From assembly GCA_963718525.1 (NCBI GenBank), contig OY970355.1:2272001-2336000 (forward strand): a stretch of DNA of 64,000 bases. Reading direction: 5' to 3'. The translations under genes were made by a program, and so were the position numbers. Positions within the stretch are counted from its first letter, which is position 1, and each line of letters begins with the position of its first letter. The stretch comes from Candidatus Dormiibacterota bacterium. GTDB lineage: Bacteria; Chloroflexota; Dormibacteria; Aeolococcales; Aeolococcaceae. The notes beneath the pieces are model-generated. The model had not been told where the DNA came from and searched no databases. It worked only from the letters and a program-made list of their open reading frames with translations. Shown here piece by piece: positions 1-64,000 of the stretch.

Positions 1-179
1 ATCTGTAACGGCGACGGCAGATCGGTGTCGAGCATGGGCTCCGGCATGACCGTTCTACTTGTAGCTGGGCACCCTTACGAAATGGTGAAGGGCAATCGAC
101 GGGCTGCTGAGACACGCTGTGCCACGGCCGCGCGACTTCATCGCAGCCCTCAGGGTGGCTGGTTGCCACCAATCGTGGC

Positions 180-1019
180 TCACGAGCCGTTCGGCGCTCT
201 CGGTACGATGAGTGCCAGGGGAGACCGCGCGATGGTAGTCGCCTGCGCTGCCGTCAGGCGACCGTCGCTCACCAGACGCTGCAACACGTAGCCCATCCGC
301 TGCACGGCAGCAGTGAGATGGCCAAACGGATCAAGCGCGCTCGGCGCCTGTACCAATCCGGCCAGCAGCGCCGCCTGGGTCCAGCTCAGCTGCAGGGGAG
401 GAGTACCAAAGTAACCCAGGCTCGCGGCGCGAATCCCGTAGAAGCCGTGGCCGAAGTATGCGGCCCCGAGGTACATCGACAGAATCGCCGCTTTCGTGTA
501 ATGGGTATCGAACTGCAGGGCGAGTGACACCCGGTGCATGCGGCCCCACAACCCGTCTGTCTCCGACGGGTACAAGAGGTGAGCGAGCTGAATTTCGATC
601 GTGCTGCCACCGGCGTCGGTGCCAGTCAGATACCCCAAGAAACCACGAACGAGGTCAGGCACGTCGACGCCGTCATTAGAGTAAAAGGTGCCGTCCTCGG
701 CTGCCACCATGGCGATTGCGATTCGCTCGGTCGGGGCGATCATTTCGGGGAGCGATCCGTGGGCGCCGTCGATCACCTCCACCACAGCGGGCGCATTGCT
801 CACGCTTGGACCCGTAGCCAGGTTGATGGCGAAGGCAGTCGCACCAGCGATCAACACCAGGAGCACGATCCGGGCCGCGATCCACCGGCGTCGACTTTTC
901 CGGCGCTGTGGCGCATGAGAGACGCTGGCGTCATCAGCAGCCTGTCGATCAGTCCCCGAAGTGGAAGCCAGCGGATCAGCTGGAGGAGCGTGAGTTTCTG
1001 AGGTTGTGACTATCGGCAC
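180..1019 (-). CDS. Monofunctional peptidoglycan transglycosylase-domain protein (GT51), no transpeptidase domain
   Basis: N-terminal TM anchor; motifs EDGTFYSNDGVD, GGSTIEIQL, YFGHGFYGIRAASLGYFG, QAALLAGLVQAPS. Confidence 0.85.
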   Translation of the reverse strand: MPIVTTSETHAPPADPLASTSGTDRQAADDASVSHAPQRRKSRRRWIAARIVLLVLIAGATAFAINLATGPSVSNAPAVVEVIDGAHGSLPEMIAPTERIAIAMVAAEDGTFYSNDGVDVPDLVRGFLGYLTGTDAGGSTIEIQLAHLLYPSETDGLWGRMHRVSLALQFDTHYTKAAILSMYLGAAYFGHGFYGIRAASLGYFGTPPLQLSWTQAALLAGLVQAPSALDPFGHLTAAVQRMGYVLQRLVSDGRLTAAQATTIARSPLALIVPRAPNGS

Positions 1020-1149
1020 AAGAGGATCGCCACGTCGCCGCGTCCTTTATAGCTCGGATGCGGGAGTCCGGTCGCGACATGATTTGCACGGTCCGCTCGC
1101 TGCCGAGCCCCGTCGGCGCCTTGACGTGTCCAATCCACTTCGCGGTGAC

Positions 1150-2361
1150 CTACTGTGTCTTCGCAGCGTGCGCCCACGCCACCTCGAAGCGCGCGCCGCC
1201 CCCGGGAAGATTCTCAACGTGCCAGGCGCCGTGGGTGCCCCGAACGACCGAATCGGCGATGGCGAGGCCGAGCCCCGCTCCCTCACCCCGGGAAGTGGCC
1301 CGATGGAAGCGCTCAAAGATCGTCGTCAGTTCGCCCGGGGGCACCCCTTCGCCGTCATTTGACACGGCGAGTCGCACTCCCTGGCGGTCAGTCTGGCGAA
1401 CCTGCACGTGCACACACCCACCGACGCGAGCATGGCGGCACGCGTTATCGATGAGGACAGCCGCCAACCGATGCACCCACTCGGGTGGCGCCGCTATGAG
1501 CACAGGCGTCGAAGGTACGTCCACGTCGATCTGCACCATGCGCTGCTTCGCGATCGCCGTAAAGCGATCCGCAGCGACGGTGGCCAGCGTCGCCAGGTCG
1601 AGTGTTTCCGACTCAGGACGCGATGGTTCCGCGTCCGAGCGCGCCAACCACAGCAGGTCCTCGATGATGCTCCGCATCCGCACGCCCTCGGTGGCGACAC
1701 GACCGAGTGCCGAGCGCAGATCGTTGTCATCTCCTGAAAGACCGAGGCTGGACTCGGCTTGGATCACGCTCAGCGGGGTCCTCAATTCATGCGAGGCGTC
1801 AGCGGTGAAGGCCAGTTGGCGCTGTCGCATACGTTCAATGGGACCGGCGACGCGCCGACCAACCAGCAAGGCACCAATGAAAACAAGGAGGAGCAGCAGC
1901 GGTCCGATGATCAGTTCCGAGACCACGAGGTTACTCATTGCGCGCGACGTCTCGGACAGGCTGGCCGCTACCACCACGCGTTCACCGTGAGGGACCGTCA
2001 TTCCCTCCAGCCGGAAGTTCGTGCCATTGACACGGCCCTCGGTGAACGCCCTTGTGGTGCGCAGATTAGTCGGTAGAGCAGGTGTGCCGACCGTCGAGGT
2101 CGTGGTGCCATTGGATCGAATCACCCACGCCAGGATTGGCTCATCGAAGTCGTGGTCGGTCGATGTCGCTAGGGCGGGGGCTACCAGACTGCCACCGAAG
2201 GTGGCGAGGCGTCCCTCGAGGCGCTGATCGACACCATCGATGAGGCTGTGCTCCACGAGGAGATCCGTCGCGGTCAGGACGGCGGCAAGCATAGCGGCCA
2301 TGAGACATGTGGCAATCGCAGCTGTGCGGATGGCGCGACTGCGCAGGGGTGCGGTGCTCAT
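1150..2361 (-). CDS. Two-component sensor histidine kinase (HisKA/HATPase)
   Basis: Two TM segments, H-box FTADASHELRTPL, N-box LIDNACRH, G-boxes NDGEG and GAGLGLAI; overlaps upstream response regulator stop. Confidence 0.95.
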   Translation of the reverse strand: MSTAPLRSRAIRTAAIATCLMAAMLAAVLTATDLLVEHSLIDGVDQRLEGRLATFGGSLVAPALATSTDHDFDEPILAWVIRSNGTTTSTVGTPALPTNLRTTRAFTEGRVNGTNFRLEGMTVPHGERVVVAASLSETSRAMSNLVVSELIIGPLLLLLVFIGALLVGRRVAGPIERMRQRQLAFTADASHELRTPLSVIQAESSLGLSGDDNDLRSALGRVATEGVRMRSIIEDLLWLARSDAEPSRPESETLDLATLATVAADRFTAIAKQRMVQIDVDVPSTPVLIAAPPEWVHRLAAVLIDNACRHARVGGCVHVQVRQTDRQGVRLAVSNDGEGVPPGELTTIFERFHRATSRGEGAGLGLAIADSVVRGTHGAWHVENLPGGGARFEVAWAHAAKTQ

Positions 2362-3023
2362 GACTCAACGAGCCGATACCCGGCTCCACGTACCGCCAGG
2401 ATGTGCACCGTCGATCCCCCCGCCATCTTGGCGCGGAGGCGAGCGACGTGGACGTCAATGGCGTTCCAGGTTGGGTCGCCCTCAGGCCACACCTGGTCAA
2501 TGATTCCCTGCCGCGAGACGACGGTGCCGGCCCTGCGCAGCAACAGTTCGAGAATCCCATACTCCCGCGGCGTCAGGCCCAGATCGCGATCGCCAATCCG
2601 CACGTTGCGAGTCGCTGGGTCCAGCGCCAGGTTGCCGAGGCGTAGCACCGCCGAACCGCCCTCGCTACCACGGCGAAGCAGCGCCCGCAGGCGAGCGAGC
2701 AGCTCGCTGAAGTCGAAGGGCTTGACGACGTAGTCGTCGGCACCTGCATCCAGACCGCGAACGCGATCCGCTGGGGCGTCATGGGCGGTGAGCAAGAGAA
2801 TGGGTAGCGTTGGCCGCCGCTGACGGACGGCTGCGATCACCTCGATACCATTGAGGCCCGGCATGCGCCAATCGAGCACGGCAGCCGCATATTCGTTGAC
2901 CATGAGCAGATGCAGCGCGTCGTCGCCGCGCGCGGCGGTGTCGACAACGTACCCGTTTTGACGGAGCCCACGAGTCAGCACTGACAGCAGCGGCGCATCG
3001 TCCTCAGCGATCAATACGCGCAT
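2358..3023 (-). CDS. OmpR-family response regulator
   Basis: Start reassigned to ATG at 3023 (MRVLIAEDD); LDWRMPG, GADDYVVKPF, winged-helix LTPREYGIL...VRGAGY. Confidence 0.95.
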   Translation of the reverse strand: MRVLIAEDDAPLLSVLTRGLRQNGYVVDTAARGDDALHLLMVNEYAAAVLDWRMPGLNGIEVIAAVRQRRPTLPILLLTAHDAPADRVRGLDAGADDYVVKPFDFSELLARLRALLRRGSEGGSAVLRLGNLALDPATRNVRIGDRDLGLTPREYGILELLLRRAGTVVSRQGIIDQVWPEGDPTWNAIDVHVARLRAKMAGGSTVHILAVRGAGYRLVES

Positions 3024-3401
3024 GGACGTTTGGCTCCCGTCGAGCCGAGTGGGCCGGCCATCGTCCCCAGTCCGGGGGCGACGAACGCCGCCTCTACCAA
3101 GATGCGGATTCGTAGGAGGGCTCGGGCGACAATAGGGGAGGCGGTGAGCGACCGGGGGGGTGGGAGAGCGCCGTGTGACGATGACCGGCGCCCAGAGAGA
3201 CGAGGCCTCTGGCGCTTGGCGGGACCTGGCATCGTTGCTGGATCCTACGAGACCCGCATTAAGGAATCCTGACGACGAGGCTTGTGGCTCCAACTCGAAC
3301 CTCAGTTGCGATGGCGCGCACTCGAGTATGTCCTCGCAACGTTCAGGGTTTCCACACGAGATTCGGTAGCCATGCATGACGCATCGCATCAAGCGTCCCG
3401 T

Positions 3402-4532
3402 TCACGATGGTCGGTAGTCGAGACCGTCGGGACGGACGAGGTGGTAGGCGGCGTTGCCGCTCCATTCCCAGACGACGCGCGAGGTAGTGGGGTCGACAAT
3501 GATGATGCGGTTGCCGAAGTCGTCGCAGATCGCGATCCGGTTGCTCGCCAGCGGGATGGCGATCGAGGGGTGGTTCAGCTGACCGGCCCCGCTCGGGGCG
3601 TAGCGCCAGAGCACCGTACCGTCGGCGGCGACCCGCAGGACGGCGCCGAACGACGAGTAGTCGGTGAGCAGCACCGAACCGTCCGGCAGTGCCATGGCAT
3701 CTGACGGATACGCTGCCGGCACACGGTGGCTCCAGCGCACGCTGCCGCTGGGGTTGAGCCAGGTGACCCAACTGCCGCTGATCTCGGTGACGACCAGCGA
3801 TCCATTGGTCGTAGGGAACGCCCCATTCGGCTCTGAGAACTGCCATGGGGGGTTATGCGAGCAGCCATGTCCGCCGAGCATTCCGATCAGCGCACCGGTC
3901 GCCCCGTTGAGATGGAGAAGGCGGCAGTTATTGATGTCGGCCATCCACACGGTTCCATCGGCCGCGGGCACCGCATCATCGGGGTTGTTGAAGTGCGTGA
4001 GGTTGTCGCCGCGACGCAGGTAGCTCCCGATCTGCCACAGGACCGCGCTTGTGAGCCGATCCACCGCCAGTGCACCCTGGCCATACTCGGAGTTGGCGAC
4101 GATGGCCGTGCATCCAGTCGTGTAGAACGCGTCGTCGGGCGCACCGAGTGGGTGCGCCAGCGGCGGTGAGCCTGTCGATAGGGTCCAGGTGACGGTGCCA
4201 CTCGGGGTGATCTCGAGGATCCGGCTCTTGCCGCTGCTCTCGGCAATGAGCAGGTGGCCGGTGAAGGGAACGTCCGGGGGCAACGCGGGCAAGGCCGCGC
4301 CCTGCCCCGGGAGCAGGCATACGAGAGGAGCCGGAATTGGCGCGGTCTTCACCGCCGGAGCGGTAGTCACCGGCACGGTAGCCACCGGCACGAGTAGCGG
4401 CGCCGACGAGCATGCCGCGACCAACATCGCCACGGTGACCGACAGGTAGCTTATTCGCGCGCGGACGGTGCTCACTGCCGACAACGGCGCCAGACAAGGC
4501 CTGCCCCTCGCAACGAGCAGAAGCCGTCGCAA
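3402..4532 (-). CDS. Secreted/lipoprotein NHL/PQQ-like beta-propeller protein
   Basis: Lipobox-like LVAAC, Pro-rich linker, repeated PDDA/PSDA/PNGA blades with G-x-V-x-W; true start may be downstream of 4532. Confidence 0.7.
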   Translation of the reverse strand: MRRLLLVARGRPCLAPLSAVSTVRARISYLSVTVAMLVAACSSAPLLVPVATVPVTTAPAVKTAPIPAPLVCLLPGQGAALPALPPDVPFTGHLLIAESSGKSRILEITPSGTVTWTLSTGSPPLAHPLGAPDDAFYTTGCTAIVANSEYGQGALAVDRLTSAVLWQIGSYLRRGDNLTHFNNPDDAVPAADGTVWMADINNCRLLHLNGATGALIGMLGGHGCSHNPPWQFSEPNGAFPTTNGSLVVTEISGSWVTWLNPSGSVRWSHRVPAAYPSDAMALPDGSVLLTDYSSFGAVLRVAADGTVLWRYAPSGAGQLNHPSIAIPLASNRIAICDDFGNRIIIVDPTTSRVVWEWSGNAAYHLVRPDGLDYRPS

Positions 4533-4547
4533 GCGCGGACCGTCAGC

Positions 4548-4757
4548 TCAACGCTCGTCAGTGTCATCCACCAGCCGCAACGCCATGGTTGGACACTCCG
4601 CAACGGCGCGCCGAGCGTGTTCGAGAAGTCCGACGCCCAGCGGTCGGTGGTCCATGATCGGATACCCCCACTCGTCAAGGCGCACGTTCTCCGGCAACAG
4701 CTCGGCGCACACGCCGAAGCCCCGACAGGCGATGGGGTTGATCGCCAGCCGGGTCAT
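4548..4757 (-). CDS. Ferredoxin (3Fe-4S/4Fe-4S single cluster)
   Basis: MTRLAINPIACRGFGVCAELLPE...AVAECPTMAL; ATG at 4757 overlaps stop of upstream gene. Confidence 0.9.
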   Translation of the reverse strand: MTRLAINPIACRGFGVCAELLPENVRLDEWGYPIMDHRPLGVGLLEHARRAVAECPTMALRLVDDTDER

Positions 4758-5986
4758 CGCCACCCTCCGCGTGATGATGGGATGGGCAGCAGCGCTGGCG
4801 CTGGGCAGGTCCTGCATGGGCCGTTGTGCACGTGCGCCCCAACCTCAGGTTCGAACACCGTCAGTAAACTCTGGACGAGCAGCGCAGCGCCGTCGGGATG
4901 GCGGCAGGCGCCCCGACCCATGAGCTCCCGGCTGCGGCGTTGCAGCAGATCAATGCGAGGGCGCGCACGGCGACGCGATGTCAGGGCGGTGAGGGCTTCC
5001 GCAATCGCTGGAAGGGCATTGACGCAGGGACCACATTGTTTTGCGCTCTCACCAGCCAGATACGTAACGATGCGGGCGGTTTCGGCAATCGGGCAGTGCT
5101 CGCTGTCGACCACGGCAAAGACACCTGCTCCCATGGGTACGTCCGTGCCGAAACCCAAGTTCCAGCATGTCTCAGCTCGAAGCCAGCGTCCGAAATAGCC
5201 CCCGGCCAGGACGGCAACCGGTGTACCAGTGACCCCATCTGCTGCTTGGACGAGCGCGCCCAAAGGAGTACCTATCACGACTTCGGTGACGCCGCCCACG
5301 ACAACGGCCCCGCTGATGGTGACTAGGGCCAGGCTGGCGCTGTCGAGATCGCGGGCGATCAGCCCAATCCGGGCCAGCGTTTCCACGTTGTGGACGAGGG
5401 TCGGCCTGCCCCATGCGCCCCTGGCGAAGGGGAACGGCGGCGCATAGGTGGGGCGGGCCGGCTTGCCTTCAATGCGCGCGATCACAGCTGTCTCCTGACC
5501 AGCTACGTACCGCGGGGGGGCGGCCACCAACGTTGGTCTCATTTCGCCCTCGAGCTGCTGGACCCGCTCGTTGAGCGCGTCGGTGATCACACGAAGGGTG
5601 TCCCGATCGCCATGCGGAACATAGACAAACGTGTCGGTTGCGCCCACCGCCTCGGCGGCGAGTCGAAGCCCATCGAGTACGAGGTGTGGTCGTATCCGGA
5701 GCAGCAGGCGATCCTTGCTGGAGCAGGGTTCGCCCTCCGAGCCGTTGGCGATCACCACCGCTGGCAGGCCCTTCGCGGCGTGACCGGCGACAGCCCTCCA
5801 CTTGCGCGCTGTGGGGAAGCCGGCGCCGCCACGCCCTCGCAAGTCGGCTCGTTCGAGTGCGCTAATCGTCCGCCACCGATCAGCCGGTGGGCGGCCAAAC
5901 CGTCGGAGATGGCTCTGCAGGGTCTCAGTATCGTCAGTCACCGGCCCAGCGAGCAGCGCACCGATCGGTGGCGCAGCGGTGATCAC
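4754..5986 (-). CDS. NuoF-like NADH-binding FMN/4Fe-4S oxidoreductase subunit
   Basis: LRGRGGAGFPTARKW, NGSEGEP..KD, YVAGQETA, PTLVHNVETL, QCGPC...GAC. Confidence 0.92.
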   Translation of the reverse strand: MITAAPPIGALLAGPVTDDTETLQSHLRRFGRPPADRWRTISALERADLRGRGGAGFPTARKWRAVAGHAAKGLPAVVIANGSEGEPCSSKDRLLLRIRPHLVLDGLRLAAEAVGATDTFVYVPHGDRDTLRVITDALNERVQQLEGEMRPTLVAAPPRYVAGQETAVIARIEGKPARPTYAPPFPFARGAWGRPTLVHNVETLARIGLIARDLDSASLALVTISGAVVVGGVTEVVIGTPLGALVQAADGVTGTPVAVLAGGYFGRWLRAETCWNLGFGTDVPMGAGVFAVVDSEHCPIAETARIVTYLAGESAKQCGPCVNALPAIAEALTALTSRRRARPRIDLLQRRSRELMGRGACRHPDGAALLVQSLLTVFEPEVGAHVHNGPCRTCPAPALLPIPSSRGGWR

Positions 5987-7017
5987 GAGGTTACGGCTGC
6001 GGTGGTCAGTGTGCCCCGAATGCCGCCATCGTCAGAAGAACCCAACTCAAGATTTACCTGGGTCGCCCCACAGACGGCGGCCACCGCCTGACCATTGAAC
6101 GTTGCGGCTGTTGAACAGACGATGGAGGTGCCCTGCATAACTCTGAGTTGGATCGGGCTGCCCACCTCGGCGGAGACGTTGAGGGTGATCTGCAGGTTCT
6201 GGGTGCCCTCTTCGACCAATGTGATCGTGCCTGACCCATCACTGTTCTGGACACCCGTCCCTCGGAGGCGAATCGCTAGTCCGACGGGCAACGAGGCCAA
6301 GCTCGATCCTGAGCCGGTTGACGGCGGCGCAGAGGACGATGCGCCCTGGCCCGCCAGGAGGCCCGTCGGCGTGCCAGCTGCGCGTGCCCAGCCCGACTGC
6401 ATCGGACCCGTGACGGTCCAGATTCCCAGCGCGGTTGATCCCACGGCGGTCAGGATGCCGGCCAGCGCTCGGACGGCGACCCACCGCAGCGGACCAGCCG
6501 CCAGCCGCATCGCGATGGCGATGACAACGGCACCAAGGCAGCCCGCGTCGAAGAAGAGTGCCCACCAAACTCGGGCGTCAGTCCCGGTTCCGAGTCCATG
6601 CACAATCGCGATCGGCCAACTGGCGTAGGCGAGCCAATGAATGGCCCGCCAGGTACGGAAGCCGAGCTTCGCGCGCAACAGGCTGGTGAGCACCAGAGCT
6701 GCGATCAACTCCGAGGCCACGACGCCCAATCCAAGCCACAACGTTCGGTACGCGGAGGTGAACGGGATGAGGGCATCGCTGAGGCCCAGATGGGCAAAGG
6801 GATCCAGAACGGCAGTCGCCACGTGGAGGACGATGAACACCACTGCGGTCAGGGACAGAAATCTGTGCATGGCCTGGGAGAGGAACACCGGCCAGTCCGG
6901 CGATGCCCAGCGCGCGCTGAGAAGGACCCCGAGAACCACGACGGCGGTCAAGAGCAGCAGGGACACCATGCCGGAGCCCCGGGTCACGTACCAGAGCACA
7001 CTTGGATTCGAAGCCAT
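5983..7017 (-). CDS. Ferric reductase-like (MsrQ-like) transmembrane heme protein with extracytoplasmic C-terminal extension
   Basis: Start at ATG 7017 (MASNPSVLWYVTRGSG); conserved His in MHRFLS, LHV, WRAIHWLAY, VHGLGTGTD. Confidence 0.88.
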   Translation of the reverse strand: MASNPSVLWYVTRGSGMVSLLLLTAVVVLGVLLSARWASPDWPVFLSQAMHRFLSLTAVVFIVLHVATAVLDPFAHLGLSDALIPFTSAYRTLWLGLGVVASELIAALVLTSLLRAKLGFRTWRAIHWLAYASWPIAIVHGLGTGTDARVWWALFFDAGCLGAVVIAIAMRLAAGPLRWVAVRALAGILTAVGSTALGIWTVTGPMQSGWARAAGTPTGLLAGQGASSSAPPSTGSGSSLASLPVGLAIRLRGTGVQNSDGSGTITLVEEGTQNLQITLNVSAEVGSPIQLRVMQGTSIVCSTAATFNGQAVAAVCGATQVNLELGSSDDGGIRGTLTTAAVTS

Positions 7018-7030
7018 CAGACGGTCGGCA

Positions 7031-7315
7031 TCACGAGCCGCCGGAGACGACGATCGGCGCCGAACCGTTCTGGCCGCCGAGGCCGCCTTGATCAGGGGGC
7101 TGGAGTGGCTGCAAGCCTGACTGTGACGCCACGCCGACGCCAGACCCCGGACCGGTGGCGCTCGACCCAGTCGCTCGACCAGGGATGCTGCTGGCGGCGA
7201 ACAGAGCGAGCACCGCTGTGGCGACGGCGGCGCCAAATGCACACCACGTGCGCAGTTCTTTCGCTCGGGCCAGACCGCGGTCGCGCTGTGCGCGGCGCGC
7301 GTGCTGCTCGGACAT
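7031..7315 (-). CDS. Small single-TM exported protein ending in VVSGGS (candidate flavinylation-type substrate)
   Basis: MSEQHARR..., one hydrophobic helix, Gly/Ser linker, C-terminal SGGS; first gene of the redox operon. Confidence 0.65.
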   Translation of the reverse strand: MSEQHARRAQRDRGLARAKELRTWCAFGAAVATAVLALFAASSIPGRATGSSATGPGSGVGVASQSGLQPLQPPDQGGLGGQNGSAPIVVSGGS

Positions 7316-7611
7316 ACGCCCAGGGTATGAACCGTCCCTGTCGGTTTTCTGACGTTCCGCGGGCGGGTGTGATTCGGAGCCGGAATCTTCACAGTGGGCG
7401 AGCCGCACACAATCGACTGCGTCGACGCCGATTCCTAAAGTGCGGCCCTGGGGTCGCGGTTCAGGTCAAGTGGCCAGGGCGGCCAGCCCCTCGACGGCAC
7501 GGTCTCAGTCGCTCGTGTACCGCGCTGCCACGGCTCGACGGCTTCGCGCGCCAGTAACCCACTGTGGCGCTCACGGCTGCAGCGCGGCAGGAGTGCATCG
7601 CGACTTTGATC

Positions 7612-7780
7612 GAGCCACAAGGCACGGCGTCCGTTTGCGTTGATTGCTTCGGCGAGTCACGTCGGGGCCATCGACGCCATGGGGCGGGACCAACGTACCG
7701 CGACTATGCCGAGGCAGACTGGTTCGCATCGGATCGGCGATCACATCGATGAGGTCGCAGCGGGAGCGCTCGAACTGTTT
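7612..7780 (+). pseudogene. Isolated 3' fragment paralogous to the USP gene at 43489-44076
   Basis: Ungapped alignment to 43902-44070, about 78% identity by hand count; peptide SHKARRPFALIASASHVGAIDAMGRDQRT..RQTGSHR. Confidence 0.75.
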
Positions 7781-7901
7781 GCACAACGTTTGGAGTCACC
7801 CGTTTGCGTTCCAAGACGATGGGGCGGGTGGACCGTATCCGATTATCTGTGAAGGCTGCTCTTGCAGTGCGATCGAGATATACCCCAACCTGAGGGCGAT
7901 T

Positions 7902-8357
7902 TCATTCATGTGGATGGAGCATGGGCGTAATGAACAGGATGGTCGCGTAGCAGAGAACGGCAACTCCGGTCGCAAGAGCCATGACGAGAGAAGCTCCGTT
8001 GCCCATGTCGCCGACAAACCGACCGCCGGAAACCCATGCCAGGAGGATTGCGCTCAGGGCGATCGTTGCGATCGCTACTAAGGTCAGCTGACGGGCAAGC
8101 GATGCTCGGACGACCACAGAGACCCCGGTGACGATAAGCAGTGTGCCGAGGAGGGCGTGCAGGATGAGCACCAGGGGGCCACCTGTCACGGACGCGCCGA
8201 ACGCTGCGACGAGCCCTTTGCCGTGATCTGATGCAGGCACCTCGGCGTAGAGGTTGACACCTACGCCGAGACCAAACTCGATGAGCAGCATGACGGTGGC
8301 GGCGAATGAATTCGCACGCAAGCCCGTGATCCTCTTGACGCCGGCGGAGCCGGTCAT
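7902..8357 (-). CDS. Hypothetical 4-TM membrane protein
   Basis: ATG at 8357 overlaps SDR stop (ATGA); four hydrophobic segments. Confidence 0.7.
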   Translation of the reverse strand: MTGSAGVKRITGLRANSFAATVMLLIEFGLGVGVNLYAEVPASDHGKGLVAAFGASVTGGPLVLILHALLGTLLIVTGVSVVVRASLARQLTLVAIATIALSAILLAWVSGGRFVGDMGNGASLVMALATGVAVLCYATILFITPMLHPHE

Positions 8358-9437
8358 CGAGTTATCTGAGCAGACTTGGCAGCAGCCCGCAGCTCGTTCC
8401 CGACGCACTCGACGCGCTCTGGAAACCTTGAATCAGCGAAACGCCGGGGTAGTTCTCGTCGCTCGTTCCCATCGAAATATCGTCCTACCACATCGGCCGG
8501 CTCGGCGAAAACAAGCGCCTCACAGTGCCGAGCGGCTCGCACAGGGTCTGCGCGACGTTGGAAGAACCGGACGATTGGGAAGATATAGCGCCAAGCAGGT
8601 ACGGCTTCGGGGGTAAGAGACTGAGTCATCGGAGTCCAGGCCATGCCGGGGTTCACTGTGGTCGCGATTAGTTCGCCTGGGGACACCCGACGAGCGACTC
8701 CCATGGTCCATAGCAGCGTAAACAGCTTTGCCCGTCCGTGGACATAGATGCCGACGTAGTTCTTCTCTGCTTGAACGTCGTCGAACGGATCCCCCTTGGT
8801 CATCTTGAACGAGCTCGACACAACGTTCACGCAGCGAACCTGACCAGAGCGAGTGGCCAGCAGGGGTATGAGAGCCTCCGTCAAGACAAAAGGCGCGAGG
8901 AAGTTCACCGCCAGCGTCATCTCATAGCCGTCTTCGGTGAGCAGCCGCTTCGGAAAGATGCCGCCGACGTTGTTAACGAGCACGTCGAGGTGATCGAACC
9001 GAGATGCAATCAGCCGCGCGAGACTTCTCGTTTGCGGCAATCGTCGAATGATCAACGGGCACAAACTCCACCTGACCGTGCCCTGCCAGTTCGCGAATCG
9101 CGCGGACGGCGTCCGCTCCTCGCGCAGGATCGCGCCCGGTGATCAACACTGTCGCTCCGCGGAGAGCGAGGAGACGCGCGGTCTGGAATCCGATCCCTGC
9201 TGTCGCGCCGGTGACCACGGCCGACTTGCCAGTAGGCTCGGCATGAAGCGAGAACGTCGGCTTGGCGAGGTCGAAGCGGCTTCCGGGGACTTCTGGAACG
9301 CGGTCCTCTCCGGGCGCCCCGGAGGACAGTCCGATTGGCCCGAGGTTCTGTCGTCCTGCCGTATCGGTGTCCACGCCGTCAAGGGAGACGACCTTCCCGT
9401 CTGCTGTGCCCGCGGCAGTACCTTCGATCGGGGGCAT
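8354..9437 (-). pseudogene. Short-chain dehydrogenase/reductase (retinol-DH-like), frameshifted near 9028
   Basis: VVTGATAGIG in ORF 8973..9443 continues as LDVLVNNVGG...AVNFLAP...HGRAK in ORF 8354..9064; one extra base at AACGAGAAGTCTC. Confidence 0.85.
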
Positions 9438-9518
9438 GATCAACTAGCGTCCCTTTTTAGGATTCTCTCAGACTGCCTGTATGATTAAAGCAATACGACT
9501 AGGAACTTGTCAACCCGG

Positions 9519-10121
9519 ATGAGCCCACGCCCTTACCAACTTGGCAAACGCCAGGACCAGATCGACCAAAGCCGCCAGCGCATCGTTGACGCTGCGCGGT
9601 CCCTACTCGCCGAAGCGACCACCTACACCGACTTCACCATGGATTCTGTGGCCCGAAGGGCCGACGTCGCCCGGGCAACCGTCTACTACCAGTTCGAATC
9701 GAAAACCGGTCTGCTCGAAGCGCTCTGTGACGACCTGGCTGAGGAGGCCCAGATGTCCGGGCTGGCGGAGGCGTTCGCAGCCCCCGACCCGATCGAGGCC
9801 CTGCGCCTCTTCATCGCTTCATTTGGTCGCTTCTGGGCCATCGACCGTCCGGTCATGCGCCGCTTACGAGCCCTCGCGGCGCTAGACCCAGAGGTAGAAG
9901 CAGTCATCGCGGCGAGGGATGCGCGGCGGCGTACGGGCTTGGTGGTGCTTCTCGGCAAGCGGCCCAACGACGCTGTCGCCCGTCCAGAAAGGGACCGAGC
10001 CGCTGAGATGCTCTATACCATCACGAGCTTCGAAACCTTCGACACACTGGCAGGACCTGATCAGGAACTCACGGCTGTCGTTGGCGATGTCGTCTACATC
10101 GCAGAACGCCTGCTGGCGTGA
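9519..10121 (+). CDS. TetR/AcrR family transcriptional regulator
   Basis: HTH FTMDSVARRADVARATVYYQFESK; divergent from SDR. Confidence 0.92.
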   Translation: MSPRPYQLGKRQDQIDQSRQRIVDAARSLLAEATTYTDFTMDSVARRADVARATVYYQFESKTGLLEALCDDLAEEAQMSGLAEAFAAPDPIEALRLFIASFGRFWAIDRPVMRRLRALAALDPEVEAVIAARDARRRTGLVVLLGKRPNDAVARPERDRAAEMLYTITSFETFDTLAGPDQELTAVVGDVVYIAERLLA

Positions 10122-10275
10122 GCCAGCGCTGGCACGACTGAATGGCTGACGGACTCGGCCGAGGAAGACGCTGCTGTCTCACCTGGGGTGCAACCGAAAC
10201 ACTCGGCGAATGGGCATCCCGCGTCACGCCCCGCGGGTCGGGGTTTCGTGCCGCTGCCGGCATAGCTGCCGTCAC

Positions 10276-11223
10276 CTAGTTGTAATGCCCAGACACGTTG
10301 TTGAGGCGTGAGATGGGTGGGAGCTGACCGAGACCGGTGTGGGCACGGTGATGGTTGTAGATGTGCAGCCAGGTCGTCAAGGCCTGGGCGCGTCGCTGAT
10401 TTGAGGCATAGGGTCGAACGTATGCCCATTCTTCAAGCAAGGTCCGGTTGAAGCGCTCGACCTTGCCGTTGGTCTGAGGCCGGCGCGGCTGCGTGAAGCG
10501 CTGCACCGCGCCACTTTGGAGCACCGCGGCTCGGAAGATGACGGAGTTCCGGTAGGCGAAGGCGTTGTCGGTGAGCACACGTTGCACCGCGATGCCGTGG
10601 GCCGCGAAGAACCCCGTGGCACGAACCCAGAATGCAGCGGCAGTCGGACCTTTTTCGTCGCTGCAGATCTCCGAGTAGGCAAGCCGTGAGTGATCGTCCA
10701 CCGCGGAGTGGATGTAGTCGTAGCCGACACCGGTGGAGGGATGTCCGAGGCGCCCGTGCACACGCCAGCCACCGCCGGGCGGGATCCGCCCCAGCTTCTT
10801 GACATCGACGTGGACCAGGTCGCCCGGGTGTTCGTGCTCGTAGCGACGAATCACGCGTCCCGTGGGTCGATCCATCCAACTCAGCCGATTCAACTGCCGG
10901 CGCACCAACACGCGATGGACGGTCGAGGCCGGCATCTGCAGGCGGACGGCGATCCGGACTGGACCGAGCTTGGTGCGGCGTCGCAAAGCCTCGATCCGGC
11001 GCTCCACCCGCGCCGATGTCCGCCGTGGGCTGCGCAGCGGCCGGGAGCTCCGATCGAGCAGACCCGCCTCGCCCTCTCGGACGTACCGATGCCACCACTT
11101 GTACGCCGTCGCCCGGGACACGCCCATCTCGCCGGCGACGTGCGCCGCGGGACGTCCTTGGGCAATTCGCTGAACCAGAATCAGCCTGCCTACTGGGGTG
11201 AGTACCGCCTTAGGATGGGACAC
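10276..11223 (-). CDS. IS481-family DDE transposase
   Basis: N-terminal HTH, PGDLVHVDVKKLG, VDDHSR, LTDNA, PQTNGKVERFNRTL. Confidence 0.97.
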   Translation of the reverse strand: MSHPKAVLTPVGRLILVQRIAQGRPAAHVAGEMGVSRATAYKWWHRYVREGEAGLLDRSSRPLRSPRRTSARVERRIEALRRRTKLGPVRIAVRLQMPASTVHRVLVRRQLNRLSWMDRPTGRVIRRYEHEHPGDLVHVDVKKLGRIPPGGGWRVHGRLGHPSTGVGYDYIHSAVDDHSRLAYSEICSDEKGPTAAAFWVRATGFFAAHGIAVQRVLTDNAFAYRNSVIFRAAVLQSGAVQRFTQPRRPQTNGKVERFNRTLLEEWAYVRPYASNQRRAQALTTWLHIYNHHRAHTGLGQLPPISRLNNVSGHYN

Positions 11224-11309
11224 CGGAGAGCCTCCGTCTGGGTGGATTTCAACAACCCAAACTCAGCCGCGGGGCTCTCTCTTTGTCAACAACCTCTATG
11301 GGCACTACA
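10281..11309 (-). mobile_element. IS481-family insertion sequence, copy 1 (1029 bp)
   Basis: TGT...ACA ends with imperfect IRs (TGTAGTGCCCATAGAGGTTGTTGA / TGTAATGCCCAGACACGTTGTTGA); 6-bp target duplication CCTAGT at 10275-10280 and 11310-11315. Confidence 0.97.
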
Positions 11310-11772
11310 CCTAGTGCCGTGAAGGAACGCCGGCCGCGGCGATGGGAGCCGCAGTTCTTCAAGGTGTCGCGACAGATCCTCGCCCGAAGGAGCGACACAC
11401 GATGCCCATAGAGGTCCATTACTGGGTGGCTACTGGTAATGGCTGGCAGCGCGTCCGTAGGGATGCGATAGAGCGACATCCCTTTCGACGTTCGAGGGAG
11501 TCGAGCTTCACTCAGTCGTGGCTGATCGCACTCGATGCGCTCCGAGGGGATGTATTGACGATGTGCGAGGTTGCTGAGATTGGTGCGGGCTGGCACAACT
11601 TGCTGCTCCCATGCGGGCCGGGTATTACGGAATCGCTACCATCGTGCCGAACGCGCCACCATCTTGCTAGGCAGCGCTGTCAGCGGCCAGCGCACCTCAC
11701 GACCGTTGAGCACGCTGCGACGGCGAGCGAGCCAGCCCCAGTCCGCGGGGATCACTCGTTGTATGAACGTCC

Positions 11773-13068
11773 TCACGTGATCGAGAAATAGCCGGAGATG
11801 CCAAAGATGGAGGACTTGGTTGTCGACAGGATCTTGATCTGGCAGGTGGTCGCGCTGGCGAGCGTGGCTCCAATATTCCACGTGTAGGTACCGGCGGAAG
11901 TCAGCACTGTTTTCGCGATCGTTTTTACAAGCTTTCCGGCCTTGAAGAGTTGGATATTCACGTGGGCTCCGAAACTGCCCACGGATGACCAAGTGATTGA
12001 GTGCGAGCTACCTCGCGCCCAGGAGGTGCCGACGGTGGGCGCGGTGACGCTGATGCTCGTGATCGGCACCAACACGCCCTGGTTCGAGGAGTTTTTGCCC
12101 ACCGCCTCGCAGGTGGTGGCGGTGGGGCAGGCCACACCACTGAGCTGTCCGGCCGAGATCACCTGGGCGCTACCCAGGGTGCCGTCGGTGACGGTCGCCA
12201 CCACACCCTGTTTCGAGGAGTTCCAGCCCACCACCTCGCACGTGGCGGCACTGGGGCAGGCCACGCCTCCGCCGTAACGGGTGTGCGAGACCACCTGGGC
12301 GCTCCCCGGGGTGCCGTCGGTGATGGGCACCACCAGCCCCTGTCCGGTCGCGAGCGGCTCGGTAGTGCCTACCGCCTCGCAGCTGGTGGCGCTGGTGCAG
12401 GCCACATCGTTGAGTTCGGTGCCCGAGCCCACCTCCTGGGCGATGCCCGGGATGCCGCTGGTGATCGTCACCACTTCACCCCCCGACGGGCCGCCGCCCA
12501 CCGTCTCGCAGGTGGTGGCGCTGAGACAGGTCACACCAGAGAGCCAACCCGTGCTCGAGACCACCTGGGCGGTGCCCGGGGTGCCGCTGGTGATCGTCAC
12601 CACCACACCCTGGGGTGACACCGCGGAGTTGGTGCCCGCGGCCTCGCAGGTGGTGGCGCTGGAGCAGGCCACACCAAAGAGGACAATGGTGCCCGAGACC
12701 ACCTGGGCGGTGCCCGGGGTGCCATTGGTGATCGTCACCACCACGCCCTGGTTCGAGGAGTTGGTGCCCACCGCCTCGCAGGTGGTGGCGCTGGAGCAGC
12801 CCACGCCTTCGAGGATCTCGGCGCCCGAGACCACATGGGCGGTGCCCGGGGTGCCATTGGTGATCGTCACCACCACGCCCTGGTTCGAGGAGTTGGCGCC
12901 CACCGCCTCGCAGGTGGTGGCGCCGGAGCAGGCCACCCGGTAGAGGTTACTGGTGCCCGAGACCACCTGGGTGGTGGTGCTGGCCTTGGCAATGACGCCA
13001 AGAGCACTGGCCCCCGCCATGGCGGCGACGAAAACTGGAAGCATGAGCCAACGGATTCTCGTGGGCAC
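11773..13068 (-). CDS. Secreted 7-repeat Cys-paired beta-propeller with C-terminal Ser/Thr-rich Ig-like (Kre9-like) domain
   Basis: Signal peptide; seven ~44-aa repeats VACxSATTCEAVG...QGVVVTITxGTPG; C-terminal ITWSSVG..VNIQLFKAG..GTYTW. Confidence 0.75.
   Translation of the reverse strand: MPTRIRWLMLPVFVAAMAGASALGVIAKASTTTQVVSGTSNLYRVACSGATTCEAVGANSSNQGVVVTITNGTPGTAHVVSGAEILEGVGCSSATTCEAVGTNSSNQGVVVTITNGTPGTAQVVSGTIVLFGVACSSATTCEAAGTNSAVSPQGVVVTITSGTPGTAQVVSSTGWLSGVTCLSATTCETVGGGPSGGEVVTITSGIPGIAQEVGSGTELNDVACTSATSCEAVGTTEPLATGQGLVVPITDGTPGSAQVVSHTRYGGGVACPSAATCEVVGWNSSKQGVVATVTDGTLGSAQVISAGQLSGVACPTATTCEAVGKNSSNQGVLVPITSISVTAPTVGTSWARGSSHSITWSSVGSFGAHVNIQLFKAGKLVKTIAKTVLTSAGTYTWNIGATLASATTCQIKILSTTKSSIFGISGYFSIT
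12057..12969 (-). repeat. Intragenic tandem repeat, seven ~132-bp units
   Basis: Recurrent DNA blocks ccgcctcgcaggtggtggcg and cctgggcggtgcccggggtgcc. Confidence 0.9.
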
Positions 13069-13294
13069 GGATAAATCTCCAGGTTCCTTTCGCCAGCTTG
13101 GCCAGGATGCTACTCCTGAAGATCTTGGTCCGGTTGACGGGTTCCGTCATGGCGCCAGCGCTGTCTGACCCAGGACGCGGATGTGGGTCGCTCTGGGAGT
13201 GACCTCGCCGAGCGGAATGGCAAGCACCTACCCAGATCACAAGTCGCGCGGTTGTCGGGGCCAGCGACCGTTGCCCGTCGATGGCAGGTTCAAC

Positions 13295-14572
13295 TCAGCG
13301 GACACCCTTCACGCGCAGGATGGCGATCGCGCCGACGATGGCGCAGACCCCGGCGGCGGCGTAGAGCACACCGTAGCTGCCGCCAGCGATTGCCAGGATG
13401 GCAGGCGCCAATGCCGGAGCGAGGGAGAAGGGAAGGGCGCCCGCAATGTTGAAGACGCCGAGATCCTTGCCGTTGTGGCCAGGATTCGGGAGAACGTCAG
13501 CGACGAGCGCGAGGTCGACCGCCGCGAACACTCCGAATCCCAGCCCGCTGATCGCCATGCCGACCAGAAATCCGTTGAAGTTGCTGGCCATCGCGACGGC
13601 GATCATTGCGAGGCCGTACACGACCGCAGCGGTACACACGAAGATCTTCCGCCGCCCTGTCCGGTCGGAGAGGTGGCCACCGATCAGGGAAGCCGCCACG
13701 ATGACAATCCCCTGCACGAGCGTGCCAAGAAAAATCTGCTGCGGCACGTCAGCGACGGAGCTGCCGATCTTCTGAATCAGGTAGTACGCCTCATAGGTGG
13801 CGAGCACGGCGTAGGCCATCAGAAACATGAAGCGACTGACGAAAGCCCATGCAAAGTCAGGGCTTGTTCGCGGTTTCACATAGAAGGTGCTGGCGAACTC
13901 CCGTATGGACCACGCCGGCCTGTCCACCTTGGCAAGGTGCCGATCCTTCAGTACAACCGCGAAGAGCAGGATGAAAAATCCTCCTGTCGCGCACGGGACC
14001 AGGAATGTGGCGACCTGCTGTCCCGCGAAGAGTTTCACGATATACGTGCCGCTGACAGCAGCGATCGGCAGGCAGATGCCCAGCACCCCGGATACGGTCC
14101 CGCGTTGAGCGACTGGGATCTGGTCGGGAAGCACCGCCGCGAGCGAAGCCAGCATGGCGTTGAAGAACAGCTGGGCGACGCACCAGCCGAGAAGCACCAC
14201 CGGGATGCTGGGAGCGAACGAAACGATCGCGACGCCGAGGGTGCCGCCGACCACGCCGATCACCATCCATGGCCGGCGCATGCCCAGTCGTGAGGAGGTG
14301 CGGTCGCTCATCCGTCCGAAGAACGGATTGCCGAACATCGCCACGAAAGCACCGACGCTGGCGACCAGCGCCAGGCTGCCGGGCGCTTGTTTGATGCCAA
14401 CCAGCGAGCTGATCTTCAGGGGAAGGGTCACCAGTATTGGCGCCTGGAAGACAAGGTTGGCGCTCATGTACGCCAAGGTGAAGAGGGAGATGAACCCCCA
14501 TCCAACTCTTGCTGTAGGCACCTTCCGGCGCAGCGCAGCCTCGGCCGCCAGTTCGTAGGTGACGTCGGCCAT
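13295..14572 (-). CDS. MFS transporter
   Basis: 12 hydrophobic segments, motif A GRMSDRTSSRLGMRRP and GHLSDRTGRRK. Confidence 0.92.
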   Translation of the reverse strand: MADVTYELAAEAALRRKVPTARVGWGFISLFTLAYMSANLVFQAPILVTLPLKISSLVGIKQAPGSLALVASVGAFVAMFGNPFFGRMSDRTSSRLGMRRPWMVIGVVGGTLGVAIVSFAPSIPVVLLGWCVAQLFFNAMLASLAAVLPDQIPVAQRGTVSGVLGICLPIAAVSGTYIVKLFAGQQVATFLVPCATGGFFILLFAVVLKDRHLAKVDRPAWSIREFASTFYVKPRTSPDFAWAFVSRFMFLMAYAVLATYEAYYLIQKIGSSVADVPQQIFLGTLVQGIVIVAASLIGGHLSDRTGRRKIFVCTAAVVYGLAMIAVAMASNFNGFLVGMAISGLGFGVFAAVDLALVADVLPNPGHNGKDLGVFNIAGALPFSLAPALAPAILAIAGGSYGVLYAAAGVCAIVGAIAILRVKGVR

Positions 14573-14634
14573 CGCGCCCGCAGTGTGGCCCTTTTGGAGG
14601 GACTACGTATCGCCAGAAGGCATCCTGACGTCCG

Positions 14635-16935
14635 TCAGGGGCGCGGCAAGACCATCAACACCGCGATCTGGGAGCGTGAGTTGACTCCGAGCTTGTTCAG
14701 GATGTGACCAATATGCGAATCCACAGTCCGCTCGGAGATGAACAGTCGGGCGGCGATCTGCTTGTTGCTCAAACCGTCCGCAACCAACGCCGCCACCTCC
14801 GCCTCCCGCTTCGCGAGAGGGCTGGCGTCGGCGCCAAACGAAGCAGCGACCGGGCTCGGATCAGATTCACCGAGAGCCAGCCGCACCGCTGCGTCGCAAC
14901 TCAAGCGTTTGCCCGCCTCAAACTCGGTCTCGAACTGCGCTGTCCCGAGGGATTTTGTCGCCAACTCTCTGGCATGGGTCTGGAATGGCGCGTGCGGTCC
15001 AATGATCGTTGCGCCGGCACCAGCACCGATGGTTTGCGCTGCCCCAAGCAACCGAGCCGCGAGGCGCGCCTGCCCGGCGCTCGCGGCGAGCGAACTCATG
15101 GCCGCCAGAATGTAAAACTCGGCTATCCGGTCGTCGATCTGCCGTGCCACCCGCAAGGCCTCGCCGGCTCCCGCATTTGCGTCTGCAAGATCGCCATTCG
15201 TCATGGCGATTGCAGCGACGTTGCGAAGCATCGATGCGAGGTAAAAGAGGTCGCCGGCGTCGCGACTCAGACGCAGGCCCTCAGAGGTGGACGCCGCGGC
15301 GGCGTCGATGTCGTTTGCGAAGAACGCATGGACAGCGCGCGCCTGCACGAGCTCGATGGTCGCAGCATAGTCGGTGAGCGCCGCAGTGATTGCTTCGGCC
15401 TCATCCAGAAAGCCGCTTGCACCTGTGGGATTGCCGATCTGGTTCTCGGCGTTGGCTGCGATCGAGAGTGCCTGCGCCAGCTCCGATGGCTGTTGTGTTT
15501 CCCGAGCCGTTGCGATGGCTCGAGCGAGCCACGGCCTCGCCGCCGCAGGGTCCGCCTGCAACACGCTCAGCCATCCGCGAAGGCAGAGAGCGCGCACCTG
15601 CGTGCGCGGGGACGCCTCGCCGGCAGCGACGAGTTGGTCCAGCCAGCGCATGCTCTCGGTGGTCCCATGCGTGATCCAGTAGTAACGGAGGCAGGCGGCG
15701 ATATCCAGGCCGCGCGCGGCGTCCCCGTGTACCACGCAACGCTGGAGTACCGCCCGGATGTTGTCAATCTCCAGCTCGACCCACGACAGCCACTCGGGGA
15801 GCTGGTACCGGCCCTCGGCCTCCATTGACAGGCAACGGGTCCGGTAATAGTCGATGCAACGCGTTGAGAGAGGTTCGTCCTCATCCTGCTCACGCAGCTT
15901 CAGCGTAGCGTACTCGCGCATCGTTTCGTGCATTCGATAACAGGAATGTCCGCTGTAGTCCTCCCGCATGAGCAGCGACTTGTCGACGAGCGATGAAAGA
16001 AGGTCCAGGGTGTCTGCGGCCGACAGGTCCGCGGATGCGCACACCAACTCGGCATCCTCAAGAGTGAATCGCGACGCGAAGACAGAGAGTCGACGCAGCA
16101 GGCTCTGCTCGCGCCCGGGCAGCAGGTCGTGGCTCCAGTCGATGGTCATTCGCAATGTTTGATGACGGGGGAGTGCGGCGCGGCTTCCACCGGTGAGGAG
16201 GCCGAAGCGGTCACGTAGCCGCTCGAGCACCTGCTCCACATCGAGGACGCGGGTTCTGACCGCCGCGAGCTCGATCGCCAGCGGAAGGCCGTCGAGACGC
16301 CGGCACAACCCCACCACCGCCGCCTGGTTCGACGCGCTGAGGACGAAGGCTCCGGATGCCGCAGCTGCCCGCTCCGTGAACAGCGCGACCGCTTCGTTCT
16401 GGCGAAGTTGGGCGAGCGGTTCTGTTTCATGTTCGCCAGGCACCTGCAGCGGCGTGACCGGGACCACGTGCTCGCCGGCCAGCTGCAGCGGCTCGCGGCT
16501 GGTGGCGATCACGCGGACGTTCGGAGCGGAGCGAAGCACGCCGGACACGAGTTGAGCTGCCGCATCGAGAACGTGCTCGCAGTTGTCGAGCACCAGCAGC
16601 AGTTCCTTCTGGTGCCAGTAGGAGACCAGGATCTGCAGGGGGGTCATCCCGGCCTGGTCGCGGAGGTCGAGGCCGGCTAGCACGGCGCTGGCCACGAGCG
16701 ACTCATCGCGAACCTCGGCCAGTTCCACGAGCCAGGCGCCATCGTGGAAGCCTCGCGACAGATCGGCCGCGGCTCTCAACGCGAGCCTGGTCTTCCCGAC
16801 ACCGCCCGGGCCGACGAGGCTCACCAGGCGAGCGGTCGCGAGCTTCTGCCTGATCTCGGCCTGCTCGCGCCGGCGGCCGACGAAGCTCGTGGTTTCGGCG
16901 GGCAGGTTCCCCAAGGTCGTGCGTGGCCTGGCCAT
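14635..16935 (-). CDS. STAND-type ATPase / TPR / LuxR-HTH transcriptional regulator
   Basis: Start MARPRTTLGNLP at 16935; GPGGVGKT, LLVLDNCEH, LDGLPLAIELAA, C-terminal [18 protein letters not shown]. Confidence 0.93.
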   Translation of the reverse strand: MARPRTTLGNLPAETTSFVGRRREQAEIRQKLATARLVSLVGPGGVGKTRLALRAAADLSRGFHDGAWLVELAEVRDESLVASAVLAGLDLRDQAGMTPLQILVSYWHQKELLLVLDNCEHVLDAAAQLVSGVLRSAPNVRVIATSREPLQLAGEHVVPVTPLQVPGEHETEPLAQLRQNEAVALFTERAAAASGAFVLSASNQAAVVGLCRRLDGLPLAIELAAVRTRVLDVEQVLERLRDRFGLLTGGSRAALPRHQTLRMTIDWSHDLLPGREQSLLRRLSVFASRFTLEDAELVCASADLSAADTLDLLSSLVDKSLLMREDYSGHSCYRMHETMREYATLKLREQDEDEPLSTRCIDYYRTRCLSMEAEGRYQLPEWLSWVELEIDNIRAVLQRCVVHGDAARGLDIAACLRYYWITHGTTESMRWLDQLVAAGEASPRTQVRALCLRGWLSVLQADPAAARPWLARAIATARETQQPSELAQALSIAANAENQIGNPTGASGFLDEAEAITAALTDYAATIELVQARAVHAFFANDIDAAAASTSEGLRLSRDAGDLFYLASMLRNVAAIAMTNGDLADANAGAGEALRVARQIDDRIAEFYILAAMSSLAASAGQARLAARLLGAAQTIGAGAGATIIGPHAPFQTHARELATKSLGTAQFETEFEAGKRLSCDAAVRLALGESDPSPVAASFGADASPLAKREAEVAALVADGLSNKQIAARLFISERTVDSHIGHILNKLGVNSRSQIAVLMVLPRP

Positions 16936-17044
16936 GGCGGAGCCAACGGTACTCCGACAACTCAGTGCTGACCCGCGGGAGTAGGTATCGAATCCGTAAT
17001 CCTGCCGATTCGGCCGGTGCGGCTCGTGGCCCAGCCTGACGGGC

Positions 17045-17263
17045 ATGACTGATGAGCTCACGACCCAGCGTGTCGAAGCGACCTTCGTCGGCCGGCCTCC
17101 GGTGCGGCAGATTGCCCGAGCGTCGGGTGTGACCGACGTGGAAGTCGACGGCTGCGTGCTGCGCTGCACGGTGCACGGCAGCTTTCAACCCCTCCTTGAG
17201 GCGTTGCGCGGCTACGAGGTCATCGGCCTCACGTCCATTCCGACTTCGGACGGGGGTGGCTGA
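17045..17263 (+). CDS. Small hypothetical protein resembling the C-terminal accessory domain of ABC-2 ATPases
   Basis: GVTDVEVDGCVLRCTVHGSFQPLLEALRGYEV pattern; divergent from the LuxR regulator. Confidence 0.5.
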   Translation: MTDELTTQRVEATFVGRPPVRQIARASGVTDVEVDGCVLRCTVHGSFQPLLEALRGYEVIGLTSIPTSDGGG

Positions 17264-17360
17264 TGGCCGCTAGGCGCACCACATCTCGCGACCCCGACCA
17301 GCTTGACGTACCCAGATCGCACCTCAATCGGTGCTCATTCATCAATCAAAGGAGAACGAC

Positions 17361-18044
17361 ATGACCGTCACACCGAACACCCTCTTCCGTGCAACCGGCG
17401 TTGCCGCCGCGGTGGCAGGACTGATCTTCATCGGCGTACAGATCGGCAGTCCGCATTTCGACGGCACCAACATCACCACGACCAATGCGGTCGTCCGCGA
17501 AAGCCTGAAGGTGCTGATGGCCGCTCTGGCCCTCGCCGGGATCAGCGGTATGTACCTGCTCCAGGTGAAGAAGATCGGCGTGCTCGGCCTGGTCGGGTAC
17601 CTCGCCTTCGCCACCGGGTATCTGACGATGTTCGGCATTGAATTCGTCGGTGCCTTTGTCCTTCCCTCGATCGCGCACAGTTCGCCCGCCTACGTCAGCA
17701 ACGCCATCGCCGCTGCCACAAACGGTACCGTCACCGGCAGCGTCGGGCTGATCAAGGTCGCCATCCTCGTCAACGGGATCACCTACCTCGCCGGCGGCTT
17801 CCTCTTCGGCATCGCACTCTTCCGCGCCAGCGTCCTCGCCCGGTGGGCCTCGGTGCTCCTTGCTTGCGGCAGCGTGGCAACGATCTTGACCGGCGTCATG
17901 CCGCAGTACGAGAGGCTGTTCGCGTTTCCCACCGGCGTCGCCCTGATCGGCCTCGGGTACTCCCTGTGGCATGTGCAGCACGCAGCAGCCGCACGGTCCG
18001 TCACCAGCGGTGTGACGCAGCTCGAGCCCGCCGCAGCCAAGTGA
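17361..18044 (+). CDS. Multi-TM hypothetical membrane protein
   Basis: Strong RBS AAAGGAG then ATG 17361; about six hydrophobic helices. Confidence 0.8.
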   Translation: MTVTPNTLFRATGVAAAVAGLIFIGVQIGSPHFDGTNITTTNAVVRESLKVLMAALALAGISGMYLLQVKKIGVLGLVGYLAFATGYLTMFGIEFVGAFVLPSIAHSSPAYVSNAIAAATNGTVTGSVGLIKVAILVNGITYLAGGFLFGIALFRASVLARWASVLLACGSVATILTGVMPQYERLFAFPTGVALIGLGYSLWHVQHAAAARSVTSGVTQLEPAAAK

Positions 18045-18088
18045 CATCCAAGTCTCAAACATCAGCCGACTCAAAGGGAGACATCCAC

Positions 18089-18841
18089 ATGACCGCCTCG
18101 CGAAAGACCGCGCTCGTCGTGGGCGTGCTGTTCATCCTCACCTTTGTCACTTCGATCGTCGGAGAGCTCGCGTACGGACCTGTCCTGAGCGATCCCCACT
18201 ACATCACCGGTGCCGGTGCTGACCCCCGCGTGTTCGTAGGTGCGTTCTTCGAGCTGTTCCTCATCATCAGCAACATCGGATGCGCAGTGGTGCTCTTCCC
18301 GCTGCTGAAGCGACAGAACGAAGCCGTCGCACTCGGATACGTCACCGCTCGCATCGTCGAATGCACCTTCATCCTGATCGGCATCCTCAGCGTTCTCGCG
18401 GTCGTCACGTTGCGTCAGGGGGCGACTGGCGCGGATGCAGGCTCGCTCGTCACGGTCGGCAAGTCGCTCATCGCCATCAAGAATTGGTCGTTCCTGCTCG
18501 GGCCTGGCTTCATCGACGGCATCGGGACTGGGCTGATGCTCGGCTGGCTGATGTATCGGTCCGGCCTGGTACCACGCCGCGTGGCGCTGTTTGGCGTCAT
18601 CGGAGGGCCGATGCTCGCCGCGTCAGGCGCCGCCGTCCTGTTCGGCCTCTTCAAGGCAGGCTCGCCGATGCAGGGCATCGCGACAATCCCGGAGGTCATC
18701 TGGGAGGCCTACCTGGCCATCTGGCTCACCTTCAAAGGATTCAGTCCTTCTGCATTCGGAGCCGGCGAGACCGCGTACGCCCGGGCCGATGCAGTCCATC
18801 CCGCGCGCACGACCCTGACCAGAACAACACCAGTTAATTAG
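18089..18841 (+). CDS. DUF4386-like membrane protein
   Basis: RBS GGGAG, ATG 18089; MTASRKTALVVGVLFILTFVTSI..GAFFE..YRSGLVPR..WEAYLAIWLTFKGF. Confidence 0.8.
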   Translation: MTASRKTALVVGVLFILTFVTSIVGELAYGPVLSDPHYITGAGADPRVFVGAFFELFLIISNIGCAVVLFPLLKRQNEAVALGYVTARIVECTFILIGILSVLAVVTLRQGATGADAGSLVTVGKSLIAIKNWSFLLGPGFIDGIGTGLMLGWLMYRSGLVPRRVALFGVIGGPMLAASGAAVLFGLFKAGSPMQGIATIPEVIWEAYLAIWLTFKGFSPSAFGAGETAYARADAVHPARTTLTRTTPVN

Positions 18842-18851
18842 GAAAGAAGAC

Positions 18852-19350
18852 ATGTTTGGCAGAACTCGCATACCTCATGACCCACAGGCCCAACGACGTT
18901 CACGAAAGGAGCATGCCATCAGCGGTCGAACACGCGAACGGCGGAGGGGCTTCACTGCTGCGCGCATCATCGCTCTCGTCGTCATCGCATCTGGGGGGTG
19001 CTCGGTCTCGTGTACGTCCAATTGACGGGCGGCTCCAGCGCGATGTCTGTCCCCGCCGGAGCGCATGCCGGCGAATTGAAGCTCACGGCCTGCACCTATA
19101 CGACCGAGAAGGGGATCTCCGGCGCCGACTGCGGCACGCTGGTCGTGCCCGAGAATCGGACGAACCCGCACTCGCGACTGATCGCGTTGCCCGTCATTGT
19201 CATTCGAGCCACATCCGCCCACCCGTCCGTGCCCATTTTCCGTCTGAACAGCGGTCCCGGCGTCACGAACATGGTGTTCCCGGACGCCAGCCGCTTTACA
19301 GCTAACCATGACGTCGTCCTGGTCGGTTACCGGGGCGTCGACGGCTCGTC
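18852..19350 (+). pseudogene. Truncated secreted alpha/beta hydrolase (TAP-like peptidase N-terminus)
   Basis: ADCGTLVVPENR..IALPV..SGPG..DVVLVGYRGVDGS then similarity ends; frameshift in G-run near 18990. Confidence 0.8.
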
Positions 19351-19439
19351 CGACCGTCGGCGCAAACCTGATCCTCCTCGCGCTCGACATCTCGTGGGAT
19401 CGGCAGACACGCCATCGGGTGGATGAAACCAACGCAGCG

Positions 19440-19610
19440 GAGGCGAAGGCGCTTGTTGGGCGACGGGTAGCTGCCGAACTCGTTCGGTGAAGACGAGATC
19501 GTGGTGGGTCCAAATTGAATCGGCGCGCAATCGCTCATCGACCTGCGCAGTCGGGGTTCACGGAGGGCAGACACAGCCTGCGGGGGCCGAGTGCGACGGC
19601 CCCGGACCCT
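19440..19610 (-). pseudogene. Tyrosine recombinase (phage/ICE integrase) remnant
   Basis: Joining frames gives VALG-PQAVSALRE-RTAQVDERLRADSIWTHHDLVFT-NEFGSYP, typical of the region between box I and box II of Tn916/phage integrases. Confidence 0.65.
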
Positions 19611-19759
19611 CCGCACGAGCGCACATGGCCAGCTTCGGAGGACATGAACCGATCGAAGCGCTCGCTGCAGTTGCTCTGTTTCTCTATACTGTGACGAGCC
19701 CACGTCGGCGAGCGACGCGGTGGAAGCCTGGCAGAGAATTGAGGGGACAAGGGAAAATC

Positions 19760-22700
19760 GTGTCTGGGGGCATCCATCCGAAAAGCCGCACGTCCGGATT
19801 CCGGCGGGTCGCTGTCGTCCTGGCCGGACTCGGCTCGTTTGCGGGCCTGTGGTCCGCTAGCGGAGCCACCGCCGCGCTTGCCGCGTCCAAGGCTGCGACC
19901 GCGACCCACGCGGCCACGACTATCAAGGCCGGCGCGGCCACCACGCAGGACTGGCCGACGTACCTGCACGATGTCGCGCGAACGAGCGACAGCGGCGACG
20001 CGACCATGAGTTCGGCGAACGTTCAGTTCCTGCAGAAGAAGTTCACCGTGGTCACGGGCGGCGTCATCGCCGCCGAACCGGCGATCGTCAATGGCATTGC
20101 CTACGTCGGCTCGTGGGACGGCTACGAGTACGCGATCAATGCGAACACGGGCACGGTCATTTGGAAGACCTTCCTCGGGACGATCACCGATCCCCCCTGC
20201 GCGCCTCCGAATGCGGGCATCACCTCGTCCGCGACCGTTTACAACGGCGTCGTCTACGTCGGTGGCGGGAACGACGCGCACGGCGAGGAGCAGTGGTACG
20301 CATTGTCCTCAGCGACCGGCGCGATGCTCTGGAACGTCCCCACCGGCCTCGGCCCAGTGGCCGGTGCGTACTACAACTGGTCGAGTCCGCTCATCATCAC
20401 CGATCCAGCGGACGGGCTCGCGTACGCGTACATCGGCACGGCCAGCGTTTGCGACGCGCCCCTCGTTCCGGGCCAGCTGCTGAAGGTCTCGCTGACGACG
20501 CACCAGGTGGTCGCCATCACACCGATGGTCCCGACCGGGCAGGTGGGCGGCGGCATCTGGACCTCACCCACGTACGACGCCACGACCAACAGGATCTTCG
20601 TCTCCACAGGGACGCTCAACCTCTACTCACAAACGCTGTCCCAGGCGGTTGTGGCCATCAATGCCACGACGATGGCTGTCGTCGATCACTGGCAGCTGCC
20701 GTTCGAGGCGGCGGTGAGCGACTCGGACTGGGGGACGACGCCGACGCTCACGACGGACGCGAATGGCGACCAGCTCGTGAGTCTGGCGAACAAGAACGGC
20801 ATTCTCTACACGCTCAACCGCAACAACATGGCGGCAGGGCCCGTGTGGCAGAGCCAGATCGCCTACGGGGGTGATTGCCCGACATGCGGTGACGGCTCGA
20901 TCGCCTCGGGCGCTTTTGCCAACGGCGTCCTGTACTACGCCGGCGGAAGCAACAGCGACGCCAACGGCATCGGTCATGGGGGCTCGGTCACCGCCTTCAA
21001 CGCAGGCACCGGCGCGGTGCTCTGGAAGCACGAGACGAACTCTCCTGTTCTCGGCTCCATCATCTACGACAACGGTCTGATCTTCGACGGCCAGGGCTCC
21101 ATCATCGAGGCGCTGAGCGCGGCCACGGGGGCGTCCCTCTGGACGTACAACCTCGGAGCGGGCACGTACGGCGCGCCTGCCGACGCCAACGGCATGCTGT
21201 ACCTGGGCGTGGTCAACGGTGACTTCTTCGGATTCGGCCTGCCCGCGACACTCCCGGGCTCGCCGCCCCCCGATCCCAACTGCCCAACGGGCTTCACGTG
21301 TCAGGACATCGGCAGTCCGCGGATTCCCGGCAGCGAGGTACTCAACGGCGATGGGAGCGTCACGGTCACGGCGTCGGGAAACGGCCGTACCCAGGGCGAT
21401 CAGATGCGCATCATCACCGAGCCCGCGAGTGGTGACTTCCAGATCTCCGTTGAGGACATGTCGGAAACGGTCGGCAATCTCACCGGGTTCAGTCAGCCGC
21501 AGCTGGGGATAGTCATCCGTCAGAGCGCAGCGCTCGGCGCCCCGTTCTACACGGCGCTGCAGGATCCGACGTACCCGGGCGAGGGCGAGACCGTCGCCAA
21601 CGTGATCATGTACTACCGCGACACCTGGGGCGGTCCCGTCGTGGAGCTGACGCAGAATTACCCTCTCGCCTTCCCGCGGTACCTCATGGTTCAGCGCCAC
21701 GGCGACAGCTTCCAGACGCTGTTCAGCTCCAACGGAACGAACTACACACTCATCAGCGCAACGGTGCACACGCTGGTGATGCCCACGACGGTTTTGGCTG
21801 GCGTCGGGGTTGCTTCGGGGACACCCACGGCGACGACCACAGCCGTGTACCAGAAGCTCGTCATCGGGCCCCCAACGCAGACCTACGTCGAGCAAAATGA
21901 GGCTCACGCGTGCCCGCCGGGATGGTCCTGCACGGACGTCGGGGCCGGCTCGCCCATCGGCGACGAGACCTTGGTGAATGGCGTCTGGACCATCTCCGGA
22001 GGTGGCGAGGGAATCAACCTCGCTGCGGACGGCATCGGTAATAACCGGATCGCCGACCAGTTCCACTATGTGTACAAGCCGATGACCGGCGACGCAACCG
22101 TCACCGCACGGCTCACGTCGATCGCAAATGGCAGCGCGACCGCGCAGGCAACGCTGATGATGCGCGCCGACACATCCATCGGCTCGCCCTTCTACGGTGT
22201 GGTGGTGACGCCCAACCTCGCGGCGACCATCGAGTGGCGGACCAACAACCTCATCCAGCAGCGGGTGACGATTCCCGTCGGCACGCTGACGCTACCGGCG
22301 TGGTTCCAGATCAACCGCTACACCGACACAACCCAGTCACCCGCAGTGACGTATTACAGCCTGCTCACCTCGACCAACGGGACGACCTGGGCCGAGGTCA
22401 ACGGTTCCACCGTCGCTCTCAATCTCGGTGCGCACCCACTTGCCGGCATCGGCGGCTCGCAGGCCACCCCGCGTGCGCTCAACAGGTCGACGTGGGACAA
22501 CGTCAGCATCTCCACCGTCAGCACGAAGCCGCCGGGCGTGTGCCCGCAGGGCTACACGTGTCAGGACGTCGGCGACGGCTACCAGTCGGGAAGCCAGGAG
22601 TTCAGCGGTAGCGGCACGTGGACCTTCTCCGCTGGTGGCCCGGACATCTGGGACGTGTACGACTTCTTCCACTTCGTCTCCCAGACGCTCACCGGCGACG

Positions 22701-24901
22701 GCACAGTGAGTGCACAGGTCACGTCTGCGGGTCCGGTGAATTACGACGCCGAGTGGCAGAAATCCGGTGTGATGCTGCGAGGATCCAGCGACCCTCAGTC
22801 ACCCTATTACGGCGTGTTCGTCACGCCGCAGCACGGGTTGGCGGTGCAGTGGCGAACGACCCAGGCAGGCTTGACCAGTCAGGTGCTTGCGCCCGGCCCG
22901 TCACCGGCGTACCCGGTGTACCTGATGATCGGTCGGTGGACGGACCCGCACCCGGGCGGTCAGACGTACTACACGGCCTACTGGTCGACCGACAACCTCA
23001 ACTTCACGGCGATCCCCGGCTCCACAGTGGCGCTGAGCCTGCCTGCAACGGTGCTGGCCGGCATGGCAGCGGATTCGTACAACGAGAAGACAACCTTCCC
23101 GGTTGTCTTCAACGCCTTCGCGATCTTCAGTGATACCGAGCCGGTACCTCCGGGCGCCTGTCCGGCGAGCGTCGCCGGGTGTGCGGACATCGGCGGCGCG
23201 GCGCCGGCCGGCGTGCAGACGCTCGCCAACGGCACGCTCACGATGACCGTCGGCGGCGGTGACATCTGGCTCGGGGCCGATCAGATGCACCTCGTCTGGC
23301 AGAACCTTGCCGGTGACGGCGTGGTCAGCGCGCGAATCGTCTCGCAGCAGAACACCGGTGGCTGGGCCAAGGCAGGGGTGATGATGCGGGCCACCACCGA
23401 CCCAGGCTCGCCCTACTACGCCGTCTTCGTCACACCGAGCAACGGCATCGCCGTCCAGTACCGCTCCACGGCCGGCGCAATCACCGCACAGATCGTGATC
23501 CCGGGCACCACGCCGGCATACCTCGAGGTGGGTCGCTACACCGACAGTGCCGGCACTGCGTGGTACACCGCGTACACCTCTACTGACGGCACCACGTGGA
23601 CAGTGGTTGCGGGGTCCACGGTGGCGCTGGCGATGCCGGGCCCGTTGCTCGCCGGCTGGGGTGGTGACTCGACGAGCCAGACGACGGGCAGCCAGATCGT
23701 CTTCGACACCCTGGCCGTTAGCGCGGGCGCCTCCGCGCCCCCCGGGCTGTGTCCATCCGGCTGGGTCTGCGCGGACCTCGGGGGTGCGACCCCTGCTGGA
23801 GGTCAGAGCCTCTCTGGAGGCGCATGGACCGTCTCCGGCGGCGGCGGCGACATCTGGGGTGCCAGCGACCAATTCCGCTTTATCGATGCACCGGCACGCG
23901 GTGACGGCACCATCAGCGCCGAGGTCATGACCCAGCAGGCGACGAACCCCTGGGCGAAAGCGGGCGTGATGATGCGCAGCACCGTGGATCCCGCTTCCCC
24001 GTACTACGCCGTCCTGGCCACTCCCGCCAATGGAGTCATCGTGCAGTGGCGCACCACGCAGGGCGGTGCGACCAGCCAGCTCGCAGTCCCGGGCACTGTC
24101 CCGGTCTACGTCGAGGTGTCGCGGTGGACCGACACCAGCGGCACGACGCCGGTGACGTACTACTCCGCGCTCACGTCACCGGACGGCGTCACATGGACGA
24201 CCGTTCCGGGCTCCGCCGTGGCCATGACCCTGCAGACGAACTATCTCGATGGCCTCGCGGTGACCTCGCACGACACCAGCCAGCTGAGTAGCGTTGGGCT
24301 CAAAGCGGTGCAGATCGGCACGACGTCGACGGAACCGCCAGGTGTCTGCGGCGCCGCATACACCTGCGCCGACATCGGTTCGGCCACCCCCGCCGGGAAT
24401 CAGACACAGACGCCCACAGGATGGACCATCGAGGGCGGCGGCGGTGACATTGCCGGGACGAGCGACCAGTTCCGGTTCATCGAGCAGCCGCTGCCCGGAG
24501 ATGGCACCGTCAGCGCACGGCTGGTGTCGCTGAGCAATGCCAATGCCTGGACCAAGGCGGGCCTTATGGTGCGCTCCGATGCGACTGCGGGAGCCGCGTA
24601 CTACGCAGTGATGCTGACGCCGGCCAATGGCCTGGTGGTGCAGTACCGCAATGCCGCCGGCGCCGTCACGAACCAGCCGGTCCTGCTCAGTGGGCCGGCG
24701 GCGCCGCTCTACCTCAGCGTGACGCGAACTGGCACGACATTCTCCGCGTCGACGTCGCCCGACGGCGTCACCTGGACACCCGTCGCCGGCTCCTCCGTGC
24801 CGCTGAGCGGTCTCTCGGGAACGCTGCTCGCCGGAATGGCCGTCACGTCGCACGACACCAGCCTGCTTGCCACCGCGATCTTCAACGCAGTCAACATCTG
24901 A
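19760..24901 (+). CDS. Large secreted protein: PQQ-type beta-propeller plus six tandem ConA/DUF1349-like beta-sandwich domains
   Basis: Probable GTG start 19760 after GAGGGG; signal peptide; DWPTY..D..RT and G..(L/V)W propeller repeats; six ~200-aa units beginning CPxGxxCxDIG with GGGDIW..DQF..GDGTVSA..WAKAGVMMR. Confidence 0.85.
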   Translation: MSGGIHPKSRTSGFRRVAVVLAGLGSFAGLWSASGATAALAASKAATATHAATTIKAGAATTQDWPTYLHDVARTSDSGDATMSSANVQFLQKKFTVVTGGVIAAEPAIVNGIAYVGSWDGYEYAINANTGTVIWKTFLGTITDPPCAPPNAGITSSATVYNGVVYVGGGNDAHGEEQWYALSSATGAMLWNVPTGLGPVAGAYYNWSSPLIITDPADGLAYAYIGTASVCDAPLVPGQLLKVSLTTHQVVAITPMVPTGQVGGGIWTSPTYDATTNRIFVSTGTLNLYSQTLSQAVVAINATTMAVVDHWQLPFEAAVSDSDWGTTPTLTTDANGDQLVSLANKNGILYTLNRNNMAAGPVWQSQIAYGGDCPTCGDGSIASGAFANGVLYYAGGSNSDANGIGHGGSVTAFNAGTGAVLWKHETNSPVLGSIIYDNGLIFDGQGSIIEALSAATGASLWTYNLGAGTYGAPADANGMLYLGVVNGDFFGFGLPATLPGSPPPDPNCPTGFTCQDIGSPRIPGSEVLNGDGSVTVTASGNGRTQGDQMRIITEPASGDFQISVEDMSETVGNLTGFSQPQLGIVIRQSAALGAPFYTALQDPTYPGEGETVANVIMYYRDTWGGPVVELTQNYPLAFPRYLMVQRHGDSFQTLFSSNGTNYTLISATVHTLVMPTTVLAGVGVASGTPTATTTAVYQKLVIGPPTQTYVEQNEAHACPPGWSCTDVGAGSPIGDETLVNGVWTISGGGEGINLAADGIGNNRIADQFHYVYKPMTGDATVTARLTSIANGSATAQATLMMRADTSIGSPFYGVVVTPNLAATIEWRTNNLIQQRVTIPVGTLTLPAWFQINRYTDTTQSPAVTYYSLLTSTNGTTWAEVNGSTVALNLGAHPLAGIGGSQATPRALNRSTWDNVSISTVSTKPPGVCPQGYTCQDVGDGYQSGSQEFSGSGTWTFSAGGPDIWDVYDFFHFVSQTLTGDGTVSAQVTSAGPVNYDAEWQKSGVMLRGSSDPQSPYYGVFVTPQHGLAVQWRTTQAGLTSQVLAPGPSPAYPVYLMIGRWTDPHPGGQTYYTAYWSTDNLNFTAIPGSTVALSLPATVLAGMAADSYNEKTTFPVVFNAFAIFSDTEPVPPGACPASVAGCADIGGAAPAGVQTLANGTLTMTVGGGDIWLGADQMHLVWQNLAGDGVVSARIVSQQNTGGWAKAGVMMRATTDPGSPYYAVFVTPSNGIAVQYRSTAGAITAQIVIPGTTPAYLEVGRYTDSAGTAWYTAYTSTDGTTWTVVAGSTVALAMPGPLLAGWGGDSTSQTTGSQIVFDTLAVSAGASAPPGLCPSGWVCADLGGATPAGGQSLSGGAWTVSGGGGDIWGASDQFRFIDAPARGDGTISAEVMTQQATNPWAKAGVMMRSTVDPASPYYAVLATPANGVIVQWRTTQGGATSQLAVPGTVPVYVEVSRWTDTSGTTPVTYYSALTSPDGVTWTTVPGSAVAMTLQTNYLDGLAVTSHDTSQLSSVGLKAVQIGTTSTEPPGVCGAAYTCADIGSATPAGNQTQTPTGWTIEGGGGDIAGTSDQFRFIEQPLPGDGTVSARLVSLSNANAWTKAGLMVRSDATAGAAYYAVMLTPANGLVVQYRNAAGAVTNQPVLLSGPAAPLYLSVTRTGTTFSASTSPDGVTWTPVAGSSVPLSGLSGTLLAGMAVTSHDTSLLATAIFNAVNI

Positions 24902-24919
24902 GGACCCTGGCCGAACTCT

Positions 24920-26170
24920 CTACGGACGGCACACTCGCGCTGCGGCGAATGTCGCCGGCGTCGCCGGGCCGATGTCGTAGCTCGTCGGTGCGACCTGGTA
25001 TCCGAGGTTCCAGAAGTTCGCTCCACTCGACCCCTCAGTGAAGATGGTCTGGCACATGTCGCGTAACTCGGTAGCCCGTGCCGTGTCGCCTTCAGACTGC
25101 TGCCACCCGAACTCCTCGTCGATCCATGGTTTGCCGATCGACGCGCAGTACGCGGCAATCGTTCCGGAATACGCAAGCATGCCCCCGTACGTCTTGATAT
25201 CGCAGAGGTCGACCGTCGGCAGCGCGAAGATCGCCTTCCAGTCAATGCCGGACGTGGGTTCGTTGAGATATCCGAGGCCACCCGGATTCACCGCGACGGT
25301 CGCGCCGAGCCGCTTCCACAACCCCGTGGTGCGAGCGTAGAAATCGGTCAGCTCCTGCGTCGTGTAGGAGAGCGTGCAGTCCTGCCCGGTCGCGGGCGCC
25401 ATGAAGGTGTGACTCCCCACCGGGAGCGGTTCGCCGCTGATGCCGAGCGTGGCAATCGTCGGATCGTCCGCGTAGAGCCGGCCCGTGACGGTGTTGCGCC
25501 GCGTGGCGACGAACCTGATGAACGCTGTCCAGTCTGAGGTGTAAGGATTGATGCAACTGTTCCACTGAATATTCCGATAGTCACTGAGGTCCAGGTCGAC
25601 GTGCAGACCAGCCGCTCCTGCGTCAGCGATCATCTGGTCGACCTGCTCCCACGTCGTTTCGGCGTATGGCGTCGAGGACGGGATGCCGTCGTCTGAGAAG
25701 AAGTTGACGATGCGGATGGTGTCCAGCCCGGCCCGTTGCGCGAGCGCCACCGTGCCCATCGGGTTGAGGAACCCGGACTGTTCCGGGCGTAGTCCCGGGT
25801 TGTAGACGCTCGCCCCGTTCATGTACCAGGGCGACCCGTTCTCGCACAGGTGCGTGGCGCACACGGTCACCTCGGCGGGAGCCTGCTCCTTCGCGGGCGT
25901 CGTGGTGGGCGTCCCGGTCGGCGGTGCCGTGACATGCGCGGTGCCGTCCGGGTTTGGCCCAGCTGCGTGATCACGCAGCACGAGCACAGCAGACAGCGCG
26001 GCGACGAGCACCACTGCTGCTGCCCCCGCGAGGCGTCGGCTCCTACCTGGATTGATGGCGCTCCTCCGACGGCTCTCGCTGGCGTTCTCCGCGGCCAGTC
26101 TCGGGTTCCCGAAAGCCTCACCCCGGGTTGTATAGGATGTGCGGGTCTCAGCCGATGACGCCTGGCCCAC
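24920..26170 (-). CDS. Membrane-anchored GH5-like glycoside hydrolase (mannanase/cellulase clan GH-A), catalytic residues present
   Basis: DTIR, RRNTVTGRLYADDPTI..SGEP (acid/base Glu), KPWIDEEFG (nucleophile Glu), ANFWN. Confidence 0.8.
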   Translation of the reverse strand: MGQASSAETRTSYTTRGEAFGNPRLAAENASESRRRSAINPGRSRRLAGAAAVVLVAALSAVLVLRDHAAGPNPDGTAHVTAPPTGTPTTTPAKEQAPAEVTVCATHLCENGSPWYMNGASVYNPGLRPEQSGFLNPMGTVALAQRAGLDTIRIVNFFSDDGIPSSTPYAETTWEQVDQMIADAGAAGLHVDLDLSDYRNIQWNSCINPYTSDWTAFIRFVATRRNTVTGRLYADDPTIATLGISGEPLPVGSHTFMAPATGQDCTLSYTTQELTDFYARTTGLWKRLGATVAVNPGGLGYLNEPTSGIDWKAIFALPTVDLCDIKTYGGMLAYSGTIAAYCASIGKPWIDEEFGWQQSEGDTARATELRDMCQTIFTEGSSGANFWNLGYQVAPTSYDIGPATPATFAAARVCRP

Positions 26171-26286
26171 GGGAGAGTGCCGGATCCGAGCATTCGACGA
26201 CGAAGTTGCAGCGAGCCGTTACGACGGCGTTACAACCGGCGGCCTGAGAGGCGGGCTCCGGCCATCGTCGACCCTATGCTTCGCGA

Positions 26287-26367
26287 GGCCACGACAAGAG
26301 CAAAACCTCCGTGAGAAGGCGACGCAAAGCCACGGGTCTCAACGTGAGACAGCCGGGTTAGCGAAGG
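26287..26367 (+). ncRNA. c-di-GMP-I (GEMM) family riboswitch, A20 variant
   Basis: GGCCACGACAAGAGCAAAACCTCC-GTGA-GAAGGCGACGCAAAGCCACGGGTCTC..GAGACAGCCGGGTTAGCGAAGG: GNRA loop, GACGCAAAGC junction and P3 all match GEMM; -10 TATGCT at 26275-26280; 28 nt before ATG 26396. Confidence 0.85.
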
Positions 26368-26395
26368 ATCGTGGGTCCCGGCAATCGGAGCCCAG

Positions 26396-27637
26396 ATGAT
26401 CAGAGCGCTGTCCGCTACCACCGTTGTCCTGATCGCAACTGCTGCGTGGGGCGCCACCACTGAGTCTTCCCGCCAGCTGACCAGCTCCCCGCAGAGCACG
26501 AGCCCAGGCCCGGCTACGATCTCGCCACCGCGCGTGTCGTCAGGCACGCACCGCGTCAAGCATCCGGTCCCGAAGAGCATCCACACTCCTGAGCCCATGC
26601 CGACGACGGGTCCTACGCCAACTCCTGTCGCGACTTCGACGCCGTCACCTACTCCCATCGCCACACCTCCTCCGAGCCCGAGCTCCTCGCCGCCGACTTC
26701 GTCCTTCGTCACGGTGTGCGGAACGGCGTTGTGCGCGGGTGGCGTGCGGTTCGACGAACGAGGTGCGACGGCCTACGGGCAGTACAGCAACCCGGCGGGC
26801 GTGGTCGCGCTCGCCCGGCGGGCGAATCTCAACACGCTCGAGCTCGTCGAATTCGACACGCGGTACCACACGCTCTCGGACACGGAGTCGAGCGCAACCT
26901 GGGACCGCGTCGACGCCTTCATCGCCGCCGCCCATGCCGGAGGGTTGCACGTCATCCTCAACCTGAGCGAGTACGGCCAGTCACTGCAGGCAGCCGGTCA
27001 TCCGCCGGTCACGACCGACTGGGGTCCGTATCTCAGCTTCATCGCTAACCGTGTCAACACGGTGAGCGGGATCAGGTACGCCGATGATCCGACGATCGCC
27101 ATGGTGGAGTTGTGGGGAGAGATCCCTGCGCCGAACTATCCGAATCCCGTCGGGACCACCCAGCAGATCACCGACTTCTATACCCGGTCGCTCGCCGAAT
27201 GGCACGCGGACGCGCCCAATATCCTCGTCAGCAGCGGCGGCTTCTCGTACATCAACGATCCACACAGCGGGATCGACTGGAAGACGATTATGGCCGATCC
27301 CGGCAACGCCGCCTGCGACGTCGAGGTCAACTCAACCGCCGATCTGAGTGTCAGCGTCCCGAGCGTCTCCTCATACTGCCAATCGCTGGGGAAGCCGTGG
27401 TTCCTCGCAGCGTGGAGCTCGTGCTTCGGGGCGTCTCGGGGCGCATGGGATCTCGATCACTGGTCTTCCGATGCTGCGATGGCCGCGCACGCCAGGGTGA
27501 TGGTCGACGTCGCGGACGGTGTGTCCGAAGCGGCGCCCTTGGGCGACGATTTCTGGAACATCGGCGACACCGCGGCGGTCACGGGAACGTGCGACATCGG
27601 CCCGCAGTTTCCGCTCACCTTCGCCGCGATCGAGTAG
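26396..27637 (+). CDS. Secreted GH5-like paralog lacking the nucleophile Glu
   Basis: Signal peptide, Pro/Thr linker, RVNTVSGIRYADDPTIAMVELWGE; KPWFLAAWS where the paralog has KPWIDEEFG. Confidence 0.8.
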   Translation: MIRALSATTVVLIATAAWGATTESSRQLTSSPQSTSPGPATISPPRVSSGTHRVKHPVPKSIHTPEPMPTTGPTPTPVATSTPSPTPIATPPPSPSSSPPTSSFVTVCGTALCAGGVRFDERGATAYGQYSNPAGVVALARRANLNTLELVEFDTRYHTLSDTESSATWDRVDAFIAAAHAGGLHVILNLSEYGQSLQAAGHPPVTTDWGPYLSFIANRVNTVSGIRYADDPTIAMVELWGEIPAPNYPNPVGTTQQITDFYTRSLAEWHADAPNILVSSGGFSYINDPHSGIDWKTIMADPGNAACDVEVNSTADLSVSVPSVSSYCQSLGKPWFLAAWSSCFGASRGAWDLDHWSSDAAMAAHARVMVDVADGVSEAAPLGDDFWNIGDTAAVTGTCDIGPQFPLTFAAIE

Positions 27638-27659
27638 CGCCGAGCGGGCGGTCGCGCCG

Positions 27660-29399
27660 TCAGCCCGTCCCGGTCACCCGGTACAACCGCCAGTTGGTCG
27701 CGTCGTCGCTGACGCTGTTGAACTGCTTGACCAGCGTTCCCAGGTCGCCGCCGTTGGCATAGGCGCCTGGGTACGCGCGGTTGATGGCGTCGAGCTTGCC
27801 GAGCGCCTGTTCCGACGGCACCAGGAAGTAGCGCACGCCGTTGCCGGCCGGATCGGCGAGCACCTGCTGGAAGTCGCGGTCCGAAGTGATCACGTACTGC
27901 TGCGTGTTCGACGATGACATCACGATGTCGAATCCGAGGAAGTCGTCGACGAGCACCGTTCCCCGGCCGAGGCGCAGCGAGTCGACGTACTGGCTCACCT
28001 GGTGATCGGTGACGAATCGCAACGACGCCAGGCGTTCGGCCTGGGTGAGCGGTCCGCGCCGGACCAGCGCGTGGAGCTCCGCCGCGTACCCGACATTGAT
28101 CGTCGGATCCATGACAGCACGGTATCCGGCCTGGACCGAGAGCGACATCAGGACAATCCCTGCCACGGCGGCCACGGTTGTGCCACCGGTCCATAGCCAG
28201 GTCAACCACCGATTGCGCGGTTCGGGCTCGGGTCGGTGCGTGGCGAGCTGAGGCGAGCCGGCCGTGCTCCTGCGGGTGAGCGTGATGCCGACCATCAGAA
28301 TCACCAGTGGAATCACGACGATGAAGTATCGGAGCAGCTGGAGCACGCTGCCGCTGACCTGTGCCCAGAACATGAACGCGAGGACCGCGCCGAGCACCGC
28401 CGGTGTCGCTAGGGCAACCCAGTCGCGCCGCCACACAACCACGGCGACGCACGCAACGATGACTATGGGCAGGAACGGTTCGAGGGCGAGCATCCAGTGC
28501 AGCGCCTGACTCGAGGCGGCAACCTCCTGTCCCAGCGTGAGCGACGTCGACAGCCCGCGCGACTGCAACTGCGCGGCGTTGCCGTAGCTGGACGACAACT
28601 GCTGAAACGCCGTGCCGGTGATCAGCCAGCTCGTCAGAGCCCAGAGCACGAACGCAGTCGCAAACGGGGCAACGACGATGAACGAGTTAAGCAGTGCGGC
28701 GCGCACGCGCGGACGCGTCGCGCTCGTGGTGCGCATGAACGTGGCGAAACCGACAATGACCACAACCGCCGCCGCAGCCGCCGTTGCCTCATATCGCGAG
28801 AGATAGAGCATGGCCAGGTAGAACGCCGTGCTGACGAGCGCTGAGATCTCCTGTGTCCGTAACCAGCGCTGCAGATGGCGCGCCACCAGCAGGAGGAAGA
28901 AGATGAACATCGCCTCGCTCATCGAGTTGACGGCATAGAGAACAATCATTGGATGCAACGCGAAGGTCGCAGTCAGCAGCCAGCGCACCCAGCGGCGTAC
29001 CCCAACCTCCTCCAGGAAGCGATAGACCTGATACGCGGCGCCGGCCATGAAGAGCGCGGACACGATGTTGCCGGCGAACGCATCCTGCACCAGGGCAGGC
29101 CATACGGACTTGAGCGCCACCAACGGCACCAGGACGAGCTCCGGAAGCGGACTCCACACGAATCCAACCGCCGCAAGGTGGGGATCGCCGCTGAACAGGA
29201 TGCGATTGGCGATGGCCACGCGCGATACCCCATCCTGACCGAGACCCTGACTATGGACGATCAACGTGACGTAGAAGGCGATAGCCAGGTAGACGGCCAG
29301 GCACGACCAGAACCAGATCAGCGCATCCGACGGCCGGTGCAGCCGGATCAGCCGGCGTGGGATCGCAACGAAACGAGGTCGCAGCGCGATCGCCTGCAT
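27660..29399 (-). CDS. GT-C fold (GT39/PMT-like) integral membrane glycosyltransferase
   Basis: About 11-12 TM; DGVSR in first loop, GFVWSPLP, NSMSE, SRYE; C-terminal extracytoplasmic domain. Confidence 0.75.
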   Translation of the reverse strand: MQAIALRPRFVAIPRRLIRLHRPSDALIWFWSCLAVYLAIAFYVTLIVHSQGLGQDGVSRVAIANRILFSGDPHLAAVGFVWSPLPELVLVPLVALKSVWPALVQDAFAGNIVSALFMAGAAYQVYRFLEEVGVRRWVRWLLTATFALHPMIVLYAVNSMSEAMFIFFLLLVARHLQRWLRTQEISALVSTAFYLAMLYLSRYEATAAAAAVVVIVGFATFMRTTSATRPRVRAALLNSFIVVAPFATAFVLWALTSWLITGTAFQQLSSSYGNAAQLQSRGLSTSLTLGQEVAASSQALHWMLALEPFLPIVIVACVAVVVWRRDWVALATPAVLGAVLAFMFWAQVSGSVLQLLRYFIVVIPLVILMVGITLTRRSTAGSPQLATHRPEPEPRNRWLTWLWTGGTTVAAVAGIVLMSLSVQAGYRAVMDPTINVGYAAELHALVRRGPLTQAERLASLRFVTDHQVSQYVDSLRLGRGTVLVDDFLGFDIVMSSSNTQQYVITSDRDFQQVLADPAGNGVRYFLVPSEQALGKLDAINRAYPGAYANGGDLGTLVKQFNSVSDDATNWRLYRVTGTG

Positions 29400-29401
29400 G
29401 G

Positions 29402-30898
29402 TCAGGCCTCCGCCTCGACGACACGCGCGCGGTCGAGGCCGTGCGCGGTCTTCTCCCAGAAGAACGGAGAGATCAGCAGTTGCAGGAACGCCCGCAACGC
29501 ACCGACCGATATGAGTATCCAGTACACCGGGGCGAGCACCGCGGCCTTCATGAGCTCAGGCCGACCGGCGGCGCGGATGACGATGAAATCAACATACATC
29601 GCGAGGAAGTTGCCCGCGATCATGGATGCCAGCCCGGGGAAGTACACCCAGGACGGAAAGATGCTCTGGATGAAGGTCGGGTGAAGGAAGAACCACGCGA
29701 GGGTCAGTGCCCAGAACACTGGGTTGAGCAGAGCGGTGAGCGTCGTTGCGCCAACCAGCATGTTGAACCCGCAGAAGCCGCGGCCACCAAGCTCGCGCCA
29801 GAGACGGCGTGGATCACGCATATGCACCAGCCAGGTCTGCGCGTACCCCTTGTACCAGCGCGAGCGCTGCTTGATCCAGTTGATGGCGTCGCTGTTGGCT
29901 TCCTCGTATGTTGTCGAATCGAGAAACTCGGTCCGGTATCCCATCCGGTACAACCGGACGCCGAGGTCACAGTCCTCGGTGACGTTGAACGGATCCCAGC
30001 CGCCGATCTCCTCAAGCACGGAGCGGCGCATGTGCATGGACGTGCCGCCCAACGGTACAGGCGTGGCGCCACCCGCGATCGCCGGCAGGGAGAATCCGAA
30101 CCAGGCCAGGTACTCAATTGCAAACCACGAGGTGAGTAGGTTCTGATGGGGGTTGTGGTACTCGAGCCGTGCCTGGAGGCATGCCACCGGCGGTGCCGCG
30201 CGCGAGAACGCGACCACTGCCCGGCGCAGCTGCAGGGGTTCGGGGCGATCCTCGGCGTCGTAGATGGTGATCAGCTCGCCGCGAGCGCGGAGCAGGCCGA
30301 AGTTGAGCGCCTTCGGCTTGGTGCGCGGCTGACTCGGGGGCACGAGCACGACCTCGACGTTGACGGCCGGATGCGCCGCGAGCACTGCGGAGCGTGTGGC
30401 GTCGTCGTCGGCCTCGAGCAGGAGCTTGATATCGAGCAGGTGCGCCGGATAGTCCAGCCCTGCGAGCGAGCGAAGTGTCCTGGCAATCACCTCGGGTTCG
30501 TGATATGCGGCGATCATCACCGTGTACACGGGCAGCTGATCGTCCGGTATCGCACGCGCTTCCTCGTCCGTCACCGACACGACGTGAGGCGCGTGGATGA
30601 GCCGGCGAAACACGCCCACGTTGCTCGCGAACACCAGGAGGTACACCGCCGCGATGCATCCGGAGAGGGCGATGCCGGTGCCGATCGGCGCAACCAAGAA
30701 GCCGAGGATGCAGGCAGCTAGGATGCCGAGGATGACGAGACCCTGTCTCTGGTTGAGGACGCGGCTCGCAGAGAGTTCGGGATGGCGAAGACGGAGTCCG
30801 TCGACAGCCACTGCAGTCGCCTCATCGGGACTCAGCGTCCCCACAGGCGCGTCCATCGTGCGGCGTGCACCCTTGCGCGGGCGCTTGGTGACTGGCAT
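29402..30898 (-). CDS. Processive GT2 beta-glycan synthase-like glycosyltransferase
   Basis: KPKALN, YDAED, VTED, QRSRW (QxxRW), N- and C-terminal TM helices; no PilZ domain. Confidence 0.9.
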   Translation of the reverse strand: MPVTKRPRKGARRTMDAPVGTLSPDEATAVAVDGLRLRHPELSASRVLNQRQGLVILGILAACILGFLVAPIGTGIALSGCIAAVYLLVFASNVGVFRRLIHAPHVVSVTDEEARAIPDDQLPVYTVMIAAYHEPEVIARTLRSLAGLDYPAHLLDIKLLLEADDDATRSAVLAAHPAVNVEVVLVPPSQPRTKPKALNFGLLRARGELITIYDAEDRPEPLQLRRAVVAFSRAAPPVACLQARLEYHNPHQNLLTSWFAIEYLAWFGFSLPAIAGGATPVPLGGTSMHMRRSVLEEIGGWDPFNVTEDCDLGVRLYRMGYRTEFLDSTTYEEANSDAINWIKQRSRWYKGYAQTWLVHMRDPRRLWRELGGRGFCGFNMLVGATTLTALLNPVFWALTLAWFFLHPTFIQSIFPSWVYFPGLASMIAGNFLAMYVDFIVIRAAGRPELMKAAVLAPVYWILISVGALRAFLQLLISPFFWEKTAHGLDRARVVEAEA

Positions 30899-32584
30899 CA
30901 GTAGTCCGCCGGTCCGGTGGCGGGTGCTTGATGGGCCGCCTGCTTGACGAGCTCTCGGGCCAGGCTGAGAAGGCGCTGCGCATTGGGCTCGTTTGCCGTG
31001 AGGCTGGAGTCGACGCTGAGCACCACCCGCTGGTAGTGCTCACCGCCAGGCACGCTCACGGGCCACTCCCAGTACAGCCCGAGCCAGTAACCGCCGGTCC
31101 CGGGAATGCTGTAGCGCATCACTTTCCCGTTGAGCCCTCCGCCCAGATCCACCGTGCTCGTGTTCGTCAGCGAGTAGTTGTGAAAGTCGTAACAGGCCTC
31201 CAGCCCGTAGGTCGAGAACGTGCCGAGATCTGACGTGCCGATCACGTCGACGGTGATCGCGGCCGGCGGCGCCGCGTTGGCAGGGGTGAAGGTCTCGATG
31301 TCTGCGTAGCGAGTCCAGGTGGCGCCGGTGCCAAAATAGCGCGGCGCCCAGCTGTACGTGGCCTCGTCGGAGAGAGTCCAGCCGCTGACGGGCGAGCTGA
31401 CAACACTGCTCGGCGACAGCCGAGACGGACCGAGGCCGAAGGCGAGCAACTCGAAGCGTGCCATCCCGGCGTTCGCGAACATGGCGACAACGCTCACGAC
31501 GCCAAGCACCGACAGGGGAATCCGCGCCTTGCGCACGGCGAGCGTCTGCGGTGAGCGCGGCTTGGGGTTTGGTCCACGTCGCCGGCGTGCCGTACCGACG
31601 TCCAGGCTCAGATGAAAGTGCGGGAGCCAGAGGAGCATGACAAGGGTCGCCCCGACGATCATGGCCAAGCCGATGAGCGGATGCAGGATGTCGACAGCGA
31701 AGTGCTCGCCCCAGAGCCCGCCCGCCGCCAGGACCAGCAGGATGCGTCCGACGTTCACGACGAACAGGAAGGCCGTTCCTGACACAAGCCAGAGCAGCTT
31801 CAGCCATAGACGGCCGCGCATCAGGATGGTGGCAGCGGCGCCGACGATCAGGAAGCCGAGGCCGCTGTTGATGCCTGAGCAGGCGGAGCTCACCGACACC
31901 GTGAAGCTCTGACTTCGCGCCGCTGGCATGGGAGACCAGGAAGTCCCCATTGGGAGCCACCGACGCTACCGGAATGAGTTGCAGCACCGTCTTGACAGCC
32001 GCCGCGGTCGTGTCGGTGAACCAGGTGAGCTCCTTGTCGAGGAGCACAACGTACGGATACGGCCACGCCAGAAACAGGAAGAGCACCGCTGCACGTACCC
32101 GCACCAGAGCGCGCACGCCAAACGCGAGCGATATCGCACCAGCGGCGAAGAGCGGCAGCGAGAGCAGGTCGAGCCTGTGCAGCCAGTACACACTTGGCAG
32201 CCCCTCCGGCGCGACGATCAGCAGCGCCATTGCCAGCGTGAGCAGGGGGACGCCGACGATATAGTCGAGGTAGCGGTCGTGAATATCCGGCGCAGCCGAG
32301 CGCCGCTGCGCCAGAACGACCCCGAGCAGCAGCGCGATGAGTGGCACCAGCCCGAGGTACGCGAGGGGCGTCTGCTGGTCCATCTCCTGGACCAGCGTCT
32401 GCAGTGAATAGTTGTAGGCAAGTGCCACGGACAGGACCACCGCAGCCGCGCGCCAGAACGCTGCAGCATGCAGGGCGTTGTCGATCCGACGCATGCCGGA
32501 TTCCAGCATCGAGAAGCGCGAAGTTGGCGTACCGTCGCTTGGCGCGGGCCTGGGTGTCCCTGCCGACGCGCGGCTCGCGATCAT
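30898..32584 (-). CDS. Exosortase/archaeosortase-family transpeptidase fused to EpsI-like domain; frameshift near 31915
   Basis: Multi-TM N-half (ORF 31040..32584) joins SQSFTVSVSSACSGINS (Cys), VNVGRI (Arg), DILHP (His) in ORF 30898..31950; C-terminal YGLEACYDFHNY soluble domain. Confidence 0.85.
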
Positions 32585-32606
32585 GCGACTGGCTCCCTAA
32601 GCTTGA

Positions 32607-33254
32607 TCAGGCAGGAGCGGGCGCTGCCATGGTCTGACGCCGGCGAAGGAACAGGACGTAGCCGGCGATCGCGAGCAGCATGCCGATCGGGATGAGGATC
32701 GCCAGCGGTACCTCCGGGACAGGAGGACCTGCACCCGGGAGGACAGATTTCGAGTCGACGTGGGCCGCGATCGTGCCGTCCTTCTTCACGACCCAGAAGT
32801 CGTTCTTCACGCGGACGGCCTTGTCGGGAATGTTGCCTGCGGGGTAGGCCAGCGTGTACGTGCAGTTGAACCCCCCGTCGTCGTTGGTCTTGATCCTGAT
32901 CGGTGTTGGAGTCGGGGCTGTCCTGGGCGGCGTGTTCGGATAGGAACCACCCGACAGGATCCTGAAACTGCCGCCGACGGCGGACCCGTGGACGCAAGCG
33001 CCCCAACTGATGGTGTAGCGGCCGTGGGCGAACCCGGTGCCAACCGGGAGCGCTTCGATAGCGTCAACGGCGGAGTACGTCGTGTCCGGTGCCAGTTTTT
33101 CGAACGTGATCTTGCCGCTGGTGGTTGGCGTTGTCAGCCTCCCACTTGCATCAACGGAGACAGTCTTGGAATTTGCACTCGCCTGCAGCGGGAAGACGCA
33201 GGCACCCGCTGCGACGATGAGGAGCGCGGACACCTTGAGATTTCGACGCACCAC
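32607..33254 (-). CDS. Secreted protein with PEP-CTERM-like sorting signal (VPEVP-TM-RRR)
   Basis: Signal peptide ending ASA; C-terminus GPPVPEVP LAILIPIGMLLAIAGYVLFL RRRQ; directly upstream of the exosortase. Confidence 0.85.
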   Translation of the reverse strand: MVRRNLKVSALLIVAAGACVFPLQASANSKTVSVDASGRLTTPTTSGKITFEKLAPDTTYSAVDAIEALPVGTGFAHGRYTISWGACVHGSAVGGSFRILSGGSYPNTPPRTAPTPTPIRIKTNDDGGFNCTYTLAYPAGNIPDKAVRVKNDFWVVKKDGTIAAHVDSKSVLPGAGPPVPEVPLAILIPIGMLLAIAGYVLFLRRRQTMAAPAPA

Positions 33255-33466
33255 CTAGATCCCCCTGAACGGAGCGGTTGCTCCCGACTTGCTCTCTGCG
33301 ACCTGAGGGCTGAGTCGAATGGAACCAGCGTGCCAATCCCCGAGTCGGCAGGCGTGCCGAGCAGAGGCAGGTGCGTATGTCCCACCCAATGTGAAGTCCC
33401 CCAAGCTCTCGGAACGTGTAGCCCGCGTCCCCACGCGGTTCCCTTGCTACCTGCGTTCGTTTCGTC

Positions 33467-33496
33467 AGCGTACGGGGCGTAAGGGGCGTTTGTCAA
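33467..33496 (-). promoter_or_regulatory. Sigma70-type promoter of the exosortase/GT operon
   Basis: TTGACA (33496-33491), 18-bp spacer, TACGCT (33472-33467). Confidence 0.65.
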
Positions 33497-33583
33497 CTTT
33501 GGCGCGATCCGCGGTCTCGAGTGTTCTGGAGGGTTAGACGCGAGCAGTTCGACGTGAAGCTGGCAGCTCGGCGCCAGACGCCC

Positions 33584-33637
33584 TTGACTTCCTTACGGTG
33601 TAAGGGTACGATATCCACCGTAACTTACATTGTAAGT
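33584..33637 (+). promoter_or_regulatory. Sigma70-type promoter with two palindromic operators
   Basis: TTGACT-17bp-TACGAT; CCTTACggtGTAAGG (33591-33605) and ACTTACattGTAAGT (33623-33637). Confidence 0.8.
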
Positions 33638-33675
33638 ATCGACGAGGGCCAGGAGCGCGCCCAGGAGGAATCACC

Positions 33676-34473
33676 ATGAAGTCACCGAAGCGGATCGCCA
33701 GGATCGCCGGCATTCTCTACCTGCTCGTGTTTATATTCGGCGGCTTTGCGGAAGGCATCGCTGAACCCCAGATGTACGTCGCGGGCAACGCGGCGGCCAC
33801 TGCGGGCAGCGTCGTCGCCCATGTTGGACTTGTCCGAGTGGGGGTGGTTGCGGAGCTGATCAATGGGCCACTCTTCCTCTTTCTGGCCTTGACTCTCTAC
33901 GTCCTCCTGAAGGAGGTGCACAAGGGCATGGCGCGGGCGATGCTCGTCCTCGTCGCGCTCGCGACCGGCATCACGTGCCTCGGTGCGGTGAGCGAATTTG
34001 AAGGCTTGCGGGTGGCAACCGGTGCCGTCGACCTGAGCAGCCTCGGGGTGTCGGGGTCGAACGCGGTGGTGCTGCTCCTGCTCGACGCCCAGCACTACGG
34101 GTTGCTCGTTGCGCAGATCTTCTTTGGCCTGTGGCTCGCACCGCTCGGCTATCTCGCCTACAAATCGGGCTGGTTCCCGAAGGCATTGGGCGTCGCGCTC
34201 GTGACCGGAGCCGCCTGCTACCTCGTGGACGTCCTCGCCGCGTTCTTACTTCCCGATCTCGGCACAGCGATCCATGGCTTCGTCACGATCCCCTCAATAA
34301 TCGCGGAGCTTTGGATGGCCGGCTACCTCCTCGTGATCGGCGTGAAGAGAGCCAAGATCTCACAGCGGGTAACCGCAACCTCGCGACGGAATGCGCCACG
34401 GGTCAGTCGCGGTACCACCGTCTACCTGGATCGCGCCGAGACGGGACTCGATCGAACACGGGAACTGACGTAA
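33676..34473 (+). CDS. DUF4386-like membrane protein
   Basis: RBS AGGAGG; ARIAGILYL..GNAAATA..IFFGLWL..KSGWFPKALG..AELWMAGYLL. Confidence 0.85.
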   Translation: MKSPKRIARIAGILYLLVFIFGGFAEGIAEPQMYVAGNAAATAGSVVAHVGLVRVGVVAELINGPLFLFLALTLYVLLKEVHKGMARAMLVLVALATGITCLGAVSEFEGLRVATGAVDLSSLGVSGSNAVVLLLLDAQHYGLLVAQIFFGLWLAPLGYLAYKSGWFPKALGVALVTGAACYLVDVLAAFLLPDLGTAIHGFVTIPSIIAELWMAGYLLVIGVKRAKISQRVTATSRRNAPRVSRGTTVYLDRAETGLDRTRELT

Positions 34474-34662
34474 CGACCAGCGGAGTGCGACGGGACCCGG
34501 GCCTTCTTCGGTGTGTTGGGTATTGGCAATCTCAGCCTCGCCGAGCTCAGGGCGATTCTCGTGCTACATCAAGCTCGGACGCGAGCAGGGTCCAAGGTCA
34601 CATGGCACTGATGCGATTGGACCCTGGCTGACGATCGCACTAGGTGCCATCCTGGCGTTGCG

Positions 34663-35916
34663 ATGAATGACCGAAAGCACGTTCTCATTCTCGGTGGCGG
34701 GACAGGTGGGACGATCACCGCTAACCGCTTGCGCAGGGCGCTGCCGCGATCAACCGACATCACGGTGGTCGATGGGAACGACGCCCACGTATATCAGCCT
34801 GGTTTGCTCTTTGTCCCCTTTGGATTGGCTCAGGCGGATGAACTGGTGCGATCGCGGGGCGATCAGTTGCATGCAGGCATTCGTTACCTCCAAGCCACCA
34901 TCGAGAGCGTTGACCTGGGCACGAATGTGGTCCGGTTCGAGGGCGGAACAAGTGCGAGTTACGACGTCCTAGTCGTCGCGACGGGCGCGGTGCTAATGCC
35001 CGGTGAGACTGAAGGGCTTGCTGGTCCGGGATGGGGGGAAAGTGTCTTCACGTTCTACTCACTCGAGGGGGCGCGTGCGCTCAGGCCCGCGCTCGCGAAC
35101 TTCAAGGCCGGCAGGATCATTGTGAACGTCGTCGACATGCCCATCAAGTGCCCGGTGGCACCGTTGGAGTTCTGCTTCCTCGCCGACTGGTTCTTTCGCG
35201 AGAAGGGCGTCCGCGACCAGATCGCGCTGACCTACGTGACGCCACTCGACGGTGCCTTCACCAAGCCAGTGGCGTCACGGCGGCTCGGCGAACTCCTGGC
35301 ACAGAAAGGCATCGAGGTCGTCACCGAGTTCAACACCGGGAGTGTCGACGCCACAGCGGGGAAGCTGGTTGCATACGACGGGCGAGAGGTGCCGTTCGAC
35401 CTGGCCGTGGTGGTGCCACTCCACGGCGGTGCGGAGTTCATCGGTCGCTCCCCCGGCCTGGGCGACGACCTCAACTTCATACCCACTGACTCCCACACGC
35501 TGCAATCCAAGGTTGCGCCGAATATCTTCGCAATCGGTGATGCGGCGGGGCTGCCTGTATCTAAGGCGGGGTCCGTCACGCACTTCGAAGGTGAGGTGCT
35601 CACCGAGAACATCCGAAGATTCCTCGAAGGGGAATCCCTTGACGCGAGCTACGACGGCCACGCCAACTGCTTCATCGAGACCGGTTTTGGCAAGGCCGTG
35701 CTCATCGACTTCAACTACGACACAGAGCCCTTGCCCGGTCATTTTCCTGGGCGCGTCGGCCTGCCGCTCCTGAAGGAGTCGCACCTCAACCATCTCGGCA
35801 AGCTGATGTTCCAGTGGTTCTACTGGCACGCGCTGCTACCGGGTCATTCCATCCCCGGCATCGCATCGGACATGCCGACCGCCGGCAAACACAAGGTTCC
35901 CGCGGGAACGCACTGA
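34663..35916 (+). CDS. sqr: Sulfide:quinone oxidoreductase family flavoprotein
   Basis: GGGTGG, YQPG, KCPVAPLE, AIGDA, YDGHANCFIETG. Confidence 0.88.
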   Translation: MNDRKHVLILGGGTGGTITANRLRRALPRSTDITVVDGNDAHVYQPGLLFVPFGLAQADELVRSRGDQLHAGIRYLQATIESVDLGTNVVRFEGGTSASYDVLVVATGAVLMPGETEGLAGPGWGESVFTFYSLEGARALRPALANFKAGRIIVNVVDMPIKCPVAPLEFCFLADWFFREKGVRDQIALTYVTPLDGAFTKPVASRRLGELLAQKGIEVVTEFNTGSVDATAGKLVAYDGREVPFDLAVVVPLHGGAEFIGRSPGLGDDLNFIPTDSHTLQSKVAPNIFAIGDAAGLPVSKAGSVTHFEGEVLTENIRRFLEGESLDASYDGHANCFIETGFGKAVLIDFNYDTEPLPGHFPGRVGLPLLKESHLNHLGKLMFQWFYWHALLPGHSIPGIASDMPTAGKHKVPAGTH

Positions 35917-35926
35917 AAGGAAGCAC

Positions 35927-36244
35927 ATGAACGTCGCAACCGTCGAGCTCGCCGACGTGGCTCGCAACGATGAGGGTTTCTTTCTTGACCCATCGCAGTG
36001 GAGCGATGCCATGGTCCCCGCGCTCGCCGCACAGGAAGGCATCAGCGACCTCACCGACCGTCATTGGCAGGTCATCCGCTTCATGAGGAGTGAGTACCTG
36101 GAGAAGGGGACCGGACCCACCGTGCGCGTGTTGGGCAAAGCATCTGGCGTTTCCATCAAAGAGTTGTACGAACTGTTCCCCAAGGGCCCGGCAAAGGTGG
36201 CCGCACGGATTGCCGGTATCCCCAAGCCACGCGGCTGCATCTGA
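35927..36244 (+). CDS. tusE: TusE/DsrC-family sulfur relay protein (single C-terminal Cys)
   Basis: DEGF..W..LTDRHWQVI..LFPKGPAK..AGIPKPRGCI; lacks the second Cys of true DsrC. Confidence 0.88.
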   Translation: MNVATVELADVARNDEGFFLDPSQWSDAMVPALAAQEGISDLTDRHWQVIRFMRSEYLEKGTGPTVRVLGKASGVSIKELYELFPKGPAKVAARIAGIPKPRGCI

Positions 36245-36259
36245 CAAGGAGGATCTGAG

Positions 36260-36784
36260 ATGACCACCCTGACGGTCGAGCCAACCGCGGCACCGACTGT
36301 GGCGCCAAAGACATTCATGCCGGCGACCATAGAGAAGGTGTCGATCATCATCTCCAAGGGATCCCTTGACGGGGTATACCCGGGCTTGATCATGGCCAAC
36401 GGTGCGCGCGCCGAGGGGATCGAGGCGAATCTGTTCTTCACCTTCTTCGGGCTCGATGCCATCCACAAGGCGCGTCATGAGCACATTAAGATCGCGACCG
36501 TGGGGAACCCCGGATTGCATCTCTCCACCTGGCTTGGTGGTGTTCCCGGTATGTCGAGTGTGATGACCCACTACATGGCCTCCAAGATGGAGAAGCTCGA
36601 TATTCCGTCCATCCCAGAGTTCGTCGAGATGATCGCCGACACCGGCGCTGGCCTATATGCGTGCAAGGCGTCCGTCGATTTGTTCGGTCTCACCAAGGAG
36701 GATTTCATCCCCCAAGTGGAGGACATCATCACCGTGGGCGAGTTCTACGAGAAGGCCGCCGGCGGCCAGATCATCTTCACTTGA
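36260..36784 (+). CDS. DsrE/DsrF/DrsH-like sulfurtransferase
   Basis: SKGSLD..FFTFFGL..LYACKASVDLFG. Confidence 0.88.
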   Translation: MTTLTVEPTAAPTVAPKTFMPATIEKVSIIISKGSLDGVYPGLIMANGARAEGIEANLFFTFFGLDAIHKARHEHIKIATVGNPGLHLSTWLGGVPGMSSVMTHYMASKMEKLDIPSIPEFVEMIADTGAGLYACKASVDLFGLTKEDFIPQVEDIITVGEFYEKAAGGQIIFT

Positions 36785-36791
36785 AGCAGCC

Positions 36792-37220
36792 ATGGAACTG
36801 ACAGTGGTCAGCCTCGGCGGTGACCGCCACCGGATCACGGTGCGCGGTCACGAAGTGATCGTCGACCAGCCTCGGGAGTCGGGTGGTGAGGATGCCGGCC
36901 CGACACCCACCGATCTCTTCGTCGCATCCCTGGCGTCGTGCGTCGCCCACTATGCCCGCCGCGGCATGGGCTCCGGCGGGGAGAGACCGATGGTGCGTTG
37001 CACGTGGACGATGAGCGAGACGCCACCCTGGCGTGTCGACAGTATCGCCATCGAGGTACAACTTCCTTCGAGCACGAGCGTGTCTCGCGTCGAAGCAGTC
37101 CGTCGAGCGATTGGCCATTGCACCGTGCACAACACGCTGCATTCACCGCCTACCATCTCGATTCGAGCGGCGGTGGCTCCTAGAGCAGCTCAGTCCACGC
37201 ATCTTGCTGTCGTGTCGTAG
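36792..37220 (+). CDS. OsmC family protein
   Basis: DQP..GGEDAGPTPTDLFVASLASC...CTVHNTL. Confidence 0.88.
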   Translation: MELTVVSLGGDRHRITVRGHEVIVDQPRESGGEDAGPTPTDLFVASLASCVAHYARRGMGSGGERPMVRCTWTMSETPPWRVDSIAIEVQLPSSTSVSRVEAVRRAIGHCTVHNTLHSPPTISIRAAVAPRAAQSTHLAVVS

Positions 37221-37423
37221 ACACCAAAACGCCCGTTATCCGCCAGTGGTACCTGTTTCCCGCCGAGCCTTTCGGGGTTTCATCAGCCGTGCGCAGACAC
37301 GCGAGAGTCGGAACGGATACGGCCACACCACCGGCTCAACCGAAGCAGCGGTCACCACGAAAGCGATGATGGTTGACCTTCGGTTCGTCAGGTGCCCACA
37401 TGTATCCAGAGGAGACCAAAGCG

Positions 37424-37975
37424 ATGGGAACCATCCGCGTCCATGAGTTCATCACCCTTGACGGCGTCATCGACGCGCCGACCTGGGCCGCCGACTACCC
37501 GTTCGATCCCCGGATGGGAGAGGCGATCGGCAGCGTCATGGCTGGCTGCAAAGCCATACTGCTCGGCCGCCACACCTTCGAGATGTTCGCGCCGGCGTGG
37601 TCGCAGCGATCAGCTGCAGAGGATCCGGGCGCGCCGTTCATGAACGGCTCTCCCAAGTACGTCGTCGCAGCCACGCCGCCCAGTGTCGAGTGGAGCAACG
37701 CGACGGTGCTCGGGAGGTACGACGCTGCGCGCCTTCGCCGGTTGAAAGAGGACGTCGACGGTGGCATCTACGTCAGCGGCAGCGGCACGCTCGTGCGCGC
37801 CATGCTGAGGGACAGGCTCATCGACGAGCTGCACCTCTTCATGTACCCGATCGTCTCCGGTTCGGGCTCGCGGTTGTTCGGTGATGACGCCTCAGCCGCG
37901 AAACTGGAGCTCGAGGCATGCAAGTCGTATACCGGAGGGATCGTGCGGCTCACCTACCGCGTTCCTCGCAGCTGA
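37424..37975 (+). CDS. Dihydrofolate reductase / RibD C-terminal family protein
   Basis: ITLDGV, LLGRHTF, GSGTLV..LIDEL..P. Confidence 0.88.
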   Translation: MGTIRVHEFITLDGVIDAPTWAADYPFDPRMGEAIGSVMAGCKAILLGRHTFEMFAPAWSQRSAAEDPGAPFMNGSPKYVVAATPPSVEWSNATVLGRYDAARLRRLKEDVDGGIYVSGSGTLVRAMLRDRLIDELHLFMYPIVSGSGSRLFGDDASAAKLELEACKSYTGGIVRLTYRVPRS

Positions 37976-38306
37976 GACGTTGCATACGTCGCTGGCCTCG
38001 ATGTTGACGTTTGACACCGATGCCCGTTGACATCGTCACCTGTTGTCGCTCTCAACGGGCACGCGAGATTCGAAACGCGGACCGTCGGCCTCGTGTTCGA
38101 CGAACGTCACCCGACTTCTGGTGTCATTCGGCTCTGGCGACGCCGGCACGGACGGGCCACCCTGAATCGATGAACCGTCTCATGAAGCTGGGTGTGCGAT
38201 GAAAGTCCAAGTCGTGTACGGAGGCAAGGCGGAGGGAACATCAGGGATCGCGTCCGCAGGAGATGACGGCGGGCAGTCGACGTCAGTCACGGAGCGTCAG
38301 ACGATC

Positions 38307-40118
38307 ATGGGCCCCGTTCATGACCGAACATTGATCGAGCTGTTTCAACACCAGGTCGCGTTCCGCGCCGAGGAACCCGCGATGTTCCGGCGCATCAACG
38401 GTCAGTGGGTTCCGATGACGTGGGCGGAGTACGCCGCGCAGGCACGGGCGTTCGCCGCCTACCTGGTGAGTTCCGGTCTTGGCGCGGGAGGCCATCTTGC
38501 CATCTGGTCCTTCAACCGACCGGAGTTTGTTGTCGCGAGCACCGCCACGATGCTCGCAGGCGCGAGCTCGGCGCCGTTGTATCAGACCTTGAGTGCCGAT
38601 GAGGCCGCTTACGTACTCAATCACTCAGAGGCGTCCATCGCCGTCGTGGAGAGCCAAGACCTTCTCGCAAAGCTGCGCGAGCTGCGGAACCGGTTGCCCG
38701 CCCTAAAGGGAGTCGTCCTCCTCGAAGGGACCGTGAACGCCGACGATGCGGACTTCGTCATATCGTGGAGCGACGCACTCCATCGCGGCGCGGAAGTCCT
38801 GTCGGACGTTGCCCATGAGCTCGACGCACGACGCGAGGCGATTCGGTCCTCCGACGTTGCCACGCTTGTATATACGAGCGGCACCACCGGGCCTCCCAAG
38901 GCAGTCATGGCGACGCACGGTAACTTGATCGCGGCCATAGACGCGATCGGACCGATTGTCATGCTGTCGCCACGCGATCGTGTGCTGAGCTACCTGCCCC
39001 TTGCTCACATACTTGAGCGGCTCAACAGTGAGGTGCGCCTCTACTACGTGGGGAGCCCGCTGTGGTTCGCATCCTCTCTCGCGGCCATGCCGGGTGAGGT
39101 CCACGAGCTGCGACCGACATGCTTCGTCGGTGTGCCGCGCGTGTGGGAGAAGATGGCTGTGACCATCAACGCCACGATCGATGCCATGCCCTCGTTGCGC
39201 CGTCGCTTGGTTCGGTGGGCGATCGGAGTCGGCGAGGACGGTGTCGACCGGAGTCAACGCGGCGAGTCATCGACTCTCGCTGAGCGCTTTCGCCACGTGA
39301 TTGCCGATCATCTTGTGCTGCACCGGATACGCGTGGAAACGGGACTCGACCGAGCGCACACTCTGATCACGGGTGCTGCGCCGATCTCCACACAGGTGTT
39401 GCGCTTCTTTCACAGCCTCGGCCTGGAGATCCGCGAAGGGTACGGGATGAGTGAGAACATGACCGTCACCGCGGTTAATCGACCTGGCGCAACGCGGCTT
39501 GGGACGGTGGGGAAAGCGGTACCCGGAATCGATGTCCGCATCGCAGAAGACGGGGAGATCCTGATGCGAGGCGACGTGGTATTCGCCGGATATTTCAAGG
39601 ATCCGCAGGCTACGGCGGAGACGGTGATCGAAGGCTGGCTGCACACCGGAGACATCGGAGAGCTGGATGTCGATGGGTATCTGCGCATCACGGATCGCAA
39701 GAAGGATCTGATCATCACCGCAGGCGGGAAGAACATATCCCCGAACAACATTGAGAGTGCACTTCGGAGCAGCCTCATTGCGAACCCCGTGGTGATCGGC
39801 GACCGCCGGCCGTATCTCACTGCTCTGCTGGCGCTCGACCTGAAAGTGCTCGAGCGTTTTGCTGCTGAGCACGGCCTTGGCACAGAGACTCCAGATCTGC
39901 TGAACCATCCCGTCGTGCACGATGCGGTGCAGAGTTCGGTGGACGCGGTCAATCGGCGCCTCGCCAAGGTGGAGCAGGTGCGTCGCTGGGCGCTGCTCCC
40001 CCGCGAGTTCAGCGTCGGCGTCGAGCTGACTCCCACATTCAAGATTCGCCGCAAGGTCGTCGCCGAGCGCTATGCCGATCAGATCGATCAGCTCTATGCC
40101 TCGAGTCCTTCGCGATAG
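38307..40118 (+). CDS. fadD: Long-chain fatty acid-CoA ligase (AMP-binding)
   Basis: YTSGTTGPPK, EGYGMSE, WLHTGDIG, DRKKDLIITAGGKN. Confidence 0.92.
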   Translation: MGPVHDRTLIELFQHQVAFRAEEPAMFRRINGQWVPMTWAEYAAQARAFAAYLVSSGLGAGGHLAIWSFNRPEFVVASTATMLAGASSAPLYQTLSADEAAYVLNHSEASIAVVESQDLLAKLRELRNRLPALKGVVLLEGTVNADDADFVISWSDALHRGAEVLSDVAHELDARREAIRSSDVATLVYTSGTTGPPKAVMATHGNLIAAIDAIGPIVMLSPRDRVLSYLPLAHILERLNSEVRLYYVGSPLWFASSLAAMPGEVHELRPTCFVGVPRVWEKMAVTINATIDAMPSLRRRLVRWAIGVGEDGVDRSQRGESSTLAERFRHVIADHLVLHRIRVETGLDRAHTLITGAAPISTQVLRFFHSLGLEIREGYGMSENMTVTAVNRPGATRLGTVGKAVPGIDVRIAEDGEILMRGDVVFAGYFKDPQATAETVIEGWLHTGDIGELDVDGYLRITDRKKDLIITAGGKNISPNNIESALRSSLIANPVVIGDRRPYLTALLALDLKVLERFAAEHGLGTETPDLLNHPVVHDAVQSSVDAVNRRLAKVEQVRRWALLPREFSVGVELTPTFKIRRKVVAERYADQIDQLYASSPSR

Positions 40119-40186
40119 TCGCCTGCTCACGACTGCCGTATGACGTTGACGAGTACTCAACTTGGGATCGGGTGTCGCCTCCTGCC

Positions 40187-40206
40187 TTGATGACCAATGG
40201 CCCTTG
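40187..40206. promoter_or_regulatory. DosR/DevR-like (NarL-family) binding box
   Basis: TTGATGACCAATGGCCCTTG; 18/20 identical to 44257-44276. Confidence 0.55.
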
Positions 40207-40293
40207 CGGTTGGATGGGTGGGGGGGAACGATCAACCCAAACAGCAGCAGGCCCCGGCCGGGGACCAGAGAGTGACAAGAGGAGGTACGGCCA

Positions 40294-40815
40294 ATGATTG
40301 CGATCGTTGCGTATGAGACCCTATTCGGGAATACCAGGCGCATCGCGGAGGCGGTCGCCGACGGAATGCGTCCGCACTGCCAGGTTACCGTCATGCCGGT
40401 TGCCGCTTGCGTTCGCGAGTCCCTGGCCGCAGCGGACCTTCTTGTGGTTGGTGGACCGACACATACGCACGGGATGGCGCGTCCTGGCACGCGCAAAATG
40501 GCGGGCGTCGCCGCAGAGATAGCGAGCGCACCCGGTGCGCGCGAGTTCCTCAGCACGCTGGCACGCGCTGAAGGGAAGTACGCGGCCGCGTTCGACACCC
40601 GGCTGAACGGAGTGCGTCCGTTCACCGGGGCTGCGTCGCGACCCATCGCCAGGCGGCTGCGCCGCGCCGGCTATACCCTGCTGCACCCGTCAGCGAGCTT
40701 CGTCGTCAAGAGCGCCAAAGGGCCGCTGTTGGATGGCGAGATCGAGCGGGCGACAGCATGGGGCGAGTTTCTGGCCCAACAGGCCGGTGCGAGCATCTCG
40801 CGGATGGCCGCGTAA
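40294..40815 (+). CDS. Flavodoxin-domain protein
   Basis: YETLFGNTRRIA, VGGPTH, AAAFDTR. Confidence 0.88.
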   Translation: MIAIVAYETLFGNTRRIAEAVADGMRPHCQVTVMPVAACVRESLAAADLLVVGGPTHTHGMARPGTRKMAGVAAEIASAPGAREFLSTLARAEGKYAAAFDTRLNGVRPFTGAASRPIARRLRRAGYTLLHPSASFVVKSAKGPLLDGEIERATAWGEFLAQQAGASISRMAA

Positions 40816-41188
40816 GCGTGCGGAGGAGGAGGAGGAGGCATGCAAGCGCTAGATGCGAACACAGTAATCTGCGCGAGTACAAGCTCATCCCGGCGAATGC
40901 AAGCCACCGGCCCGCAACGGAAGGAAATCTGCTGACCCACACAGCCGGGATACCGCAGATAGCACTCGGTTACTGCGGTGCTACCTCATCGGCCTGTTTC
41001 GCGATCTAGCCGGGATGGCTGGAAAGCGGCAGATCGGGAACGCGTTACGGCATGGGCCTCGGAGGCTTGGATGAGTACAACGACGCTCGTTCGCAGCGCT
41101 CAAGCGGTGTCTCGCTGATGATGTCGCTGCATTGCCGTAACAATGTCGCGGCTGGCGCAGTATCCCGCTACTAAGGTCGGCGCCCATG

Positions 41189-42196
41189 TCAGAGCTTCCC
41201 GGCAATCAGCTGGACCACGTCGATGACGCGGCATGAGTAGCCCCACTCGTTGTCGTACCAGGACAAGAGCTTTGCGGTGTGCTCGCCGATCATCATCGTG
41301 CTGAGCGCATCCAAGATCGACGAGTGGCTGTTCTTCAGGTAATCCGAGGACACGAGCGGCTCGTCGCTGACGTCGAGAATTCCCTTGAGCCAGGTGTTTG
41401 CGGCTTCGCGCATCGAGGCGTTGATCGTCTCAACCGTGGCTGGAGTTGACAGAGTCAAGGTCAGATCAACGAGGCTGACATTCGGCACTGGCACGCGAAG
41501 TGCCAAGCCGTGGAACTTGCCCTTGAGTTCCGGCATGACCAGCGCCACCGCCTTGGCAGCACCGGTCGTGGTGGGGATGATCGACAACGCCGCCGCCCGC
41601 GCCCGGCGGAGGTCCTTGTGCGGTGCGTCGAGGATGACCTGATCACCCGTGTAGGCGTGCACGGTGGTCATGAAGCCGGCCTCGATGCCGAATGTGTCCG
41701 ACATCACCTTGGCCACCGGAGCGAGGCAGTTCGTGGTACACGAGGCATTGGAGACGACGTGATGTCGCAAGGGGTCATATGAGTCGTGGTTCACGCCCAT
41801 GCAGATGGTGATGTCCTCATTCTTGGCCGGGGCGGTGATGACCACCTTCCGCGCACCGGCGTCGATATGAGCTCGAGCCTTATCCGCATCGGTGAAGTGG
41901 CCGGTCAACTCGACGACGATATCGACGCCAAGATCACCCCAAGGGAGATTCTTCGGCTCGCGCTCGGCGAAGACTTTGACGGTCCGCCCGTCCAGGATGA
42001 TCGAATCGCTTCCAGGTGTCACGGTACCCGGGAAGCGGCCGAATACGCTGTCGTGAGTGAGCAGATGCGCAAGCGTCTCCGGGGTCGTTATGTCATTGAC
42101 CGCGATCACGTCGAAGTCGGTCCCGCGCTCGCGAGCCGCACGCACGATATCGCGTCCGATGCGTCCGAACCCGTTAATTCCGATCTTTACGGTCAT
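41189..42196 (-). CDS. gap: Type I glyceraldehyde-3-phosphate dehydrogenase
   Basis: GINGFGRIGR, NASCTTNCLAP, WYDNEWGYS. Confidence 0.98.
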   Translation of the reverse strand: MTVKIGINGFGRIGRDIVRAARERGTDFDVIAVNDITTPETLAHLLTHDSVFGRFPGTVTPGSDSIILDGRTVKVFAEREPKNLPWGDLGVDIVVELTGHFTDADKARAHIDAGARKVVITAPAKNEDITICMGVNHDSYDPLRHHVVSNASCTTNCLAPVAKVMSDTFGIEAGFMTTVHAYTGDQVILDAPHKDLRRARAAALSIIPTTTGAAKAVALVMPELKGKFHGLALRVPVPNVSLVDLTLTLSTPATVETINASMREAANTWLKGILDVSDEPLVSSDYLKNSHSSILDALSTMMIGEHTAKLLSWYDNEWGYSCRVIDVVQLIAGKL

Positions 42197-42332
42197 GCTG
42201 AGCTCCCGTGGGTTGGTTCCTCAGTCAACCGTAGGGATCGCGGGGTGGCGAAGCCAGAGCCCTTTGACCATTATTTCGAAGGGCGAAAGTCCGAGCACGG
42301 GGTTCACCGCGCATCAGCGCCTTGCGACTAGC

Positions 42333-43361
42333 TGTAGTGCCCATAGAGGTTGTTGACAAAGAGAGAGCCCCGCGGCTGAGTTTGGGTTGTTGAAATCCAC
42401 CCAGACGGAGGCTCTCCGGTGTCCCATCCTAAGGCGGTACTCACCCCAGTAGGCAGGCTGATTCTGGTTCAGCGAATTGCCCAAGGACGTCCCGCGGCGC
42501 ACGTCGCCGGCGAGATGGGCGTGTCCCGGGCGACGGCGTACAAGTGGTGGCATCGGTACGTCCGAGAGGGCGAGGCGGGTCTGCTCGATCGGAGCTCCCG
42601 GCCGCTGCGCAGCCCACGGCGGACATCGGCGCGGGTGGAGCGCCGGATCGAGGCTTTGCGACGCCGCACCAAGCTCGGTCCAGTCCGGATCGCCGTCCGC
42701 CTGCAGATGCCGGCCTCGACCGTCCATCGCGTGTTGGTGCGCCGGCAGTTGAATCGGCTGAGTTGGATGGATCGACCCACGGGACGCGTGATTCGTCGCT
42801 ACGAGCACGAACACCCGGGCGACCTGGTCCACGTCGATGTCAAGAAGCTGGGGCGGATCCCGCCCGGCGGTGGCTGGCGTGTGCACGGGCGCCTCGGACA
42901 TCCCTCCACCGGTGTCGGCTACGACTACATCCACTCCGCGGTGGACGATCACTCACGGCTTGCCTACTCGGAGATCTGCAGCGACGAAAAAGGTCCGACT
43001 GCCGCTGCATTCTGGGTTCGTGCCACGGGGTTCTTCGCGGCCCACGGCATCGCGGTGCAACGTGTGCTCACCGACAACGCCTTCGCCTACCGGAACTCCG
43101 TCATCTTCCGAGCCGCGGTGCTCCAAAGTGGCGCGGTGCAGCGCTTCACGCAGCCGCGCCGGCCTCAGACCAACGGCAAGGTCGAGCGCTTCAACCGGAC
43201 CTTGCTTGAAGAATGGGCATACGTTCGACCCTATGCCTCAAATCAGCGACGCGCCCAGGCCTTGACGACCTGGCTGCACATCTACAACCATCACCGTGCC
43301 CACACCAGTCTCGGTCAGCTCCCACCCATCTCACGCCTCAACAACGTGTCTGGGCATTACA
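42333..43361 (+). mobile_element. IS481-family insertion sequence, copy 2 (1029 bp)
   Basis: Same ends as copy 1; 6-bp target duplication ACTAGC at 42327-42332 and 43362-43367. Confidence 0.97.
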
Positions 43362-43366
43362 ACTAG
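42419..43366 (+). CDS. IS481-family DDE transposase
   Basis: Protein identical to copy 1 except HTSLG vs HTGLG. Confidence 0.97.
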   Translation: MSHPKAVLTPVGRLILVQRIAQGRPAAHVAGEMGVSRATAYKWWHRYVREGEAGLLDRSSRPLRSPRRTSARVERRIEALRRRTKLGPVRIAVRLQMPASTVHRVLVRRQLNRLSWMDRPTGRVIRRYEHEHPGDLVHVDVKKLGRIPPGGGWRVHGRLGHPSTGVGYDYIHSAVDDHSRLAYSEICSDEKGPTAAAFWVRATGFFAAHGIAVQRVLTDNAFAYRNSVIFRAAVLQSGAVQRFTQPRRPQTNGKVERFNRTLLEEWAYVRPYASNQRRAQALTTWLHIYNHHRAHTSLGQLPPISRLNNVSGHYN

Positions 43367-43418
43367 CGACGACGCGCGGCGCGGGCTTTGCGGTGGAGCT
43401 TGACCGTTGTGGACGGCA

Positions 43419-43438
43419 CTAGGGACCAAAGCCTCTAG
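43419..43438. promoter_or_regulatory. DosR/DevR-like palindromic box upstream of USP
   Basis: CTAGGGACCAAAGCCTCTAG resembles the GGGAC-n4-GTCCC core. Confidence 0.6.
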
Positions 43439-43488
43439 ACAGGCCGCTGGTCTGGTTATTAAGTGGGCCTCGACACAGCAATCCTCGG

Positions 43489-44076
43489 ATGGCCAAGGCG
43501 AACCTGATGAACACGCAGACGATCGTGGTGGGAGTGAATGGATCGGCGGCATCGGACGCCGCACTCGAATGGGCAATCAAGGAGGCAGCACCCCGCGGCG
43601 CCGAGATCATCGCGGTGCATGTGCTCAAGCCGCTCGGCGCTTACGGGGGCACGACTGTGAGGGACGTTCGTCTGCGCGAGTTCGACTACCTGGGCGACGA
43701 TATCCGGTCCAATGTCAAGAAGGAGTTGTTTGGACCTCTGACCAGGACGGATATCACGCATCGGATAGTCGTCGTTGAAGGGCATCCAGCATCACGGATC
43801 TTGCAGGTCGCCGACACCGAGGACGCAGACCTCATCGTGGTCGGCAACGGGCTGCACAGCACGATGGAGGATCTCTTCCTCGGGAGTGTCGCCCACGAGT
43901 TGAGCCACAAAGCTCGGCGTCCCTTCGCGTTGATTCCTTCCGCCATGCACCATGGAGCCATCGACGCCATTGGGCGAGATCGACGAACCGCCCCGGTGCC
44001 GAGGCAGACTGGGTCGCATCGAACCGGGGACCGTGTCGTCGAGGTCGCAGCGGTAGCTCCCGAGCTGATTCGGTAG
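43489..44076 (+). CDS. Universal stress protein with C-terminal extension
   Basis: IVVGVNGSAAS..ALEWA, EGHPA, DLIVVG, FLGSVAHEL. Confidence 0.92.
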   Translation: MAKANLMNTQTIVVGVNGSAASDAALEWAIKEAAPRGAEIIAVHVLKPLGAYGGTTVRDVRLREFDYLGDDIRSNVKKELFGPLTRTDITHRIVVVEGHPASRILQVADTEDADLIVVGNGLHSTMEDLFLGSVAHELSHKARRPFALIPSAMHHGAIDAIGRDRRTAPVPRQTGSHRTGDRVVEVAAVAPELIR

Positions 44077-44256
44077 CTTGGCGACGACGTTAGTCCAGCG
44101 AACTCAGCTCGCTAGGACTGCGCGTCCGTCTGTCTTCCGGCGGCTCCCAGTTGGGGGCGACGGCGGGGCCGGCCACCCGAGCGGCGACCCTTGCCGGAGA
44201 CGCAGTAACTCAGCCGCGATCCCATCGGCCCACGTTCCTACCGTACTGCCCTGTAC

Positions 44257-44276
44257 TTGATGACCATCGGCCCTTG
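44257..44276. promoter_or_regulatory. DosR/DevR-like binding box
   Basis: TTGATGACCATCGGCCCTTG; near-copy of 40187-40206. Confidence 0.55.
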
Positions 44277-44371
44277 CCCGGGTCGCCTCCATATGTTCTG
44301 CTGGAGAGAAGCAGCCGAATGTTGAGGAGGTTCGAACCGTGAACGTCACCACGATCCCTACCACAACTAGT

Positions 44372-44460
44372 CACGGCATGCGACGTCTCGTCCTCGGTAG
44401 CGTCTCGACGAAGATTCTCCATTCCGGGCATACGCCTGTGCTCGTCGTTCCGGCAGCCAG
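44372..44460 (+). pseudogene. USP C-terminal remnant
   Basis: HGMRRLVLGSVSTKILHSGHTPVLVVP with no N-terminal part. Confidence 0.7.
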
Positions 44461-44493
44461 AGACAACCGCGTCGCGCCCAAAACGGAATCGCA

Positions 44494-45108
44494 ATGACCA
44501 CCTCCCTCGACCCGACACGTCGCTTCCGAGTTGACGAGGTCATGACCCGGGATGTCACGACCGTCTCGACCTCAACGCCGATCAAGGAAGCGGTTCGGGT
44601 TATGAAGAGCAATCGCATCAGCGCCCTCCCGGTAATCGGCCTGGACGGTGCGCTAGTCGGGATCCTTTCGGAGAGCGACTTCATAAGCAAACGTGTTGAT
44701 GCCGAGGTGGTCGGAGAGCTCATGACGTCGCCCGTCGCAACAGTAGCTGCGGACGATATTGTCCCGACTGCAGCGCGCACGCTGCTCGCTCGAAACGTGA
44801 AGAGCCTCCCCGTCGTTGACGGCGCTGGGAGGGTTGTCGGCATCGTCAGCCGCGGCGACCTTTTGAAGGTATTCCTGCGGCGTGATGAGGACATCAGGAG
44901 CGACGTCCAGGCGAGCATCGCTCGCTCAGTCATGGGTGGCGTACGCGGGGTCATCGAGGTTGGCGTGATTGATGGAGTGGTCACCCTGACCGGCACCGTC
45001 GACACTGCCCGAGCAGCCGAGAGTGCGGTCACCGCGGCGGTCGCGGTGACTGGCGTGATCCACGTCCGCCGCGACGATCTGAGAATACGAACAGATTCGG
45101 TTCGTTGA
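44494..45108 (+). CDS. CBS-pair plus BON domain protein
   Basis: VMTRDV..ISALPVI..GILSESD; LPVVD..GIVSRGD; DGVVTLTG..GV BON motif. Confidence 0.88.
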   Translation: MTTSLDPTRRFRVDEVMTRDVTTVSTSTPIKEAVRVMKSNRISALPVIGLDGALVGILSESDFISKRVDAEVVGELMTSPVATVAADDIVPTAARTLLARNVKSLPVVDGAGRVVGIVSRGDLLKVFLRRDEDIRSDVQASIARSVMGGVRGVIEVGVIDGVVTLTGTVDTARAAESAVTAAVAVTGVIHVRRDDLRIRTDSVR

Positions 45109-45459
45109 TGGTCGCAAGTCACGTTCCCGGGGCTGCCTCGCGACATCGACAGTCTCGTGGGTGCGCCTCGGTCGACCGACTCCAACGTTGCGAGGACCCA
45201 ACCCCGATTCACATCACTATCGGGGATTTGGCCATGAATTACCCCGCCGTCGACGTTGGATGACTTGAGCCCGGAGCAACCTGGATCGGGATGGGATCGC
45301 CGACGGCGACTTGGCGGGGTTTGAAGCTGGCGGTGGATAGACATCTTGAGGCGGTTATCGCTAGCGCGTGAATAAAGAAGGAGCCCCGTGGGGGCCTCGT
45401 TACCATCTGTTGATCGCAGCCGAGCACCCGACCCGTCGGATCAGGGCGGGTTCCCCCGG

Positions 45460-46818
45460 GTGACGGATTCTCAGAGCGATGCTGCCCGAACCGTCGGCGT
45501 CACCGGCGCCACAGGCTTTGTCGGACGTGAGCTTGTCCCACGCCTCATGGAAGCCGGCTACATCGTCCGTCGCCTTGGCCGTCACCCCGAGACGTTCAAT
45601 AGTTTGGAGGGCGTCGAAGATCGGCGCTTCGACCTCGATGACGAACGACCGGACGCGGCAGCGCTCGTCGGGGTCGACACGATCTTCTACCTGGTCCATG
45701 CCATGGGCGGCGGCGGAGGGTTCGCCGCTCGCGACCGCGCGTACGCGGAGCGTTTTGTCGGTGCGGCGCGAACGGCTGGTGTCCGCCACGTGATCTATCT
45801 CGGCGGGCTGTATCCTAAGGGGACCGCACTGAGCGAGCATCTGGCCAGCCGCCGCGAGGTAGGAGACATCCTCCGGCGTGGGTGCGGTGCACTGCACGTG
45901 CGTGCGGGCATCATTATTGGCCCTGGGAGCGCGTCGTTCGAGATGATGTGTGATCTGGTCCGGCGCCTCCCCGTCATGGTGACGCCGCGCTGGGTCGGCA
46001 ACCGTTGCCAGGCGGTCGAACTCAGCGACGCCATCGCCGCGCTGGTAGGGGCGGTGGATGTAGCCGGCAATCGCGAAATCGATTTGGCTGGTCCTGACGT
46101 GCTGACATACCGCGAGATGCTCCAGCGAATGGCTCTTGCGTTGGGCGTGCGCCGCCGCCTGATCATCGGCGTCCCAGTGCTGACACCCCGGCTCTCGGCA
46201 CACTGGCTGCGCTTCGTGACCTCCGTGTCCCTTCCGGTCGCCCGGGCACTCGTGGAGAGCCTTCGTCATGACGCGCTCGCGGACGGTTCCGATCTCTTCA
46301 CCGAGGTCAGTCTGGTAGCGTGCGGCTTCGACGAAGCCGTGAGACGCGCACTCGCGAATCGTCCGCATATCGTTCACAGTGCACATACAGCGTTCTGGGA
46401 CGGTCGTCGTTACCATGTCACGCAGCGGTTTCAACTCAGCGAGGCGACGCGCCGTGACTCGCACCTCCTCGGCCGTATCGACGAGGAACTCCGCCGGCTG
46501 ACATCTCGGCTCGCACCAGGTGTGCTCCGCTGGCACGGCGACGAACTCCGCCTGGCCGGCTGGACACTATTCCGGCTCGGGCCTCCGGTGCACGACGCGG
46601 CGACATGGCAGCGCACGATCGAAGGTGGATGGCTCGTCGCCAATCCGGGCGGCGTGCTTCGCTTCTCGTGCCAGAACAGCCCCCTAGGACCAGTGATCGA
46701 AGCGAGTCTCTCCGGATACTCCCCCAGGCTCCCGCGTACCGCCTACGTCTTGGTCCAAGAGCGTTTGCATCGCATCTTGGTCACATCAGCTGTCCATCGT
46801 GCGCTGTTAACCTCGTAG
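45460..46818 (+). CDS. NAD(P)H-binding atypical SDR / epimerase (YbjT-like)
   Basis: VTGATGFVG, FYLVHAM, SEHLASRREV, RAGIIIGPGSASFE. Confidence 0.85.
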   Translation: MTDSQSDAARTVGVTGATGFVGRELVPRLMEAGYIVRRLGRHPETFNSLEGVEDRRFDLDDERPDAAALVGVDTIFYLVHAMGGGGGFAARDRAYAERFVGAARTAGVRHVIYLGGLYPKGTALSEHLASRREVGDILRRGCGALHVRAGIIIGPGSASFEMMCDLVRRLPVMVTPRWVGNRCQAVELSDAIAALVGAVDVAGNREIDLAGPDVLTYREMLQRMALALGVRRRLIIGVPVLTPRLSAHWLRFVTSVSLPVARALVESLRHDALADGSDLFTEVSLVACGFDEAVRRALANRPHIVHSAHTAFWDGRRYHVTQRFQLSEATRRDSHLLGRIDEELRRLTSRLAPGVLRWHGDELRLAGWTLFRLGPPVHDAATWQRTIEGGWLVANPGGVLRFSCQNSPLGPVIEASLSGYSPRLPRTAYVLVQERLHRILVTSAVHRALLTS

Positions 46819-46970
46819 GAGCGGCGACGTCGCATTGCGTTCGGCATCGTCCGTGAAGCCGCCCTACGCCCTCAAATTGCACTTGCCAAGCAGAAGGGCC
46901 GAGTTTTCGGTCGGCATCGACTCGGCGAAGAAATACCCTTGCGCGACCGAGACGACTTGGATGCGCGCCC

Positions 46971-47366
46971 TCAGCGGGGTGTGAACGAGTCGACATCGCG
47001 CCCGACCCGGATTGCGTCGAGGAGCTCGCGGATGTCACCCGACTTGGATATGTACGCGGACACGCCGGCGACAGTCATCGCCCTGCGAATTAGCGCCTTA
47101 TCGAACGCGGAGAAGGCGATCAGGCGGGCGCCAGGCGCCACGACAACCATCTCCTTGGCGGCCCTGAGACCGCCACCGTTGGGCATGTTGACGTCGAGGA
47201 CGACCACGTCCGGCTGGCGCTGACGCACCAGCAGCACGCCATCATCGACACTGGACGCAACGCCGATCACCTCGAGATCAACCTGCTGGTCGATGATCCG
47301 TACGAGAGCTGAGAGCACTTCCGCGCTGTCGTCCACGATGATCACACGTAGTCGCGTACCGTTCAC
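46971..47366 (-). CDS. Stand-alone receiver domain response regulator
   Basis: IVDD, PDVVVLDVNMP, AYISK; no output domain. Confidence 0.85.
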   Translation of the reverse strand: MNGTRLRVIIVDDSAEVLSALVRIIDQQVDLEVIGVASSVDDGVLLVRQRQPDVVVLDVNMPNGGGLRAAKEMVVVAPGARLIAFSAFDKALIRRAMTVAGVSAYISKSGDIRELLDAIRVGRDVDSFTPR

Positions 47367-47429
47367 TGCCGCTCACTCTGGACGCATGCGCTGCTGTATA
47401 CCGCCAGGGGCCGTCTCGTCACGGAAACG

Positions 47430-49163
47430 TCATGCCGCAGACATCTCAGCGACGGACTCCTGCTTCTGAGGCAGCCATACCTCAATGGCGGTCCCCGCTC
47501 CTTCAGCGCTGTCCAGGTGTACCCAACCGCCAAGCGCTTCCGCACGCTCACGCATGGAACTCAGCCCCAGGTGACCCGGCGGGGATCTCTTGTCGGTTCG
47601 GGGCGCGAATCCAGGGCCGTTGTCGCTGATGCGTGCACCGAACCCGCTCGCCTGATCACCGTTCAAGAACACCGTGACGGACGCGCCGCGCGCGTGCTTG
47701 CGTGCGTTCGTGAGCGCCTCGCGGATGATGCGGTAGAGCGTTGTGGCCACGATCGGGGATGGTTCCCCACTGACCTCATCCGTGAGAGTCACCACAAGAT
47801 CTTCGCCGTCGTTGAACTCAGAGATGGACTGCTCGACCGCGGCACGCAGGCCGAGTTCGAGGATGTGCGGATGGAGATCGCTCAGCATCGTCCGCATGCG
47901 CACGATCGCTCCCTCGATCGAAGATTCGATCGACGCCGCGGTCGCTTCATCGGCCTCGCCGTCCCTGTGTAACAGGAACATTCGCATCTTCGCAGCGATC
48001 ATCGACTGCAGCATGTCGTCGTGGATGATGCCCGCCACGTGCTGCCGCTCCTGCTCCTGAATAGTCACAAGCCGGAGGAGGAGCTTGGTGCGTTCATCGT
48101 TGGAGCGGTGGAGGTCTTCGAGGCTGTCGACGAGCGCCCGAGTTCGCTCGTCAACCTTCAGATCAAGATCCTCGTTCTTGCGCGCGACCTGTTCGTTCAA
48201 TGAGTGGGTCTCACGGGCGAACAGATACTGCCTTGCCAGCACGACCGTGATGGTGAGGATGAGATCCCATTCCAGCACACGGTCGAGCGATCCGCCGATG
48301 AACTCAGTCACCACAGCTGCGACGCCCGCGGCAGCGACGGTGAGATATGGCAGCATCAGAGTCCAACGTGGTTGGCGGATCGCCTCGTCCCCGGGGTGCG
48401 CCGACGTGCTCAGCGCGCGCAGTGCGGCGAGGCCGATGAGCGCGTATCCCATGGTCCAGCCGAGATCGGGGAAGTTCACCGACGTGTAGCTCTGGAGGGT
48501 CGTGAGGAAGGCGAACGAGCTGTCGGCGACGGCATTGAGTAGGACGCCGAACGCAAGGAGCACGAGCGGCAGTCGCTGTCCGACGTGCAGGCGCGAGAGC
48601 GTGAGAACCACGATGGTCACCATGGCGATATCGCTGATCGGGTAGGCGAGACCGACGATCTGCGCAAAGGTGCTCACTGAGGACGACGCGTACACGGGTC
48701 CGAGCACCACGTCCCAGCTGATGAAGAGCAAGGCTCCGGCAATCATGATGCCGTCGAGCGCCGTTCGCAGCCTCGCGTCGTTGGTGGTGGCGCCTCCGGG
48801 AAGGCGGAGCAGGCCGGCAATCGCAAACGGTACTGAAAGCAGGTAGCCGAGATCTGGGAACGACGGAAACAGGTCCGCGGGGTTCAGGTGGAGAAAGACT
48901 TCCTGATAGGTCCAGGCCGCCTGGCCGAGACCCCACAGGCCTGCGGCGATGCCGACCAGACCCCAAGCTTGTCTGATACGACCCCGGCCTCGAAGCGCTG
49001 TGATGATGCAGGCCGTCGCCGCCAGGAGTGCCGACAAGGTCTCTGAGTAGTCGTCGACGACGGTCGTCTGTCGCAGTTGTGGTGCGACGACGAGCATTAC
49101 GCAGTTGATGGCTCCCACGACGACCACAGCCGCGACGAGCAGGCGAAAGGGGCGCCTTCCCAT
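47430..49163 (-). CDS. Multi-TM sensor histidine kinase (HisKA_3 type)
   Basis: About 10 TM, ERQHVAGIIHDDMLQ, REALTNARKH, DNGPGF, GHLGL. Confidence 0.9.
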   Translation of the reverse strand: MGRRPFRLLVAAVVVVGAINCVMLVVAPQLRQTTVVDDYSETLSALLAATACIITALRGRGRIRQAWGLVGIAAGLWGLGQAAWTYQEVFLHLNPADLFPSFPDLGYLLSVPFAIAGLLRLPGGATTNDARLRTALDGIMIAGALLFISWDVVLGPVYASSSVSTFAQIVGLAYPISDIAMVTIVVLTLSRLHVGQRLPLVLLAFGVLLNAVADSSFAFLTTLQSYTSVNFPDLGWTMGYALIGLAALRALSTSAHPGDEAIRQPRWTLMLPYLTVAAAGVAAVVTEFIGGSLDRVLEWDLILTITVVLARQYLFARETHSLNEQVARKNEDLDLKVDERTRALVDSLEDLHRSNDERTKLLLRLVTIQEQERQHVAGIIHDDMLQSMIAAKMRMFLLHRDGEADEATAASIESSIEGAIVRMRTMLSDLHPHILELGLRAAVEQSISEFNDGEDLVVTLTDEVSGEPSPIVATTLYRIIREALTNARKHARGASVTVFLNGDQASGFGARISDNGPGFAPRTDKRSPPGHLGLSSMRERAEALGGWVHLDSAEGAGTAIEVWLPQKQESVAEMSAA

Positions 49164-49329
49164 TGGTAGGTCTAGTGTCGCGGCCCGCGACGCTCAGGAC
49201 GGTGCTGGTGATAAGTCGTTGACGTGACGATCGAGCGCACGGCCGCGCTCGGATCACCGGCTTACTCGTCGCCTCCGGGTCGACGGTGACCTGGCCCGCA
49301 TTGATGAAGCGCCGGTGGTAATCATTGCC

Positions 49330-49870
49330 GAACGGGCAGGGAAAGATTCCGAACATGGTGTTGATCAGCGAACGTCCGGCAGAGGTTGAGGATCGTGCCG
49401 TCCGCTTTAGTGGGACGGCGATTTGATCATGGGATCGCGAAAGACGTACATCGGCACGCTCGTCGAACGCACGAGCCGCTACGTGATGTTGCTCAAGCTC
49501 GAGAAGAACACTGCGGGGCAAGTGCGGACCGCCATGAGCGCCAAGATCCTGTCGCTGCCGACGGAGCTTCGGCGCAGCGTGACCTGGGATCGAGGGACCG
49601 AGATGTGTCAGCACCTGCAATTCACGGTCGACACTGGCGTCCACGTCTATTTCTGCGACCCGAAGAGTCCCTGGCAACGGGGGACCAACGAGAACACCAA
49701 CGGTCTCTTGCGCCAATACTTTCCGAAGGGCACCGACCTCTCAGCTCACAGCCCAGCTGCACTCGACGCCGTGGCACGGGAGCTCAACGAGCGGCCTCGA
49801 CAAACGCTCGGATGGATGACACCCTTGGCGCGGCTCGCTCAGCTTGCTGCAACGACGCCGTGAGTCCAAG
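49330..49870 (+). mobile_element. IS30-family transposase remnant (5'-truncated, frameshifted)
   Basis: MVLISERPAEVEDRAV, GDLIMG..TLVERTSR, WDRGTE, SPWQRGTNENTNGLLRQYFPKG. Confidence 0.9.
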
Positions 49871-50132
49871 GCAGATATTTGACACCGCGGGTCCACGAGA
49901 GTTTGACGGTGTGTGGCGCCCCCCTTGATGCCTGACACAGCCGACCTCCCCTCTAGTCCGCTCGTCCGTAGCCGGCCACGGGATTCATCTGACGCTCTCG
50001 GGTGCGCGATGAACGCGAAGGGTAGTGGTCACCAGCCGACGCGCCTAGCCAAAAACGTAGGATCTCGCTGTCCAGAGGTCTGCCCGCTGCGCAGAACGTC
50101 GGATAGGTTCCTAGGTACCAAAGGATGTCGGT

Positions 50133-52142
50133 ATGACCGGGATGACAGCGCGCGACCTCTCGATCCTCGCTCAGGCGGGCGAGGTTCGCGTGGCTCCGGA
50201 CGGCCGGCGGATTGCGTACACCGTCATCACGGTGGATACCGGGGCCAACAGATATCGCACCCGGATCTGGCTGGCCGACGTCAGCGCGTCAGCCCCGCCG
50301 CGTCCGCTCACAGCAGGCGCGTGGGCGGACACGCTGCCGCGCTGGTCTCCCGATGGCCGCTCGCTCGCGTTCGCGCGGAGTGCCGGGCAGGGCGAGGAGG
50401 CCGCCTTGTGGATCGTGCCGGTTGACGGACCTGGAGAGATCAGCCGGCTGTGCTCGCGGCCGGACGAAATCACCGACCTCGCATGGTCGCCTGACGGTAC
50501 CCAGCTTGCCGTCGTCGCTCGGGTGCCTGATCCAGCTCGCTACGGCACTCCTGGTAAGCGGCCACCGGTTGGTGCGCTGCCACCGCGGCGGATCAACCAC
50601 CTGTTCAGCACTCTCAATGCTCATGGATGGATCTACGACCGACCGACCCACATCCTCGTGGTGCCCGTCGATGGCTCCGCCTCACCACGGGACCTGACTG
50701 AGGGACCCTGGGCGGCGAGTAGCCCGACGTGGTCGCCAGACGGCACCCGGCTCGCGTTCGTATCGGCGCGTCACGAGGACTGGGACCTGGATCTCTGCAA
50801 CGATATCTGGGTCGTGAGCACTCTGGGCGGCATACCTGAGGCGCTGACCGACACGTCCGCGTCCTGGGCGTTGCTGTCATGGTCACCCGACGGGAACCGG
50901 CTCGCGTTCACGTACGATCCGACCCCCGGGGATGAGCCCCGACACGGCCGGGTCGGGGTGCTCGACATTGAGACGGGTAACCGGCGCGAGCTCAGCACGG
51001 TGCTCGACCGCAACGCCTCGCCCTATCCGAACCAGGCTGCGCCCGTCTGGACTGGCCGCGACGTCTGGTTCCGCGTCGAGGAGGATGGAGCCATCCACGT
51101 CTACCGCGTGGACGCGGGCGGGGGGATTCCCACGCTCATGCTCGGTGGCAGACGGGTGGTGCGAGCGTTCGATGTGGTTGAGGTTTCAGGCGGCACTCGC
51201 GTGCTGGCCGCTGCGATCACCGATCCCATCGAGTTGACCGAGGTCTACGCCTCTGTGGCTGGCGAGGATCCTCGCCGGCTCACCGACCTGACGCGGTCGC
51301 TGCGAGAACGAGTGGAGCTGATCGCACCCGAGCGCTTCACCGCGGTGTCGGCCGATGGGGTGGAGGTGGAGTGCTGGGCCATGGCTCCACGCGGTGTCGC
51401 AGCGGGCGAGCGTGCCCCCACGATCCTCAACATCCACGGAGGCCCGTTCACCTCCTATGGATGGTTCTTCTTCGACGAGTTCCAACTCCAGGTCAGCGCC
51501 GGCTTCGGGGTTATCTACTGCAATCCGCGTGGCAGCTCCGGCTACAGCGAGGCATGGGGGCGCGCCATCCGCTGGCCCGAAGCCGAGAGCGATCCGGGTT
51601 CGGGGTGGGGTGGGGTGGACTACGACGACGTCATGGCATGCGTGGATGAGGCTTGCAAGCGGTTCGACTGGATCGACGATGCGCGGCTCGGAGTCCAGGG
51701 CGGCTCGTATGGCGGCTATATGACCTCGTGGATCGTTGGTCACACCGATCGCTTTGTCGCGGCGTGTTCCGAGCGGGCGGCGAACAATCTGCTCCAGCTC
51801 GAATGCAGCTCCGACGCGGCTGGTAGCTTCCGCACTGAAGTTGGCTTCACCCATGTGGATCGATCCGAGCCGTACATACGCCACTCGCCCTCGTCGTACG
51901 TCGCCGACATGCACACGCCGATGCTGCTGATCCACTCCGAGGACGACTTGCGCTGCCCGATCAGCCAGGCGGAGGAGTTGTTCGTCGGGCTGCGTCTGCT
52001 CGGGCGGAACCCAGAGTTGGTTCGCTTCCCAGGCGAAAATCACGAGCTGTCGCGTTCAGGCAGTCCCGCCCACCGGATGCAACGTGCTGACATCATCCTC
52101 GAGTGGTTCACCAGAAAACTTCGTGACCCTGTCGGAGGCTGA
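50133..52142 (+). CDS. S9-family (prolyl oligopeptidase/acylaminoacyl) peptidase
   Basis: WSPDG propeller repeats, HGGP, GGSYGG, EDDLRC, GENH. Confidence 0.95.
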   Translation: MTGMTARDLSILAQAGEVRVAPDGRRIAYTVITVDTGANRYRTRIWLADVSASAPPRPLTAGAWADTLPRWSPDGRSLAFARSAGQGEEAALWIVPVDGPGEISRLCSRPDEITDLAWSPDGTQLAVVARVPDPARYGTPGKRPPVGALPPRRINHLFSTLNAHGWIYDRPTHILVVPVDGSASPRDLTEGPWAASSPTWSPDGTRLAFVSARHEDWDLDLCNDIWVVSTLGGIPEALTDTSASWALLSWSPDGNRLAFTYDPTPGDEPRHGRVGVLDIETGNRRELSTVLDRNASPYPNQAAPVWTGRDVWFRVEEDGAIHVYRVDAGGGIPTLMLGGRRVVRAFDVVEVSGGTRVLAAAITDPIELTEVYASVAGEDPRRLTDLTRSLRERVELIAPERFTAVSADGVEVECWAMAPRGVAAGERAPTILNIHGGPFTSYGWFFFDEFQLQVSAGFGVIYCNPRGSSGYSEAWGRAIRWPEAESDPGSGWGGVDYDDVMACVDEACKRFDWIDDARLGVQGGSYGGYMTSWIVGHTDRFVAACSERAANNLLQLECSSDAAGSFRTEVGFTHVDRSEPYIRHSPSSYVADMHTPMLLIHSEDDLRCPISQAEELFVGLRLLGRNPELVRFPGENHELSRSGSPAHRMQRADIILEWFTRKLRDPVGG

Positions 52143-52692
52143 GCGCTGCTCGCGGTCGTCGAGCGCTCTCGGGTCGTCGAGCACCAGCTCCCGCCATAAG
52201 CAGAGCGACCTCCGACAGTAGGAGGAGCACCTGCTGAATCTCGAGAAACCGACAGCGGCGATCGCGCTCAGCGCGAGCATGATCGGCATCGCGACGCTGC
52301 CGCGCCGGCTTGATGACGGAGTCGGATCAGAATGGCTTACGCTCGGACGTCTGCGGATGTCGACGCGATTCCAACAGATTCCATCGCACTTGGCGTAGTC
52401 GTCATTCCAGCCATTTGCCGGCGAAAGCACTCTAAATCCAAGAGACACCTCAAGTCGCTGCGGCGGCGCGGCGCCCGCAGCCCGGCGCCGACCAGCAGGA
52501 GGTCTCCATCGAACGCTGCGTCAACCTCATGGCGACGCGCTATCAGTGGGCCGCCACCGCCCGAGTCAACGCTCGCGACGCCTTCGTCACGCGAAGTTGC
52601 TTGGAGGTAGGAACGCTCGTCACACACTGTTTCAGCGACCTTCAAGTCGGTTTTGCATCCTGATCTCAAATCATCAGTGCTCAGGAGATGCC

Positions 52693-52899
52693 ATGCAAGC
52701 CCAGGTCATTCGCTGCCGCGAGTTCGCGTTGACGCGACTGGAAAAGATACTCGATGGTTCGGACGAGCGTGGACAGGGGATGGTGGAGTACGCCCTTATC
52801 CTCGTCCTCATCGCCGTCGTGGTGATTGTCATCCTTACGACCGTCGGCCACCGTGTGAACAACGTGTTCTCCAACATCAGCCACGGACTGAGCACCTAG
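52693..52899 (+). CDS. flp: Flp/Fap type IVb pilin
   Basis: RBS AGGAG; DERG/QGMVEYALILVLIAVVVIV prepilin motif. Confidence 0.88.
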   Translation: MQAQVIRCREFALTRLEKILDGSDERGQGMVEYALILVLIAVVVIVILTTVGHRVNNVFSNISHGLST

Positions 52900-53112
52900 G
52901 AATCATCAGCTCGTTTGCCTCCAGTGGCGGCGCCACAGCTCGCTCTCTCTGAATCGCGAGCACGGGGCGCCGTCCTTGTGCATCCACTTCGGCAGGCGCA
53001 GCGGTCCGCCAATCGACGGTCGCTCCGTAGCGCTGCCCCATGTCGCCGCAGCGACCGAGATGCCGGCGTGCGTCGGCGCCGCTTGCCCGCGATACAGCCT
53101 GTCTTGATCGAA

Positions 53113-53901
53113 TCAGCGCAGGTCGAGCCGGCGGAATCCGGTAACCGCGGTCAGCGTCAAGAGGACCCCAACGAAGATCAGCACCCCAACGGAGGCGAGG
53201 CTGAGACCGTTGGCAAGCTGCTGGTTTCCGACTGACCAGTAGAAGAGCGATATGTACCGAGCTGGGCGAATCCATCCGATCACCGGCGCAAGTGAGCTCA
53301 CCAGATACGACGCGGCGGCCAGCGCCGCTGTGACGCCGAGCGCGGTCCCGCGGCTGCCGGTGATCGACCCGACGGCGACAGCGCACAGTCCGAAGTCGAC
53401 ACCGAGGAGCGCGACCCCAAGGCTCAATCCGGCGAGATGCGTGACAGGGAAGGAGAGATCGAACTGTCTGCCGATGAGGATGCATCCCATGGTTGCGACC
53501 GCCAGCAGGAGCGCCTGCACGGTCAGCGCACCGACCTTTTGCAGCACCAGAGCGCTTCGCGATATCGGGAGGATCGTGGCAAGCGCCAGCGTGCCGTCTT
53601 CGTCCTGTCCGGCGATGCAGGACGCGCCATAGCCCACGGTGATGAGCAGCATGATGAGCGGGAGGAAGTTCTCATAGATGTTGGCGTCGAGCCATCCGCT
53701 CGGTGACGTCAGTGACCCCGTCGCCCCGAAGAGTGCCGCAATTGTTGACCCGTTCTTCGTAAGTTGATCGAGGCTCGTGGAGTCTCTGAACTGTGGGTAC
53801 AGCGTCACGATGACCAACGCGTAGAGCACCATTCCGACCACGTAGCTAAAGAGCGCGCGTCGGCGCAACCGGAGGTCGATGACAGCGATGTCAGCGCGCA
53901 T
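53113..53901 (-). CDS. ABC-2 type transporter permease
   Basis: Six TM, IAGQDEDGTL..PISR. Confidence 0.88.
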   Translation of the reverse strand: MRADIAVIDLRLRRRALFSYVVGMVLYALVIVTLYPQFRDSTSLDQLTKNGSTIAALFGATGSLTSPSGWLDANIYENFLPLIMLLITVGYGASCIAGQDEDGTLALATILPISRSALVLQKVGALTVQALLLAVATMGCILIGRQFDLSFPVTHLAGLSLGVALLGVDFGLCAVAVGSITGSRGTALGVTAALAAASYLVSSLAPVIGWIRPARYISLFYWSVGNQQLANGLSLASVGVLIFVGVLLTLTAVTGFRRLDLR

Positions 53902-54661
53902 CGTCGGGCTCCTCCCCGGATTGGTTTCGACCCTCGATCGATGCGAAGAGCTTCGGATCGACCGTCCTCGGGAAGGCGAACTCGATGGTCCGCGGCGCCT
54001 GCCGGCGCAGCGCCTCTACCGAATCGGTGACGACGAGGTGTCCGGCCTTGATGATTGCGACGCGGGTCGCGACCCGCTGCACTTCGTCGAGTTCGTGGGA
54101 CGAGAGGAAGACGGTCGCCCCAGCGCTCACGAGTTCACGTATCAGACGTTCGAACTCGTCCTGCATCAGAGGGTCGAGCCCGGATGTTGGTTCGTCGAGG
54201 ATCAGCAGTTCAGGTCGATGCATGATGGCGAGCAGGATGCCGATCTTCTGCCGATTTCCCTTGGACAACGTACGAGCGGGCCGCTCGAGGTCGACCTGAA
54301 ACCGCTGTGCAAGCTCATCGAGGAAGGTTCTGTCCTGCAGACCACGGACCTTGGCAGCGAAGTCGACGTGCTGCCGCCCGGTCAAACGAGGGTGCAGCGA
54401 GAGTTCCCCCGGGAGGTATCCGACCCGTCGGTGGATCTCGACAGCGTCGGGTATGGGGTCCAGTCCGAAGACCTTCGCGGCGCCCGATGTCGGGTGAGAG
54501 AGCCCGGTGAGAAGACGGATCGTCGTTGACTTGCCGGCCCCGTTCGGACCAAGGAACCCGAAGATCTCTCCCTCCGTCACTTTGAAGTCGACGCCGACGA
54601 TGCCGCGGTGTGACCCAAAGGTCTTGGTCAGCTGATCCGCGCTCACCACCACCGTCATCAC
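53891..54661 (-). CDS. ABC transporter ATP-binding protein (short C-terminus)
   Basis: GPNGAGKST, LSKGN, LILDEPTSGLD, SSH. Confidence 0.92.
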   Translation of the reverse strand: MMTVVVSADQLTKTFGSHRGIVGVDFKVTEGEIFGFLGPNGAGKSTTIRLLTGLSHPTSGAAKVFGLDPIPDAVEIHRRVGYLPGELSLHPRLTGRQHVDFAAKVRGLQDRTFLDELAQRFQVDLERPARTLSKGNRQKIGILLAIMHRPELLILDEPTSGLDPLMQDEFERLIRELVSAGATVFLSSHELDEVQRVATRVAIIKAGHLVVTDSVEALRRQAPRTIEFAFPRTVDPKLFASIEGRNQSGEEPDDAR

Positions 54662-55302
54662 ACGGCCCCCCGAGGCGGATCCGTTTCAGAGGACGGCACC
54701 TCACCGATCGTCAGCACCCCGCGCGAATAGACGTCAAGCACCTGAGCGGTCCATCGCTCCATCCCCGAGCGTGCGAGAGGATCCATGCCGAGGACCTGGT
54801 GCACCTGGTCGCGGAGCAGCACGACGCCAAGGTCATTGACCAACAGGAAGGCGGCTCTAACTTCGGCGTCGGACGAAGGAAGCGCCAGCCCTGCCGCTTC
54901 CAGGGTTGCGAAGCCTGAGAGGACCGCTTCGAATAGGGTCCGAAAGAGCGTCTCGGCGGGCTTACCGCCGTCGATGAGGAGGCGCCGCAAGTACGCGGGG
55001 AGCAGCGGATCTCGTTCGAGTTCGCTGGACAGCACGGCCGCCAGCGACGCGCTCGGCCCCTCCCCGGAGGCGCGCGTGAGCTCGGTGACCAAGGCGTCGA
55101 CGAGAGCGATTGCCCGATTGTCGACCGCTTCCCTCAGTCCATCCTTCGAGCCGTAGTGGTGAATGACCAGCGAGGGTGAGACGCCTGCCTGGGCCGCTAT
55201 CTCGCGGAGCGTTACCACTGCGGCACCCCGCTGTGCGAAGAGCCGCATGGCTGTCTCCCGGATCCTGGCTGCAGCGGTCAGATCGCCCGGTGCTGCACGC
55301 AT
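54658..55302 (-). CDS. TetR family regulator
   Basis: TLREIAAQAGVSPSLVIHHYGSK. Confidence 0.9.
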   Translation of the reverse strand: MRAAPGDLTAAARIRETAMRLFAQRGAAVVTLREIAAQAGVSPSLVIHHYGSKDGLREAVDNRAIALVDALVTELTRASGEGPSASLAAVLSSELERDPLLPAYLRRLLIDGGKPAETLFRTLFEAVLSGFATLEAAGLALPSSDAEVRAAFLLVNDLGVVLLRDQVHQVLGMDPLARSGMERWTAQVLDVYSRGVLTIGEVPSSETDPPRGAV

Positions 55303-55341
55303 GTGCAGATTATAGAACAGCCGTGCAGCGCTGAGAAGGAG

Positions 55342-57168
55342 TTAGTCGACAACCGCCCCTGGTGTCACCGCCGAAGACTGCGAGCTGCGGGTGCCAACTC
55401 GGTCTGATTTGACGCGCGTCTGGTATGCGACCAGGATGTCGCGATGGGTCAGCCATCCAAGGATGGTCGAACCGCCTGGGTCCATGACCGGCAGTGCGGC
55501 GGTGCCATGATGGACGAACTGCGAGAGCGCGGTGTCGAGGGGTGCGTCTGGTGCAACGGTGCTTGCCTGGTGAGCGAGGTCGCCCGCGGTGATGTCGAAC
55601 GTGTCGTTACCCAACGCGGTTTCGAGCGCTTCGGCGGTCACCACGCCGCGGTACCCGCCATCGACATCCACCACAGGAAGCGCGGCGACGTCGCGTCGCG
55701 CAAACCGGCCGACCATTTCGTCGATGGATGTCGTGACCAGGAGTGGCTCTGGCACCGGCTGCATGGCATCGCGGACTCGAATCTCCTCCATGAGGTTGGC
55801 GTTGCGTGATCGGAGAATGTCGATCCCGCGTCGTCGCAGCTTGAGTGAGTAGATGGTGTCTTTGGACAACAGATTGCTGAGCCCGGTGGCCGCGACAATC
55901 GCGACCATCAAAGGCAGGATGATGGTGTAGTCGCCGGTGAGCTCGAAGATGATGATCACCGCTGTGATCGGCGCTCGTGCCGCACCGGCGAACACGGCCC
56001 CCATACCGACGAGCCCGTACGCACCGGCGGGCGCAACCGAACCGTGGAACAGCATGTTCGCGACCAGACCAAACGCGGTACCCAGCATCGCGCCCATGAA
56101 CAGTGATGGAGCAAAGACACCGCCGGATCCGCCGATGCCGATCGTCAGGCTGGTGGCGAGTATCTTGCCCACGAGCAACACCAGGAGCAGCCCGAGAACG
56201 ATCTGTCCTGCGACCGCGTTTTGGAGTACCGGATAGCCGACGCCATACAGCTCGGGGAGCGCCAGCAGCAGGAGCCCGAGGAGTACGCCACCAGCCACCG
56301 GACGCAGCCATTCGGGGCCATGCCACATGCGATCCAGGAGATCCTCGGTCCCGTACAGGATGCGGATGAATGCAAGCCCGGCAAGGCCACCCAGCACCCC
56401 GAGGACTGCGTAGAGACCGAACTCCCAGGTCGAGACGATATGGAACGCGGGCAGCATGAGGAACGCCTGGTTGCCGAACGCCGCGCGCCCGATGACATCG
56501 GCGGTCACCGAGGCGAGCACCACAGCACCGAAGGAATCCACGGCGAAGTCCTGGAGGATGAGCTCGAGCGCGAAGAAGACACCGGCGATAGGCGCGTTGA
56601 AGGTGGCCGAGATTCCGGCCGCCGTACCGCAGGCGACGAGCAAACGCAATCGGTTCTCGGAGACGTGCAGCACCTGCCCTATCGAGGAGCCCAGCGCCGA
56701 GCCAATCTGCACGATGGGTCCTTCGCGTCCCACCGAACCGCCCGCGCCGATGCAGATCGCTGAGGCGAGCGACTTGACGACAGCCACCTGAGGACGGATT
56801 CTCCCGCCCCGATCAGCTACGGCGAGCATGACCTCGGGGACGCCATGGCCTCGAGCTTCGGGAGCAAAGAGCTGGATTAGGGGGCCGTAGATGAGGCCTC
56901 CAACAACGGGTGCGAGCACGACGAAGTAGATGCCGAGCCAGGGAAGATTGGGATTGATCGCGTGTCCGGCGGCGCTGTAGTCGCTGTGACCGGTGAAGAG
57001 GAGGGTGAACCAGCGGATGAGGTCACGAAAGAGGATCGCGCCAAGTCCGCCGCCGGCCCCGACCACGAGCGCGATCGCGATGATCCCGCCCTGCGTGCCG
57101 CGTACCCACTCGAGGGCTCGTCGATGAAGGTCTGACTGAAGGTGGATCCGGCGAGCGGTTGAGGTCAC
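55342..57168 (-). CDS. ClC chloride channel/H+ antiporter with CBS pair
   Basis: GHGVP, GREGP, GGVFAP, FELTG, C-terminal CBS domains. Confidence 0.93.
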   Translation of the reverse strand: MTSTARRIHLQSDLHRRALEWVRGTQGGIIAIALVVGAGGGLGAILFRDLIRWFTLLFTGHSDYSAAGHAINPNLPWLGIYFVVLAPVVGGLIYGPLIQLFAPEARGHGVPEVMLAVADRGGRIRPQVAVVKSLASAICIGAGGSVGREGPIVQIGSALGSSIGQVLHVSENRLRLLVACGTAAGISATFNAPIAGVFFALELILQDFAVDSFGAVVLASVTADVIGRAAFGNQAFLMLPAFHIVSTWEFGLYAVLGVLGGLAGLAFIRILYGTEDLLDRMWHGPEWLRPVAGGVLLGLLLLALPELYGVGYPVLQNAVAGQIVLGLLLVLLVGKILATSLTIGIGGSGGVFAPSLFMGAMLGTAFGLVANMLFHGSVAPAGAYGLVGMGAVFAGAARAPITAVIIIFELTGDYTIILPLMVAIVAATGLSNLLSKDTIYSLKLRRRGIDILRSRNANLMEEIRVRDAMQPVPEPLLVTTSIDEMVGRFARRDVAALPVVDVDGGYRGVVTAEALETALGNDTFDITAGDLAHQASTVAPDAPLDTALSQFVHHGTAALPVMDPGGSTILGWLTHRDILVAYQTRVKSDRVGTRSSQSSAVTPGAVVD

Positions 57169-57767
57169 TCTTCGTCGTCGCTGAGTCCAGCAAAGATGGC
57201 TGCTAGGACACGAGCGATGTTGTTCCAGCGGAAGCCAGAGGGGTCGAGAGAACCGTGCAAGGTGAGTCCGTCGCCGAGTGCTAGCAGGACCGAGGCGAAG
57301 GCGTTGGCAGGAATGTCGGCGATTTCGCCGTCGGCGACTGCCCCCTCGATCCAGCCCTTCAACATCGCTCTGCGGCGTCCGACCGCTGACACCATCCGCT
57401 CACGGATAGCTGGCTCGGTGAGGATGAGAGCCCACAGGTCCGAACGCACTTGGACTCGGGCTTGGTTGGTGCCGCGCTCACACATCTCGCGAGCGAAGCT
57501 CCTCAGCCGGTCGACATTGGAGATGTTGCGCTGAGCGAGGCTCTCAAGGCGTTCGTCGACTTCAACCGCATCCTCCTCGAGTAGCGTGATCAGCAACTCC
57601 TGCTTGGAAGAGAAATATCCGTAGAAGGCTCCTTTGCTCACCTCAGCCTCGGCGCAGATGTCGTCGACGGTCAGTTCGCTGTACCCCATGCGCTCGGCAC
57701 ATCGCCAGGCCGCGTCGACGAGCTGCTGGCGGCGTTCAAGGCGCGCGCCTTCAGAGATACGCGGCAT
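57165..57767 (-). CDS. TetR family regulator
   Basis: LTVDDICAEAEVSKGAFYGYFSSK; overlaps ClC start. Confidence 0.92.
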   Translation of the reverse strand: MPRISEGARLERRQQLVDAAWRCAERMGYSELTVDDICAEAEVSKGAFYGYFSSKQELLITLLEEDAVEVDERLESLAQRNISNVDRLRSFAREMCERGTNQARVQVRSDLWALILTEPAIRERMVSAVGRRRAMLKGWIEGAVADGEIADIPANAFASVLLALGDGLTLHGSLDPSGFRWNNIARVLAAIFAGLSDDEE

Positions 57768-58088
57768 TATTCATATGCTACCATGCATAAAACCGACGCG
57801 TTGGTTTTTATGGTGAACTGTCCTCCCTCCCAAGAGCGGGTGGCGACGTGCCACCCGCTTCCTTCGAGTCCGCCGTGACGCTGTTTTGATCGCCGGTCGC
57901 AACACGGTCGATCGAAACGCCAGCGAAGTATTCGTGTCTAACCCTGGTGCCGGTTTCCACAGATGGCCCTCAATGAGCCACGCACCAAGGAGGCCAGCGT
58001 CCATAGCAGACCATTCCATCAAGAACCTCGGCATCGGGCTCGCGAGCTCGTGCTGGCGAGCTTTGAGGTTATGGTTGGCTCTCAGCAT

Positions 58089-58376
58089 ATGGACGATGCC
58101 GAGGCCCGGATTCGGGAGCTTCTGAGTGAGGCTGCAGAGACGCACCACCGCGTCTACCGCATAGTCGACGGCATTGATCCTGATTGGGCATCGTGGTACG
58201 CGGACTGGCTCATCAATCTATCCGAGTTGCCCACATTGCTCGGTCGAGCGCCGGTGCCCAGCGAACTCGTCTACCTGCTCGTCAGGCTCGACAAGGATTT
58301 CAGGGCACAACCTCGCGAAGGCGGGTGGGAGGCTTTCTACGCGCGTGAGGTCTTGAGCGAGCTCGGTGCACGATGA
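58089..58376 (+). CDS. Conserved-looking hypothetical protein
   Basis: ATG 58089; HHRVY..DPDWASWYADWL; GC-rich codon usage. Confidence 0.6.
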   Translation: MDDAEARIRELLSEAAETHHRVYRIVDGIDPDWASWYADWLINLSELPTLLGRAPVPSELVYLLVRLDKDFRAQPREGGWEAFYAREVLSELGAR

Positions 58377-58515
58377 CCGGGCGAGCGGCCGCCCAGTACC
58401 GCAGGTATGTTGACGGAATTCCAATGGATTTCATCCCACGTGCTCTAGTCGTCACACCAACCATTTCTTGACGAAGGCACTCTTTCTGAACTCGGCTTCG
58501 CGCCTGCAAATAGGT

Positions 58516-58563
58516 GCTGGTCTGGGGGACCAGGGGTCGCAGGTTCGAGTCCTGTCTCCCGAC
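58516..58563 (+). tRNA. 3' fragment of tRNA-Pro(GGG), att-like; not a complete tRNA
   Basis: Anticodon arm CTGGT-CTGGGGG-ACCAG, T-arm GCAGG-TTCGAGT-CCTGT, acceptor 3' strand CTCCCGA; no D-arm or matching 5' acceptor strand upstream. Confidence 0.8.
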
Positions 58564-58733
58564 GGACGCGCGATCTGAGTTCACAGCGAGCGGTCGCGCG
58601 GCGCGCGGGGCGCCTGTCCGGCTAACGAGGTCCCGGACGACGAACGGGTAGGCGCGCCATTGACGGTGGAACAATCAAAAAGCTAGGTTTAGGTGCACGT
58701 TGTCTCTCCAGGCTTGTAGGAGGAGACCGAAAG

Positions 58734-58901
58734 ATGGCAGCTCGGACCGTGGAAAAGCTCGCCCGCGAGCTGCGCTGCACGCCCAGCCAACTGACCGGGA
58801 TCCGCACCGCCCGCTTCGCCATTGGGATGGGCCTGGCCATGCGCGTCGTGCAGTGGCTGGGACGGTCGGCGGCCGACTTCGTTCACCCGGCCGAGTGGTA
58901 G
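58734..58901 (+). CDS. 55-aa HTH-like small protein (not in ORF track)
   Basis: RBS AGGAGGAG; MAARTVEKLARELRCTPSQLTGIRTARFAIGMGLAMRVVQWLGRSAADFVHPAEW. Confidence 0.55.
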   Translation: MAARTVEKLARELRCTPSQLTGIRTARFAIGMGLAMRVVQWLGRSAADFVHPAEW

Positions 58902-58951
58902 GTACTACAACCCCGTTTGCGCTCTGCTGTTTGTGGTGATCGCTTTCACGG

Positions 58952-59425
58952 TCAACCCGCTGCTTTCTTGACAAGCTTGGCGATCTCTTCCTCGATGGCC
59001 GCTGTAAGTCGGTTGACGGCATATGAGGTGGGCCAGAAGTCTCCGTCGTCGAGGTTCGCGTCTTGTTGGAAACCGAACGTTGCATACCGCGACTTGAACT
59101 TTGCTCCGCTTTGGAAGAAGCAGATAACCTTGCCGTCCTTGGCATAGGCCGGCATCCCGTACCAAGTTTTCGGAGTTAGGGTCGGCGCGGTTGCTTTGAC
59201 GATGGCATGGATCCGTTCCGCGATGACCCGGTCCGATTTCGGCATCTCCGCAATCTTTGCGAGTACGTCGGCTTCTCCGTCCTCCTTCCCCGAGCGAACG
59301 CGCCTTCGCTCGTTGAGGGTTTCCCTCATCGCGGCTTTCTCGCCGGCGGTCAGCAACCCCGACCCCTTGTTGATGGGGCGGCGTGGCGCCGCCTTTGCGA
59401 CCCCCTTCCCACGCTGTGCGGCCAT
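58952..59425 (-). CDS. DUF1801 (YdhG-like) protein
   Basis: PKTWYGMPAYAKDGKVICFFQ..RYATFGF. Confidence 0.85.
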   Translation of the reverse strand: MAAQRGKGVAKAAPRRPINKGSGLLTAGEKAAMRETLNERRRVRSGKEDGEADVLAKIAEMPKSDRVIAERIHAIVKATAPTLTPKTWYGMPAYAKDGKVICFFQSGAKFKSRYATFGFQQDANLDDGDFWPTSYAVNRLTAAIEEEIAKLVKKAAG

Positions 59426-59426
59426 G

Positions 59427-59765
59427 TCAGGCAACCGCTTTCCGGATGAGCCCGCTTATCTTGGCCTCCGTCGCAGCGTCCAGCGATGTAATGTTCCACA
59501 CGACTGGGTGCATGTGCGCACTGTCGTCGTGGGCGGGGTTCACGGCTTCGCTAAATCCGAACGCAATGAAGTCCTTGCCCGTTTTGATGTAGCAGATGTC
59601 CCTGCCATTCTTCACATAGAACGGGAGTCCCCAGCGTACGCTCGGCTCCAGCGACGGCGCGTTTTCCCGTACGAGTTCGTGCAGCCGTTGTCCAATTCCC
59701 CGGTAGGGTACAGGGGCTTCATCGAGTTTGGCGAGGACCGCCGCGTCGCCCTTCTTCGTAAACAT
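59427..59765 (-). CDS. DUF1801 (YdhG-like) protein
   Basis: LHELVRENAPSLEPSVRWGLPFY. Confidence 0.75.
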   Translation of the reverse strand: MFTKKGDAAVLAKLDEAPVPYRGIGQRLHELVRENAPSLEPSVRWGLPFYVKNGRDICYIKTGKDFIAFGFSEAVNPAHDDSAHMHPVVWNITSLDAATEAKISGLIRKAVA

Positions 59766-59783
59766 GTGTGCTGACCTCCTTGC

Positions 59784-60194
59784 TCAGCGCAGCTCTTGAA
59801 TCCGGACCAGGTTACCCGCGGGATCCCGGACGGCACAGTCACGCACCCCGTACGGCTGCTGGGTGGGCTCCTGCACCACATCGGCACCGCTCGCCTCGAC
59901 GCGCCCGAAGGTTGCGTCGAGATCGTCGGTGGCCAGGAGGATCCAGCCATATGTGCCCTTCGCCATCATCTCAGCGATGGTGCGGCGCTCCGCATCGGTG
60001 ATGCCGGGGTCAGTGGCGGGTGGGGCCAGGAGGATGGACGTGGTCGGCTGGCCCGCTGGTCCGACGGTGATCCAACGCATCCTGCCCCGCCCCACGTCGG
60101 TCCTGACCTCGAAGCCGAGGACATCCCGATAGAACGCCACAGACGCGTCGGGGTCATCGTGGGGGAGGGCGCTGGCGTGAATGGTGATGCTCAT
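59784..60194 (-). CDS. VOC/glyoxalase family protein
   Basis: AFYRDVLGFEV, QPYGVRDCAVRDPAGN. Confidence 0.9.
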   Translation of the reverse strand: MSITIHASALPHDDPDASVAFYRDVLGFEVRTDVGRGRMRWITVGPAGQPTTSILLAPPATDPGITDAERRTIAEMMAKGTYGWILLATDDLDATFGRVEASGADVVQEPTQQPYGVRDCAVRDPAGNLVRIQELR

Positions 60195-60410
60195 GGGGGT
60201 CACACTACGTCTGGGCAGCTCCACGGTGCTTCTCGATTCCTGATCGGTCGCGTCACCTCTCGGCGTGCCCCGGTTGGACGGATACATTTGCTACGCGGAG
60301 ACCACTGCGTCGATGCGAGCCACCATCTGTCCACCGCAGGATCAGCCTTTCGTTGGCATCGAATGGAGTAGCGCCGCCACCTAGCGAAGGATTGAACCTC
60401 AAGGCACAGG

Positions 60411-61450
60411 TCAATGGGACGCGAGCCGGATCAACTCATCAACAGATAGGGCCGCGCCACGGGACCACGCTCGCTCGAAGTCGGCGGCAGCAAGTGCTCG
60501 CCGCCGCCGCATCCCTGCTGGTTTGGAGCACTGGTAACTCATCCGGTGGCCACTCGGCGCCCTGCTCCTCGACCATGCGCGTGGCGGCACCGAGCAGCGT
60601 TGCGGCCCGCGCGAAGTCACCGGTCTCAACGGCGACGGCAGCCAGCTGGTTCAGGGTGTACGGGATCGCCCATTCGTCGCTACGCTGGACCTCGATGTCG
60701 AGCGCTTCCAGCGCGAGCTCCTTCGCTCGCGCGCGGTTGCCCAGCTGCCGCTCGACCGCGCTGAGGTTGCTGGCCTCGGTGGACACCACGCTCAAGGCCC
60801 CGCGCTTGCGTGCCATCTCCGTCCGTTGCTGCATCAAGTCACGGGCCGTGTTCAGGTCGCCCGACATCTGGGCGGCAACGCTGAGCACATGGATGGCGCT
60901 CGAGCGACCCGCGGTATCGTCGCTGTCCTCGACGATGTGCAGCGCCTCTCCGCAGAGTGAGCGCGCCCGCTCAGTCTGTCCTGCTCGCAGTGCGATCCTC
61001 GCCAATCCCGCCAGCGCAAGCGCCTCGGTGGTCCGGTCTTCGGAATCCCGCGCGACCTCGCGACCCAACTGAAACGCCGCTCGCGCTTGCTCGTCGCGGC
61101 CCCGCCAGAAGGCGAGCATTCCCGCCTGATGGTGAGCCGGGCCGCGAATGCTCAGCTCGACGCCCGGCGCGGCCAGGCCGCGCTCCAGGTACCTGCTCCC
61201 CCGCGTTCAGCTAGCCAGAGTGCACCCAGTGGTCGGCGAGGGCGATGGCGATGCGCAGCGCATCAGTCGGGCGCTGGTTGGTCATGAACCAGTCGAAGGC
61301 GGCTCCCAGCTCGGCGGATTGCTCTTCGAGGCGGCGCTGCCAGGTCACGGTGTCCAGGCCGGCGAGTGCCTCCGGGCTCTCCTCAGCGAAGAGCAACAGC
61401 GCCTGTGCACGAGTTGCGTCCACGGGCGCAGACGCTAGCGCAGAAAGCCA
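60411..61450 (-). pseudogene. TPR-repeat protein (STAND regulator C-terminal type), multiply disrupted
   Basis: Split over ORFs 61211..61642, 60439..61119 and 60411..60629; in-frame TAG at 61211 plus frameshifts. Confidence 0.7.
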
Positions 61451-61499
61451 TGTAAAGTGCCGTTCTCGAGGCCTGCTAGGAAGCTGCAGCCGACACGTT

Positions 61500-61724
61500 C
61501 GAGGCGAGGCCGCGGGGTTTCCTGGCGCGGACGCCGGACCCCTCGCGAAGCGGGAAGTCGAGGTCGCGGGATTGGTCGCAGAAGGTCTCAGCAACAAGCA
61601 GATCGCAGCCCGCCTGTTCATTTCCGAGCGCACCGTCGCCACCCACGTTGGTCACATCCTCAACAAGCTTGGCTTCAACTCACGAGCACAGATCGCAGGC
61701 TGGATGTCCTCTAAGGTGGAGTGA
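61500..61724 (+). pseudogene. LuxR-HTH remnant paralogous to the C-terminus of 14635..16935
   Basis: [38 protein letters not shown]; no credible start. Confidence 0.75.
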
Positions 61725-61758
61725 TCGCCCGATCTTGATGGCACTCAGGATAAGAGTG

Positions 61759-62480
61759 TCAGGTCCACCGGATGACCCGATCCAACTCCGACTTGATCAC
61801 CGAATAGCACTCGCAGGACACCGCCTCAAGCTGCTCACGGTCGACGATGGTGAGGTGGCCTCTCGTGTATCGGATGATTCCGGCACGCTGGAGGATGCCG
61901 GCAGACACGGAGACCGTCGAGCGCCGGCGCCCAGCATCTGCGCGAGAAATTCCTGTGTGATCATGAATCGATCCGATCCGACGCGATCCTGGCTCATCAA
62001 CAGCCAGCGGCTGAGTCGCTCCTCGCTCGAGTGGAGCCGGTTGCAGGCAGCCGCCTGCGAGATCTGGCCGAAGAGCGCCTGCGTATACCTATCGACCAAC
62101 GTCTGAAACAGTCGGTTGTTCTGGTACCACTCGAGGAACACCGCTGCATCGATCCGAAGAGCGTGTCCAGCAACCTGCGCAAGAGCGCGTACAGCGAGGC
62201 TACCGAACGGCACGAGGGGGACACCCACGATGCCTTCGTTCCCGATAGTGGCGACCTCCACGATAGCTCCTGCGTTGAGGGCGGTAACCAGTGAGACGAC
62301 CCCGCCGGTAGGGAAGTAGACGGCGTCGATTGGCCCACCGGGTTCGAACAGCACGGTCTTCACCGGGAGGCTCACGTCGCGTAGCAGGTCGAACAGGCTG
62401 AGTCGCTCTGCCTGCGGCAGCGCGGCCAGAATCCGATTCTCACCGCGAGGGCCGGCCGTGATGCTCCTGGTCGTCGTCAC
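61759..62480 (-). pseudogene. Crp/Fnr family regulator, frameshifted near 61927
   Basis: VATIGNEG, ERLSRWLL, TQEFLAQMLG then shifted RRSTVSVSAGILQRAGIIRYTRG..SCECY. Confidence 0.85.
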
Positions 62481-62537
62481 GTGGAGGCACCCAGCTCAAT
62501 GATGCGTCTACGCAACCGCGACCATGACGGACTGCGT

Positions 62538-63443
62538 CTAATCCGTATCCGGGCGTGTAGCATCGGCATGAGGTTCCGTGCCCGTTGCCACGGTGTGGGG
62601 CGGATGAGGACCACGCTCGCGTCCCGGAACCCTGCCCGTCGCGATCTGTTTCAGCCGCTGCGCGTCAAGTATCTCCACCCGCTGGGGCTTGGTAGCGATG
62701 ATCCCATTGGCGCGGAGGGCACTGAGTTCGCGACTGACAACCTCGCGCGCAGTGCCGACTGCGTCGGCGAGTCGCTGGTGAGTGATGTGCGCAACCGCGA
62801 GTCCATCATGGGAGGGCAGGGCCATCTCTCCGAGGTGGCGGGCGATACGCGCCGCCGTCGGTAGCGAGCAACTTTCCTGAAGAGCATGGAGACCACTGGA
62901 TAACCAGGTCGCGACGTGCTCCGCGATCAACCATGGAAGCTCCGGGCGGCGCCCGGCGGCCGCGTGGATGTGATCCATTGTCAACAGCTCGACGGTGCTG
63001 TCAACGACAGCCTCGGCACTCCACGTGCGGCTGCCACCGAGCAACGGTGCCAATCCGACCAAATCGCCCCGCCGCCCGTAACGGATGGTCAACTGATGCC
63101 CCTTTGTCCCCGAGAGATAGACGCGGACGATGCCAGCGCGGATGAGCGCGATCCTTGGTGGCGAGCCCGATCGAAAGATGAGATCGCCGGCGGGGACGTG
63201 TGCGGGCTCGACGACACCCTCGAGCACTTCCTCCCAGATAGCGCGGCGACTGTCCTGGACGTTCTCGATCAATCCTCGATGAGGGTACCTGTAGATAACG
63301 CGACCGGTCTGTGACTGGAGTAGTAAAGCCCGTGACCTGACGCACACTGAGGGAAAACGAATCGCGCACACCCGTGATGTGGCGCGACGGGTCGCGCGAC
63401 GCTGTACACCAGGGTTCTTGCCATCCAGCAACAGAAAGTCCAC
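62538..63443 (-). CDS. Crp/Fnr family regulator (true start probably near 63270)
   Basis: cNMP-like GDLIF..GIVRV..GDLVG; HTH ITHQRLADAVGTAREVVSREL. Confidence 0.8.
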   Translation of the reverse strand: MDFLLLDGKNPGVQRRATRRATSRVCAIRFPSVCVRSRALLLQSQTGRVIYRYPHRGLIENVQDSRRAIWEEVLEGVVEPAHVPAGDLIFRSGSPPRIALIRAGIVRVYLSGTKGHQLTIRYGRRGDLVGLAPLLGGSRTWSAEAVVDSTVELLTMDHIHAAAGRRPELPWLIAEHVATWLSSGLHALQESCSLPTAARIARHLGEMALPSHDGLAVAHITHQRLADAVGTAREVVSRELSALRANGIIATKPQRVEILDAQRLKQIATGRVPGRERGPHPPHTVATGTEPHADATRPDTD

Positions 63444-63451
63444 CGTGTGAC

Positions 63452-64000
63452 GTGGTGCACCCTCGCTGGGGAGCGAGGTATGAACTCCACCGTGCGCTCA
63501 GGGGGACACAAACGCCGAAGAACCACGAGCCACTCCGTTCCGAAGGTCTCGCGGCCGAGGCGGAAGAGGCCGTCGCCAACGCACCGCTTCCCGCCGCGAT
63601 CATCGAGATCGCGTCGGGGCGGATCATGGCGGCGAGCCCGCCGATGCGCAAAATGTTTGCCCCGGGTGGGGGCACGGTCTTGGGCAGGACGGTCGAGGAA
63701 TTCATGGCCGACGAGCCTTCGGGCGCGCTCGACCTGCTGCGCGCCGGGCAACTCCAGGGCTACGTCACGACTCGTTCGCTGCGCCGCAGGCAAGAGGAGT
63801 TTGTGCCGGTGCAGGTCTGGGTGCGCGGCCTGGGCATGGACGGCCCGCCGCGCTTTGCGGTCGCCGTGTTTACGACCCGCCTCACCAGGACCGGCGCGCT
63901 GCTGCCCGAGGTTCCGCGTTCCGATTTGACCCCGGTCGTGGGAACGTCGGACGAGAGCCTGTTGATCGACCGCATCAGCAGCGACGTCGAAGCGCTGCTC
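63452..64000 (+). CDS. PAS-domain regulator N-terminus, runs off window
   Basis: Open frame PAAIIEIASGRIMAAS..GALDLLRAGQLQGY..VGTSDESLLIDRISSDVEALL; start uncertain. Confidence 0.55.
   Translation, partial: MVHPRWGARYELHRALRGTQTPKNHEPLRSEGLAAEAEEAVANAPLPAAIIEIASGRIMAASPPMRKMFAPGGGTVLGRTVEEFMADEPSGALDLLRAGQLQGYVTTRSLRRRQEEFVPVQVWVRGLGMDGPPRFAVAVFTTRLTRTGALLPEVPRSDLTPVVGTSDESLLIDRISSDVEALL

Follow-up and report, generated by a model that had tools for sequence, protein, structure and literature searches.

A strain-level C92G substitution in an A20-type GEMM-I riboswitch of a soil Dormibacterota bacterium most likely damages the sensor rather than creating a new one

When both of the bases with which a class-I cyclic-dinucleotide (GEMM-I) riboswitch reads its ligand depart from the c-di-GMP consensus, has the RNA acquired a new specificity, or is it losing its function? 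This question is raised by a leader RNA whose positions 20 and 92 (Vc2 numbering) are A and G and which is located within a 64-kb stretch of Dormibacterota DNA (hereafter the window, meaning the whole stretch that was analysed). An earlier note, made from the sequence alone, had proposed that G92 shifts recognition toward another, possibly pyrimidine-containing, cyclic dinucleotide, and had offered degeneration of the switch as an alternative. As detailed below, comparison with orthologous leaders, closely related strains, and predicted folds indicates that G92 most likely marks the impairment of a sensor, not the origin of a new one.

An A20 GEMM-I aptamer and its ligand pocket

A search of the window with cmscan returned a single Rfam match, that of the c-di-GMP-I (GEMM-I) family RF01051 at 26289-26365 (+), which spans the full model (1-87) with a score of 58.1 bits (E 9.2e-09; gathering score 35 bits) and bears out the assignment made in the earlier note. 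The same element is the only GEMM-I copy in the whole 3.34-Mb single-contig genome, and a covariance model built from the genus (R1) gives it 75.4 bits. The GEMM-I secondary structure is formed throughout, with the exception of two of the six pairs of P2. The stretch 26289-26365 is a genuine GEMM-I riboswitch of the A20 subtype; with both strands of P1 included, as supported by RF01051, R1, and homology to the Vc2 pairs, the aptamer extends over 26289-26367 (+), the addition to the P1 3' strand resting on homology to Vc2 G14-C93 and C13-G94 and on covariation in a related group of A20 aptamers (the L115 group, described below).

Numbering of the aptamer was checked against the Vc2 pair list, which includes G21-C46, C22-G45, G14-C93, C13-G94, A12-U96, and G11-C97, the tertiary pair C44-G83, and the pairing of a ligand guanine with C92 (PMC11705072). 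In the model alignment, position 20, the pocket base that reads the alpha nucleobase, is A26299, directly 5' of the G26300-C26325 and C26301-G26324 pairs; A47, which intercalates between the two ligand bases, is A26326, directly 3' of C26325; and position 92, the site that pairs Watson-Crick with the beta guanine of the ligand, is G26361, located between U90/A91 (26359/26360) and C26362 (C93). These assignments agree to the base with the manual alignment of the earlier note. The roles of G20, A47, and C92 in the GEMM-I pocket are stated in PMC6140456, according to which G20 contacts the ligand guanine via a purine-purine pair and A20 is the mark of cGAMP-binding GEMM-Ib RNAs, while the roles of A47 and C44-G83 are described in PMC9049102 and PMC11705072. 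In place of the G20 of the c-di-GMP class, whose contact is with the Hoogsteen edge of one ligand guanine, the window aptamer has A26299, the GEMM-Ib or bispecific base, which is kept in all seven orthologous leaders; in place of the C92 common to the c-di-GMP class and GEMM-Ib it has G26361. The equivalents of A47, C44, and G83 (A26326, C26323, and G26352) are present, and are invariant in an alignment of 29 aptamers (A1, described below).

The two peripheral hairpins differ in what they reveal. P2 (26305-26320, +), capped by the GNRA loop GUGA, contains the two mismatches reported in the earlier note, now confirmed as A26305/C26320 and C26309/A26316; both are lineage-specific A/C mismatches, and the orthologs form all six pairs. 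P3 (26328-26359, +) carries an AG bulge at 26351-52, within which lies G26352, the equivalent of the G83 that pairs with C44 (PMC11705072). The resemblance of P3 to that of Geobacter GEMM-Ib, to which the earlier note had drawn attention, is without diagnostic value because 74 aptamers with G20/C92 carry the identical string, and the string was ruled out as a GEMM-Ib marker on that basis.

Comparison with characterized systems places this RNA firmly on the GEMM-I scaffold. Like Vc2 of Vibrio cholerae (RF01051, 3IRW), it has a three-helix junction, the G21-C46 and C22-G45 pairs, A47 and the C44-G83 bases, a GNRA loop on P2, and a P1 that begins with G14-C93 and C13-G94 beside a bulged-A region. 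Unlike Vc2, it has A20 instead of G and G92 instead of C, two mismatches in P2, a short P3 in which no 11-nt tetraloop receptor is obvious by eye, and a predicted translational platform composed of a sequestor of the Shine-Dalgarno (SD) sequence and AUG together with an anti-sequestor. A20 is shared with GEMM-Ib of Geobacter (Gs1761; 4YAZ), the regulon of which has a similar polysaccharide or surface-related gene context (PMC6456294), and with the bispecific Cbe 1-2 RNA of Clostridium beijerinckii; in GEMM-Ib RNAs, however, the guanine of cGAMP still finds its pairing partner in a retained C, where G is found here. Among the engineered Vc2 pocket mutants (G20A, 3MUM; C92U, 3MUR; G20A/C92U, 3MUT), the double mutant likewise has both ligand-reading positions altered together, but its position 92 is U, and it gains c-di-AMP binding and loses affinity for c-di-GMP (PMC9049102). 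As is true of the Rfam families c-di-GMP-I-GGC and c-di-GMP-I-UAU (clan CL00126), the present RNA is a variant of a common scaffold. Those families, which are named by their three pocket bases, such that this RNA would be 'AAG', are recurrent, conserved classes, whereas 'AAG' is a single-strain allele and Rfam assigns the RNA to the parent family. We file it as an A20 GEMM-I member in Dormibacterota with a strain-level pocket mutation, and not as a new variant class.

Position 92 among relatives and strains

GEMM-I elements are present in 21 of 42 genomes of the genus and in one of 24 genomes of the neighbouring family. Alignment A1 comprises 29 aptamers, 28 of them from the genus (the window aptamer included) and one from a related genus; its cells are paired according to the Rfam structure in 96.6% of cases, with nine pairs changed on both sides, values that none of 500 shuffles reached, and slid controls were 25-48% paired. 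Position 92 is C in 28 of the 29, and G in the window aptamer only. Orthologous leaders, recognized by a common downstream gene and leader layout (L002, L003, L004, L028/L186, L183, L185, and the metagenome contig L119; n=7), have both C92 and A20 in every case; their Rfam scores include 66.8 bits (L002), 65.9 (L003), 66.0 (L004), and 30.4 (L028/L186), as compared to 58.1 for the window.

A wider sample was obtained by an exact-pattern scan of metagenome contigs, with 80 loci read of at least 120 matching stretches, and was aligned with a covariance model built from A1. Among 90 aptamers besides that of the window, a tally that retains eight weak matches under 31 bits, G20/C92 was observed in 74, A20/C92 in 10, G20/U92 in three, and G20/A92 in one (a weak 29-bit match); G at position 92 was seen in L073, an unrelated and 5'-truncated metagenomic aptamer, and one more ends before that position. 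G92 is very rare and forms no clade. As judged from the aligned relatives, it is shown to be derived, and not a conserved feature.

Evidence at the level of strains was gathered by mapping contigs from four public runs (X1, X5, X6, and X7) onto 26100-26700. In X1, the likely source run (depth about 7), G is read at 26361 with 0 differences over the entire interval, and in X6, an independent study, a 151-nt contig (26335-26485) likewise has G and 0 differences. C is read at 26361 in two contigs of X5, the near-identical one of which (26317-26478) has four differences, and in a contig of X7 (26262-26412) that differs from the window at 26361 and 26405 only and shares both P2 mismatches with it. 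Excluded from the allele call as other GEMM-I copies or relatives were X5 contig 3 (eight differences) and two fragments from X7, the short contigs 10 and 11, with four differences each. That the true base is C, and G an error of sequencing or assembly, might be suspected of a substitution that is a singleton among relatives and was read from a single-contig metagenome-derived assembly, but since the independently assembled contigs of X1 and X6 both read G, this suspicion retains scarcely any probability. C92G is shown to be a real, recent, single-letter change that is polymorphic within the species and, because the X7 contig combines both P2 mismatches with C92, the mismatches came first and C92G later. 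The G noticed in the earlier note stands, being present in two studies, while the shifted, possibly pyrimidine-reading specificity that was built upon it is not supported, as C is found at this position in the orthologs (7/7), an outcome that the note itself had set as its refutation, and in near-identical strains from two other studies.

Alignment A1 additionally contains a set of aptamers that vary at position 20. C is found there in 14 of the 29, all of which keep C92 and all of which also have A19, U or C at position 43, and G91; G82 accompanies these in 12 of the 14 as compared to none of the 15 others. Two C20 aptamers that were checked precede proteins of the Phosphoesterase family (PF04185) and two others precede proteins without a Pfam match. 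When 401 genomes from across the phylum were sampled, one of them, a member of this genus, contained the exact pattern of the subclass, and a literature search for a G20C riboswitch, narrow in scope, found no such class described. For those seeking a sensor that is truly altered, this conserved subclass may be a better place to look.

Gene context, ligand, and expression platform

The aptamer lies 30 nt upstream of the gene it is predicted to regulate, an intact ORF of 413 aa (26396-27637, +) whose product is predicted to be secreted and distantly GH5-mannanase-like. Inspection by eye shows a hydrophobic segment at the N terminus of the protein and a linker rich in Pro, Ser, and Thr; a Pfam search with it gave no match, and a structural-database search gave a weak match to a GH5 mannanase (PDB 8gf3_A, E 7.1e-05). 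Orthologs of 411-416 aa with 82-86% identity are found in L002-L004, and relatives occur in Candidatus Dormibacteraeota/Dormiibacterota MAGs, in one Saccharimonadales record, and, as a more distant match, in one Acidimicrobiales record. A divergent paralogue of 416 aa (24920-26170, -; BLASTP 36% identity, E 2e-53) has no detected riboswitch of its own, there being only one GEMM-I match within the window. On the other side of the regulated gene lie two polysaccharide-synthesis neighbours (27660-30898, -), one (27660-29399) encoding a large glycosyltransferase-like membrane protein and the other (29402-30898) a processive GT2 synthase, for which a Pfam match to Glyco_tranf_2_3 (E 1.2e-29) was obtained, along with NCBIfam matches (CelA, PgaC, and the LA_3751 family) that are weak and below cut-off. 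The riboswitch gene sits in an exopolysaccharide-type cluster of a soil Dormibacterota bacterium. A scan of 26050-26500 for sigma-70-type promoters returned 0 sites, such a consensus being uninformative for this phylum, and only 0.04 of sampled words were contained in one public RNA run.

With respect to the ligand, the genome contains 33 GGDEF domain matches and one DAC domain (c-di-AMP). In Hypr GGDEF enzymes, which make cGAMP, Ser348 replaces Asp at the signature position (PMC6456294); at this position the 33 domains have Asp in 31 cases and Asn in one, another cannot be read, and Ser or Thr occurs nowhere. A search of the 3.34-Mb genome (completeness 88.9%) for SMODS (PF18144) found none, and a genome search for the DncV-like PF21654 gave no match, a result that says little because the control matched no genome. 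Unlike GEMM-Ib systems, then, this RNA resides in a Dormibacterota host in which no cGAMP synthase was found by these searches, and the Hypr-GGDEF or CD-NTase genes contemplated in the earlier note did not emerge from them. The presence of A20 alone does not mean cGAMP selectivity, as G20A Vc2 has affinities of 53 nM for c-di-GMP and 120 nM for cGAMP, and Cbe 1-2, a natural A20 RNA, has affinities of 30 nM and 463 nM, respectively (PMC6140456). Because 33 GGDEF domains and no cGAMP synthase were found, the ancestral ligand was probably c-di-GMP, which fits the polysaccharide context. As for G92, the G20A/C92U mutant binds at 4900 nM as compared to 0.011 nM for the wild type (quoted in PMC9049102), and C92U reduces riboswitch function in V. 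cholerae in vivo (bioRxiv 10.1101/617340); a full-text literature search for a C92G riboswitch found no report. By analogy with these mutants, G92 would be expected to reduce binding.

The architecture of the leader suggests how ligand binding would be coupled to expression. The P1 5' strand, CCACG (26289-26293, +), can pair with either 26362-26367 or 26369-26374. The former, CGAAGG, is the P1 3' strand, with which it forms G26293-C26362, C26292-G26363, C26290-G26366, and C26289-G26367, a layout that, by homology to Vc2, consists of G-C and C-G, an A/AA internal loop, and then C-G and C-G; this register is supported by a related A20 group (L115, L091, L109, and L105), in which P1 is CUCCCG/CGAAGGAG with the same AA bulge. 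The latter, UCGUGG (TCGTGG in the DNA), is a perfect 6-bp complement of CCACGA (26289-26294), the 5' half of the anti-sequestor, which overlaps the P1 5' strand. In addition, UCGUGG contributes to the 5' arm of a predicted sequestor hairpin (26367-26401, +) that pairs the SD sequence GGAG (26387-90) and the AUG (26396-98). The CCACGA/UCGUGG pairing is kept in 7/7 orthologous leaders, once with a G-U wobble and once in a displaced or bulged register; no true covariation was seen in the platform helices.

Predicted folds are consistent with these two mutually exclusive arrangements. The sequestor is present in the minimum free energy (MFE) folds of the window, L002, L003, L004, and L119, and forms again when the window and L002-L004 are constrained to a bound-like fold: with the aptamer and P1 constrained, the sequestor forms and both SD and AUG are paired, and with the distal pairing constrained, AUG is unpaired and SD is partly or wholly unpaired. 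In L002-L004 the bound-like and anti-sequestor states differ by no more than about 2 kcal/mol (-42.2/-40.2, -40.7/-41.3, and -36.6/-38.8 kcal/mol, respectively), as expected of a switch. The unconstrained whole-leader MFE is without the aptamer fold in the window and has the sequestor in every ortholog, so that any switching must be kinetic, taking place during transcription, and thermodynamics alone cannot decide the direction of the switch, for which the constrained folds were used. In a decayed sister clade, the P1 3' strand CGAAGG has become CAGG while the distal pairing is retained, once with A-U changed to G-U and once in a displaced register; loss of the P1 3' strand with retention of the anti-sequestor fits a leader that is ON by default and OFF when ligand is bound. 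The proposal in the earlier note that CCACGA/TCGTGG serves as an expression platform is thus strengthened by its persistence in orthologs and by the constrained folds. In intact orthologs the RNA would, on this model, act as a translational OFF switch: upon ligand binding, P1 (26289-93 with 26362-67) would form and release UCGUGG (26369-74), which would join the hairpin at 26367-26401, burying SD and AUG and turning translation off, and when ligand is absent the P1 5' strand would pair with UCGUGG, leaving the ribosome-binding site open.

Relaxed constraint and the interpretation of G92

Of the 77 positions of the aptamer, 4 (5.2%) have changed along the window's branch: G became A at 26305 and at 26316, each time breaking a P2 pair; position 92 (26361) went from C to G; and C became T at 26345, which closes the P3 loop. 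Over the same branch the downstream ORF accumulated 30 changes at its 410 third codon positions (7.3%), 16 at first positions, and 12 at second positions, suggesting that the window aptamer evolves at about the synonymous rate. L002-L004 together have seven lineage-specific aptamer changes and 0 broken pairs, five of the changes being in paired columns, all keeping a standard pair, and two in the P3 loop. That all three damaging changes should fall among the window's 4 of these 11 has a chance of 4/165 (about 0.024), a hand calculation on small counts. Folded alone (79 nt), the aptamers of L002, L003, L004, and L119 have exactly the GEMM-I fold as their MFE (-26.4 to -27.9 kcal/mol), while in the window this fold reaches -18.1 kcal/mol and a different one wins at -22.9. 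The sister clade is in advanced decay, its leaders scoring 51.4, 23.0, and 16.5 bits with R1 and having many broken pairs, and its downstream gene is full-length (query residues 1-412 matched, 72-83% identity). The degeneration that the earlier note had entertained as its second choice is favored by each of these lines of evidence: the lineage-specific P2 mismatches and C92G set against structure-preserving changes in three orthologs, the displaced fold minimum, and the state of the sister clade.

In the lineage of this strain, then, P2 lost two pairs through two G-to-A changes, and C92, the base pairing with the ligand guanine, was later replaced by G, still polymorphic within the species; the resulting aptamer would likely bind its ligand poorly or not at all. 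Since a G facing the ligand guanine has no Watson-Crick pair, and given A20 and a weakened P2, weak or no binding is to be expected, and under the OFF model this would lead to constitutive expression of the gene. More speculatively, a G26361-C26295 pair might form and shut the pocket when ligand is absent. G92 is most likely a damaged sensor, not a new one, and the broader proposition that an A20-type GEMM-I translational OFF switch is losing its sensing, with its gene de-repressed, is a probable one that leaves appreciable room for doubt. Several observations feed that doubt. Since the wild type binds with picomolar affinity, the ligand levels of a cell could suffice to elicit a response even from a damaged pocket; the G allele, occurring in two studies, cannot be strongly deleterious and might even be favored; and the intact platform and gene, together with a compensated A-U pair gained in P3, indicate a leader that is not simply rotting. 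Furthermore, A/C pairs can form protonated wobbles, such that nearest-neighbour energies may overstate the damage to P2, the C92 strain of X7 also has the P2 mismatches, which alone may therefore be tolerated, and the comparison of rates draws on a small sample (4 vs 7 changes).

Some of these same observations would be accommodated by a sensor that still works but has been retuned, in which A20/G92 still recognizes c-di-GMP or cGAMP, making a G-G contact other than Watson-Crick at the beta site, and the weaker affinity raises the level of signal needed to shut the gene off. GEMM-I RNAs have a large reserve of affinity, the wild type being picomolar and pocket mutants ranging from nM to µM (PMC6140456, PMC9049102), and a purine-purine pair is how G20 itself reads the ligand guanine (PMC6140456). 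Position 92 varies naturally, with U92 accompanying G20 in 3/90 metagenomic aptamers, the G allele is present in two studies, and the platform, SD, start codon, and gene are all intact. G92 is fixed nowhere, however, being absent from the seven orthologous leaders and the 28 other aligned aptamers (0/7 and 0/28), and it arose after P2 had lost two pairs, in an aptamer that is now predicted to prefer a fold other than that of GEMM-I. With a purine-purine pair stacking on P1, the pocket would presumably be distorted, and no compensating change is seen, the X7 contig differing at 26361 and 26405 only. On balance, a retuned sensor is unlikely, though it deserves to be taken seriously.

Considerably bolder is the idea of a new specificity, in which a pyrimidine of the ligand is recognized by G92, as C through a Watson-Crick pair or as U through a wobble, and an adenine by A20, the ligand being a purine-pyrimidine cyclic dinucleotide of, for example, the cAMP-CMP or cUMP-AMP type. 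A reversed Watson-Crick G-C pair is isosteric with a C-G pair, and the pairing of G92 with a ligand C would thus be isosteric with that of C92 and a ligand G. There is precedent for a single pocket change switching the ligand of this scaffold, in the form of A20 for cGAMP (PMC6140456, PMC6456294); moreover, the allele is real and present in two studies, and the unrelated, 5'-truncated L073 also has G at 92. Against these points stand the lack of conservation, C92 being found in 7/7 orthologous leaders and in near-identical strains; the failure to find SMODS, DncV-like, or Hypr GGDEF domains in the genome (completeness 88.9%, with the PF21654 search uncontrolled); the selection by GGDEF enzymes against pyrimidine substrates (PMC6456294); the destabilized P2; and the lack of an accompanying change in the pocket. 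Such a specificity is very improbable. That A20/G92 is a working one-step specificity switch that couples a glycanase-like gene to a signal other than c-di-GMP can be credited with even less; if true, the signal could be, for example, a CD-NTase product from another cell or from a mobile element outside the assembly.

If G92 is indeed a damaged sensor, the locus would offer a clean natural example of a riboswitch being lost while its gene is kept. The stages of decay would form a series that runs from intact orthologs, through a species with two broken P2 pairs and the G92 strain within it, to the barely recognizable aptamer of the sister clade, with the half of the platform that keeps the gene on preserved throughout. 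The G/C polymorphism provides a natural allele pair with which to measure the effect of a purine at position 92 on the GEMM-I pocket, a subject on which no report was found. For the hunting of variant riboswitches more generally, the locus carries a caution, in that a change at a ligand-contact position can mimic a new specificity until orthologs and strain data are checked.

A position-20 cytosine subclass and natural variation at position 92

Among the 29 aligned GEMM-I aptamers, 28 of which come from the genus and one from a related genus, 14 carry C at position 20 (Vc2 numbering) and compose a conserved subclass. Specifically, these C20 aptamers lie at approximately 1501-1581 of loci L006, L007, L010, L012, L014, L015, L017, L019 and L021 to L024, at 1386-1466 of L008, and at 486-565 of L018, and in some genomes two copies are found about 1.6 kb apart. 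All 14 possess A19, U or C at position 43, and G91, and all retain both C92 and A47, while G82 is observed in 12 of the 14 and in none of the 15 non-C20 copies. When 401 genomes of the phylum were searched for the exact pattern of the subclass, matches were confined to this genus. Ligand recognition may be altered in this variant; the co-variation of C20 with G82 hints at a new contact.

Variation at position 92 was surveyed in a metagenome sample of 90 aptamers other than that of the window. A single further G92 was found, on the reverse strand of an unrelated contig (L073:369-440), in an aptamer with U at position 93 (..GGGCUGGUGAA); the contig edge cuts off the 5' end of this aptamer, such that position 20 falls outside the contig. 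Natural aptamers combining G20 with U92 account for three of the 90 (L116:370-452, L080:372-452 and L111:263-336), indicating that U at position 92, unlike G, recurs in nature.

Decayed leaders in the sister clade

Orthologous leaders of the sister clade display progressive decay of the aptamer, with scores of 51.4 bits (L183:490-572), 23.0 bits (L185:498-573) and 16.5 bits (L186:496-572) against R1, the covariance model built from the 29-aptamer alignment. In these leaders the 3' strand of P1 is shortened, the CCRCGA/TCGTGG pairing and the Shine-Dalgarno region are retained, and the downstream gene is full-length (72-83% identity).

Proteins encoded near GEMM-I copies

Secreted-looking proteins of approximately 390-480 amino acids are encoded downstream of other GEMM-I copies in the genus. 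Proteins in this position include putative glycoside hydrolases GHL15 (L009, L027), a rhamnogalacturonase/pectate-lyase-like protein (L005) and Phosphoesterase-family (PF04185) proteins (L024, L015); in a Pfam scan of nine proteins behind GEMM-I copies, four were without a match.

Directly upstream of the paralogue pair in the window lies a very long ORF (19487-24901, forward strand; 1804 amino acids as listed from a GTG), in which a PQQ/BamB-like beta-propeller region at the N-terminus (seen by eye and in NCBIfam matches) is followed by several module repeats of about 190 amino acids, each starting, by eye, with a Cys-containing motif.

Comparison of the paralogues revealed that KPWIDEEFGW of the divergent copy, the motif in which the nucleophile glutamate of GH5 enzymes usually lies, corresponds to KPWFLAAWSSCFG in the riboswitch-controlled protein (ORF 26396-27637; site at 27380-27420, residues ~329-342) and in its orthologs. 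The riboswitch-controlled protein may lack hydrolytic activity or rely on a different residue.
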